DNA of 64,000 nt, the filler included, from Basidioascus undulatus (Eukaryota): the NCBI GenBank assembly GCA_000826855.1. It is 4 parts of 4 records of this genome, joined end to end, with 100 filler letters (N's around TTAATTAATTAA, not from the genome) between each part and the next. Parts side by side here need not be neighbours in the genome. Positions count along the whole stretch, not along the records: positions 49,459 to 64,000 come from JTLS01000721.1; 3 more parts are not named here. One strand, 5' to 3'. A model generated the notes under the pieces. That model was not told the origin of the DNA, made no database searches, and worked only from the letters and a program-made list of their open reading frames with translations. The position numbers were made by a program, and so were the translations under genes. Positions 1-64,000 of this stretch are shown here, in pieces. Numbering within the stretch: the first letter of the stretch is position 1; each line of letters begins with the position of its first letter.

Positions 1-213
1 GTACTGGAAAGTGGGCTCGATGGGTATTTGCGGGGGGGCGGCCCGGCCCGCCTGGCTATATTTGCTTACTGAACTGATTTTTAACTGAGGTGTTTCTAGA
101 TCGTTGTTGGGAGCGCTGATGTGGACATGCGGCGGGCATTGGTCTTTCACTCAATTCCATCCGCAAGTCGCTGTTTCTTACAGCTGTCTTTCAAGAGCTC
201 GCTCATAATAAAA

Positions 214-1449
214 ATGCGTCTCTTCCGCCGGACCAAGCTGTACCTGGACGGCACCACACTCGGTCCGAGTGCACCCTCCGACCGTCAAGGTTACCGCCAG
301 TCAGTCACCACGTTGCGTCCCCAGACCGCGAGCCGCTCCTTGAAATGCCTGCCCATTTGTTGGTTGCTCTCCGCCACCTTGCTCAAGTTTTGACTTTCAG
401 CTTTTCCAGACCACAACAACCACACTGCTGGTTTGCACTTCCATTATGTGAGGCATTGCCGTGCTGCACTGTTGAACAACGCTCGTCTCATGCAGTTACC
501 TTTATTTCCAGGGCCGACACCGACACGCCAAAGACCAACAACACCCGCAGCGAGCCTGCGGCCTACAAGACCACCCTTCAGGAGCACGTCGGGTGGTTCG
601 ATTTTGACAACGACGGCATCATCTACCCGATGGACTCCTACCACGGCCTCCGGCTCATCGGGTTCAACGTTGTGGTCTCCTTCTTGAGCGCTTGGATCAT
701 CCACCTCGGTCTCTCGTGAGCTCGATAGCTTTCCGAAGCGCTTTCTTGGGGCTAAACGCCTACTGGGGAGGTAGAATGCAGACCAGCGGGAAGTTCGACA
801 CCCGTTTTCGCATCCCGGTCAGCGGTATCGAAAGGTCGAGCTGTTCCGCTTTCCACCTTCGAGTCTGGCATATTGGGCCTTACGCTCGCCTGAACTTATT
901 TTGTACAGGGCTCTTCGCCACACCCAAAACGCCGAGGGCGCGTTCACCGAGGAAGGCCAGTTCAGCGAGGAGCGCTTCGAAAAGGTCCGCCCTGCCCTCC
1001 CTATCTTACAGTTTCCCGACCGTTAGCTGACTGGGAGCTGTTCGGGATCAGGTCTGGAAGTAAGCCATGCCTTTGGAAAGCTTCAGCTGCTTTCATTGTT
1101 CTGACACTCTGTCGCTCCTACACAGAGACATCACCGCCCCGCCGCACGAGACACTCACGTGGCCGGACATCACCGCCCTCTCGCGCCGCAACTTCCGCAA
1201 GACGACCTTCAAGGACTGGTTTGCTTCTACTCAGGGATGGGTCAGCCTCTACTACATAATCTCCCCCTCCGACGGGAAGATCTCGAAGGCGGACGTCCGC
1301 ACGATGTACGACGGTAAGTCTCCGCTCGACTCTGGACAGACGTACCCGAATGGGTACTGAACTGGGGGAGGGTCGGATAAGGCACGCTGTTCGAGACGAT
1401 CGCGACCAAAAGGAAGGCCAAGAAGGAGCAGAAGGCGAAGAAGGACTGA
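214..1449 (+). CDS. Caleosin/peroxygenase-like EF-hand protein (divergent, multi-exon)
   Basis: TTLQEHVGWFDFDNDGIIYPMDSYHGLRLIGFN...IIHLGLS matches the caleosin His/EF-hand/hydrophobic segment. Later exons give AFTEEGQFSEERFEK and DGKISKADVRTMYDG-TLFETIA. Stop TGA 1447-1449. Start codon uncertain. Confidence 0.8.
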
Positions 1450-1925
1450 GAGAGGGAGGCGTGGGGCAGCCTCGCGTGGGCAGGCGGCAACGGGTGACTG
1501 GGAAGCGAGCCTATAACTCAACGCTTTGTTGTGCTGAAAAATCTTCTTGTCATTATGCGTTCCGAGGGCGGCAACTATTGTGCGGCAGGAATGAAAGTGA
1601 ACGTATCTTGTGCACAACGGCCGTCAACGTCGTTGCTTTTTCTGAAACGAAATCGTTGCGCTGCGTTTTGTCCTACTTCCTGCCTTGCACCTGTCAAAGC
1701 GCAAAACTCTCTACCGCATGCTCTGTGTGAATCTGTGATTGGTATGCGTAATGTCGTGGCGTGGCAATTGCGGGAGGCGCCTAACCAGCAAGGCCGGCAA
1801 ACGTGACTCTACCGCTCTGACGCGCAACCGATACATTTCTAAGAACATGTTGTATGAATGCGATGCAAATGCGAAGCCCAATAACGCAAGATGATTAGAA
1901 CGAATGAAGATCAATAGTCCTGGTC

Positions 1926-4900
1926 CTACTCCTCCTTCCTCCGCTTCCCAGCCCTGCCGCCGAGATTGCGCGTCTTCATATCGCTGTTTACTCGCACGCG
2001 GTGAGTTGCCATACGTTACCACAAAAAAAAGAAAACGCACGCATGGGCCGCTGACTTCCGCTTCTTGGACGCCTTCTTCATGTCGTTGCGCTGAGCCTTG
2101 CGCTTCGCGGCCGCCTCCGGGTTCATGGCCGCCTGTGCGATTCCAAACTCGTTCAGTGAGATGGCAGGCCTCGGGATTGACATCGAGCACTGACCTGCTG
2201 GGCGCGAGCGGCCTTCCGCTCCCTGCGAACCTCGAGCGTGCGCTGACGGACGGCGTTGTACGCCTGAGAGAACGCAGTCGTGCCGATCTTCTCCTGGAGC
2301 AGGTCCTGAACCTCGTGCGCGAGCGTCTTGAGCTCCTCTGCAAATCAAGCTCAGTTAGCAAAGCAATCTCGCAGGATCCCGAGGGAGTTGCGCACCCAGC
2401 TGGGTGTCCTTCGGCGTGTCGTCGTCGAGCACGCGATAAAGCGGGGTGAGGATGTGGGTGAGGAAGGGGGTGATGGCGGGTGCGTCGAGATGGGTAATCA
2501 TAGCCGCGAACCAGCGGAAAACAGAAGACGGCTCCTGCGACCAGCGAGTCTGCAGATGGATGAATGAGCTTGGTGGGATGAGGACGGGCGCGGAACGATG
2601 AATGGGAACGTACCGTTACGGCGTGCAACGGCGGCCTGTGAGCGTGTGCGGAGCGCGCTTGATGCGACAGACGGCTGAAGATCCATGCCAGCGGGTTCTG
2701 CTCGGACTTGGCCGCGTCGTCGCCACCCTCTTCGTCCTCGCTGCCCTCCGCGTCCTCCAAGTCCTCGCCATCGACCACCGTCGCGGAAGATCCCGCCCGC
2801 AACGCGACGAGCGCGAAACACTTCCCGATGTAGAAGAGATTCTTGACAATCTGCAAGCCGAGGGCGTCATCGACGTTCTCGCTCCGGAGCTGCAGCGAGA
2901 GCTTGCGCGCGATGTCGAGGAGGAAGGGGAGGGAGAGGGGGTCGGAGGAAGGTAGGTCGGGCCGGGGCGCCGCAACCGGCACGGACGCGAAGAGCGTGCC
3001 CAGCAGACGGCAGGCCTGCATGCGCACCCACGCGTGCGGGAAGAGGAGGTGCGCCTTGACGTCGGCCCAAGACGTCGAGCGGACGTTGTTGGGGAAGAGC
3101 TTGAGGACCTTCGAGAGGGCGTTGAGGACGTGGTAGGAGAGTTGCCAGTTGAGCACGTCCTCGGCGTCCTCCGGCGCGAACATCGAGTTCTCCACAGACT
3201 CCTCCAGCGCGGCGAGGGCTTCGCTGCTGCGCGCCAGCACGGCGCCGAGGTCGGCGAAAAGCGTGCCCACGAACGGCGCGGCGTCCTTCTCCATGACGTC
3301 GACGACGAGCCCGGACACCTGCGCGGACAGGCGAGCCAGCTGCGGCTGCTCCTCCTGCTCGCTCCACGCGTGGAGCATGGCGAGCATGGCGTCGCGCTGC
3401 TCCTTGGCGAGGATAGAGAAGAGCGCTTTGACGAGCGACGCAGCGACCTCGCGGCACTTGGCGGAGTCGTCGTTGGCGAGGACCATGACAAGCGAGACGA
3501 AGAGGAGGTTGGAGTACTCGCGCACGAGCTCGACGCCGAACTTGTTGAGGATGGCCGAGAGGAGCTCCATGACGGACAGGCGCCCGCTCTCGTGGACGTA
3601 GGACAAGTTTTGCGCCAGGAACGACATCTGCTTCTTCAGCCGGCCCTTGCCCTGCGGGTAGTCGAGGAGGAACTGGAGGTAGACGACGCGGCAGAGCTCG
3701 CGGACGTGCGCCGATTGATTCGTGACCATGATCTCCGCGACGCGCTCAATGAGGTCGTAGACCTCCGGGACGATGAGCTTGCGCGAAACGATGGCGCGGA
3801 GGAGTGAGAAGAGCGTCGCCTGTCGGTCGTGGTCTTCGAGATCCGGCGCCATGAGCTCGAGCAGGTACGTGAGCTGCTGCTCCTTGATCTCGGCGCCGTC
3901 GGCGTCACGGATGAGTACGGCGAGCGCCTTCAGCGCCGTTTGAGCGGTCCTAAAAGCAGTAAGTCAGCATCCGCATGAGTCGCAGTAGCAGGCTCAACAA
4001 CTTACTCAGTGCCCGTGCCCGCAGCATCCTCGAGAATAGCGAAGATTTGCTTGACGTAGACCGGCAGCGACCGGGCGAGAGACTTGAGCGGCGCCTTGAC
4101 GAGCGCGGCCGTGGCCTTCAAGCCGAGCACGACGACCTGTGCCTCGCCTGCGTAGAGCGTGTTACCGACGACGGCCACCATCGGCTCGAGGCGCGCCATC
4201 ATCGCCGGGTCGCGGAAGTCGAACTTGGCTCGGCGGAAGGCGGTCACAAAGAGGTCTAGACCGAACGCTACGAAGCGGTGCGCGTTGACAGCGAAATGGT
4301 CCTCTTGCTTGGCGACCTCGCGCTTGAGCTGGACGAGCGCACCCGTCGAGACGTCCTTCTTCTTCGGGCCCTTGCGCGGGGCGGGCTTGAGGAACTGCGC
4401 ATTCTGGCTGACGAGCGTGTGACAGAGGTTGAGGATGTCGGCGGGTGTAAACGAGGTGTTGGCGTTGATGCCCATCGTCACGCGGCGTAGGACCTCGTCA
4501 ATCCCTGCCATCATCTTCGGCGACTCGGTCTGCTGCATGACGTCGCGCAGAGGGAGGAGGACGGACGCCATCTTGGACGGCGAGACGAGCCGGGCTACGA
4601 TCTGGAACGAGTCGAGCGACTTGGTCTTCGCGCTGCGGACCTCGCGCGTCTTCGAGCGGTATTCCTCGTTCGCGGCGTCCTTCGCAGACTCTCCGAAGAT
4701 CGTCTCCGTGGAGACGTGCACGACGTCGGCGACCACATCGTCGAGGTTGCCATACTTGGCAGCGTCCGACTCGATGAGGTGGACGAGGAGCGAGTGGACG
4801 GTGAAGGAGAGGACGTGGAGCTGAGGCCCACGCTGCAGCGCCGCGCGGAGCTCGCGCGTCATGATGGGGAGGAAGTCGGGCCCGAGGGTGACGGCAATCT

Positions 4901-7900
4901 TGCACAGCGTCTCGCGCGCGAGGTTGCGCGTGTCGCTGTCCTTGCTGCGGAGGATCTGTGAGAGCGCCGTGATGAGGCGAGTGACCTGGAGCTCGCGCTG
5001 GTCCTCGGGCAGGTTAAGTGCGACTCGCACGTATCCCGCCGCGATGGGGATGCGGATCGTGTCCTCGGTCTCATCCTTCTGCTCGAGATACGACATGAGC
5101 GTCGGGAGGAGCCGGTTGATAACGACATCGGCTATCTTGGCAGCCTGCGACGGTTGCGCAGCAGCGGCAGCAGCGGCAACGTTGACCTCGGGCTCCTCAG
5201 CCGCCTCGTCGTCGCCTTCTTCATCCGCTGCGAAAGAAACAACATCAGGATTCTAGTTCTCGTAAAATGTGAAGGCGAAATATTCTCACCAGCAGGTGCC
5301 TGCTCCAGTACGACCTCCTCCTCCATCGCGAAATGGAAGTGGTCGAGAACGGACATCGTGGCGCGTACGTACACCTTCTCCGAGGCCGTCTTCTCCTTCG
5401 CCAGCTTCAGATACTGCCGGACGAGGGCGTTGTACGCGCTCCACTTGAGTCGGCCGGCGACGTGCCCGAGGGCGGCGAGCGCGTCGTTGATGAGGTTGTG
5501 GTCGCACTGCTCGGTCGTGCCGGAGAGGAAGTGGCCGATGACGGGGACGAACACGCCCGCGAGCGTCTCGCTCGCGAGGTTGCCCTCGGCGCACTGATCG
5601 GCGAGCCGGCGGAGAGCGCGCGAACGACGGTGAACCTGGATGTGGTGGATGTTGTTGAAGAAGTTGGCCTCGACGTCGCCGCCCGCGAGGAGACACCGCA
5701 TGTCCACGAAGACGGGGAGGTCGACCTCCTCGACGGCAGCGGCGATAACGCTCAGCAGCTCGGTGCGGACGAGCTCGATGCGCGAGCGGAGGCCCTTGCG
5801 GACGCCCGGGTATAGCATGCGCATGAGCGTCGACGTGTACGCCTCGTCCTTGCGCGTCGCGACGAGGTGAACAAACCGGCGCATCGCCAGGGACGCGCTC
5901 GTGCGGATCGACAGCTCCTCCGGGTCCTGGACGAAGAAAAGCATGTTGTAGAGCAGAGGGATCCATTCGCGCAGCGTCAGGTCGTTCGCGAGCTCCTCGT
6001 TGAGCTTGGAGAACGCCGACAGGCGGCGGTCGAAGTCAGGCTCCGCGATGCGACGCGCCGAGAAGGCGTTCAGCTCCGCGACGAGGTCCGCGGCACGTGC
6101 GAGAGACGGGTCCGCAGCGCCAAACGCCTTGAACGCCCCCACGAGCTCGACGCGAGCCTGGTGGCTGCGGAGAGTAGCGAAGAGGGTGCTGAAGAGGTTG
6201 AGGTTGTGTTGGAAGAAGTCGGAGGCCGGGTCGGAGAAGGCGGGGACGAGGGGGAGGAGGTTGCGAAAGATGCGGAGGAGGTCCGACTTGACGCGCTCGG
6301 GGACGACCTTCGTCGGCTTGCGGACGAGGGGAGCGAGCAGGGAGAGCAAACGCGCCGATTGCTCGGGGTCCTCGACGAACGCGGCGATCTCGGACAGGAT
6401 CATGATCTGGCGCTTGACGAGGTCTTCCTTCGCGCTCGCGGCTTTCGCACCGCCGTTCGCCTCGACGAGGTTGGCGACGTTGACGAGCAGCGGCTGGACG
6501 TACGGCCGGACAACCTTGTCGCGGACCTCGCTCGTCTCGCCTTCGAGCGTCGCAGCCGCGAGGATGTGCTCGACGATGTCGAAGACGCGCGAGATGACCG
6601 AGGGCTTGACCGCCGGCGCGGTGAGGATGTCATACACCTTGGCGAGGAGGCGCTCGTTGTAGTCGACGAGGAACCGGACCGTCTCGGGCTTTTCGGACCA
6701 CAGCGCAAAGAGCTCGAGGAGACTCGACGGCGCCTGCGTGTTCTCGCGGTCGAGGAGCGGCAGGCGGGGGGAGATGAACGACTCGAACGCCGCGGGGAGG
6801 TAGCGCGTGAAGTCGTACGTGACCGGCTGGCGGAAGAAGTCGCCGAAGCGCTTGAGACCGAGGAGGCGGACGGAGTGGTACGGGACGTGCTTCTGCGTGG
6901 GCTCCGCCTCCGCGGCGGCGGCCGCCTCGTCCTCGTCCTGCTGCTCCTCGCGTGCCTTGGCGATGTGGCGCTGCGCGTCGTGGACGAGCTGGAGCGTGAT
7001 GCCGAGCAGGACGGGCCAGTGCGGGACAATGAGCTTGCCGAGGTGCCTGAGCACGTCGCCGAGGAGGGAGAAGAACCCGAGCTGCTTCTTCCCGGCCGGT
7101 GGGTCCTCGAGATCGCGCAGTGCGAACGACTTCGCCTGCGCCTGCGCATTGATGATGTCCTCGAACGGCGCGGTCATGAGCTGGACGAGCGTCTCCAGCT
7201 CTTCGGAGAGACACCCGCTGAGCGCGGCGAGGATGGCGTTCTTGCGCGCTTGCGGGCCGGAGCCGCTTGCGCTGTTGCGGCCCTTGCGGGAGATCATGAG
7301 GCCGTACAGGATGCGGATGACGATGGGGAGGACGGCCGCGCGGTGGTCGGGCTGGATGACCTCGCTCTCGATGCCGAGCGTGATCGTCGTGAGCTCGTCG
7401 CGGAACATGGCGTCGTCGAGGAGCGCGCGGAGGTTGTCCGCGTAGGGCGCGAGCGCGGGGTCCTTCCACGTCAGGAGGCACTCGAGCGCGAGCTTCTGCA
7501 CGCCGGAGTCGCCCTTTGCGAGGAGCTCAAGCCACAGCGCGTGTAGCTCGTCAGACCGGAAGAGCGCCTTCGGGTTGACGAACTTGATGAAAAGCGTGAG
7601 CCAGGAGGACAGCCGCGCGCGGATCATGCGCTGCGATTGCCGCTCCTCGCCTTCGTCCGCGAGCTCATCGAGGCTCGGGCGCGCGAAGTGCAGGAAGAGC
7701 GGGACGAGAACACGCGAGTTCTTCTCCGCGACGGAGGGCACCTCGCACAGCGCCGAGAGCAGTTGCGCCTCGTAGTTGACGACGTCGAGGCGGTCCGTAG
7801 ACAGCTGAGCCTAATGTGCCTCCTAAATCAGTGTCGGTCTCCTTTTCCTACATGTTGCAGCAGTTCTCACCTTCACAGCCTCCCTCAAGTTACCCGCCTC

Positions 7901-10790
7901 GCCCTCGAACGCCCTACCAAGCACGGCATCCCACTTCTCCAAGTTCGTGCACCTGAACGTCGGGTCGTCGGTGTCGTATTCGCTACCCCTCGGGCGCGAA
8001 CCCTCCGCAAGCCTTCCCTCTGCCAGCGCCGCCCATGACGGCTTCGGCGGGGCCGCCTCGCCGCGCGTGGCCTTCTCCAGTTCGGCGAAGACCGCAGCCC
8101 ATGTCGGGTCCTGGTGCGACTCGAACAGGCCCGAGAGCGACGTGATCGCCTCGGCCCAAAGCGGGCGGAAGTTGACCTTGAGCTGGGCTGGCAAAGGGCA
8201 CCCAACGTCAACATTGATGTTCCGCAGGTGGGATATGCAGACAGTGCGCAAAACTCACCGATGAGGAAGCCCGTCCCGGACTCGCGCTCGCTCTCCGCGA
8301 CGTCCGCGAGGTTGAGCGCCTGACCGACGCGGCGAAGGCGCATGCTGCGGTCGCGCGACGACTGGACGGTCAACGGCGTCTGCTCTACGTCGAGACATTT
8401 GGCGTAGAGGTCGGACGCGCTGCTGGCGGCGAGGAGGGAGAGCGAGGCGAGGCGGAGGGCGGACGAGTGGGAGAGGAGGTTGCGGCGGAGGACTGCGAGC
8501 GCGTCCGGGGAGACGGCGGATCTGCAGGAGGAGAGGATGAGCAGAGATGCGGGGGCTGTGGATGGCGGTGGACGCACTTTGAACCCTCGAACAGAGCAGT
8601 GATGGCTTGCAGCACTGGTGGGTACGCGCCCCACCGCTGGACGATCTCGTCTGCCCGGCTGCGGACCTCCTCGGCCCGCCCGAAGCGGTCGAGGAGTGTG
8701 ATCGTGGTCGAGAGGAGGAACACCTCGTTCGCGGGGGTGGCGAAGAAATCGTCGCGCGGGGTAGAGGTGAGGAGGTGCGCGAAGAGGGCGGACAGCTCGG
8801 CGGGGAGGTGGGGAGGCGGAGTAGGAAGAGCAGAGAGAAGAGGGGGGAGGCGCGAGAGGAAGAAGACCTGCATATGGGTATCAGGTTAGAACTACCCGGG
8901 TTTAAGACCGTATTCGACAACTTACATCGGCCTCATCGCGCTCCTCCTTCTCAACCAGCCGCCGAACCGAGCTCTGCGCGTCCTCGTCTACGGCGGTAGA
9001 AATCGCACCGAGCCAGCTCTTGACCCGCTCTACCCCAGCGCTCCGCGGCGCAGGGAACTGCCCACGCGCCGCGAGAGACGAGAGAAGCGAGAAGAGGGGG
9101 CGGTGGAGGGCGGGGTTTTGGTGGTAGGTCGTGCTGTGGATGGTAGACATTAGTTAACAGGGATGGCATGGACAGCATGTCTTGCGAACGGACGCACCGT
9201 GAAAGAGGAGGAAGCATGAACTGCTCGATGCCGGACCACCGGAGCTCAGAGAGCGCAGAGCAGAACGCCAAGACTTCCTCGGGTCTCTGTGGATCGTAAA
9301 GGCATTAACAGCTGACCTCAAGGGAATCTCAGCAGCAATCCAACGAACCCCTGAAGCGAAGACGGCCTCCAGAATCTGCACGCCTGGGCTGAGCCAGTCC
9401 TCGAGCTTGCCGACGACGAGGCCGGTGGCGAGGAGGCGGAGGAGCTCGGGTGAAGCGGGGGAGGCGAACGCGGCGGGGAGGAAGAGGAGGGCATGGATGT
9501 GCTGCAGGATCTGCTGGCGTATTTTGTCTGCAAAGCCCTCTCAAATTCAGCGCTGCTCCGGGCCGAAGCACGTCCCAGAACCACGCACCTTGTACTCGCA
9601 CACCCTTCCGCACGCCCAAGCAGATCTGCGCCACCCGCAACGTCACGCCCAGCCGCTCGACGTCCTGCTCCTTCTCGCCGGTCTTCCACCGCTCGGCCTC
9701 GGCGCCCAGTGCACCGGCGACGACCTCCGCTGCGGGCGCGAAGAGCTCGGATTTCCGGACGTGGTGCAGGACCGCGATGAGCGTGCGGGTGAGGATGGTA
9801 GACCGCGCGGAGGAGGTGGGGGAGGCGAAGGCGAAGGTGAGGAGGTGGGAGAGGGTCGCTGCGGCGCGGGAGTGAAGGGTTTGGTTGACGGACTAGGAGA
9901 GGGTGTGTTAAGGGTGCTAGATAGAAAGGGATGTGATACGGAAGACGAACCTTCATGCATTCTGCCAGCACAGTCGCCACGCCCGGGCACAAGCGCTCGT
10001 CCTCCTCCGCGCCCTCGAGCATGCGCCCAATCATGCGCTCCGCCACCTCGCCCCTGCACCTCCGCACCAATCCCGCCCAGCCCTCAGCGACCCATCGTGC
10101 TGCATCGCCGCCGTCAGCAAGGAACGGGCGGACGACCTCCCACGTGTCGAGCGCGGACTGGCCGTCACCCTTGGCGAGCTCGCGGGAGAGGAGGCCAAGG
10201 AGGGCGGCCGTCGTGGAGTAGGCTTTTTCGAGGAGGGCAGGGACTTGTTTGGCAGTTGAGGAGGTGGGAAGGCGGAGGAGGACGGGGAGGAGGGTGGGGA
10301 GGAAGGGGTGCAGAAGGGCTGAGAGGGTGCGAGCGAGAGGGGGGACGAGGCTGGAAGGAACAGGGGAAGGTGAGCCTCGGGCGAACAGACCAGGGGAAGG
10401 GAAGACTCACTCGAGGATGCCCAACCAGCCACGCCACGATTCGTCTCCCTCACCCTTCTCCAGACCCCGCACGACAGCGTCTACAATCTCCTTCCTCCAA
10501 TGGACAACCATCTCGAGGCTCTCGCTCTTGCCGCGCATGGCGCGCTCGAACGCCTGGAACCCGAGCGCAAGGTTCTGCTCGCGGAGGTCCTGGAGGCGGG
10601 TGTGGAACGGGTTGGGGTCGTCGTCGTCTGCATAGTCAGGCTTGGTCGCCGCGGCGAGGGCGGGCTTGATCTGGATCGCGGCGGTCTGGGCGGAGAGGGA
10701 CTGGTAGCGGTGCCGCTTGTTGGACGGCGCGGTCGTCGGCGGCTGCTTGCGCTTCAGCGGGCGCCGCGAGCTCGAGGCGGAGGACGACAT
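1926..10790 (-). CDS. UTP20: U3 snoRNP/SSU processome HEAT-repeat protein Utp20
   Basis: Very long multi-exon HEAT-like gene. Motifs QLKVNFRPLW, EPDFDRRLSAF, FFNNIHHIQVHRRSRALRRL, LQRGPQLHVLSFTVHSLL, QFLLDYPQGKGRL, LSYVHESGRLSV, HLLFPHAWVR; Lys/Arg-rich C-terminus ending GKRRKEE*. Confidence 0.93.
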
Positions 10791-11001
10791 GGCCGATGGA
10801 AAATATGGAGAATAGAATGAGGCCGAGAGGGAGAATGAGGGCGTCGGCGGCGTGCCCGATGGCGAGAAGGCAAGGCGCAGCGGCCTCCGGGCAAATTGTG
10901 AGGCAGGCGCGTGGGAATTGGATTGGCTTGACAGGTGACAGTGCCGACATCTACTTACAACGACCAAGTTATCCAGGGGAAAGTGCTGGTGCAAATATCT
11001 C

Positions 11002-11130
11002 CATGTGCTCGTCAAGGGCGAACAACAGGTACAGTCACTCCCTTCGCATTGACGAAAGCGATCCCCCTGCCGGCCAATACACATGCCATGCGGAAGACCC
11101 ACTGCAGCGCAGCCGCCACGTTCGGGTACC
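11002..11130 (+). repeat. Diverged direct repeat, copy 1 (copy 2 at ~15794-15921)
   Basis: Shared blocks caacagg-acagtcactccct-cgcat, aaagcgatcccc, gccggcca, cccactgcagcgca-ccgccacgt. Confidence 0.85.
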
Positions 11131-11720
11131 AAGGCGACACTGCACTCGCATGCGAGATCGACGTTGAGGCGCCGGAGTAAGGTGGAACAAGACAGAATCG
11201 AAGGAAGGATCATGGTGAAGCTGTGGTACTCGTTAAATAGAGCCCGGTTGCTCTGAGGACCTTGAGGCGACGAAGACCCGAGATTGAGCTAATCAAGCTC
11301 GCGAACTCCCCCTCGCTGCGGAGGGAAAGTCTCGCCAAAGCCGACCAGCAGCTCATGTACGCCCAAGACCCGTGAATGGTCAATCATCATCGACGAGACA
11401 AGAGAGGAGGGACTGACAGAACTGGCTGATGTAAGATGCTGTCCGCAAGTGCACCGTGCGGAACAGCAGAGGTGACCGCGATGTCCTGCTCGGTGACAGG
11501 ACGTTAGCAGGTATGGTACGACACAGCAATGACTGAGCCACTTGCCTTCCACGCCTTGCAGGCCAGCACCAGAGTGAAGAGCCACGCTGACGCAACCCTC
11601 TAGAGGAGGGTAAACAAAGTACTACGGCGAGTTCGAAGATGCGAGAGAGAATCTCGGGCGGTACACGCGCCTGGGCGATCGAGAGGGACACGATTTTCTG
11701 GATGGTGGGCTTGAAAGTTC
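11012..11720 (-). pseudogene. Degenerate F-box-like (F-box + LRR-type) gene
   Basis: VPPEILSRIFELAV followed by a frameshifted LACKAW/RQVAQSLLCRTI helix. C-terminus ALQWVFRMACVLAGRGIAFVNAKGVTVPVVRP*. Unusually short and contains frameshifts. Confidence 0.55.
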
Positions 11721-12124
11721 GCAGATGCGAAGTCAGGCCAAACGTATGATGTTCGAAGGAGGTGGAGAGAATCGGGTCGTGGCAAGCGTCAAAGGGTGCT
11801 GGGCGGTCAGGCGCCGCGTTTCCAGGCCACCGTCAGGATGAGCACGCGCCGCGTTCCACGAGTGCCACAAAGGAAGGTACTCACGGCTTTCACTGCAGAA
11901 CTGAAAATGTGCGGTGAATTAACAGCGTGTGTGTGCATATTACCGGAGGATGTCTGGCATTTAATGTCACTTGCCTTCGCGTCGATACCTGCCTTTCAGT
12001 CTTGAAAGCGTTTGCAGCAGTAAGGGCAGCCTCATTCTCAAGCCTGCATATATGCCAAGAAAGCAGCATCCCATAAAAATGCTCGAATATCTTCGAAAAC
12101 CACATCATTCAAACTCCTATCCCC

Positions 12125-13017
12125 TCAGAGCTTTTCAACAGACGCTTCCTCTTCAGGAGCCTGGTCCGCAACCTCCACCAGCAAGACTTGCCCCCCCTGC
12201 TGCCATCCCCAAGCTTGTAGAGACCCCGCAGCGGAGCAAAGTGAAAGGGGAAAGGAAGGCCCCTTCAGTTGGAAAGCATAATTTGGGAAGGATGGGAGGT
12301 CGCGCAACCTCGGGATGTGGTGCAGACGGGGGAGGCGGTTGAAGACGTTGGAGAGAGCGAGGGCGGCGTAGAGGGCAGTGATCAGGTCTAGCGCAAGGTT
12401 CGGGAGGAGGTGCTGAAGGGGAGTATTACGATAAGTTTTTTCACTCGCCGAGGTGGAATGGGAAAAGAGACGAATATAGGGAACACACGCGTACAAGGAA
12501 GAACTTGACGGAGTCGAAGCAGGAGTGGATGAACTTGGAGATCAGGCATGTCTAGAAGAGGAGGGAGGACAAGCAGTAAGTTTTGGTAAGATTGTATTCC
12601 CCAGTGTAAGCACACAACGCACCGTCATTTCCTTGGAGGTCGTGTACGACATGCACACAATGAGCTTCTTGCCATCGAGATACCTGAACTCGCGAATCTT
12701 CTGCCGCAGTCCGTCGCTCAATCCCAGCCTCCGCTCGAACCCAACCCCAATTTCAAACACACACCCACCTTCTCCCACTTCACAACAACCCCCGTCTGGC
12801 TGAGGTACAGCCATACCAACAGCCCCACGCCGAGGAGGTACGTGGCCGTGAGCGTCGCTAAGCCTCCGAGGAGGTCGCGGCCCGTGACGCGGCGATGAGG
12901 ACCGGAAGCTGCCACGGCGATTGAAGGGGGAAGTGGGATGGTGGGGTGATGCTGGACGGAAGGTGCGGTGGAAGACGGCCACTGCGCGAGTAGGTTGGGG
13001 GGGCGCGGTTGGGCATG
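12125..13017 (-). CDS. Hypothetical protein with one predicted TM segment (frameshifted or degenerate)
   Basis: MPNRAPP... needs one extra C in a C7 run to join LLAQWPSS...LLGGLATLTATYLLGVGLLVWLYL. Further exon-like segments continue to stop 12125. No family recognised. Confidence 0.35.
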
Positions 13018-13991
13018 TTGCGTCTTCGACGTTGCGCTGGACTGGAAAGTACAGGTGGTGCGGAGTCGATAGGGAGGGATGTGAGCCAAAACAAGCCTGA
13101 GGGCGTCGCCAGGGAGGGACAGGGCACGACGGCAAGGGTCAAAGAGATCGAAACCGACCTTAGTTTGCGGACTGTGTATGTGCCGACTGAGTGCGGACGA
13201 ACGGCTCTGCGACGTCGCCATTTCAAAGGGCAGTATTAAGTCGCCTGGAGAAACGTCACCTTCTCTGTTATGTAAAGCCCATTCTCCAGGGCTGTTCAAA
13301 ACAGGGCGAACCGATTGTTGGAAGGCACAGGGAGGTCGACCGACGGCAGTTGTGGCGTGTTGTGCGGTACCTACGAAGGCGCGTGAAATGCTTGAACAAA
13401 ATTTTCTCCCATGGTAAAGAAGGCTATCATCCTGTAACCGCTGAAAGTGGGCGACCAGCGCTTACAGCTCATGGACCAGTCCGGTCACAAAGCGTACGCT
13501 CCATGGCCCAGCTGTAAGTGCCGCATCAACAACATCCATTGTTTAGAGGTCAGTATTGAGAAAAATATAAACTCAGGCCCTGTGGGGGTAAAAACAAAGT
13601 ACACATGTACACATGCCTTAGGAAATCTTTCAGAAGACTCTGACGAAACGCCATATATGGTGAACGAGTGACGAAGACTTGATGGGAACCATTTAATGCA
13701 GACGTAGATAGTCTCCGACAGGCGTGGCTCGCCAGCCATCAAATTTGCACGCGTGGTTGTCGAGCGACTCGAACACTCGGATAGCCTGCCCAGTCAGTGA
13801 TATCTAAGCGTCATCCTTTTCAGGCTTGCAGACACCCGCCAAATGCAGCGACAAGGGTACGTACTCAGATGCTGCCCCAAAGCTGTGCCGGCGCAAGAAC
13901 CCCTCTTTAACCTCAACAGGCAGCAAAGCCGCAACGTGCCATTCGATTCACACTTCGTTCCTTTTCTTTCTTTACTGATCGAATCGCCATC

Positions 13992-15407
13992 ATGAGGGCG
14001 TCTCTATCAGACCTTTCGCCCGAGATCTCTTGCTCATTTCCGCACCCACCCCGCCTCTTTTGCGGGCAGCGTCTATCGTAAGGAATGGGGCGAGAAGTGG
14101 GATAAGAACCCGCACCCAGCCAGACGCGAGCGTCACAGAATCCTGCTGCCTCTGTCGCAGACCTGCCGAGCTCTGCGAACAGTCCTTGCCTTTCGTTTTC
14201 GAGACGCTGCGCGCCTCTCGAGAGGCGCCCGACGACGCCGAGGCGAAGGCGTCTTCGCGAGCGCATCACCTTCTTGTTAGAGCGGCCGGAATTGCGATTT
14301 TGGTGCGGTGAGTGAACCCAGTGGTCAGGCGACGATCTCCCCACCGAAGACAGAGAAACTGACAAAGGCTTTCCCCCCTAGGACGGTCGACCTCGATCTG
14401 CCCCAAAATGATCGCGTTGCGCCCACCCCGCTCCTGACGCAGCTCCGTAAGCTGCCCCCCTCCTCCCCAACCTCCAGCAAGTCAACACCAACCTCCAGAG
14501 GGCCCAGGTCCAGGCAAAGCTGCACGACCTGCGCCTCCCATCCGGCGCGAGCTCCGATTCGCGGCACATCAGGACTGGGCGCGCGTGATGTACGTGGAGA
14601 ACGCGGCACGCGCCGAAGAACAAGACGCCCACCTTGGGCGAGGGCGGACCTTCCGATAAGGTCGTCAGATACCTCGTCAACAAACCGCTATATGAGGGAG
14701 GTTACGAATCCCCTTGCGTAAGCTTAGCGGTTGGTCCTTGCATCGGCGTTCCAAACTTGCAAGGACACGTATTACTGAATTCTCGATTCTCCCATACGCC
14801 AAATCCCCAGGATTCAAAAACATTTGTCCCAACGTTGAGTTCTTCGACTACGGCGACTCCATCTTGGGAAGCGGGACCAAGAGGTGCGGTGCATGGTACA
14901 TCCTCGTGCTTTGGAAGACCTTTACAATCGCCTTCACCCTCTGTATTTTCGGAAGTGGAGGGCTAAAGGACTTTTTCGCAGCGAGCCGCTCCCGACCTTT
15001 CCGCGTTCCCTTTCCTTCGCGAGGTCCGCGTTGCCATCCGTGCTGTCGGCGAGCTGCCGCACAACCCCTCGTACATCCTTCCTGACTGGGCTCCGAGGCT
15101 CGTAGAAGGAGCACCGCGGAACGAGCAGGAGCGGTGTGCGCGAGGGCTTCTCGAGGGTATCGCGAGGGAGTTGGGGAAGCATTGTCCTCGCTTGGAGCGT
15201 TTCTGGTATGGCGAGGAGGCGGTGCTTTTGTGCGCATCAAGAGGGACGATGCTGGGGCACTCAACCGGGTTGAGGTTGGCGCGCTTCCGAAGAAGGTGTT
15301 CTACACAGGGAGATACGGTTAGACTGGAGGAAATTTATCACACGTTCGGGCCTTACCAGCCCTTTTGGCCTACGCATGTTACACATGCCGCACAGAGATG
15401 CAAATGA
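13992..15407 (+). pseudogene. Degenerate F-box-like gene
   Basis: MRASLSDLSPEI F-box-type start, then a frameshift; LPFVFETL; GT-AG intron-like breaks; coding-like segments lie in different frames. Confidence 0.5.
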
Positions 15408-15802
15408 AGTGTCGATTACCGAAACAGACAAGGCAGCACATGTCAATTGTGCACATGTATGGAAGAGAGTAAAAATCTAGGTGAAACATCTTGATATTTG
15501 CAAGGAGGCAAAGCACAGTAAAAGGAACTCGTTTCGCGGTGCAGAGTGCGGACGCAGCGAGAGGCTCTTTTCGAAGGTCCTTTGAACCTCCGGCATTCCA
15601 ATTTGCGAACCATGACACTTGACTATTGATATACGTTGTGAGATCTTCATCACATTGTAACGCATTTCCATCCCCTAGGCAATTCAGAAGCAGCTTTACA
15701 CGCACACGTGGCTTTGTACAGGCTCATGGTATCGGTCTACTGTGCATGCGCTGTGGGGAAACTGCAAGTGTCACTGCACTGCAACCAGCTCTACATGTGC
15801 GT

Positions 15803-16405
15803 TCAAGTGTGGGCAACAGGCACAGTCACTCCCTCCGCATCAACCAAAGCGATCCCCGAGCCGGCCAGTTCGCCCGCAGGCGCATGGCCCACTGCAGCGC
15901 CACCGCCACGTCCGGATTACCATCCGCGTTTATCAAATAGTCCAAGTTGAAGTTGTCGTTACTCACGACCTCCATCCGGCTCAGCACGGGCAGCTGGCCT
16001 TGTCAAACGCAAGCAGAGCGCCCTCGGCTGCTTCTCGAGTGCCGGCCTTCTCGGCATGGATGTCGAGAGCGAGTGTTTCGAGCGTCTTGTGGCGGAGCCG
16101 GGAAAGCGAAGGATGGAATGACTCCTCGGAGCGGATGTCGAGGCGCACGAGTTGGGGGAAGACGTCCCCCAAGGTATCGAAGAGGACGTACCTGTCGCCG
16201 AGCTCAATGCCCAAACACCGCAGGTTGCGGCCAAGCTTCCGAAGGACGCGCGGTACCAGCCCCGGCTCGATGTCGAGACCCTGGAGGTCCGAATAGAGCT
16301 CTTTGAGCGAAGGAAGGGAGGCTCGCGCGAGATTTACCAAGCACGCATCCCTCGACTCAAGCTCGCCAGATGCGAATGTGGGCTTGCGCAAGTGCGGCAT
16401 CTCGA
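15803..16405 (-). pseudogene. 3' part of an F-box/LRR-like gene, paralog of 11012-11720, cut by the contig end
   Basis: LRR-like LPSLKELY..., LGRNLRCLGIEL, FPQLVRLDI, LETLALDI. Tail ALQWAMRL/ELAGSGIALVDAEGVTVPVAHT* has a 1-nt deletion relative to copy 1. Confidence 0.55.
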
Positions 16406-16505
16406 NNNNNNNNNNNNNNNNNNNNNNNNNNNNNNNNNNNNNNNNNNNNTTAATTAATTAANNNNNNNNNNNNNNNNNNNNNNNNNNNNNNNNNNNNNNN
16501 NNNNN
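16406..16505. other. Artificial contig spacer N44-TTAATTAATTAA-N44
   Basis: Exactly 100 nt; palindromic six-frame stop linker at 16450-16461. Confidence 0.98.
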
Positions 16506-17479
16506 GGGGGGGGGGGGGGGGGGGCGCATGGCTAAATGTGGGGAGTTAATGTATTATACTGTTTTTCCGTGCGTATTCCTGTTTTTCCTCCCTGCAATGC
16601 ATATATTTCTTTCCTAGCATCCCTCCAGTGTGAAACGCCTTTTAGCGGGCTGTATGCGCTGATGTAAACGCACATACATAAACATTACTCAGACGCTGCC
16701 TGAAGGACTGCGGGGCGGCCCTGAAGCATAGCAGACGTGTTTGGGCTAGCGGTATCCTAGCACACAAATACTGAAAGCACTGCTGAGCAGGCTAGGAACA
16801 GTGCGAGTACGGTCCGCTGGTAGGCAGCCCTTACGGGCGCTTTGCCAGTAAGACAGCGGAGGGCCGTGCCCTCTCATTCTGTTACCTAACACCCACACAG
16901 ACACACTGTTCTGCACGGAATATGCTTCAAGACCCGCATCGAGTATTCTCTTGACCAGCAGTCTCGAAAGCTGCCCAGAAGCAGTTCGACCATTTGTGCT
17001 GGGTTTCCTGCGTCACCGTTCTCACCACATCTCAGCTACTGAAACTTTAACAGTTTTCTTGGTCTTTTGCACGTCAAAGCGTCTCTTTTTCTGAAGAGAT
17101 CTATAACCAATCGTGCTCATGTGAGCATCCAAGAGCATCAGTACGACGTCGACAGGGACGTGTCCGCACCTTCCTTACAAACACACTGATAAGCGCTGCC
17201 GGACTTACGTTTCCGCAAATGGAAGTATCTTGAATGGGACATCAGATAGCTTGCGTCGAAGGGGACATCGAGAGCATGTGGCGAAGCAAGTCGAAGGGCC
17301 GGCTGCGCCGAAAGTTGCGCCGCGTTTTTCAAACCCTCTTTCTTTCGTCCCCTCATCATCCTCTGACAACTTCGCACACCTCTCTTTTACCTCCCTTTGG
17401 AGACCGGGCGCCTTATCATTTTTAAATCGCCCAATTCTTATCGCTGCTGTCTATTCGAAGTTGTTTCGCTACCACCGTC

Positions 17480-18870
17480 ATGGGCAGACTCGAGCTTCCC
17501 GAGCTTCCCGCTCCTCAGCCTCCCGCTCGAGATCGTCCACTTTACCGTCTCACCTTTCTCGAGCTGACCGGCATTGTCGCGTTCTCTGAGGCATCCCGCT
17601 CCTGTCGCCTTCTTGCTCTTCCTATAATCTTCGGTGAGATGACTATCGGCTCGTCGGCCGGGGATGTCAACCTGAGCGGTCTTGCTTGGGCACTGGCGAT
17701 TTTGGAGAGCGTGGGCGACGAGTTCAAGGGAGCGATAAGGTGTGTTCGTTAAACCCACAACCATTGAGTTCAGCTTTGTAGCTGAATATGCGAGGATTCC
17801 GGAGGATTCTCAGATCTCTGCAGTTGACCAGCGCTTACGGTTCCACTGCTTAGTACCGCAAAACGCCAGACCACACCGAAAGATTGTTGCACGCCCTCGG
17901 CTTACTTTGAATATCAGATGTCTCTATTTGAAGCCTTGGGCTTCGGAGATCCCGATCAAATACCTTCCAGCGATCTTGTCAGTCTTGCGCGGCCTTCCGA
18001 GGCTATGGGATCTGCGTCTCAGCTTCGAGTGGGAAACACCGGTGCTGGGCGCGCCATGCCTCGGTCTTCAAGGATTGAAGACGCTTCAGATCTTCTGGCG
18101 CTTGATCGATGAGTCGAGCCGACCCGGAAGGGGGCTCGTCCATCTCGAGGCTCTTGTCATCCGTCACTGCCAACGCTCGTGCGCCTTCACATCGCGAACG
18201 AGGCCAAAGAGAATAGCACCGTAGCTTTCGGCTTGAAGTTCCCTCTGCTTGCGGATGGAGGGGCAACGCTCAGGGCATTAGATATATCACCTACAGTCGA
18301 AACACGGGAGTGCTCGAGATGGCTTGCCAGACTTTTCCAAATCTCCTCGAGCTGAGCATCATCTGGAAATGCAAGGTCGGCCCCGGGCCGTGCTGGAAGG
18401 TATGTATTGATTTCGGTACATTTTGCTATCCATTGAGATGAAACGTCAAATCTCACAGGACGAGTATATTGGTCCGCTCTCGACCCTTTGCAACCTCGAG
18501 CGTCTCTGCTTGTCGCACGACTTTGAGAGTCTTGCTCATGACAGCTTCGATGAGCTCGATGACGAGGAGCTTGCTTGGGATAGCCTATTGCGTGGCATCG
18601 GCGTTGCCACTCACGCCGGCTCGAGGCGACGCGCAAGCTTGCCACTGCGTGCCCGAGGCTGCGCAACTGCCTATGGAACTTGCCTTGGCCGCGCGATGAA
18701 GCTGATAATAACACCCATGTCTTCGTTGTGTGCGAGAGGTCGCTTGGTGAGCGGGACGTTTCCCAGTGAAGGGATGGTGGTTGCGCCATGAGCTTGATTC
18801 GAGTGATGATGAGGAGGTGGTGGTAAGCGAGGATGGGAGCGTGGACACCGATTCTGGGGAGAACTGGTAA
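17480..18870 (+). pseudogene. Degenerate F-box/LRR-like gene
   Basis: F-box motif PLLSLPLEIVHFTV is out of frame with the ATG ORF and with IVAFSEASRSCRLLALPIIF. LRR-like LPRLWDLRLS, LQGLKTLQI, LCNLERLCLS. Acidic tail to TAA 18868-18870. Confidence 0.55.
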
Positions 18871-19378
18871 CTAGACCAAATGTTGTTGTTCTATCGATAT
18901 TCTCTTATGGGAATGTGATAATGCGTTCACCAGAAGTCCGCACGTGTTGAGTTTCGGGCCATCCGCTAGAAAGTGCGAAGTGAGCGTTTATCGTGGATTC
19001 GTTCCACGCAATATTTATTCTGCAGTTCCAAAGAGATTTTTCAATAGTTTGGAAAAGGCGTGCGGTGGAGAGGTTGGTATAATTACTCGGTTGCTTTCCA
19101 ACGTCACACCAAGTAAATGTTGTGCGGCTCTGTAAACAATGCCCAACTGCTTATAGGACGGAGCGACACGGTCTTCTCAACGGCTGAAGGCCCCAATACT
19201 AGCGAAACCTCAGCACACATGGCAGCATCATCTTCACCGGTGGGCGCCGGCGCCGCTTCCTCATCGGGATGCTTACGACATCAGTACGAGCAATACATAA
19301 ACACAAGAACGATGCTCGAATAAACCACCACCGTACAACAGCGCCGTCGCGAGCATGCCGCGTCCCGCTCCCCGACAC

Positions 19379-21854
19379 TCAGTCGTCCCGCTTGGCCTTC
19401 TTCTTCGGCGGGCCCTCGCCGTTCCCGCTGCTCTTCTTGGGCGCCTTCTTCTTGGGCGCCTCCTCCATCTCGACGTCCGACCCTCCGCCTGCATCCGAGC
19501 CTTCCTCGTCCGACTCGGACTCGGACGGAGACCCGCCGTCGGAGGACGACGCTTGGAAGTCCTCGTCCTCTGCGGGTGGGCGATGGCGGAATGAGCATGA
19601 GTAGGTCCAAGGCGAGGGCAGTAGAGAGAGGGTGAGGAAGGGGGAAAGAAAGAAAAGGAGAACCCACCCGACTCGTCCTCATCCTCGTCCATGGCCGCCC
19701 CGCCCGCGGCCGCCGGCGCGCGAGCCTTGGGCTTTTTCCTCCCCGCGTCCTCGTCGCTCTCCATTTCAACATCCTCGTCCTCGTCATCGTCCGAGAGCAT
19801 CGCGGGCGCGCCGAGCAGGTCGCCATCCTGCATCTCGTTCTTGATGCGAACCTTGTGCGAGCGGAAGAAGTCCTCGAGCGGCTGGTGCTCCTCCCGGTTG
19901 AGCGACATGAACGTGTGCTCCGGCCCGGACTTGGTCACGATATTGAGGTCGAACGTCTTGCCAGACGAGACGGCGCCGCCGACGCTGTTCAGGAGGACCA
20001 GACCGAAGGATGGCGTCAGGGACTGCTGCGATTGTGGGAGAAGGGGCAGACAGACGCACCGAGAGAAGATGGCTTGGTGGATGTCGTTGAAAGGAACGTG
20101 GACGGGCTGCTTGGCGACGAAGATGAGGGACTTTTCGAGGATGTACAGGTCGCCCTGGACGGCCTTGACGTTACACTTGATCGCGTATTGCCCGTTGTGG
20201 CTGAGCGTGCGGCGGCAGTCAGCATGCATCCCAGAATGTCAGTCCGGGCTGCGCAGAGCTCACGCACCTCCGGAACGATTTGGGGGTGATAATGTCCTTT
20301 CCGCTCAGCCCCCGGAAGACGGACGAGACGACCTCGAACGTGGGCGCGTCGTAGCGCTTCAGCAGCCGGTCGCCGTACTTCTCCTTGATCGCATCTCTGC
20401 TCGCACCCAGGACGCATCAGTACCAGTTCATGCTAGCAGCGTGGGTCAGAGAAACGCACTCCTCCATGTTGAGCTCCGCGTCCATCTCCTCGTCCTTGGC
20501 GAACTGCATGACGAGGTACGGGTACCGCGTCTGGCCTTGCCGGATTGGCGGATCGAGGCCGACCTGCGTGCGCGGCTCAGTCAGACTTCCCTTGCGGATA
20601 CCCTTCCCACATGCGTGGAGGACTTACGACGAGCTGCAGGTGGATCTCGTCCGGCTTAGGCAAGAGGAACATGCGCGTGATGGACGAGTACAGGATCTTG
20701 TAGTCGTACGTCTTGCCGCGCAGACGAAGGAACGTGGGAAACATGTCGACGTCGTAACGACCTCTGCGAAAGGCAACCTCTTCAGTCTCTACCTTTCCAG
20801 ACACCACAGAAAAAGGATTGAAAGTGCACCTGGGCGTGACGACGAGCACCTCGTTGAAGACGACGAGCCCCTCCCCACTGACCTGCCCGATCTCCGCCTT
20901 GTCCTTGATCTGGTCATGGAACGCCTGCGCCGCGGTCACCTCCTCGTCCTCCTCCCCTCCTCCCGCGTCCGAGCCCGCGTCCGACCCGGCCTTGACCGTG
21001 CCGGGGATGTAGAACCGCATCTCGACGAGCTCGTCCGCGCGCCGGGACTTGGACGAGGACGACGTGGGCGCGCCCTCGGCCGAGGCGGTCGGGTCGACGA
21101 ACTCGAGCGATACTTCTGTCTTGGATGCGATGTTCGAGTTGGCGATGTTGCGGAGGGGAAGTTCGAACATTGTCCGGCCAGAGACTTGGAAAGCGAGGTC
21201 CGAGCCTGCCCATGCCCTCATCAGTCCCATGCCTTCCAGAACATATCGCAATGTGGACGCACCCTGGAAGTCCGTTTTACCCCAGTTCCAACCCTTGATG
21301 GAAATCTCCTTCGTCTCCAGCGTGATCCCATAGAAGTCCTTGACCGCCTTGCTGAGGCGGTCAAAATCCTGCAGATCGCGGGGATATGAGCACGCCAGCT
21401 GCCTGTCCGAGAGCGGGAGTGTACTGACCTCCCGCATCAGCCCGTCGAACGTTTCGCGTCGGCGGTCGTTCTTCAGACCGATACGAAGCTGGAAATTGCG
21501 GGCCACCCTGCATGAATGCCTGTCAGCCGCACCGTCTATACCGACTCAAAGCAGCTCATAGCACACCTGATCCATTGCATCCACTTCATGTCCCCCGCCG
21601 CCACGGTGACGAGCGACCCCTTGTCATCGCTCTTCCACCCCAAACCCGCCTGCTGCAGACGCAGCACTGCCGATGGAAAGACCGTGATCAGCTAAAGCTC
21701 TCCAGCAGGCCGCACCCAACCAGGGGTGGAGAGACCTACTGCCCGGCTGCGGGTTGAGGTCGTGAAAGACCTTCTCAAAGCTGTTCCGCCAAACTTGTGA
21801 GCCTCAGTCGCGGTTGCACAAGGCGCGTCCATGGCCGACGTACTCGACGCTCAT
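19379..21854 (-). CDS. POB3: FACT complex subunit Pob3/SSRP1
   Basis: [93 protein letters not shown]; acidic then basic tail; no HMG box, as is usual in fungi. Confidence 0.96.
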
Positions 21855-22312
21855 GCTGCCGGCCTGCGGAGATAGGTGTCGGCGTCGAATGTGGGTTGCT
21901 ATAAGCGCCTGTGCTATGAATTCACGGACTTTGCGATAGTGTGAGCGCAAGAGATGGTCGTTGGCAGTGGCGAAGCGAGTTGCACGACCGACATGAGCTC
22001 GACGCGAACCGCGTTTCGGGCGTAAGTCTGCATGTGTGTGGCATTTCATGTAGGTTCGAACCCCTTTCGGCCCTCACGAGCACTGCTCGGGCGGCAAACA
22101 GAGGTAGTATCTTCCGTGTTTTGATTCGCAACCACTGCGCATATCCTGTTCAAAGATACTCATACTCCCTGAAAATTGTAGAGACCTACTGATCGATGAA
22201 CGCAGTCAACGAGGTCCAGTGTGGCGATCTCGCAGTGCTGCCGCGTTCCTTCGACGAACTGGGCTCGACCGCCATGCGTCCCAGCTCACAGACCTCCCAC
22301 CATCTTTTTCTG

Positions 22313-23778
22313 ATGGCAACACAGGTTGCTCATGGCTTCCTCGAACGCCTACGGGCAGGTCAGTCTCAGCTCACGAACTCTCCTACTGGCTTTCCTCGCT
22401 CACCTTGCCTCATCTCCCTCTCGACAGAAAATCGAAGACCAGTAACGCCGTTTTCTGCGGCTGTCGCCTTCCTCCTGCCCCCACTCTCGCTCCTTCCTAC
22501 TCTTTTCCTGCTCCTCCGCGGCCCTCAAACTCGCTTCTGGCGTATCGCGCTGTTTCCTCTCCCCGTCCTCGCGGCCCTTCACGCGGGATGGGGATACAGA
22601 ATTGGGGTGCCGTGGCAGGTGGGCTTCGAACAAGGTACGCCGCAGTACTCTGATATTTTATCATTCCGCTTCACGATACTGACAATGCATTCCAGTGTTC
22701 CCCATATACGGCTTCTTCTCCCTGTCCAAAGCAGTCGAGTGGACACTCCTGCCGTCCGCACCGACGCAAACCGGCGACCCTTCCATCCCGCGCCCGCCTC
22801 TCCTTCTCGACCTCCTGAACAACATGCGCGGCATCGGGCTCTCCTTTGGTCCACCCCTACGCGCGGCCCAGGCACCCACCCGAACGCAGTTCGTTCGCCG
22901 GGCGCTGCTCGAAGTCGCCGCGATCTACCTCCTGGGCGACGTGCTCGACACGCTCGCCAAGACGACTCCGGGGGTCGGCACGCCCACAGGCGGAAGCATT
23001 TATGATTCCCATCCGCCTTGGCTCCCGCCGAGACTCCAGTGGCTCGCGAGCACTGCGCTCGTCTTCGTGATGGGCGCGATGATCTACGCGTCGGTCAACT
23101 TCGGCTACCTCGCGAACTCGATCCTCGCTGTCGGACTGCTCGGGCAGCACCCCGCATTGTGGCCGCCGCTCTTTAGAAGTCCCTGGGCAGCCGGTACGTA
23201 TCCCCCCTCCCCCTTTCGATCTACACAATCTTTTGGCGCTGACGTCCAGCGCCCGCTTTCAGACAGCCTCGCCGACTTCTGGGGCCGGAGATGGCACGCC
23301 CTCTTCCGGCGCAGCTGGGTAGTCCTGGGCGGCGTCCCCGGTGCCTTCCTGCTCGGCGTTCCCGGCGTCGTGCTCGGCACGTTCCTCGCCTCGGGCGTGC
23401 TCCACGACCTCGGCATCCGAGCGATGGACCCCTCGCGCCCACCGCCGCTCTCCGTCCTCGCGTTCTTCGTCATCCAGGCGCTGGGCGTCATTGCTGAGCG
23501 CGCGCTGGGGAAGGGGCGCGTGCGTGGGTGGTGCGGCCGCGTGTGGATGTGGGCTTGGCTGTTGGGTTGGGGGCATGTGCCGGTTGAGGTACGTTCGCAG
23601 GGCGAGGAGACATGCTTCGGAAGTTCTGACATGAGGGATGGGGGCGCAGGTCTGGTTCCAGAGAGGAATGGCGGGGACGTGGGTAGGCACAGAACCGTTC
23701 TCGCCCGTGAGGCTGGCGCTGGTCTGGAGCGGATGGTGGACCGGAGATCCAGCGGACTTGTATACCCGGAGAGCATAA
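22313..23778 (+). CDS. Membrane-bound O-acyltransferase (MBOAT_2 / wax synthase-like)
   Basis: LLDLLNNMRGIG, WPPLFRSPWAA/SLADFWGRRWHALFRR, FLASGVLHDLG, FFVIQALGVIAE; multiple TM segments; GT-AG introns. Confidence 0.88.
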
Positions 23779-23993
23779 CATACCCGCTACCACCAAATGC
23801 ATCGTATTCTTTCCACTTGTTCCTTTGCCGGGATGCAGCTCACGAGACGCAGGATAGAGACCAACAGGCGAAGACCAAGTTGCGCATCGGATGATACTGA
23901 TACAACAGGGGGTACAGCCGTCCACAATAGTGCAAAGCAAGCAACTAATTCTCTCTTCAGCCCCTCCGACAATTTCACTTTCCTCTCTCCAGC

Positions 23994-24941
23994 TCACCAC
24001 AGCGTGTGGCTGCGCCCCGCCCGCTCGTCGCGCTCCTCCCCGCGACCCTTCACACTCGCCCGCCGCCGCTGGGGTGTGCATGGCGGAGTCGGAACGCCGC
24101 CGGACGAGACCGACCAGCAGTCCGAAGGGGAGAGTGACGCGAACCGGGGCGGGGGCATGCTGAGAAGGTCCACCTCCTCCACCTCCTTCTCCTGGATGCC
24201 CCCGTTCTCGATCGCGCCGAAGGTCGAGGTCGACCATCGTACGGGGTTCGGAACGACCAGGAGCGATGGCGTCTCGAGCGGGGCCTCGTCCTCGTAGTCC
24301 CGGCCCAGGTCGCGGTCGTACTTGAACTCGTCCGACGACGCGTCCACCTCGACGAAGCGGTGGGTGCGCCAGTGGAACGCGACGAGCCCGACGTCCGCAG
24401 CGGCCGCGAACTCGATGAGCTCCGCCACGCGGTTGGCATGCGGCCGGCACAGCGGCACTGCGACGTGGAGGAACGCGGCGAAGGCGGCGTCGGCGCCGAA
24501 GGGGAGCAGGGTGGGGATCGCCTCGCCGGAGAGCTTGGCGAAGGCCTGTGGAGGACAGAGGGTCGTCAGTGAGTTGCACAGATACGGGGTCCGCTTGTGT
24601 GTAAGGGGAAGAGAACGCACGTAGTCCCGGTGGGCTTGGATAGCTTCGTCCACCAGCGCGTCCGCCCGTTCTCCGGCGTCGAGGAGGGCGGAGAAGTCAT
24701 ACATGAAGAGGGAGTCGGCGGTGGTGGAGTAGCAAGAGAGCGCTGGAGAGGGAGAGGGCGCCGGACAATCGAAAGTCGGGATGTAAGGGACAAGCGTGGG
24801 AGAAGGCATCGGCAGTGGTTCCGGGTGCGCCGTCTCGATGAAAAGTGAAAGCGTGTCGACGGAGGAGGTTGGGCTCGAGGAGAATGTGCGAGAGCGCCGG
24901 AAGACCTTGCTCAGGCGCTGTCGGATGCTCTGGAATCCCAT
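23994..24941 (-). CDS. Hypothetical protein (2 exons)
   Basis: ATG MGFQSIRQRLSKVF, strong GC3 bias, one GT-AG intron at ~24547-24620. No recognisable domain. Confidence 0.6.
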   Translation of the reverse strand: MGFQSIRQRLSKVFRRSRTFSSSPTSSVDTLSLFIETAHPEPLPMPSPTLVPYIPTFDCPAPSPSPALSCYSTTADSLFMYDFSALLDAGERADALVDEAIQAHRDYVRSLPLTHKRTPYLCNSLTTLCPPQAFAKLSGEAIPTLLPFGADAAFAAFLHVAVPLCRPHANRVAELIEFAAAADVGLVAFHWRTHRFVEVDASSDEFKYDRDLGRDYEDEAPLETPSLLVVPNPVRWSTSTFGAIENGGIQEKEVEEVDLLSMPPPRFASLSPSDCWSVSSGGVPTPPCTPQRRRASVKGRGEERDERAGRSHTLW

Positions 24942-25544
24942 CGTGGTGGAGGCGGAGCTGCTTCGAAGGGGGAGTACGTGGAGGGCGTCGAACAGCGGAC
25001 AGCGAGGTGAAAGGGGTGACAGAAGTGACTGTAGTGAGAGATGGAAGGGGTGGATTGTGAGAAGGGCACGAGCAAGGCGCCCCCATTTGTTAAGAGAGCG
25101 CCAATTCGTTTCCTCAGACTGTCTTACGGGGGGGCGTGAGGATTGGAGGGATTCGGCGGCGGATTGAGGCTCAGACTGAGCGAAGGCTCGCGCGAAGCAC
25201 GATCTACTCCCCTGCCATACGCACTTCAGCGCATGCATGGGTTGAGACAATCTGGCCTTTTTCAGGTAGCACGCACTTCTAGAGCAAATTCTGTTGTAAA
25301 CCAATTTTAGGCGTGAGTGACAGTTAGCCGTAAGTGCCAAAACGCAGCGTTGCCGGACGGTGTACCACGGCATCCGGAATGCTGGAAAAGACGAATACAA
25401 TGCTCGCCGGACTAACGGCGTTGTTGATTGAAGATTTCTCTGAGATAAGAAGTAATGCCGGTGACGATCATCCCTACAATGACCCCGGTCAAGGCTGGCA
25501 AACCAGTTCATTCTCCTCCTACTCATCGCGCAATCCGCAGACAC

Positions 25545-26030
25545 TCACTCCTCCCTGACCCAAACTTCCGTCTCCTCAATGATCCCCGCCTGCCTCATTG
25601 TATCGGCGTCCTGGAGCTCGCGTCCCTCGTGAGTCAGCGTTGGGGCTTGATCAGGATGGTCGCTGTCTGATGCGAGCTTTCGTCTGATCTCCACGATTTG
25701 CGTGTCCGAATGGACGGGGATCTCGACGTCCTGGCCGTTCGCGCGCCGTACGCGGAGAATATATGGGTCTGGGGAGCAAAATGAGAGGGTGAATTCAATT
25801 CAGGTGTAATGGTGTATTTACCGTGCCTTGCGGGCGTCTGCAAAGGACGGTGTTTGTAAGTAATTGTATCGCGCGGCCTGCCGAAACTTGAAAAAGGACA
25901 GGCGGACCCTCTCTCGCCTCACCCCGCCGCACAGTTTGTGCATGGTATCAGTCAGACGGCCCATGTTACCAATGATCGAGTCCTTCGGGGAGAGGGTGGT
26001 GAACTTGGTCCCCAAGATGAACGCGGCTGA
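25545..26030 (-). CDS. Ubiquitin-like (beta-grasp) domain gene fragment, no C-terminal GG; upstream exons uncertain or decayed
   Basis: Exon 25545-25768 (after a CAG acceptor) reads PYILRVRRANGQDVEIPVHSDTQIVEIRRKLASDSDHPDQAPTLTHEGRELQDADTMRQAGIIEETEVWVREE*, which follows the ubiquitin pattern by eye. Not in the ORF track. Confidence 0.6.
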
Positions 26031-26327
26031 TAAGCGAGAAAGTCATGGCATCACTGCCAAACTGAACCGTCCTCCCGGAAAAACACAACCGTCCTCTCGA
26101 GCAACACCTGATTGTCCTCATGACAAGCATGACTTTTTGAGTTCAGAAGATTCTGTTTGATACAAATTATCACCACTAACAATTTCAGTGATATAGAAAG
26201 TCAATACCAGGGACCACTCGCCAGCTCTCGTACGTTGCGACCGCGTGCAACACTGGGACCTAGGAGAATCGCACAAATTGAGCGTCCGCTAGCATGGCGC
26301 ATAAGCGATTCATCCATAACGCTCTCA

Positions 26328-26830
26328 GATTGTCTCAAATCGTTAAGGTCCGCAGTCCAGGGAATCCAGCCTTGGGGCGCCTCCCTCCCTCGTGCAGCAG
26401 CGGCAGCCTGTCCTTGCTCCTCCGCATGCTCTTCCTCTCGTTCAGCCCATGATGGTGATCAGTGCTGGCGGGGAGGGGGGTATGGGGGTGAAGGGGACTC
26501 AGCGGTGCTCAGCAGGTTTCGCGGGCTCAGGTACTCGTAGAGGAGCAGGACGTTCGTCGGCGTCAAGACCACTGCGCTGATACTGTCGCCCAATACTTCT
26601 GAGGGATGGGGGATGTACAAGCTAGCGTGAACGAGTTCCGGTATGAGTTCATGTGGGGGATTGGTACACACCTACCGAAATCGCCCATAACGCTGTTGTA
26701 CGTGAAGATTACCCTGAGCGGGACGTTCTGTCGCCGAATACCTTACTGTCATTTCGTGCCGCTCTGCTTCTCCCTGAACCGAACTGGAAGAGACGACTGA
26801 CAGCGGCAGGTTGATCATGTCTATGATACA
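26328..26830 (-). pseudogene. Decayed, internally deleted duplicate of the adjacent TOK channel gene
   Basis: VIFTYNSVMGDF vs VIFTYNSVVGEF; SAVVLTPTNVLLLYEY vs STVVSTLTNLLLIYDY; tail REGGAPRLDSLDCGP*RFETI* vs REGGGRWLDPLGWGRSRLETN*. Exact match cagcctgtccttgctcctccgc. Introns retained; frameshifts and a stop. Confidence 0.85.
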
Positions 26831-27714
26831 AGTTAGTGTGTGCACACAGCTCTGGTGTGGAGTAATACGGGGCTGAAGGGAGAGAGTGGAAGAAGTAATT
26901 AGTGGGGAAACACACCAACGCATGCGCAGCCGAACGCCTGCGCACTCACATGCTCGGCGGCGCGAGCCGCCAGTCAAAAAAGTGCTGAAGATGCAGAGGG
27001 TCCGCTTAGCAGGAATGCAGGAGCAAGAAAATAATAAGAGGAAACGCACCTGAACAGTTTGCACAGCTGCAAAGAAACGGAGCTGTCAGCAACACACTCG
27101 ACGTGCAGCAGTCGAACTCGCTCATGCTCGCAACGATGCCGAGAAAGCGCTTTTCGCGAGGCCGGGCCTTGTCCATCCGGAGGCTTTGCGGAGCGATTCT
27201 CACGACTGTTTGTTTTTTTATGTTGATGAGAGAAAAGAATGTTTCCGAAAGCGAGGGGTTCGATAAGACAAGCCGACTTAGTTTACCATGCTCCCTTTGG
27301 TTCCGCTATCCGACGCTCCACCTAGCTTTGGCACCCAGAAGAGCTTTTGGGGTTCGGAGGGCGTCAGGATGGCTTTCAGAGTGCAATAGGAGAAGCGTAA
27401 ACATGAATAAGGGTACATGCAGACTGTACCCAGTGACCTGTGACGCCAACTGAACACGGAGTGCCGACGTTCGGAGACTGTTCGGAAATTTTGGTGTTTA
27501 GAAAAGCTGAATAGCGTCCTATTAGATTTTACAGATGGCTAAAGACTGAGCGGTGGACCTCCCCTGTAGTCAAGACGGGCGGCGAGCCACACGACAGCTT
27601 CGACTGGTGTCAAGATTAAATACTCCCTTTGCAGCCAGCATATCTCACTCATGCCACGTGAAACCGAGCACCCACCAGCACCGCGAATAAGTAAATCCAT
27701 GCGCGAAGTTCGTC

Positions 27715-30700
27715 TCAGTTCGTCTCAAGTCGTGAACGTCCCCAACCCAGCGGATCGAGCCACCGTCCGCCTCCCTCCCTCGCCCATTGCGGCGGTGGAG
27801 CAGCCTGTCCTTGCTCCTCCGCCTCCTCCGCCTCCTCCTCCCTTTCGGCCTCGACAAGCTCGGCCTCATCCGCAACTTTCGCCTCTTCAGCGTCCCGCCG
27901 CTTCTGCGCTTCAGCAGCACGCTGTGCGATGACTATGAGAGCGTCGAGGGACCCTGCGGAGCGCACGGGAGTGACAATGTGTTCAGCGGGATGGCGCGAG
28001 TGCGAGGGGATAGCTGGTCAAGGCTCACTTTCGTAACTGCGCACCCAGAGCATCTACGCGAATTGCGATTTCGCATCAGCATCGATTAGCTTCAACTCCT
28101 AGCAAGAGCGGCGCACTCGTCGAGTAGCATCATCCTCGAGCGCGTCGTCCAGGACTTCCTTCGGGAGATGCCTGACACGAGGATCCCGACGCAGGAGCGA
28201 GCCAAGGTCCTGCGCTGTTCCGGCGGAGGTGCCATGCTCTGCGAAGTACTGCAGATGTGTCGACGTGTCAGATTCCGGTCAATCAAAGGCAGCGACTGGA
28301 ATCAGACGCACTTCTAGTTGCTATACAAAGCAGGGATAACACCAGCATGTCAAACTTCCGCCCAGCGTCGCTCAACCCGCAAAATAACAACGCACCGCAT
28401 GAAAATCCTGTGCGACCTTCAGGAGTTTTTCGGGCAGTCTGCGCTCTTCCGCCTCTTCCCGCGCGCGCGCATCCTCATCCACAAGAGAGCAGGAGCGCGG
28501 ATCGCGCTCCTCCTCGCGCCCAGTCGGGTACTGCGGGACTTGCTCGTCGTCCCCGTCACCGACGTCGCCCTCGCGGGGATGCAGCAGACGCTTGAGCGCG
28601 TGCGAGACGGACTTGCTGTGCAGCGCTTGGCGGTACCGCGCGGTCCAGGCTTCGCCGAGCACTGCGGGTTGCGTGCGTTCCGATATCAGCGTACCAATAA
28701 GAGGAGGCGAAATAAAAGGGAAAGGGGGGATGGGGTAAAAGAGACAAACCGGTAACGAGGATGGCTGTTCCACCCGCATAGCTCAGCGCTTGATCTCGGA
28801 AGCTCGAACCATGAAAACAGTACGCACTCATTGTAGAGATTCCGAGCAGTGACCAAACGAGGAAGAACGCCCGCCCGCCCGCAGTCTTCGGCGAAAAATC
28901 GCCATAGCTGTCGTCGCGTCCTTATCAGCCATTGCGCCTTCAGATGGACCGCTAAGAAACACTGACCCAACTGTGGAGAAGTACGTGAAAGCGAAGTACA
29001 GGCTGTTGAAGTAGCTCCATCCTGTTCGATCAAAGCACATGAGTCCGCGGACGCAATGAGAGAGTGGGGGTGGACAGACCTTCTGTCGCCATAAACACCG
29101 CTGCGCCGAACAACCAGAACATGAAGAACAGCCCAAACGCAGTCCCAATCTATCTTACCCCCATCAAACCCTAAGCCATCCCACTCCCCCTCCTCTTTCG
29201 CTCCCTAGCCTAACGCACCTTCGCCGCGTACTCCTGCCTTTCCTGCCTCTCCATCTTCCTCCTTAAAGCCTTCCACGATTCCTCCTCCTCTTCTTCTCCA
29301 GGCTTCCCGCTCCCACCTCCGTCGGGCTGCAGTTGCACCGCCCCCGTCGCTGCCCGCCTCAGGCTCGCGCCGAACGATGACACGCGGCGGCGCAGGCTGT
29401 GCTGTCTGTGCCGGCGCGCGAGGACGGCGCGCCGCCTGCGGAAACTGTTCTCAAAGGACTCGAGGATCGTTTCGCGCGCCATGGCGATGCCGAGACCGAC
29501 GGTAACGATACCGCCGGTTATGTAGATGAAACCCCAGCTGCACGTGGGGCGTCAGAGGAGGGAGGAACGGGCTGTGGGATGGAAGGGTGGCGCACGTTTT
29601 GGCATACCACGTTTTCTGTGATCATCCCGCCCATGAGAACGGTTCGAGCTTCTGAGTGGGGGACGGCACAAAAGAGAACTCACGGGAACGATATCCCCAA
29701 ATCCCACAGACGTAATCGAGCAGATGACGACTGCCCATCCCGTCCCGTCCCTCGCACATCAGCACCGTCACCCTCCTTGTAACTAGCCCACCAGCACCAC
29801 CCACGTACAGTACAGAGCCTCCTCGTACTTGAGTCCCATCAAGAAGCAGTCCACGAGCGCGCCGAGCGCGATGTACGAGAGGAGGACCATCACGATGATC
29901 ACGAGCCGGCGCTGCTTGGGGGTGATGCCGGAGCCTGCCGTCCACCCCCCAGCTCAGGACAAGAAGGCGAAGTCGCAGGGGAAGGGGGGGAGTGAGCGGA
30001 ACGACGGACCGGCCCGACGAAGGCTCCGTACGCTTTGGTAGTCGTAGATGAGCAGCAGGTTGGTGAGCGTCGAGACTACTGTGCTGGACACTGTCGTCCA
30101 GTACGCCTGGCGAGGTGGTGATATGCAGATTAGCGGAACGCTTTCTGACAGAGTGTGTGCAGGGGAGTGGGGCGCACCTCTCCGAATTCGCCGACGACGC
30201 TGTTGTATGTGAATATGACCCCGAACGAGATGATCTGTTGCCGAACCGCTGTCAGTTCGCGCCGCTGGCCTGTGACCCCATTTCAAGTTGCGACTGACAG
30301 CGGCGAGGTTGATGACATCTAGCACATAAACTGATCTGAGCACGACGCTCTAGGGTTGAGAATTTCGGAGGAGGCGCACCATGTGTAGTCAGCGCCGCAA
30401 TCGCAACGATAGTCGATACCTTCGTCCTGCGCTCCAGAAAGCGCATGCACAGCGCCGCATTGGCGACGACCGCGGAGAAGAGGCTCAGTCCCAGCCCGAT
30501 ATCCAGCACTATCCGCCCATCCCTCTTCCCATCGTCAGTTCAGCTGAACCCACAGAAGCTGGGGAAGAGATGGAAGGAGCGAACGCACAGACAGGATTGT
30601 TCCTGTACGACACGGTCCGGAGCGCGCCAGACTCGGGATCCCGCTCTTGTCGGATGTACCAACTCTCGACTATGCCGCCTATCTCGAGGAGGATGGAGAA

Positions 30701-31058
30701 GGGGACGACGCTGGGGGAGGGGAAGGAGTTTGAGAAGGAGGGGCGGTTGGAGGTGGGTCGGGGACGCACATCCCGCAGATGAGGGGGGACCATCTGCCCC
30801 AGCCCTCCATTTCTCAGGACTACTCTTTGGTGTGTAAAAGTGAGTAGGGCAAAGAGGGGCGCACCGATATGTCGGCGCATAGACGACCTCCTCCTCCTGC
30901 CCCTCATGATGCACCTGCGTCTTCTCCCGCGCAAAGCGCGCAAGGCCGTTCGCCAGGCGCCAACTCCCGAATATCCCGCGGGGGGACCACCCCGCCTCTT
31001 TGCGTGCGACCGCAGGGCTGGGCAAGCAATCAGAAGATGATGGGGAGGGCGAGGGCAT
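27715..31058 (-). CDS. TOK1: TOK1-like two-pore outward-rectifying K+ channel
   Basis: VVPFSILLEIGG, MRFLERR, GSGITPKQRRLVIIVM; pore 1 SITSVGFGDIVP; pore 2 YFAFTYFSTVG/YGDFSPKTAGGRAFFLVWSLLG; C-terminal exons, including a 9-nt micro-exon, run to TGA at 27715. Confidence 0.9.
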
Positions 31059-31639
31059 GCCGGCCGCGTCGAGGGGGGAAGCGGAAGACGAGGCGTCGGA
31101 AACGACGGAGGGGTGAAGGCCGCCCCGCTCGAATGGTAGGGAATTAAAGGGTGCTGGGATTCAACTTGAACGAGAGTTGGGAGATGCGAGTGAGGTTTTG
31201 AGGACGAGGCCGGGCGGCAAAGGGGCCCGAGGGCCTCACAGGGGCGGCCACAACTTGGGAGGTGAACGTGCGGCTGCTGACTGCTGCGTTGGAGTTGGGC
31301 TACTCAGTTCAGGAGAGAGTGCTAGCGATACTATCGCAGAGGTGTGACAGACCGATTTGTGCGGTTGATGACGGGCTATTCGATGGTTCAGGATGGATGA
31401 GGCGGTATGTTCGCAGTGAAGATGGTGGGAGCGGGGACAAGGCGCGTTATCTGCCTCCGATTTCCACCTAAACTTGCAACATTTTGCGACATTTTGATTA
31501 TGATAATGCTAGGCACAGTCACGTCGCCGATGACAAAGTGGCTGCGAAGTACCTAAGTGGCACACCATCAGTGGCATTGATCCTCTGATTGAGCTCGGAG
31601 GAGGCGCGGTGCGTCTTCTGTCTTCCTCCTCGCTCATCA

Positions 31640-32370
31640 TCATGTAACTCCCTCTTCACCAACCACCACCCCTTCAACCCCTCATGCACTCCTCTTCTTC
31701 GCCCCCAACCTCCCGGCGTCCCCCGACCCCGCACCTCCTCCCCGCACAACACACCGACATCCCGTTCCTGCATCCATCTTCATAGCAGGGCTCAACGTGT
31801 CCCCCCCGACCGGGCGCTCGCGGACGAGATCTACGTGCTCGAGCGGGACCCGCGCCCGATGGGAAGCTCGCGCGGCGGTTCAAGCGCCAGTTGGAGGATG
31901 AGGACTTGTGGGTCGCGGAGGTAAGGGGCGAGGGTGGGCGGGTACGTCGCGTGGTTCAATCCGAGGGTGGATGTGGGGCCGGAGAACGAGGTGTACAAGC
32001 CTGGGGAGGTGCGTTGGCTGTTCTTCCCCTTGGAAGCGCAAAGCAGAACTAAACCACTTCGCCAGATAACGTACCTCTCCTACCACGGCCTCGGCCTCGG
32101 CTCAGCACTCATCGCGCGCGCCCAGTCAGACGCGTCTGCCGCACTTCGCGAGCTGCCCCTGCCCGCGCCTTCCTCCCAGATGAGGCAGTCGCGCTTCTCG
32201 TTCACTGCTTTGCGCGTAACGCGCCGGGTGTGCGCGTGTACGAGCGACGGGGGTTTGTGGACCAGCGCAGGGACTGGGATGCCGGTGCGAGGGAGGAGGG
32301 CGTGTGGCTGGAGTGACGCGTCCCCCCGGAAGAGGATGGGGAAGGGATAGATGGATTGGACGGATAGGAA
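31640..32370 (+). pseudogene. GNAT N-acetyltransferase pseudogene
   Basis: LWVAEV/RVGGYVAW, motif A YHGLGLGSALI and motif B VHCFARNAPGVRVYERRGF are spread over at least three frameshifts. Boundaries approximate. Confidence 0.72.
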
Positions 32371-32570
32371 GGGGCGGATGGGTTTGTGGAGTGGCAGACA
32401 GCTCACTTCCACGCATTCTCGGTTGTCCAACCGGCAGTTAGTTCACTTTTACGCATACTCGACCGCGTTCAAACCTCCCATTCGATCGCGAAGTCGCAAC
32501 CACTTTCAAGCCATTCCATTCAATCACGACGCACTATTTACCACTCACACTCTCCTCTCACACCGCACTC

Positions 32571-32895
32571 TCACTGCACATCCACCTTATGCCCGCCCTC
32601 CGCCTGCCCCTTCTTCGGCACGCGCACCTTCAGAATCCCATTCCTAAGCTCCGCCTTCGCGCCGCTCGGGTCGACCGGCTCAGGCAGCGAAAGCACGCGC
32701 GCGTACTCGCGCAGGAAGCGCGTCGACGGCCCCGCCGTCGTGGACGTCGTCACTGTTCGAGGGATCCGCGCATCATCGTCCAGGTCGTCTTTTGCTTTTG
32801 TTCAACTCGTCGGGAGAGGGAGGGGAGGGAAGAGGAAGGGGGGGCGGGCGGAAGAGAAATCGTCACGGTAAGTGATCTGCCACTCTTATTGCATC
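32571..32895 (-). CDS. Small heat-shock protein (HSP20/alpha-crystallin), 3' exon only; 5' part lost at contig end
   Basis: YARVLSLPEPVDPSGAKAELRNGILKVRVPK...KVDVQ* (AxLxNGxL motif plus V-x-V tail). Confidence 0.85.
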
Positions 32896-32995
32896 NNNNN
32901 NNNNNNNNNNNNNNNNNNNNNNNNNNNNNNNNNNNNNNNTTAATTAATTAANNNNNNNNNNNNNNNNNNNNNNNNNNNNNNNNNNNNNNNNNNNN
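32896..32995. other. Artificial contig spacer
   Basis: N44-TTAATTAATTAA-N44. Confidence 0.98.
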
Positions 32996-34531
32996 GGACA
33001 AAGGCGAGCTTGTGGCAGCTTCGGGGGCTGGGCCCGCCAGAGGATGAGGTGTCGGCGTCGATGACTGCGAAAGGGAAGACGCATTAGTACCCTGGAAGAC
33101 GCTGTATAGAGGGGAAAAGACTAGACGAACGCGTCCACGTCTCCGTCGCGCAGTCGAAACGCCAGAGGTCCGCCAAATCCTTCTCGCCATCATAACCCCC
33201 AAACATCCAGATCGCATCTGCTCCCTTCCTACCCCATCAGCACCTGGGTCGCCCCTCCGCGCCATCCCCACACGCACCGTTCTCCCCATCCCAGCACATC
33301 TGATGCCCCCCTCTTCCCCTAGGCCAGATCTCCTCCCTGCCCGCCTCCCACTCCCCGTCGATGCGCCTCCACCGCGCCTTGGGCGGAACCCGGGCGATGT
33401 ACTCCGCGAACCACCCCTCCCGCGCAGCTTGGTCGAGCAGCGCCTCCGCCGCGTCCCAGTCCGCCCCCGTCCCGTCCGACGAGACGATTGCCGAGTGCAG
33501 CGACGTTAGGAGCGGGATCTCGAGCTGCACGTGCGGGGAGGAGGACTGCAGCGCGGTGAAGGCTGCGAGCTGGTTCGAGCGCCGCAGGTGCGCAAGGATG
33601 AGGCGTGTGGTTTGGGATGAGCAATACTGTGCCAGCACAAACCCGTGTATCAGTTAGTGTCACAGAGCAGACACAGATGTGGGTATCGAACAGGAGAGCA
33701 TGCGCACCGAAGCGTACTCTGCGGTCACATTCGCGACTACCCCCGGGTCCGCAAGGCCCGCGAGCGAGACGTGCCAGATGCTCGGCATGAACTGCGGCGA
33801 GTGCGTGTCGATAGGGACGATCTTGACGTATTCGCTCGGGAACGCCTGCCGCCCACCTCCATCCTCTCAGCCACAGGCTCCTACCTCAACCTCAACCAGA
33901 TCAGACTGCACGCACCACGCCGTCCCTGTTCTTCCACCTGCACTCAAACGTCTCCGATATGCCCGAATTGTTCAGCTGCCCAGAGAGGACCTCCGTGAGC
34001 TTGTCCGGCGCTGGGCCGGCGTAGACTGCGAATGCACGGATGTTGGACGCGTGTTCTGCGAGCGGACCATCAGCCTGGCCTGCCCTGCCCAAGTATCGGC
34101 TAAGGAACCCTACGGCGGCAGTGCTTCCCGAACGTGATTTTTCCTGTCCACCGATCCATCCCCAGCATGAGCAACCCAAGCTCCCCAACAGCCAGACACG
34201 AACGAGACTCACTCAACACGCTCTTCTCCGTCAACCTCAGCAGCAGCCACTGCTCCGCGTAGCCCTCCTTCGGCCGCGCTGCGGCCCAGCGGGAATTGAC
34301 GTCGGCGGAGTTGTCCACGAGAATCCTGTCCGGCGGGAACTGAGGGTTGTAGCTGGACGCGCTTGCGACGGTGTACGGCAGCGTCTTTGAGGAGTGAGAC
34401 GCGAGGAGGTCCCCGCTGCCGGGAGTCGGGCTCATGAGCGCGGAAGCGGTATGTGAGCTCCGAGGATTAGCGCTGGGTACACGATCGGTAGAAATAGAGG
34501 TGGGAGGGGCGCGTTCGATGGCGGAGCTCAT
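32996..34531 (-). CDS. Muskelin-like protein (discoidin, LisH, CTLH, first kelch repeat); 3' truncated by contig end
   Basis: LPYTVASASSYNPQFPPDRILVDN...SRW, QWLLLRL, KITFGK, YVKIVP...SIWHVSLAG, RLILAHLRR, PRGRGGHQMC. Confidence 0.88.
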
Positions 34532-34785
34532 GGGGATGTTGAGGTTCAAGGCGAAATGACGCAAGGAGGTCGCGTGGCCAGCGCGTCGCTCCTCTGGCTG
34601 GCTGTCACGTGAAATCGAATCGATATCACTAAAAGATTGGGTGGAGCACATTGTATTACAACGGCGAGGCTCAGCAAAGCGAGAAAAGAAATCAACACAA
34701 AAGCAGTAAAGCAGCGTAGCGCGTCAAAGCGCAAAAAGAGTACAAGCACACAACGATCCCCCTGCAGCCCCTCCCTCCCTCGCTC

Positions 34786-37700
34786 CTACTCATCCCGCCT
34801 CATGCTCCCCGGGACTCGGTACTTGGTGCTGTACTCGAACTTCTGAGTGAGCACGCCGTCGAGGATGGCCTCGTGCGTGAAGATGGGCACGGGCGCGTCA
34901 CGCTGCTCCGCGAGCGGCTTCCAGATCTTCTTGTCCGCCTCGCACGAGACGACGATGCGGCGCGTGTACCCCTTCTCCACCGGGCGGCCGAAGATGCGCG
35001 GAGTGGGGGTCGTCTTGGTCGCCTGTGTGGAGCACATCAGCGATGGGCCCGACTAACACGCGGAAGTAGACATGAGGGAGAGAGGGGGATGGAGGAGGAG
35101 AGATTTACAGCGCCCCCGGCGGACTTGATGATGCTCCGGAGGATGTCGAACGTTGGCGAGACGCTCGGCGTGATGTAGACGAGGTGGCCCTGGAGGACCT
35201 TCTTCTTGCTCGCCTTGTCGAGCGCCTCGCGGAGGTTGAACCCGTACCGCTCCTCGCTCTCCTCGTCCTTAAGCATGTACGGCTCCTCGTCTGCTCCCTC
35301 ACCCGTCAAAATCAGTTCCCACTTTCTCTTGCAAGGGCATAGAAATAACGGCAGGAGAAACACGCACCGACGAACTCCCCCTTCTTGACGCACTCGACTA
35401 CCCACTGCTGGTTGACAATCTTGGGCGCGTGCGATATCGAAGTAAGGAACTTCTCGGTGCGGGAGATGCCCTTAGCGACAAGGTGCGTCGGTGTGCCATC
35501 CGCCCTTTCGAGGATGCGCGCGCCGAGCTTCTTCAGCTTCTGCTCGGGACCACATCCCACATCCTTCAGCGGTGCAGTGGGAGGAGGAAATGACCACCAC
35601 GCACCTTGCTCTGCGCGTCCGTGAGCGTGACCCCAGTCGTGAGGATCGCGACTTTGCGCTTCGGCCCTGTAGAGGCGCCGGCACCGGCGCGGGAGGTCGA
35701 TGCGGGCGGGCGGAGATCGAGGTCCTCAAGGTCGAGCGCCGAGAGGCCGTGTTTCCTTCTGTTCCTTTACCACAACCAAATCAGCTTTCACTTTCCCCTC
35801 AATCAGCGAGAGCACACGCACCCCTTAAGCTTCGTCTCGACCTCCTCCTTCTGCCCCCGTGTAGCCTTCACCTTCCTTTGCTCCTCCTCTTCATCCTCCT
35901 CCTCATCGCCGCTCTGTGCCGTACTGGAGCTCTCGCCCTTGTCCTCCTCCTCCTGCCCGTCGCTCTCCACCTTCCTCCGCCTCGGCCTCGGGCTCCCCCG
36001 GTCCTCCTCCTCCTCCCACGCGCGCCCCTTGCCCTTCTTCAAGTCACGCTTCTCCTTCTCCCACTTGACCATGTCCTCCCCGGCCTCATGCAACGCCTTC
36101 GTCGCGCTCAGCGCCGCCGCGCGGCTGCTCGGGCGGCGCGACGAGCCCGTCCCCGGGCCCGCGTGGCCGTCTTCCGGGGGCGCGGGCATGCGCGGCGTCG
36201 TGGTCGGGGACGACGAAGGCGATTGGCGCGCCCGCTTCGACTTCGCAGCGGGCGTGTCTTCGGGCGGAGGCGGGGAGGACCCGCGCTTCTTGCTGCTCCG
36301 CGCGGGGGGCTCGACGAAGCTGCCGGAGTTGCGCCCTGGTCCGGGCTTCTGCTTCTGGCGTTTGTCGACCTTGACGGGCGACTCCAATTCGGGGCGCACG
36401 TCCGCACCGGCAGCGGAAGCGGTAGAGCGCGACTTCTTGAGCGGGCCCGCCCCGTCCTCCTCCGCGCTCGTCGGGCGGGTCTTCTTGGGGCGCTTGGGCT
36501 CGTCGACCTCCTCATCGCGCGAGGCAGACCGGGAGCTCGTCGGCCGCATCTTCTTGGGGCGCGCGTCCTCGTCCTCCTCCTCGTCCTCCGCGCGCTCATC
36601 CTCGTCCACGTCGATCGGCTCCGCCGCCGAGCCCTTGCGGGGCGGCGCGGGACGCTTGGACTTGGACTTAAACTTGGGGGGCTCGACGGTCATGTCGCCC
36701 TCCTCCATCTCCTCGTCCTCGTCCCCGTCCTGCTCCGCGCTCGTCGGCGCCCGCACGGGCGTCGCCTGTTTCCCAGCGGACGTGACGACGCTAGCGTGGA
36801 CGACGAGGGGCTGCTTCGGTTTCGACTTCGGCGCGGTGCTCTGCTGCGTGATCTGGGGGATCTCCGCGTCGACCTGCATCTCCTCGTCCTCACGCACCTC
36901 TGCGTCCTCCGTGTCCTCGCGCTCCTCCCCGCGCTCGTTCTCGTCCGCGACGTCCACCCACGGCGCGAGGTCCTCATCCGTGAGGACGTCCCTGCGGGCG
37001 AGGAGGCTCATGAAGTTGAACGCAGGGGACGAGTTGGTGTAGCGTGGGTTGCCGACGGTGCATGCCGTCCAGCGCTTGAAGCAGTCCTCCAGCCAGAGAT
37101 GGTTCACGACGGGGATGTTCCAGTCCGCGGCGCGCGCGACTTTCTCGCCGAACGTCCTGCCCCCGCATGTGCATGATAAGCATGGGAGCGCAAGGGAAGG
37201 GGAACGGGGAACCTACGTCGCTGCGATGACCTGCGTGTTTGCCTGCGTCATCGTCGCAGTGAACGTCCCGCCCATGACCCCGATGAGCGTCTTGAGGTAC
37301 TCGCGCGCGTTGCCCGTGTAGTTGGTGATGGTGATGGTCTGGCGTCCACGCTCGTGAAATGAGCACCTTTGGGTGAAGAGAAAACACGAAGCGGAGACAA
37401 ACATAATCTTCAAAACCCGGGATCGCGCCGCGAGGGTACGGATAGTGGAGGAGGTGGTCGCGCGGCGAGCGGAGGACGTTGTCGCGCAGGACTTGGTACA
37501 GCCACGGAAGGGTCGCGATGGTCTTCTTCTGGCGATAAGCCTGCCCGTCGCCACATGTCAGCGTCTCGCGCGTAGCCCCAGGGAAGTGAGCCGCCGGAGG
37601 CGCGCACCTGCAAGAACATCCTCCCCTCGCGATACTTCGTGATGAAGATGTCTGCGTCGTCCCATCCCTTGCGCTCGTCGACGACCTCGCCCCCCGCCTG

Positions 37701-39026
37701 CTCGATGCGTTCGCGCATCGTGCCGCGCACGAGGGGCGTGAGGCCGAGCTCGCTGTCGAGGCAGAGGCGCCTGCCCTCGAGGCAGCGGAGCTCCGCGTCC
37801 GGGCGTGGCAGGCGCGGCGGCTTCGTCGCCGGGTCGGGCGAGTACTGCGTGTGCATCACCGTACGGTAGAAGTCTTCCTGCTCCGCGCTGTTGCCCGGCT
37901 GCGGCGCGAGCGACTGCTCGAGCAGCTTCCCCGACGGGTCGGCGCGCGCGAGCGTGCGCATGAGCGGCGGGTCCGGGAAAAGGTACGTCGTTTCGTGGAT
38001 GTACTGCTTCACGGTGACGCAGTCGAGAATCCTAGGTGGGATGCGGAGTTAGACCCAGAGCGGTAATCGGAGTGGTGAGGGGCGCACCAGTGCGGAAGGA
38101 CGACCTTGATCCCCAGCTCGGCGTGCTCGACCGCCTTCTGGTGCTTCGCCTTATCCCCCGCTACCAGTCAGCCCTCGCTCTACGCTTCACAGGCGATAAC
38201 GCAGACCCACCCCGCCTGGACCGAGCGACACCAAGTGCGTGACCTCCTTGGTGAGCGGGGCGATCTTGCGTCCTCCGAAGGACTCGACAGCGGCGAAGAT
38301 GCTCTCCATGTCGGGCAGCTCGATCATCTGTAGGCCATCCCATGAGATACCGCCCACAAAGAAGGATTGCGGAAGGTGAATGGAACGCACGTCGTCGACG
38401 CAGACGCACATGCCCGAGAAGAACATGGCGGGGTCAGGCGAGTAGTAGCGGGGACTGCGGGCGTCACTGATGCTCAGCGGACGGCGCGGAGATGGGTAAT
38501 GAGGGAAGGAGGATAACGCACTCTTGCTTCCCGATCGCTACGGAGCGTTCCACCCACCTCGGCTGCACATCACCCACTCCGTCAGCCCAGCTCCGATATC
38601 CATCGTTTCAATTCGCGTGGGCGCTCGCCCGCAAACCACCACAGTCGCGCTTTGCCCCTTAGACGCGCCGGCGCAGTCTATCCTCACTGTCCTCCGAGAA
38701 ACTAGAGACGCACCGTAACGACATGAACCTTCTCCTTGTCGATGAGGTCGCGCTCGGGAAAGTCGAGCGTGTCGGTCACGAAGTGGGTGACCTCGTCCAC
38801 GTCGACTCTGCCTTCCCCATCCTTCGCCGGAGGCGCCTCGCTCGCGCCTCTAGCGTTCAGAAGCTCCTTGAGCTGCCCCAGCCTCTCCCCAGCGATCAGC
38901 TTGGCGACCCGGCGCGACGAACGGCGAGAGGGCAGTCCGCACCTCGTCGATGCGGTGCGGCGTCAGGGAGGAGTGGATGAAGTATTGGTAGCCCTCGAAC
39001 ACGCGGGCGTTGGCGCCCTTTGGCAT
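34786..39026 (-). CDS. Multi-BRCT DNA-damage scaffold (Rtt107/Brc1-like)
   Basis: YYSPDPAMFFSGMCVC, TKEVTHLV, ITITNYTGNAREYLKTLIGVMGGTFTATMT, VVNHLWLEDCF, long charged linker, THLVAKGISRTEKFL, IFTHEAILDGVLTQ. Confidence 0.88.
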
Positions 39027-39873
39027 TGTGAGTATGGAAGTATCGGTCCCGGGGAGTGTGGGGCTGGGCGCCGTAGATTGTGAGTGGGAAGGCGATCAAG
39101 AGGGGCGGGAGCAGCACGGCTGGAAGCGGCAGCAGGTCAAGACGCGTCCAAGGCGCGAGGCTGCGTTTGATTGCGCGCGTATCGATGTCCACATCCGGAT
39201 GCAGTGGTCTTTCCGTGCACCGTTCATCCGTCAGGGAGGCAGTTAGTCCGGCCTGGTGTGCCCTCATTCTCTGTCACCCCAATTGCCCTTTTCTACTTTA
39301 GGTTTCCCAGAAGCATACCATCATGATGCAAATAAGCAACTAATCTCGCTAGTCTCGTAGACGCGCTCTGCTGTTCAAAGTAATGCGGCACGCAGCGCTG
39401 GCTTGCTCGAAGAACAGATGACTTGTCTGAGGCGGTTTAACCATGTAGATACTTAAAATTAAACTTACAATGAATATTATAATTCCGTGAGGAGCAGAAA
39501 GGTTGGCTTTCCGAGTGAAAGAAGCGGACGGGACTGCCAGTTGGCAACAAGCTGATTGCTGTGCCCATGTATGCAAGTGCCTCGGAGTCCGAGAGGCAAC
39601 CTTCAGGCATAATTTTATTGAATTGTTATCAAAACTTCTTTACAGCAAGTCAATGATCGTGTCGAAAGGGTCGAAAGGGTTGCCACCGGTAGAGATGCGG
39701 GAAGCCAGCTGCAGGCCAGCCTGACATTGACACGCTGCCTTCCCTGCATTCGCGCGCCTGTCTAGCAGACTCAACAGCTCACGTTGCCGCTTGCCCTCAT
39801 CCACCCTTCCGCTCGCTACAGTCTGCACCCCATCGGGACTGGTCTCCAGAGCGCGCATACGCTCTAGCTGGCC

Positions 39874-42800
39874 ATGAACTTTCTCAAGTCCATCACCAGC
39901 GCTGCGGCGACGGCGGTCATTGAGCGGTCGGGCCTGCACTTGCCGTTCACCCTCGGCGAGCGCGTAACCGAGTACGACGGGCGGGGCATCTGGGCGTTGT
40001 GGGACGGAGTGAAGCGGGTAGGCCACCAATTCCATATGTTATACCCTAAAATGTGCGGTGTGGGTTGACTGGGTGCGCCAGGACGACTCCACGCCGCTCT
40101 CGATCTTCGTCTTCGACGTCGCAGGCGTGCCGGGCAAGGACCGCCGCTCGCTCCTCCCGCTCGCGAAGAACGCGCTGCGCAAGCTGCGCACGACGCGGCA
40201 CCCCGACATCCTCCGCTTCGTCGATGGCGTCGAGACGGACACGCAGGTGTACATCGCTACGGAGCGCGTGCGCCCGCTGAGCGCGGGGCTGCGCGAGTGG
40301 GACGGCGCGAAGACGGGCGCGCGGGAGGAGTGGCTTGCTTGGGGGTTGCATCGGGTCGCGGTGCGTTTCTGTTTTGAGGGATCTGGGAGTGTCTGGGACG
40401 TCGCTCATGCTGCGAGAGGCGGGAGGTAGACTGCGCTGTCTTTCATCAACAACCAGGCCGCCAGCTCGCACGGCAACGTCCGGCCCGACTCGGTCTTCTT
40501 GAACGCGGCCGGGGAATGGCGGCTGGGCGGGATGGAGGTATGCACGGCGCAGCGAGAAGGGTCCACTGGGGAGGGTGTGCTCTATGTACTTTTCCCTGAT
40601 AACATGATGGGCGGAGCGGGACGGGCGATGCTGACATCGGGCGGAACAGCTGTACGGCGGGTTGTTGCCGGACTCTGCAAAATATTCACCGCCTGAGGTT
40701 CATAAGAATGGATGGTCAACGCTGAAGGAGTGCGTGATCACCCATTCTGCGCGGGTCTTCCACTCACCATGTCGCTTCCCTGCAGTCTGCCGACCTCTGC
40801 CCCGGACGCCTACGCCTTCGCTCTTCTCCTCTCCCAGCTCTACAACCCCTCCTCCCCTCTTCCCCTCGCAACCTCCACCGCCCCACCAGCCGCCTCCTCA
40901 CGCGGCAAGATGCCGCCCGGGCTCTTCGCGGCGTACCGCAAGCTCCTGAACCCCTCTCCCAAAGCGCGGCCCTCCCTCGACGCCTTCCTCACGCAAGGCA
41001 CCTCCCCAACCCCCGACGGGGGGTTTTTCGTCAACAACGCGCTGATCAATATCTGCGAGGCGCTCGAGCAGTTCGCGCTCATGTCGGACAACGAGCGCAC
41101 GTCCTTCATCCGGACGCTGGCATCGTCCCTCGACGCACTCCCGCCCGCGTTCGCGACGCACAAGGTCCTCCCCGCGCTCGTCGGCGCCGTCGAGTTCTCC
41201 ACGACCGTCAACGCCGCGCCTCTTATCGTCCCGCTCATCATCCAGATTGGCAAGAGCCTGCCGGAGAGGGAGAAGGCTGACGGGGTGGTCAAGCCCCTCG
41301 TGCGCCTGTGGGCAAGCCAGGACCGCGGGACGAGGATGGTCTTGCTCGAGGGGCTGGAGCAGTACGTGGATGGGCTCGATAACAAGGTGGTCGTGGGAGA
41401 CGTCTGGCCTCATCTGGTGCGTCATCTTCCTCGCTGCGGAATTCACCCACTGACGGCACTACGCGCAGACTACCGGCTTCAACGACACTGTCGCTGTCAT
41501 CCGAGAAGCAACCATCAAAGCGATCCCCCTAATCGCACCCAAAGTCCGTTTCCTCACCTCAAAACATCCACTGCCTCACAACGCCCAGCCTGACCCGCTC
41601 TCACCCCGCAGCTGACCGACCGCCTCCTTAACAACGATCTCCTCCGCCACCTCGCCAAGATGCAGCTCGACCCGGAGCCCGCGATCCGGACCAACACGTG
41701 CATCCTCATCGGCCGCCTCGCGCCCACGCTCGGCGTAAACACCAAGCGCAAGGTCCTCGTCCCCGCGTTCGCGCGCGCGCTCCGCGACAGCTTCGTCCAC
41801 GCCCGCATGGCGGGCTTGATGGCGCTGATGGCCACTGTGGATATCTACGAGCGCGACGACCTCGCGGCGAAGGTCATCCCGAATGTGGCGCCGAGCTTGG
41901 TGGACAAGGAGAAGTGCGTCTGACAGCGTTGGTTGGGACGGAGCGGGGAAGGGTAGCTGACGTGCAGGTGTTGCAGGCTCGTCCGGGATCAGGCGTTCAA
42001 GGCGCTCGCGCTGTTCATCAAGAAGCTCGAGTCGCTCGTTGCAAGCATGGTCCGTCTTCTGAACACGAGGAGGTGCAGCCAGCGTATCTGACAGTGCCAT
42101 TCCACAGCCCGAGACCGTGCAGCAGCCGGGCACTGAAGCCGGCCAGCCGCAGCCGTACGATGGCAAGGCGACGCCGCAGGACCAGCTTGCCAATTCTGCG
42201 GCGGGCGCTGCTGGCGCTCTGGCAGGCTGGGCTTTCAGCGCCGTCACGAAGCAGGTCGGTCATTTGCATACCTCTACGCCCTACAGCCGAGGCTGATCCC
42301 GAATGTCCAGCTTGCGCCCGCCGAGTTGCATTCCGTTCTCGGCACCACCGCCTCCACCCGCCCGAACTCGGCCCCTCCCATCCAGCCCCTCGCGCTCTCC
42401 CCGTTCCTGAACGGCCACCCGACGCCCTCCCTCTCCTCGCCGCCGCCGTCCCTCCCCAGCGCGTTCTCCACCCCTGCCTCCCCGCTCGAGCGGCCAGTGG
42501 GCGGGAAAGCCCTGCAGCTCGGCGCGACGAAGGCGCCGACGGCGGCCGCGGCCGCGCTGGCGGCGTTTGAGGAGGCGGAGGGCGAGGTTGCGAATGCGTG
42601 GGGGAGCGACGACCTGATTGATGTGACGGCGGACCAGGATGACTGGAGTGAGCGAAAAGGCCCTTTCGCTTTCGTCGTATCGTTTCGCTGACATGCCTGT
42701 TCGGCTTGCAGGCGCTTTCGAGACTGCCGCACCACCCGAACCTGCTCCGCCTTTGCCGAATCTCTCCACCACTCGACCAGCCGCCTCCGCCCGCACCTCC

Positions 42801-43355
42801 CGCTCCCCCGCGCCGCGCGCCACCACACGTCCGGCACCTCCACGAGCACCTAGCAATCTTACCGCTGTCGTCTCCGCAGCCGGTATGTCTTTCGCCTGTT
42901 CGCCTTCTGTCTCCAGATACTTTTCATTATCTCACGCATTACTTCGTCTGCCGCAGATGACGATGACGCCAACGGCTGGGGCGACGACGACTCCACCCCA
43001 GCCCCAGCAACCGCGCCTCCAGCGTCCGCGCGCTCGACGCTCTCCGCCCCACGCGCCGCCTCGTCCCGCTCGCCTTCCATCTCGTCGTCGACCGCAGCCG
43101 AGGAGGGCTGGAGCTCTTTCGGGGACGTCGTATCCCCCGCGGAGGAGAAGAAGGCGCCCGCACCGTCGCTCGCGGGGATGAGCAAGGAGGAGAAGGCGGC
43201 GGAGCTCGCGCGCAGAAGGGAGGAGCGGAGATTGGTGCGTTAGCTGGCTGGCCTAGCGGGGAGCGTCAGTGGGCATGCTGCTGACTTGGAGAGATCGACA
43301 GCGCATCGAGCAATTGAAGCAGGCGAAGGCGGCGGCGGCGGCGGGCAAGAGCTGA
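39874..43355 (+). CDS. CEX1: SCY1-like pseudokinase with HEAT repeats (SCYL1/Cex1 family)
   Basis: LAKNALRKLRTTRHPDILRF, YIATERVRPL, HGNVRPDSVFLNAAGEWRLGG, DPEPAIRTNTCILIGRL, FARALRDSFVHAR; tail MSKEEKAAELARRREER. Confidence 0.9.
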
Positions 43356-43825
43356 GTCGCTGCGGTCCTGCCATCGCTGTCGCTCTTCTTCGTATTTCAC
43401 TTTTCGCTGTTCCTTAGAGATCCGCATCTCGATACTTTCCTTTCTGGGCCCTCTTGTTTTTCTCTTCGTTTTGCATGGATACCCACTGGAGGTTGTTCTA
43501 AGCGGTTCTCCAGCTTGCGTGACGTCGGGACTCGCATCGCGCTGGGTGGACTACTTGTGACAGTGAATGGACCCTGTCCGAAGAATACTTTGTGATGGGT
43601 GAATACTAGCGTCATAATCAACTTTTTTCCATCTCAAGAGTGTTTTGGGGACACTCGAAAACGCATCTCCTCCAAAAAGTATATCACACACCCAAGTCCC
43701 ACGCGAATCTTCTCATGAGTGGCGTCCGTACACCGCCCGGCGTGTCTTCTTTCTTTCTCTTGCTTTCCGCCTATCCTTGCCGTTACCACTCTTGGCTGTT
43801 ACCTTCGCATAGTCTCAGTTCATCA

Positions 43826-44700
43826 ATGGCCGTCATACAAAGCAATTACACCGAGGGCGAGCTTTGACAGGGTGCTAAGACGCGTCGGCAGCTCCCGAAT
43901 CTCAAGCTCCTCAACTGCGCCTCGTACCGTGCGTCTTCCTCCTCGCACCTTCCCGGTTCGTTTTCTCGATCTCTGAACCATACTGGCACCGTGTTCTCCA
44001 GAAGCCTCTCGATACTGTTCTAAAGAATGCCAGCGGGCGCACTGGCCTACGCACAAGCCTCGCTGTCTCGCTGAGCAGCGTTTGCCCACGGCGTTGCCGC
44101 ACGCGTCCACCCAGTTCCCACACGGTCTGACGCACACCTCCCTACTCGCGCACATCCGCGCGTTCGGGTAGCACCACCGCCCGCTGCCCGAGGCGTGCGC
44201 GCGCGTCGCGCTCGGCATGCACGACAAGGGCAACGGCGCTGCGCGCGCATGGGAGTCGAACGCGCTCGTCGTCGTTCTGAAGTTCCTGCCAGACGAGACG
44301 CTCGAGGAGCGCAAGTTCGACGTCGTTCTGGACCGGACGGGCGTGAAGAGCTTCGGGGAGTTGGTCGAGGTCGACCCGCAGTATGTCCAGCTGCCGGCGA
44401 TGAGGAACCAGATGGAGAGGAGCGTCCACTATCCTCAAGTCGGGAATGGCGTTCATGGTTCTCCTTCGTTTTATCTTTGCTTTTTCCACCGGTCAAACGG
44501 ACCTCTTGCTGACTTCGTGGGTTCTGTAAACAGGTCAGAGTACGGGATAGCAAACCTGATGCCTTTTGTGCTCCTGCGTGGGGTCTCCTCGCAGCTCCCC
44601 GCCGATTGGAAGGCGGAGCTCGGGCAAAGAGCGCATGATGGCTGTACCTGTCAATTGGGCCAACCTCATCGCCATTGATGCATCGGAACTTTTCCGACCG
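43826..44700 (+). pseudogene. MYND-type zinc-finger protein pseudogene
   Basis: RYCSKECQRAHWPTHKPRC at ~44010-44066. The first CxxC region reads EL*QGAK with TGA 43865-43867; a second in-frame stop TAG lies near 44170. Confidence 0.75.
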
Positions 44701-46571
44701 CTGCGCTCCTTGTTCCCTTGCACCTGCTTCACTTCCCCTGTCATTGTCTTTTTTTGCTCGCACACATACCTTGAAAGGAAGCCAGAATGACATGAAGTGC
44801 GCAAACGCAGTACGACCGATCTACGGCAGCGCAACCTCGTCGAACGACCTGTACCGCTGCAGCCTGCAATCCTTCACAGAAAGCCCAAACCAGCGCAGAG
44901 GGGAATGCAGCTGGAGGACGAGGTGGCCCGGGCAGTACTGGGCAGTACTGGAACCACGATACCGACCAGGTCTTCAACATCTCCTTCCTGTTTCTTGCGC
45001 TTTGAGCCGCTGTGTGCATATGTTCTATCGAAGCCGGGCAGGCTGAAGCCAAGCACCGTGTCCACGGATCCGGAGACTGCGAGGTACAAGCCCTTCCGAG
45101 AGATGTTTACGTCTGCCCATCACAATATACAGATAGATCTTGTGTGGGAAACCGATGATATTACCACTGTACTCTGATTTCTCAGGGTGAAAGCGCCAGC
45201 CCATTTACCAATACGCTTGAGCCAGAACGCCTCACACTCGAATCCAGAAATTGTCCACACGATCTCCCACCACATTCCCAAAGGGAGAGAATGACAGCGG
45301 CACCAGCGTCAGGGCGAACTTCCGTCACTCCAGATTCTCGACGCGCAATAGGCGAACCCCTTCAGCGAGCGTTCTGCCACGCTTTATCACTCACCACGAC
45401 CACGCTCGACCCTGCTTGAGGCACCAAGGAACTCTTCAAAAGCACACCAGAATTGTCTGCGCCCCCTTAACTCCAAACAGTGATCCACGTAAGTCCAAAT
45501 ATTACGCAAGCCGCATGTCCACCCAGGAGTCGCAGCTGGCCGACCCTTATACGTCGGCGCCCCCTCTTGTCCATACCCACAACTATCACAGCTTCCAGAA
45601 CGTCCACATGGTCAAATTCTCCGGAGCGCCAGACCAGCAACCCTGGAAGTCGAGACGCACGCTCAACCGCCCCGCACAGTGCCCGAGCAGCCGACTCTGC
45701 AGCACCCGACCTCGCAGCCGCGAACGGACCGCCCGCCCAAGCGGAAGGTCTGCGCGTCTTTAGCACCAAGCTCTTACTTTGAAGTGACGGAGTTGGAGGG
45801 GGAGGCTTCCCCTGTGATTTGAAAGTCCCCCATCATCAGAATAGATCTCGCTGCGGGGCTGGATTGCCGAATAGCTCATCTATTTAAAACTCATACACGA
45901 GCCATAATTTTTTTGGCCTTTATACACAGTTTTTGGTCTTCAACTTCACGCTTGAGGTTGGCAGCCCGACGCGAAGCGGCAGATGTGAAGCTGAGAGCCG
46001 ATTTGGTTGTGTCACCGTGAATGAGTACCCTAAGGACTCGATCGTGAGGGCTCCTGATTAAAAATTGCATTATGAGAAAATCCCAAGGCTGGGCTAGATG
46101 GCACATCTTCCAAGAATAACGGCTCAATGAAAGGCAGCAAGGGCGCTCGTGAATGCCTCGGGCGAGAGGCAGCCATCCAACGGGGTCGATTTGAGCTGCT
46201 CCCACATCATGATTTTTTAATGCAATGGTTATTGAAATCAGTAACTCCAACCTTTTTAACACTCTATTAAATTTTGTCAAGGGCATCAGCGAAGATTGTC
46301 CTTTCAACTGGCATGTTGTGAGTTGCGCACGGCACATGCGATTATAGGACTGGGCACGATGAAGGACATACAAGTCAGTTTACGTAGACATTCAACAAAA
46401 GCGCTGAGAAGGGTCGCTGTCGCAGTGTCGTGAGAAGTTGCTAAGTAAAATTACACTCTTAGAGTCTTGTGGAGCTGTTGAGCCGGCCCGGGCAGTTCTG
46501 CGACCGTTTAAATATTAAAAAAGGTAGATGAATCAATTCCCAAGGCTGAAGGATACACCATTCGTTCCGTT

Positions 46572-47540
46572 TCACGAGCTACCGACTTTTCCTCCTCCCG
46601 GCAAGCAGAGGAAGACTGCAGCCTGGGCGACCGCGCAGCCGATGGAGGTCCAGGCAGGGAGATGTGCGACGAGAAGGTGGAAGGACAACGAGCTGTCAAA
46701 TCTGATTACAGCCGATATGGCGTAGTAGCGAGGTCGTGGGAGGAGGAATCCATGAGCGAAGAGTCGACGGAGACCCGGGAAACAGCAGGACCAACGGGTT
46801 GGAGCGGGCGGGGGCAGACGCCACACGTCCTCGCGAACCTGACGGTATGCTTGAGGTGAAATACCCAAATCCGCACCAGTCAGGCTGAACGCAACTGGAC
46901 ATACAGTGAACGAGACGAACCGATGAGCCTCGTGAGCCTGCGCTTGAGAACCAGCGCACCACCTGGCTCGAACCGGTACCCCCCGTCATTCTGAGCCCGC
47001 GGGTACTCTTTCGGAGAGCTCCATGAATGCCTGCACTTGTCCGCTGGCCCCCTCCAAGTACTTCTCAGCCTGCAGGACGATGTCCGCAGGCAAGGCGCAG
47101 AACGCCGCGTCCACTTCGGCTACGAACGGCGGGTTCGGGGCGAGATCCTCCTGGAACGCGGACTGGCAGTAGTGCTTCCCGAAGAGCACGTAGAAGGAGT
47201 CGAGGAGGGGCAGGACATAATTGAGAGGCTCTTCGAAATGCGCCGGATGGGACGGATAAACGCGTATGTCCCCTGGGTGGGCGCCATTCGTCAGCTGGGA
47301 AGAGGGGCTGTTGGGTGAAAGTACAAGCTCAGATGATCTGAAGGCCTTGTTTGTATGCACAGATGGGTAAGTGGGAAGCCGAGGGAGAGAACCGACGCAC
47401 ACTTGCCGCACGCGCTCCGTATTCAAACAAGTGACACCGCTGTTTTGGAACTTCGTGGCAAACACGTCGCAGGCGGGATTTGAAACACTCACTTGCCGCT
47501 CACAAGGAGCCTCTGAGGTCTGGCCTCTGAGGTCGCCATT
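46572..47540 (-). pseudogene. Hypothetical, probably degenerate gene
   Basis: Coding-like exon ~46990-47290 (HPGDIRVYPSHPAHFEEPLNYVLPLLDSFYVLFGKHY...) with stops in flanking segments. No family recognised. Confidence 0.3.
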
Positions 47541-47797
47541 GAAACAAAAGAAAGCCCTCGTGGATTTTCTGACAATCACTGACAGCGTGCAAGCCAGTCA
47601 GAAGTGTCCAGCTTGCGCCCGCATTTCTGTTGCCCATCAAAGCCCCTCTGCTCAAAGAAATGATATGCATAACACAACCCAACTACTAATAAAAAAGCTA
47701 ACGAATGAAAGAAAGCTTCCATGTCGTGTCGTGATCAAGCATGCAGAACGAATGCCATGAGAATCCATGCCGTCCGGTCATCCGGTCGTCCGGTCGT

Positions 47798-49358
<1,561 letters not shown>

Positions 49359-49458
49359 NNNNNNNNNNNNNNNNNNNNNNNNNNNNNNNNNNNNNNNNNN
49401 NNTTAATTAATTAANNNNNNNNNNNNNNNNNNNNNNNNNNNNNNNNNNNNNNNNNNNN
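49359..49458. other. Artificial contig spacer
   Basis: N44-TTAATTAATTAA-N44. Confidence 0.98.
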
Positions 49459-49932
49459 CCAATGAGGAACTCGATGCCCTCCATGAGCGCCTGTGGGTGG
49501 TGTGGGTATGGGAGAGGGGGGAGTGGGAACCCTGTGGGGAGGGGTCAGAAGGGGAGGATGGGGGAAGGAGGAGGGGACAAACAGGTCGTCGGATAGGAGG
49601 TCGTCCCAGGGTGCCTTTGGGGGCTTGCGACCCGCTACGAGCTCTGCCAGCCGGCCGGGCGTGGGGGCGGGGGTGGACTTGTCGCTGTCCGTCCCGGCCG
49701 TCCCTTCGTTCTCAGCACCTTCTACCCACACAACCAAACATGACGCGCAACTCACCCGGACCCGGAATACCCCGACCCCGAATCGGTAGAAGACAGCCGG
49801 GCGCTCAGCTGAGCGGGAACTGGGAGGAAGAAAGAAGGTAAGGATCCGATCGAAGCTCTTTTGGAGGCGGAGAGAGGGGGACGTGCTTGATGGACGCTTG
49901 GAGAGCGCGCGGAGGGCCTGGCGCGTAAGCAT
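49459..49932 (-). CDS. N-terminus of a putative mitochondrially targeted protein, truncated by contig end
   Basis: MLTRQALRALSKRPSSTSPSLRLQ is an Arg/Ser/Leu-rich presequence-like start. Family not identified. Confidence 0.4.
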
Positions 49933-51320
49933 TCTCGCTGCTCCAGAAGTGACTTGGACGGGAGGAAGGTAGAGATGGAGGACGAGGAGATGGCGGTGAG
50001 CGAAGGCGAGAAGGCAAGGAGTTGAGAGGCGGCGTGGTAAAGTTGCCTGTCGGCCGCCTGTGAGTTGTTTGGCGCTTTTGCGGATTCTGAGCGCTCGGAA
50101 GACCGGCCCGGTGCTTCGAGGAGCAACGTCCACCTCCTCAGTCTGCGTGATGCGTACCTTGACTGTTTCTAGACTACCGTCTTCCTCATCGCCATGGTCT
50201 CCCCTCCCGCTTTCCCTCCCCGCACCGCCGCCTTCGCCTCCCTCCTCCTCACCCCCTCCCAGCACGACCTCCACCTCGCGCACCTGCTCACCACCTCCTC
50301 CTCCCCTGCCCTCTCAGCATCCCCGTCCGAGGAATTCTTCTCCCTTCCCTCCGCGATCCACCACTCCTCCAAGGCACTACCGGATGACCAACCGCAGCTG
50401 CGCGTGAGGGGGTATGGGGAAGCGTGGGGCGTTTGTGGGGGGGAGGAGGGGGTGCTTGTTAGGTGGGATGAGGGGGTGGATTCTGTGGTGAGTCTTTTCC
50501 TTGAGGTGGAGTTGGAGAAAGCTGGGGGAGGGGTTGAGTGTTGATGGGGGAGGGTGGCAGTTGTTTGTGATGGTGAGGGTGGAACGGGCTGTGCGGGTGC
50601 CGCATGAGTATTGGGTAAGTCTACCATCCGGCCCTACTACACACGAAACACTCCACAGCATCTTACTCTGTCACTGTTCTCCCTTCAGACCCTAGCTTTT
50701 GACGGCAAGCTCCTCCCCGGCGCCTCAATAGCCGCAGACGTCTTCCACGCCGACCCACGGCATCGTTGCTCAGATCCGCTAGGTACCCACCTCCTCACCT
50801 CCTTCTCTACTATCATTAAGCTGGGGAAATGACGCTGATCGGAAGGGGAGCAGATGTCTCGCTCGTCCCCCTCTCCCAGGCGGACGAGTTCGAGGCGGAG
50901 TTTGGGACGGGCCACGGACACGGACATGGGGGCGCGGGTGGAGGATGTCCGTGTTGCAGGGGGACTTGATGATTGCGGACATTGAAGGTGAAGCTCATTC
51001 CCTCGGGGTTGGGATGGCTTACGCTGCTCCACATGCCTATTGACCGACCGATGCGCGCGGCATGGGAAAGCGCGACTGCAAGCTGCCATCCATTCACTCG
51101 CCCACCCTGCCTCTGATGCTACATTTCTCAAATGTCCAGTCGGAAGATAGAGTGCCATGATATCAATCAAGCTTCCCGTCGAACGTACGTGTATAGTCTC
51201 CCGACGAACCACATGTTCGGCCCCCTTGCGCCGCCCGCTCCACAACCACCACCCCGCGTCGACTCCCGCGCCCATTCGTACCGCCGCTTCGACTTCGTCT
51301 TTTCGCACAGATCACCCAAA

Positions 51321-52100
51321 ATGAATCTCGCCGAGCTTCCACACGACATTCACAAGCTCGTCATCGCGGAAGCGGGCGCGCCGTCGCACCATCTCTCGTA
51401 TACTCGGGACAGCGCGACCTTGGCATCGCTCTGCCTCGTCTCGCGCTCCTTCAACAACGAAGCAACGCCGAATCTCTATGGTTGGATCACTCTCCGCTGA
51501 GCGAATGCCATAGAAAAAGCTGTCGAGTACTCTGGAAGCGAGGCGCCTTCTCCACGGCCAGGTTCATTCGCTCCATATTTGCCCTTCGTTCGGGAGGACC
51601 GACCGCTTCAAGCGCTTGACTGAGCGAATGCACGCTCTGCGGCGCACTATTCTGAATTCTTCGGTCTCCGGGAGGTTTCACCTTTGAGGGTCGACTCTGG
51701 AAGAGTACGTGCACCCGCTTCTTCTCGTCGCTTGACGGTGGTGTCATTGGCGTGCTGTCGTCGCTCACGCAACTCACTCGCCTCAGACTCTGCAACCGCC
51801 AATTTGGTCGCACGGATAGCGTTCAATAGCTACTTTGTCCGACCAGTCTTACCCATGTTGCGCAGTGTTCGGTAGACATAACTGAGATTCGCAGCCGTGA
51901 TTGGCGGGACGGTCTCTCGCACTTCCTTGCCCATGCGCGGGCACTGCGCAAGGTGATCCTCGGTGGGCATTAACACTAGCCGTTATGAAAACAGGGAGGC
52001 TCACATGCGTGAGCTGAACGTGTGGTTACCGCAGCGCAGCGTTTAAGTGATCCTGTTCTCGCCCAGCGTCAATTCAACGACGGCAGCGGGCGGGATCATA
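51321..52100 (+). pseudogene. Degenerate F-box-like gene
   Basis: MNLAELPHDIHKLVI...LASLCLVSRSFNNEATPNLYGWITLR then premature TGA 51498-51500; LRR-like remnants (LTQLTRLRL, LPMLRSV) broken by stops. Confidence 0.65.
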
Positions 52101-52839
52101 GACCGGGTAGTGGATAGGAAGCTGTGGGATTCAGAAGAGTAGATTCAACGCAGTTCAAGGGCCTGTTCTCTGAACCGCACTGTTTTCCCATTTGACCATG
52201 TTCGAGAGTCGCAATTTGTGCGGGACGAGTGTGCCGAGTGTCTCCTCTTGTTCCCGAACCATTGCAGCAGTAAGGACAGGAAATCCCACACTTCCCCGGA
52301 TTCCGGAAGAGCACTATGCGAGGAAACGGACGCAAGTCTGCCTCCCGAGAACTTACTTTTGAACCTTTGTGCAGTCGTTTGCAGGCGGCGTTGTCAGCTG
52401 AGCGCTGAGCAGCACTGTACAGGCTTGCCACAGGCAACATTGAAGGTCATAATTTCAGGCGATTAAGTGTCTCCGCCTCTGTCTACTTAAGCAGACAGGT
52501 GGTTCAGATATCTAACAAACTGAAGCAGTGCTCGAAGGCCCAAGCAATCAGCAGTGGCCCTTTAATACGTCTCCCCGTGATATAAGTGCGCCAGAGGCAG
52601 TACACAAGTGCTCGTTTTGACCGATGCACAGAAGGTTCTACGTGAGCGCAAGCAAACCACACTCCATAAGCATTATCCAAGGAGAAGCATGTAGATCAAA
52701 GCATTAGAAGCTGTCGAGAAGAATGCAGCGTCCGCGTCCTCATTTTAAAACAGCCGGACAACTTGCTTAAAGAACGACCCTGTTCTAAAGTTTTGAAAAG
52801 ATTGGGAGTCAAATGAACAAAAACGGTTCCAGAACTTCT

Positions 52840-55500
52840 AACTGTAGTAGGCCGCAATCGCGGCTGCCTGCCCTACTCGGTACCCATTCGACAATGTTGG
52901 TTCTCTGGGGAAGCCGTAATTCCAAGCGACCTCACGGGCGGTTTTCCTGAGAGAGATGATCATTCCCACCCGGCTTCGAAGGGGATGAGATGTCCATCAA
53001 TCCTCCTTTGACGCCCCGCAGTGCATCAAGCTCTCTCGCTTTCCTTACGCCAGCCCTCTTCTCGCCCAGGCTAACCCTCTCTCAAATCTGTGTCCTCATT
53101 AGTTAACGCTGCGCTTGAGAATCCCCTCTCAGCGGCAGCCGCATCGCCAGCGCTGGGCGCCCTTCTCCCTCGACTTTATGAAGCGTCCACTCTGTCTGCC
53201 AAAGATGAGGGGATACGCTTGGTACAGGAAGATTTGATGGAGGAAGAGGGAACTTCCAGGTCGGCCGTCACCGCAAGGGTGTCAAAAGGACATACAGACG
53301 AGCTGTTAATACGGAGAACGGAATATGGGCGTACTGCTTGAATATGCACCATCCCCCAGCAAGAACAGGGGGCGACGTTACCCCCAGACTGTTCCAGAGA
53401 TATGCAGCCGACCTTAGCTGACTACCCCACTCGGCGTAAGGGGACCAGGGTATACCGTCGTGGTCGTCCGGAATGGGATGGTGCTCACGTTGCTCGACTG
53501 ATCCGCCGCGTTCTGTCGGCCTAAGCGTCGGGTTTGGGGAGGAGAAGGAAGGGGGCCGGACCGACACGAACTAAACCCCCGAGGATGGTTTCCCGCGTCA
53601 AGTCGTTATTGAGGCGACAGAGCTCAGTGATCTGCGCCTCGCGTTCCCGGTGCATCCTTGCCCCGCCCCTGACATCAGCATATGCGAGCATCAAAGTTAA
53701 TCTGCTCTGCGGATCGGAGTGCTCGCGCTCGAAGGCCATGGAACGACTCACAGAGCAGCTCCCTCGCCTCGATAGCCATCTCCAACAGCTTCTCCCGCCC
53801 ATGCTGCCACGCGTCCATCTCGCCCCCGCCCATCCTGAGGCCGAACTTCAGTCAATGTGCTGCTCCGCTTACAGACTTTGATCTGAAAGAACCTAAAATA
53901 TCTTGTTATTATGGCATGAACAAAAGCAGAAAGCGAACATGCGTCCATGCAGTGCGAACGAGCGTGGTATCATGCCAGCTGCTGCGTCCCAATCGTACGT
54001 CCCCTAACTTTCTCACTGCGAGGCGCTCATTGATCGCCTTGGAGAGAAAACAAGCGAAAACCCAAACGTGTACTTCCACACCCTCCACCCTTCCCCCGCC
54101 TGACCGGCGGCGATGTCGAACAGCCGACGCCTGCCTCTGTACGCTGTAGTGCTCCATAGTGTTGTTCAATTGTTGATGTCTTTCCACTGGATGCTTTCCG
54201 GTCGGTCCACAGTGTTTTCAAAACGATGAAGAGTGTGCTGCAAGCTATGATGCGGCCCGCCCTACTCGGTCCCATTCAACAAGGCTCGCACTCTGCCGAA
54301 GCCGCACAGCCAGGCGACCACACGGGCGGTTTCCTCAAGCGAGATAGACTATAATGGCAGCCCGAGTGCAAGAGAAGTGGATGCCCATCAACCTTCCTCC
54401 TAGACCTGTAGATCCCACGTACAAGCGGGGTCGTCGCCCTGGAAGTGCAAATAAAAAACTTCGGCAGCATGTCCAGGCACACTGGCCCACGGAACAACAT
54501 CAAGAACAGCCTGAAAACCTTCAATAAATCTGTCCTGGCTTGGTGACCTGAAGAATTTGGATCGTTTTATAAACCACAACTCGGAGTTCTGAGGCACTTA
54601 CTGAAGGGTTACTGGTTGCCGGCGAGAAGCGAGAGCGTGGAGTGCTACGCCTGTACGGTACGTGAAGATTGGCATAAGACGATAGAATGTGCGGGATAGA
54701 CGAGCTGAGGTGCTGCGAAAGTCCTCAAAGAGAGGCCGAGAAGGGATAGACACGGTTACAGAGTACAGTCCGGGATGGGATCGTCTGAAGATCAAGGGCG
54801 GCCTGCACTCGAGCGAGTCGGTTCTTGCAAGGCGTTTGAAAGCAGTGTCTGGAGGACGCTTGCTCCAAAAACATTCTACTGGTTATTAAAAGATTACCCG
54901 GGGCCTGAGTCTAGGGAGGGCGACTTTGCAGTATTGGTTGACGTGCACACGGCCGCGGGGCAATGCATCGCAGCTCAGCTTCGCTAGTTCTCTTCAATCG
55001 AGCAGTCTCCAGTGGACAATGCGCACAAATTAGCTGTCTGGAGCACATGTCCATCAGGGACACACAAAGCGGTTAAATTGCAAGTGCGGTTCCACCCACT
55101 GCACACCTCCGGACTGCGTAACGGACGTACTTGACCCTCACGCGTTGGATTGCTTTCCAGCAGACGCTGAACGGACTGAGTGGCCTGCTCACTATTAGAT
55201 GGAAACTAGGACTGTCCCACCCGAAATCGCTGTTGTCTGTGCTCCGCTGCACGGACTGGATTGAGATTTCTGCCCGCTCGCCATACTCCCCTGAAACTCT
55301 TCGATCAAGCTGCAATCATTGTGCCATAACGCACTGTCAGACACCCGAAGGCGGACGCAGCAACATCGTCCTCGCTCATCTCAACCGCGCCACCCGCGCT
55401 ATAGCGCTCAAAGCGATCTTACGTCACGTTCTGTTGACTACCAGCGGCGGTGGCGGCACCGCTCCTAGCATTGTCGTACTTTTAGTGGTGGAAACGGGCT
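52840..55500 (-). mobile_element. Lower-GC relic, possibly decayed tyrosine-recombinase element sequences (two partial copies)
   Basis: Diverged direct repeat ~52860-53020 / ~54250-54410 encoding LRKTAREVAWNYGFPRE..NGYRVGQAAAIA and LEETARVVAWLCGF; downstream TSTIEQHYG; many stops and frameshifts. Confidence 0.35.
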
Positions 55501-55624
55501 CATGAGGGCGGGCTGGTGGGGAGGAGGTGGATAAGCACCCCGCACGCCGCGAGGAAATGAGAAGTGAGGTTATTCATCAGGTCATCAAATCATAGTCGAC
55601 AGCAGTCTACACAGCCCAACGGTC

Positions 55625-58250
55625 CTATAGCGCGAACCCCTCCGTGTGCAGCCCCACCCCGCCCACGCGTGCCGCCCGCACAGGCTCAATGGCAGCCACG
55701 GCGTTCCGAACCTCTGCAACGAGCGCAGGCGGTCCAGCCGCCGCAATCCCGAGGCCGCCTCCGCCGGCCATCGGGGTCAAAGGCGCTGAGGTCGGGGACC
55801 CGCCACGCTCCTGCCCCTTCTCGAGCGACGAGTGGCTCGAACTCTTATTCATCTCGGCGTTGGACGCTGAGGCATCGGCGAGCGACTCGCGCACGAGCGT
55901 GCGGATATCCGGACGGTAGAGCGTCAGAGACGTGTGCGCGGAGAGGGTGTCGAGGCCGAAGAGCGGGGGCGTGGTCCTGTCGGGGCTGGCTAGGGGGAAG
56001 GCAGGCCCGCTGCTACCGTCGTCGTCGGGGAGGGAGACGTGCGAGGGAGCGGGGAGGCTGGAGGGGTTGGTGATGTAAATGTGGGTGGTTGCGTGTACGG
56101 CTGCGCACTTGGCGAGGAGGTCCAACGACCGGCGGAGAGCGGGCGCGTAGGCGCTCAGAGCGGCTGAGGAAGAGGAGGGGATGGTGGGTCAGCGTCCAGC
56201 GAAGCCGAAGCGGGTCAATGGATAAAAAAGGGAGAGGAGGGGCGACGTACGGTAGTTCCGGAGAATCAGCACCACCCGCACCCTCCTCATCGCCCCTCCG
56301 GCAGTGGCAAGGCGCCCAGCCAAGTCGTCCAGCGCGCCCAAAATAAACGTGACCCCAGACCCACCCGAGAGGAGCAAGACGTCCTCGAACTCCTCCAGGT
56401 CGATGGAGGGCCCGCCGTACGGCCCATCAACGATGACGCGCGATGCGCATGCCTTCTCCGTGCCCTCGCTGTCGGACTGCACGGCCTGGTGCAGCGCGCG
56501 GGTCCAGTCACCCGCGGAGTGGGCGTAGAGCGTCAGGCCGCGCGGGCGGGAGGATGCAAGAGCGGGAAGGGAGGTGAGGGGCGCGTTCGTAATCGTTAAA
56601 GGGTGCGTTTCGACTGCGAACATGGGTGGGAGTGGGCGCGGCTCGATCAGATTTCGTGTAGGAGGTCCAGGTAAGGTGAATGGCGTACTGAAGCGCGATC
56701 CGGAGAAGACGCGGACCCAGATGTGCTGTCCTGCGCGCCAGCCACTGTCGATATCTGAGGAGCGGAAGACAGTACATCTTTCAGCGCTGCCTTGCTTAAA
56801 GAGCATGCCGTTGTGCACGCTCACCGTGGACGTGGATCTGGGTCGTAGGTAGAGCTCAGCACGTTCCTTCAGAGGCCCTTCCTCATAGCGAACGGCTCAC
56901 CATCGTCACACCATCCGCAAGAGCAATAAGCGAAGCGTCCCGGACCCGGTAGCGCAGAAGGCGGAAGACGAGGTCAAGGGTGTAGAAGGCAATAATCGGG
57001 TACACAAACGGGCGGGAGTCTGTTCGCACTGTTTTAGCGGTGTACTCAAGCCACCCGAGGGCAGGAGGGAAGCACAACATACACGGCGTGTGGTAGCCTG
57101 CTCGCGCAGCGCAGCAAGTCAGTGTGGCGCTTCTGGACTAGCGAACGCTTTGGCTTACTGATAGCGATGATGAATCCGACGAATCCGAGAATGCTGTACG
57201 CGCTCAAGAGTTGATCATCTGAAGGTTATCAAGAGGAGACACACAGCGGAAGAAGTACTGAGAAGCCCAGAAGACCTGGTACGCGACCTTGCGCACAATC
57301 CGGAGCGAGCTGAGGACGATAACGCAGAGGAAGGCAAAGGCGGTGTATCCTTGACGTGCCTTGATGTTCTTGCTCAGTTGATCGCCGATTCCTCCCTATG
57401 TACAGGAGCGGAGTCAGTTGCGACCGATGGTGGTGTGGCTAGAGAGGAGAGGAAGCGAACGGTGATGTAGATGTGAGACCACAAGGAGCCGTGGACCACC
57501 TGTATAGGGAACATCAGCTTCGTTCGTTTTTATCGCAGAGCTCGAGTCTAGCTCACCGCCATGAGGAACAGGAAGCGACCCGTCCAGCGGTGCAACCAGT
57601 TGAGGCGGTCGTAGGACTTGCCGAGGATCACCTCGACGAGCGGCGCCTTAGAGCTCAAGACAAACACGAAGGGTAATTGAGAAAGCGCGAGGAATCCCGG
57701 GCGATTACCGGTCGTTGAGAGGTCGACGCCACCGAGCAGGAGGCAGGGGATGAGGGCGGCGACGTAAACAAGGACGACGGCGCATTGCGCGACCGTCAGC
57801 GGGAAGTACGCGCGGCGGCAGCAGTCCTGGACCTTTCGGTGCAGAAAGCGCGGCAGCGGAAGGGTGTAGAGCGTGGCGGTGTGGAAGAGCGCTTGGTGGT
57901 ACGCGAGGGGGCGAAGACGGCGAGGGGCGAGGGCAGGCCGCTGTGAAGCGCTGATGGCGCTCTCCTCCTTGCCGAGGGAGCGGTAGGCCGTTCCGTTGCT
58001 CTCGCACAGCAGCCAGCCTTGTAAGATCCGCTGGGTCTGAATCCGTCGTACGAGCGTCGGCGTCGCGCACAAGGCAAGTGCGGCGAGGCCGGCGGAATAG
58101 GCGTAGACGAGGTAGCGTCCGTACTGCGGGTCGACGACGTACGAGCTACCGATCGAGGATTGTTCAGCATTGTTCAGCTTCGACAATTCAAGAAAGAGGA
58201 GCGTACTTGTACGGCCTTAGGTGTGACGGAGGCAAGGGCGCGCCGGACAT
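55625..58250 (-). CDS. Ferric/cupric reductase (Fre/NOX-like flavocytochrome)
   Basis: NRPGFLALSQLP; heme His in YDRLNWLHRWTGR, VHGSLW, FWASHILG, SYHTP; WRAGQHIWVR; FAD motif HPLTIT; VDGPYGG; NADPH motif LLSGGSGVTF; AGPPALV; LHTEGFAL*. Confidence 0.93.
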
Positions 58251-58449
58251 ACTGGCTGCAATGCTGCGGCGGGGGATGATGGTGGTTGGAAGTCAAGAGA
58301 CACTGCCGGCTTCCCTCCGACTTTCACCTCTAACCAACCCTAAGTCTCGGTCCTGAATGATTTTTTTCTCAAAATCTTCGTTTGGCACATATTCACCCCT
58401 TTTGTTTCTGAAAGAGCGGTGGTCTTCGCGATGGTCACGGCGTAGGAGA

Positions 58450-58458
58450 CGAGCAAAA
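58450..58458 (-). promoter_or_regulatory. CuRE-like motif TTTTGCTCG about 200 bp upstream of the Fre gene (second copy GTTTGCTCG at 58632-58640)
   Basis: Matches the S. cerevisiae Mac1 element TTTGC(T/G)C(A/G). Confidence 0.45.
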
Positions 58459-58639
58459 CGGAACAGCGACAACCCAGTGTGCTTTCGGAGTGCAAGTGAA
58501 CACGGCAGACATTCACTCTTGAGTTCATTCAAATAGCGGTGGATCTCATCCCAATTCATAGTGAACGTAACATGCGTGGAGACGAAGCGAAACGAAACAG
58601 CGTCAACCCGGTTGCTTTTGGAGTGTGCGAGCGAGCAAA

Positions 58640-59644
58640 CTAGAGGACAGCGAGCGCGGAAGCAAGGAAGAGCCCAGAGGCAGCAACCATAGCGCCGCCG
58701 ATGGGGAGAGCGACCGCGCCGTTGTCTCCATCGTGGTCGTGGTCGGTCTCGGTGTCGTTGCCGCTCGAGTGCCCGGACGAGGTGCTGTTGCTGCAGGAGG
58801 GAACATCGGCACCCTCGATGAGTGTGACACTCGCGCACTGTGTCGGTCAGCCGGGTCAGCCGTCAGCCCTTCATGCGTAGAGAGTGGAAGATGGCTCACC
58901 TGGTAGAGGTCTAGAGGGGACGTTCGAGCGATGCAGTTCAGACAGTCAGCGATCAGAAAGCGAGCGTATGCATGTCGAAAGTGGGCTGTTGGTTCACTCA
59001 CTGCCATCGCCGCCGTCGTACCTGCGCATTGTCCCGCCCTGATAAGCTTGGCTCGCCCCTCGCAACGCTCAAGGAAGGATCCCACTCACAGGACCTGGAG
59101 CGTCGCGTCCGTGCCGTTCTGGACGCCGGGGATGTCGAGCGCACCAATGTTGACGGGCAGGCAGAACTCGCCGGCGCTGGTGACCGGCGACCAGTAGTTG
59201 ACGAACGGCAGCTGCGTGCCGTTGGACGTCGTGTTGAAGTCGGAGAACTCGGTCGGGTTTTGGTCGAGCGAGATCTGGATGGCGACTGCGTGGAGGGAGA
59301 GGAGAGGAACTCGTCAGATCGGATCTGGGAATGATATTGGATGCGGCGATGGAAAGAGGGGAGGGAGAGCGACGTACTGACGGCGGACGTGTGGTGGCTG
59401 TCGATCTTGAGGGTGGACTCGCCGAGTGGGAACGGCGTGCGCGTCGCGTTGTTGCCGGGTAAGCCGCCGCAGAAGTTGGACTCTGTCCCACCGAAACAAC
59501 AGTCAAATCTCGAGCGCACAACCAAAAGGGGGGAAACTGACCCTTCGCATCCTCGAAGCCCCACGACGTGGGGTAGTCGAGCGTGAAGTGGGCGGAAGCG
59601 GACGCAGCGAGGGCGGCAAGGGCGAGAGCAACGCGGGCGACCAT
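58640..59644 (-). CDS. BIM1: Bim1/X325-like GPI-anchored LPMO-like copper-binding protein
   Basis: Signal peptide ...ASASA then His1 (HFTLDYP); FCGG; [41 protein letters not shown]; Ser/His/Asp linker; hydrophobic GPI-type C-terminus. Confidence 0.88.
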
Positions 59645-59944
59645 GGCTGAGATGGGACTGTTCGTGACTGTTCGTCGTCGGAGGGGGAGGGAATGATGGA
59701 GGAAGGCAGAAGAGAACCCACGAGGCTGCTTGTTCTTTAAATCGGTCTGGTGGCGGAGGGCTGGGCCGGCCGTGGCTGGGGGTATGTATTCTGACGACTG
59801 ACGGGCCCTCCAATTCGAATGAAGTTTGCTGTGTCTCGGGCCTGGGACCTGAAACACGTGCGCCAAAGCCTGAAAATCACATTTAAAAATTGGCCAGATT
59901 TTGGTAGACCCGCCAGTTTACGCGCGGGCTCGCTCAAGGGCTGC

Positions 59945-59953
59945 TTTCGCTCG
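59945..59953 (+). promoter_or_regulatory. CuRE-like motif TTTCGCTCG upstream of the Bim1-like gene (also TTTGCTG at 59825-59831)
   Basis: The same 9-mer occurs in the Ctr promoter at a similar distance from the ATG. Confidence 0.35.
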
Positions 59954-60153
59954 CTTTCAGGAGGAAGACATCACAGTGCACTTTCAAACTCGCCTTTGCC
60001 GGGGTAGTGACGCCTGCACACTGAGTTATCTATTCAAGAATGAAATCAGGGTATTCGAAAGTTGACATGGTTATACAAGATGCGATGCGAAACAAGATGC
60101 GATGCGGGACCAAGCAACAAGATGGCACAAGGAAGACGACCACGGCTGCGAGA

Positions 60154-61064
60154 CTACATGATGTGCCCGCCGACTGCGAAGCGCCCGAACGCGACCTGCC
60201 GCCATCCAGCCCAATCAGCCTGCATTCACCTCCCTGCCCTTTGCAACAATGGACATACCTCCCCCGCCCCCATCCCGAGCAGAATCGAGATGAACCAGAA
60301 CGCCTGGCCCGTCCTGCGACGTTCCCGACCACCAAATCAGCCTTCTCTTCCTCTTCCTTGCTCCCTCGCAGAACATACATGATAGCAAGCATGAGCAGCA
60401 TCCCGATTCCGTACGTGACGATCGCCATCCCCCCACGCGCGAGGTCGTACTCGAGATTAAACGGCGGGGCCGAGCGGATATGTCCGTATGACGCGAGGGC
60501 CGCAAGGTGCCCCTGGGCGTCGTGCTCCACGCCCGCGTCCCGCTCTTTCGTTGAGAGCTCCTCGCGCTGCAGGTCGGCCAGGACGCGCTGCAGCCTGCGA
60601 GAAAAGAGGGTTGAGAAGGGCGCCTGGGGAAGGGGGAGGAAGAAAGCGCTCACTTAAGATTCCGACGCAGGTCGGCAGCCGCCCCCACGGCTGCGAGGAA
60701 GCGGGAGAAGACGGCGAGGAGGAAGAGCCCGATGCAGGCGCCGGCGAAGGCGCCTTTGCTCGTAGGCATCCAGGCCTCGAACCTATCCCCCCCAAAACCC
60801 CCGCACATCAGCCTGCATTCTTACACTGACTACCGTCGAAACGCACCAGAGCATGTCCGACCCGATGTTGGCGTGGAACGTCCTGCGCCCGCACGCACGT
60901 CAGTAAACACTTTGAGAGCGGTGGGGAGCGGAGTGGGAGGCACACATGCTCATCCCGTGCGAGGAGGAGCCAGAGCTGGAGCCCATGTCCATCCCGTCCA
61001 TTTGGTCGTGCGCGAGGGCGAGGGGGGCGAGCGAGCCGAGGACGATGAGGGCGAGCTCGAGCAT
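60154..61064 (-). CDS. Ctr-family high-affinity copper transporter
   Basis: Signal-like leader then HDQMDGMDMG...HGM Mets motif; MFHANIGSDMLWFEAWMPTSKGAFAGACIGLFFLAV; PPFNLEYDLARG; MLLMLAIM (MxxxM); GMGAGE (GxxxG). Confidence 0.93.
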
Positions 61065-61379
61065 TGCTGATAGACTGAGATTGGCTTGGCGGGAGAACGG
61101 GTGGCTGTCGATAGACAAGGAGATTCCTGGGTAGGACGAGAACGAGGAGGATGGAGGTGTTGTGTGTTGTGGGTGGGCGAACAGAAGGGAAGGAAGGGGG
61201 GCTCGCGGTCAGCAGCCAGCCTTCGCAGCCTGTTGCCCTCGCATTTCCAGGCAACCGGATGCAATTCACGCAGCACAAACAACACTCGCCTCGCCCTCGC
61301 GCCTCGCGTATTTTCCTTTTCCCCTAGCCCACACTCGTAAGACACAGAACATGTCATAATCTCCCATCCCGCACTCGAA

Positions 61380-61388
61380 CGAGCGAAA
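61380..61388 (-). promoter_or_regulatory. CuRE-like motif TTTCGCTCG about 320 bp upstream of the Ctr gene
   Basis: Plus strand reads CGAGCGAAA; identical to the motif in the Bim1-like promoter. Confidence 0.35.
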
Positions 61389-62851
61389 ATGATGCAGAAT
61401 CACGTCCTGCACGCAGTGTGGAAGTGAAAAGCACATGCATGGTCCTTCGCCCTTCTCGCCACCTCCCCCCGCCGGTCCACCTCGAAAACACGCGTCTACA
61501 GGCCCCCAAAAATCCGCAATCCTTCCAAGAGATCCAAAATTCAGCGGCCCCGCACAGTCACCCCGTGCCGCCCAGCCTTTCGATATGCATGCGCGTGCGC
61601 AAATGCGGATCGATGAGCGATCGGGACAACCGAGTATGTGGGACAAGGCGGGACGAGCACGGAACGATAGGCAACAGGTTCTCATTGGTCCACGTCGAGC
61701 GAAGAGCAGGGGAAGATGGTTCCGACAGCGGCCGCGTGACGTGCTCATAGCGAGGGCGGGGCGCCGTCGGTTAACGTCGGCCGATGAGCAGGGGACATGG
61801 GGAGAGTGGCAAATATGGTGTGCCAGTGGAGGGGATGGGAGAGAGGGGGTGGCGGCCTTGTGAGGGGAAGGGGGATCGGAATGTCGGCGGTCAGACGTTC
61901 GGGGAGAGAGAACGTGGATGGAAGGATGGTATTGATGGTGTCGAAGTGTGAATGCGAAAGCGTATGATCGAGGTACTGTTGATTAGCCGCGAGGAGTAAT
62001 GAGGATGATTTATCGGAAAAGATAATGAGGATAGCATCGGGTGAAATCGAATGAGGATGAGCAAGTGAATGCCGATAGGGTCGACAGCCAGCGAAAGCAT
62101 GAATGAGAAGTACGATGAGCGAGATTGGATCGAAGTCAGTGAGCTCAAGTGACGAGGGAGGGAAAGTCCACGACGCCCTCACCAACTCCGCCGACGACGA
62201 GACGGCCATCTTCTCGCAGCGAAGCCGCCCAACCCACGAAACAACCACCCACAGTGCCTGCCTGCAGTGCTTTCACCTCGACAAACCGACTGAAAGACCG
62301 GCGAGCTTCGAGCGAGAAGGGAGAGCAGGGGCTCATGGGAGAAGCAGGAGAGGAGATGGTGGCGGAAGAAGAACGAGGAGCAGAGGGGGGAGTTTGGGCG
62401 CTCTTGCGCGGTTTGCGCGAAGTGAGCGCCGCAGCGGGCGAGGGTGCGCGGTTTCTGCGAGGGTACTAGGGATTAGGTAGGGAAAATAGCACAAGAGATG
62501 AGCGGGCGCATTTTGGCTCTGTCGCGTTGAAATGCGCCAAACAACCAGGTTGTTCTCTTGAATAATTCACTTGAATGTTCATCAGTTCATATCAATAAAT
62601 GTCAGACAATTGAATCAAATATGAGAGTGTCGAAACAGCAACGTCCGCCGATCTCGGCGATAACGCACACGAAAATACCCGTCACCGAAAGGCAGGCAAC
62701 CTGCCTCCGACTCAGTCGCCTTCTCGCTTCCTCCCTGCCATTCTCCAGTCCGTTTCGCTCTCCATTTCTTTGTCCTCCCTCCCAAGTACCTGCCAGCCGT
62801 CCGCTTCCCCTCTCTCCCACTCCCGCCGCCGCCCGGCTCCCGAAACCCACC

Positions 62852-63189
62852 ATGCTCCGCTCCTTCGTCGCCTCCCTGCGCCCCCTCGTCCTCCGCGCCC
62901 GTCCTTCCACCCTCCTGCCCCCCGCCCCTACCGCTCACGCCCACGCCCACGCGCCCTCCCTGCGGCCATCCGCGCACGCGACCGCGCTCGCGCGGGGGAT
63001 GAAGGTGCGCTCGTCGATCAAGGCGATGTGCGACGGGTGCTCGATCGTCAGGCGCAAGGGCCGGTTGTATGTCATCTGCAGTAAGGATCCGAAGCACAAG
63101 CAGGTGAGTCTGAGCGGGGAGGTGGTGAGGGGAGGGGGGGGATGAGAGGCTGATGAGCGCGGGGGATGCGGGGGTAGCGGCAAGGATGA
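62852..63189 (+). CDS. RTC6: Mitochondrial ribosomal protein bL36m
   Basis: Presequence plus [38 protein letters not shown]; intron 63104-63177. Confidence 0.95.
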
Positions 63190-64000
63190 GAAGTGGACGG
63201 CTGGGCTCTGGGACGGGGAGGAGGCGAGGGCCAGGCGGTGTTGGGCGGAGGAGCAGGATGGTGGGTCTTGTGAGGGCACTGAGGCCTGGAGGGAGTCTTG
63301 TGGCTCGGGTTTATGGGTACATCTCCACCCTTCATGCACGGCGGCGAGTCTTCGATCAGCTGTGCAAGGCGCTCGAGGCGGCCAAGGAGAAGTGGGACGG
63401 CGCGATGGAGGTGCTTGATGAGGCGAAGAGTTCGATCGAGGACGCTCTTAGCGTGGGCGCAGCATGGAAGGACACCTATCAGGTTGTCGGACCTGCCAGA
63501 TGAGGCGGACGGAAACTGCGTCCGCAGCTTTCGCAGGCCCCCAAAGACCCTGAAGAGACGAACGCTCCATCAGACGTCTACTGGTTCACAAATCCTTCTC
63601 GGCGTACCCAGCTCCCCGGGATCATGCGTCGCACCGTGAGGTCGACCGCTGTCGCGCCCGCTGTCGAGATAGACGGGCTGTGCGGATTCCAGACCTTTGT
63701 CTGTTCCCGATCCTCGGAGTGGATCCAGCTCCGAAGCCGGCACCTGAAATTCGGCGCCTGGAACCGTTCTGCTCTCTAGCGTTAAGTGGGAAGACGGCAC
63801 CATCTGCGTAGAAGGTCTCCGTCTCCGAACGCCCAAGCCACGACCCAGTGCATATACGATCGGTTCGCCGGAACGCAGCGCCAGCGTTCAAAGCGGTACC
63901 ACTCCTAACTACGACAGCTCCCGCTCACAGCGTCCCACGTACAACACCCCCCTCCCTCTCCCTCTAAACGAAGCACCCCCCCCCCCCCCCCCCCCCCCCC

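Follow-up and report, generated by a model that had tools for sequence, protein, structure and literature searches.

Three intact, adjacent genes on the minus strand of a 64,000 nucleotide stretch of Basidioascus undulatus DNA (the window) encode a Ctr copper transporter, a BIM1/X325-like protein and a Fre metalloreductase, and this adjacency recurs in other fungal DNA. We give a probability of about 0.62 to the reading that the trio truly forms a fungal gene neighbourhood for high-affinity copper uptake, with a capture-reduce-import mechanism. It adds a new member, in a new arrangement, to an under-recognised fungal copper-uptake cluster.

Three adjacent genes and their products

The gene models were rebuilt with the standard code, and positions 55625-61064 contain three co-oriented, intron-rich genes in the minus-strand order Ctr, BIM1-like, Fre. 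The ATG-to-stop frames are open in all three, and all 20 introns are GT..AG with lengths of 57-92 nt. Between the CTR stop and the BIM ATG lie 509 bp, and between the BIM stop and the FRE ATG 389 bp, in agreement with the approximately 510 and 390 bp of an earlier sequence-only reading, which had also called the genes intact, co-oriented and adjacent. Pfam was run exon by exon on ORF pieces rather than on the spliced proteins; 6 of the 13 unspliced pieces matched the expected families, and these matches bear out the family assignments made in that reading.

The CTR gene (61064-60154, minus strand; exons 61064-60946, 60882-60847, 60782-60654, 60594-60379, 60313-60259 and 60195-60154) encodes a protein of 198 aa in six exons. 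Pfam Ctr (PF04145) matches the ORF at 60650-60820 with 39.1 bits (cut-off 25.3) and, a second time, the ORF at 60030-60653 with 17.8 bits. Ctr proteins are recognised by an outer N-terminus with Met-rich motifs, by MxxxM in membrane helix two and by GxxxG in helix three. The spliced translation has a signal-like N-terminus, after which come a His and Met-rich motifs, and it contains MLAIM (MxxxM), GMGAG (GxxxG) and the Met-rich stretches MDGMDMG and HGMSM. Over the best tblastn segment it is 64% identical to the Ctr of a metagenome locus, L002.

The BIM1/X325-like gene (59644-58640, minus strand; six exons at 59644-59542, 59482-59378, 59285-59090, 59021-59002, 58910-58900 and 58837-58640) encodes 210 aa. 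On the ORF of exon 3 by itself, the BIM1-like domain (PF20238) scores 27.0 bits, just equal to its cut-off (27). With exon 3 as query, phmmer gave 69 protein matches; PF20238 is present in 32 of the 37 of these that were scanned, and in 29 its score reaches or exceeds the cut-off. Cleavage of the signal peptide, judged by eye, would give the mature N-terminus ...ASA|HFTLDYP with His19 as its first residue. In the family alignment His65 occupies the conserved column of the second His and the Asp of GGDG is retained; the Asp copper ligand of X325/Bim1 lies on a Gly-rich loop (PMC7529816, in excerpt). Read from sequence, the histidine-brace pattern of N-terminal His, internal His and Gly-rich-loop Asp is complete, and the ligands and cysteines are conserved in the alignment with 15 family members. 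By the same kind of alignment the C-terminus has a Ser/Thr/Asp-rich linker and then a hydrophobic GPI-like tail, as in other members. The conserved Asp of the 'QCAD' motif is replaced by Ser, which we count against the copper-uptake reading. Structures of the family have been solved for LaX325 (PDB 6ibh, 6ibi and 6ibj); the B. undulatus protein, known from its sequence, aligns over the whole domain with a family set that includes P0054, which in turn matches 6ibh at 1.2e-23. Another domain-bearing protein, P0050 (442 aa), was considered as a merged Ctr and BIM1 gene model and set aside, as it has no significant match to the Ctr of the window; the modest match of its N-terminus to the Ctr exon of L002 (E of 8e-5 in a single comparison) is a lead only.

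The FRE gene (58250-55625, minus strand) encodes 652 aa in 11 exons, at 58250-58207, 58145-57557, 57499-57461, 57395-57259, 57193-57159, 57097-57083, 57019-56901, 56837-56825, 56754-56689, 56613-56251 and 56163-55625. Ferric_reduct (PF01794) scores 40.4 bits (cut-off 28) and FAD_binding_8 (PF08022) 37.4 bits (cut-off 22). NAD_binding_6 (PF08030), on a partial exon ORF, reaches 16.0 bits and stays below its cut-off of 22.2, a point against the copper-uptake reading; the C-terminal exon does align with the NAD-domain end of six metagenome Fre ORFs. Hallmarks of Fre proteins are two heme-His pairs borne by two helices, an FAD motif of the HPFT type and an NADPH motif of the GPYG type, and the corresponding features here (two H-x13-H pairs, HPLT and GPYG) all fall in columns conserved across the six ORFs. 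The micro-exon junctions show no indels relative to these six ORFs. The C-terminal 'CGP' motif is AGP, with Ala for the usual Cys, and this also counts against the reading.

The window consists of four pieces joined by N44-TTAATTAATTAA-N44 linkers; the linker nearest the cluster (49359-49458, strandless) marks the end of the piece that carries it, and genuine cluster context is therefore only 49459-64000. The sequence-only reading was right that the cluster itself lies on one contig, but this does not extend to the whole window. It had also described the DNA on the Fre side as decayed, which may be so: no ORF of at least 50 aa in 47000-55620 matches a Pfam family.

Recurrence of the neighbourhood in other fungi

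Co-localisation of the three families, which the sequence-only reading had proposed as a check, was surveyed on metagenome contigs. Loci were searched with a six-sequence alignment, an 18-sequence one (A1) being too diverse, and the 51 BIM1-like loci obtained fall into 34 groups at 90% or more nucleotide identity. ORFs from these metagenome loci are incomplete, in that those for BIM stop at the intron after LYQ and some of those for Fre have no first exon. Ctr and/or Fre is present in 18 of the 34 non-redundant groups (13 of 34 when Ctr or Fre must reach Pfam's own cut-off). It adjoins the BIM1-like gene in 17 of these 18 groups; in the other, L006, Fre is 5.4 kb away. The full trio occurs at L002, L016 and L041/42, and with a weak Ctr at L047/48. 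Counted against the reading are the 16 groups with neither neighbour; eleven of these are shorter than 3.2 kb, and roomy loci without Ctr or Fre include L018-20 (up to 16 kb), L017 (6.4 kb), L004 and L035. The 34 groups should not be counted as that many independent lineages, since many loci of clade B are closely related and stem from a small number of sample series.

In the BIM1 tree the window's protein sits in a well-supported clade (100/99), and within this clade L001, L002, L008, L010 and L027 have a co-oriented Ctr immediately upstream of the BIM1-like gene. Orientations vary across loci (Fre-/Bim+, Fre+ then Bim+, Bim+ then Fre+, Ctr+ then Bim+). Clade B most often shows a BIM1-like/Fre pair with no detectable Ctr (L014, L026, L032/34, L043, L046/49/51 and L050), and BIM1-like/Fre adjacency occurs in each of the two deep clades of the X325 tree.

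Genes of these three kinds also lie side by side in the ascomycete Aspergillus fumigatus, where Afu6g02800 (a GPI protein), Afu6g02810 (CtrA2) and Afu6g02820 (a metalloreductase) are adjacent, are co-induced by neutrophils and were deleted as one unit, as a triple deletion, in 2008 (PMC2481287, in excerpt). By locus tag the order there is GPI protein, Ctr, Fre, unlike the Ctr, BIM1-like, Fre order on one strand in B. undulatus. The 2008 authors, to whom the BIM1 family was not known, interpreted the three genes in terms of iron or oxidative stress (same excerpt). The BIM1-like identity of Afu6g02800 is by published Swiss-Prot match only: AFUA_6G02800 is the best Swiss-Prot match of Pseudogymnoascus destructans VC83_07867, now BLP3, which is BIM1-like (PMC5810475, PMC12113139). 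The suggestion in the sequence-only reading that such a cluster had not been described before does not survive the 2008 account of an adjacent, jointly deleted trio; the literature searched gave none described as a Ctr/BIM1-like/Fre cluster.

P. destructans provides a second parallel. Under the copper chelator BCS, BLP2 (VC83_03095) and a Fre7-like metalloreductase (VC83_03096) are induced at log2 values of 3.57 and 3.59, and induction of both is seen at the RNA and protein level (PMC13208438 and PMC12113139, in excerpt). Their consecutive locus tags place BIM1-like beside Fre as in the window, whereas no Ctr is reported alongside (the CTR1a and CTR1b tags are distant). In the excerpts of these two papers the adjacency goes unremarked, and the word 'adjacent' does not occur. 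The species has 10 metalloreductase genes and 2 CTR genes (same excerpts), and from these, with about 9,000 genes assumed, we estimate that such an adjacency would be expected by chance at well below 1%.

Could the adjacency nevertheless be chance or purely historical, and the Fre an iron reductase that takes no part in copper uptake? For the most part Fre families are linked to iron, but recurrence in 18 of 34 groups indicates more than chance linkage, and the P. destructans estimate points the same way; we regard this explanation as very improbable. Together, the survey, the co-induced P. destructans pair and the A. fumigatus trio favour the view, already put forward from the sequence, that the genes are linked because they share a function in copper acquisition, and the functional copper-uptake reading of the trio is supported by these comparisons.

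Upstream motifs and possible copper regulation

The 389 bp FRE promoter holds two of the ten octamers in the 64 kb that match the Mac1-type copper-response element TTTGC(T/G)C(A/G). Both are TTTGCTCG on the minus strand, one at 58632-58639 (-389 relative to the FRE ATG and immediately downstream of the BIM stop) and the other at 58450-58457 (-207). Over the whole window the ten found compare with 11.07 expected; this lack of enrichment counts against the copper-uptake reading and lends something to a chance adjacency. Also counted against is that the CTR and BIM promoters contain only a variant of the element, TTTCGCTCG, chosen after looking at the sequence, at 61380-61388 (minus strand, -324 of the CTR ATG) and, inverted, at 59945-59953 (plus strand, about -308 of the BIM ATG). 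A GATA site is absent from the FRE promoter, which speaks against an iron reductase, but weakly, because only 1.3 sites are expected in 389 bp.

None of the three promoters of the window contains TGCTCA, the Mac1 core of Fusarium, a further point against the reading. In the 700 bp upstream of genes in Ctr/BIM1-like/Fre neighbourhoods it occurs 46 times against 15.3 expected and ranks first among 180 hexamers of the same composition. In Fusarium oxysporum, ctr3/fre9 and ctr1b/fre12 each have a common promoter to which Mac1 binds, and fre10/FOXG_02393 is a further target (PMC11563359, in excerpt). These Ctr/Fre pairs resemble that of the window but are divergent rather than co-oriented, with no BIM1-like gene named among them. 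FOXG_07771, beside ctr3/fre9, was considered as a BIM1-like candidate and rejected, being a SAM-domain protein; FOXG_02393 is 'uncharacterized', and the text and supplements searched did not give its identity (PMC11563359, in excerpt). We infer copper-dependent regulation in B. undulatus: linkage of the three genes would be kept because they are activated together under copper limitation by a Mac1/Cuf1-type factor.

Shared regulation might also be all that the neighbourhood means: common promoters or chromatin would hold three copper-limitation genes together, Fre would serve Ctr by reducing Cu(II) that is free or held loosely, and the BIM1-like protein would work alongside, either as a buffer or in the wall, and would draw no electrons from this Fre. 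The variable gene order and orientation fit co-regulation more than a fixed physical unit, Fusarium Ctr/Fre pairs do occur without a BIM1-like gene (PMC11563359, in excerpt), and BIM1/Cbi1 has cell-wall roles as well (PMC9258870, in excerpt). The Ctr-less BIM1-like/Fre pairs that prevail in clade B are, on the other hand, hard to explain if Fre serves only Ctr, and we consider this explanation rather unlikely.

A candidate reductase for BIM1-bound copper

In the capture-reduce-import mechanism, the order of copper hand-off would be as follows: the GPI-anchored BIM1/X325-like protein would capture Cu(II) at the cell surface and hold it by the histidine brace (N-terminal His and second His) plus the GGDG-loop Asp; the Fre flavocytochrome would carry electrons of cytosolic NADPH outward by way of FAD and two hemes, and outside the cell Cu(II) would become Cu(I); and a Ctr trimer would take in the Cu(I) through its Met-lined pore. 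To our knowledge, no reductase partner of Bim1/Cbi1 has been named so far. The occurrence of BIM1-like/Fre adjacency in both clades, in several orientations and often without Ctr suggests that a dedicated Fre discharges the histidine-brace copper. We tentatively propose, at somewhat less than even odds, that this Fre is the missing partner of Bim1, reducing its bound Cu(II) for Ctr, and that the trio is an old, modular fungal copper-uptake cluster.

A functional parallel is the Bim1/Cbi1-Ctr1 system of Cryptococcus neoformans, in which a Ctr importer and a GPI-anchored histidine-brace protein of the X325 family act together when copper is limiting; the ligand set of the latter matches that of the window's protein. 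The gene upstream of CTR1 there is CNAG_07702 and not BIM1 (PMC2932688), which counts against the reading, and the literature searched, which did not include the Bim1 primary paper, yielded no report of Bim1/Ctr1 gene clustering in this species.

Electrons from Fre could instead feed the X325 protein as an LPMO-like oxidase or peroxygenase acting on a wall or extracellular substrate, with Ctr supplying or recycling its copper. LPMOs, which require an external reductant, have a similar fold and copper site, and Bim1 reacts with ascorbate while CopC is inert (PMC7529816 and PMC7924993, in excerpt); but X325 members showed no activity on polysaccharides (PMC7924993, in excerpt), the Asp ligand fills a site that is open in LPMOs (PMC7529816, in excerpt), and induction by copper starvation fits uptake better, all of which makes this quite improbable.

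How copper passes from the Bim1/Cbi1 histidine brace to Ctr1 is the question on which the cluster bears, and the cluster and the BIM1-like/Fre adjacency point to one candidate Fre per genome, which makes Bim1 copper release a matter for a simple genetic and biochemical test. Annotation gains a working rule: where the gene for a small, secreted GPI protein adjoins one for Ctr or Fre, a role in copper capture is probable. Afu6g02800, whose deletion in 2008 was made with no knowledge of such a role, is probably one example.

Gene models, families and copper ligands

The three cluster genes lie on the minus strand of the window piece at 49459-64000, with CTR at 61064-60154 (6 exons, 198 aa), the BIM1-like gene at 59644-58640 (6 exons, 210 aa) and FRE at 58250-55625 (11 exons, 652 aa). 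These models were assembled manually, with splice signals and reading frames as the guide, and verified via translation, and they confirm the sequence-only reading of three complete genes on one strand, separated by gaps of 509 and 389 bp. Their introns (20 of 20) are GT..AG introns of 57-92 nt, and some of their exons are tiny (11, 13, 15 and 20 nt). These micro-exons are supported because two alignments agree: splicing those of BIM1 regains the conserved block YDGGDGNLYQC in the family alignment, and the window Fre has zero indels at every exon junction when aligned with six Fre ORFs of other loci.

Pfam was scored exon by exon on 13 unspliced ORF pieces rather than on spliced proteins, and the expected family was matched in 6 of them. 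The scores were 39.1 and 17.8 bits for Ctr (cut-off 25.3), 27.0 bits for BIM1-like_dom (cut-off 27), 40.4 and 27.4 bits for Ferric_reduct (cut-off 28), 37.4 bits for FAD_binding_8 (cut-off 22) and 16.0 bits for NAD_binding_6 (cut-off 22.2), the last being the only expected family below its cut-off in every piece. The families proposed from sequence alone, and with their adjacency the three-gene observation itself, proved correct.

Ctr proteins are marked by MxxxM, GxxxG and N-terminal Met motifs. The spliced window Ctr has N-terminal Met motifs together with MLAIM (MxxxM) and GMGAG (GxxxG). The window Fre carries two H-x13-H pairs, HPLT and GPYG, Fre-family motifs that all lie in conserved columns of the six-ORF alignment; in its C-terminal motif (FRE exon 11, 56163-55625) it reads AGP vs CGP in the other Fre ORFs. 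Exon 1 of the window Ctr (61064-60946) encodes an apparent cleavable signal peptide ending in LALA, followed immediately by His (HDQMDGMDMG). A similar start (A, then QHVH) is present in the Ctr of L002 (L002:2099-2404), one of the metagenome-contig loci with BIM1-like genes, and at the N-terminus of P0050, a database protein of 442 aa with a BIM1-like domain at residues 259-398. A free N-terminal His on the outer domain of Ctr could itself be a Cu(II) binder. The P0050 N-terminus resembles the first L002 Ctr exon (E 8e-5 in a single comparison), and P0050 is probably a gene model from another organism in which a BIM1-like gene and the Ctr upstream of it were run together.

A full HMMER search of 1.84 billion representatives with BIM exon 3 (64 aa; E up to 0.001) found 69 related proteins, the closest 52-56% identical. 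PF20238 was present in 32 of the 37 relatives scanned (29 at or above its cut-off), the other 5 being repeat-rich or without a family match, and one family member matched the solved LaX325 structure 6ibh (1.2e-23). The spliced protein from the window could be aligned over its full length with 15 family members and has a His directly after the signal peptide, a second conserved His, the conserved cysteines and the GGDG loop; PMC7529816 assigns the Asp of this loop as the third copper ligand. It also has, as GPI-anchored members do, a linker rich in Ser, Thr and Asp as well as a hydrophobic tail, and the family consensus QCAD is QCAS here (Asp to Ser; BIM exon 6, 58837-58640).

The four window pieces are joined by artificial linkers (N44-TTAATTAATTAA-N44) at 16406-16505, 32896-32995 and 49359-49458, and for genes on separate pieces a neighbour relation in the genome does not follow from their order in the window. 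In the ~6.2 kb from the Fre stop to the linker no ORF of at least 50 aa has a Pfam match, which fits the earlier description of this side as decayed DNA without proving decay as such. This domain-free DNA contains a 75-nt direct repeat (52883-52957 and 54271-54345, 75% identical). Upstream of CTR the nearest recognisable gene is that of ribosomal protein L36 (ORF 62531-63142, plus strand). The L36 domain of this ORF is C-terminal (Pfam 9.9e-20) and follows a long Pro/Ser/Ala-rich leader, and the gene looks like one for mitochondrial L36.

Recurrence of the linkage in metagenome contigs

Scanning metagenome contigs with an alignment of six BIM1-like proteins recovered 51 loci, which form 34 non-redundant groups at ≥90% nucleotide identity. 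Neighbours were detected by comparing iteratively built profiles of the three window proteins with all six-frame ORFs of the 51 loci; in a Pfam control 26 of 28 neighbour ORFs had the expected family and the other 2 were short fragments at contig ends. The proposed co-localisation was borne out, with Ctr and/or Fre present in the recovered DNA of 18 of the 34 groups (13 at Pfam's own cut-off); they adjoin the BIM1-like gene in 17, and in the L006 group Fre lies 5.4 kb from it. Fre occurs in 11 groups plus 2 as fragments, and Ctr in 5 plus 4 as weak or truncated fragments. The full trio is present in L002 (Fre-, Ctr+, Bim+), L016 (Ctr-, Fre+, Bim+), L041/42 (Fre-, Bim+, Ctr+, with Ctr 3.3 kb on) and L047/48 (Ctr weak). 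Neither neighbour was found in 16 of the 34 groups, 11 of which are <3.2 kb. The linkage is frequent but not universal, because Ctr and Fre are also absent from loci with room for them (L018-20, up to 16 kb, and L017, L004 and L035).

Is such adjacency expected by chance? P. destructans has 10 metalloreductase and 2 CTR genes (PMC13208438 and PMC12113139), and from these numbers, with ~9,000 genes assumed, we estimate chance adjacency at well under 1%. The number of independent lineages is far smaller than 34, since many of the clade-B sequences described below are close kin from a few sample series. A tree of 32 BIM1-like sequences has two well-supported clades. Clade A (12 rows, support 100/99) includes the window protein as well as L001, L002, L008, L010 and L027, in which, like in the window cluster, Ctr immediately precedes the BIM1-like gene and shares its strand; a sixth such locus, L024, is outside the 32-row tree. 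Clade B (20 rows) holds Fre-linked loci in several orientations. Clade-B BIM1-like ORFs (e.g. L048:9716-10570 and L051:3324-3905) run past DGILYQ into unrelated residues at the site of the window intron after NLYQ, so this intron position may be common to both deep clades. Two tandem BIM1-like genes, ~1.2 kb apart, lie downstream of Ctr in L012, L027, L028 and L029, which together with L031 make up one non-redundant group.

Promoter motifs

The 700-bp zones upstream of Ctr, BIM1-like and Fre genes of the loci contain 46 copies of TGCTCA, the Fusarium Mac1 core, vs 15.3 expected, an expectation taken from the rest of these interrelated loci and including coding DNA; TGCTCA stands at the top of the 180 hexamers with equal composition. 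The signal for Mac1-type regulation is weaker in the window. The Mac1-type octamer TTTGC(T/G)C(A/G) was observed 10 times in the whole window vs 11.07 expected; two copies are in the 389-bp FRE promoter (-389 and -207), and the CTR and BIM promoters have in common only TTTCGCTCG (~-324 and ~-308), a variant picked post hoc. On a different window piece two octamers lie 45 bp apart, TTTGCTCG at 44753-44760 (plus) and TTTGCGCA at 44798-44805 (minus), and no Pfam family was found in the ORFs near them.

Published precedents and the proposed copper route

The sequence-only reading took such a cluster with a Bim1/X325 gene not to be known in print, and a claim to first description does not survive the literature. 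In PMC2481287 (2008), Afu6g02800 (a putative GPI-anchored protein), Afu6g02810 (a copper transporter, now named CtrA2; PMC6514546 and PMC8425704) and Afu6g02820 (a metalloreductase) are mutually adjacent on A. fumigatus chromosome 6, are jointly induced upon neutrophil contact and were deleted in one block. In PMC5810475 P. destructans VC83_07867 has "Uncharacterized protein AFUA_6G02800" as its top Swiss-Prot match, and PMC12113139 gives VC83_07867 the name BLP3, a BIM1-like protein; by this route the 2008 trio would be a BIM1-like/Ctr/Fre trio. PMC13208438 gives consecutive tags to P. destructans BLP2 (VC83_03095) and metalloreductase VC83_03096, log2 inductions by the copper chelator BCS of 3.57 and 3.59, respectively, and A. 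fumigatus homologues XP_747797 and XP_747795. Fusarium Mac1 occupies the shared promoters ctr3/fre9, ctr1b/fre12 and fre10/FOXG_02393 (PMC11563359). A Ctr/BIM1/Fre cluster is named in none of these texts, and no such description turned up in the accessible literature that was searched.

The capture-reduce-import scheme is the most likely reading of the cluster. The BIM1-like protein, presumably tethered at the outer face, would capture Cu(II), Fre would pass NADPH electrons through the membrane to convert the copper to Cu(I), and Ctr would import it; the genes would be kept as neighbours because one copper-sensing factor switches all of them on jointly. First proposed from sequence, this scheme is reasonable and now better founded, with gene content, ligands and recurrence seen; we infer the copper-dependent regulation in Basidioascus undulatus and the order of hand-off.

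The cluster is a further case of a fungal copper-uptake neighbourhood that was already in print yet unrecognised as such. The window cluster is like the A. fumigatus trio in gene kinds, and its co-oriented arrangement and its different X325 clade are what is new. The interesting point of the cluster is a possible direct reduction, in which Fre would act on copper before it leaves the BIM1-like protein; the frequent BIM1-like/Fre gene pairs without Ctr favour this.
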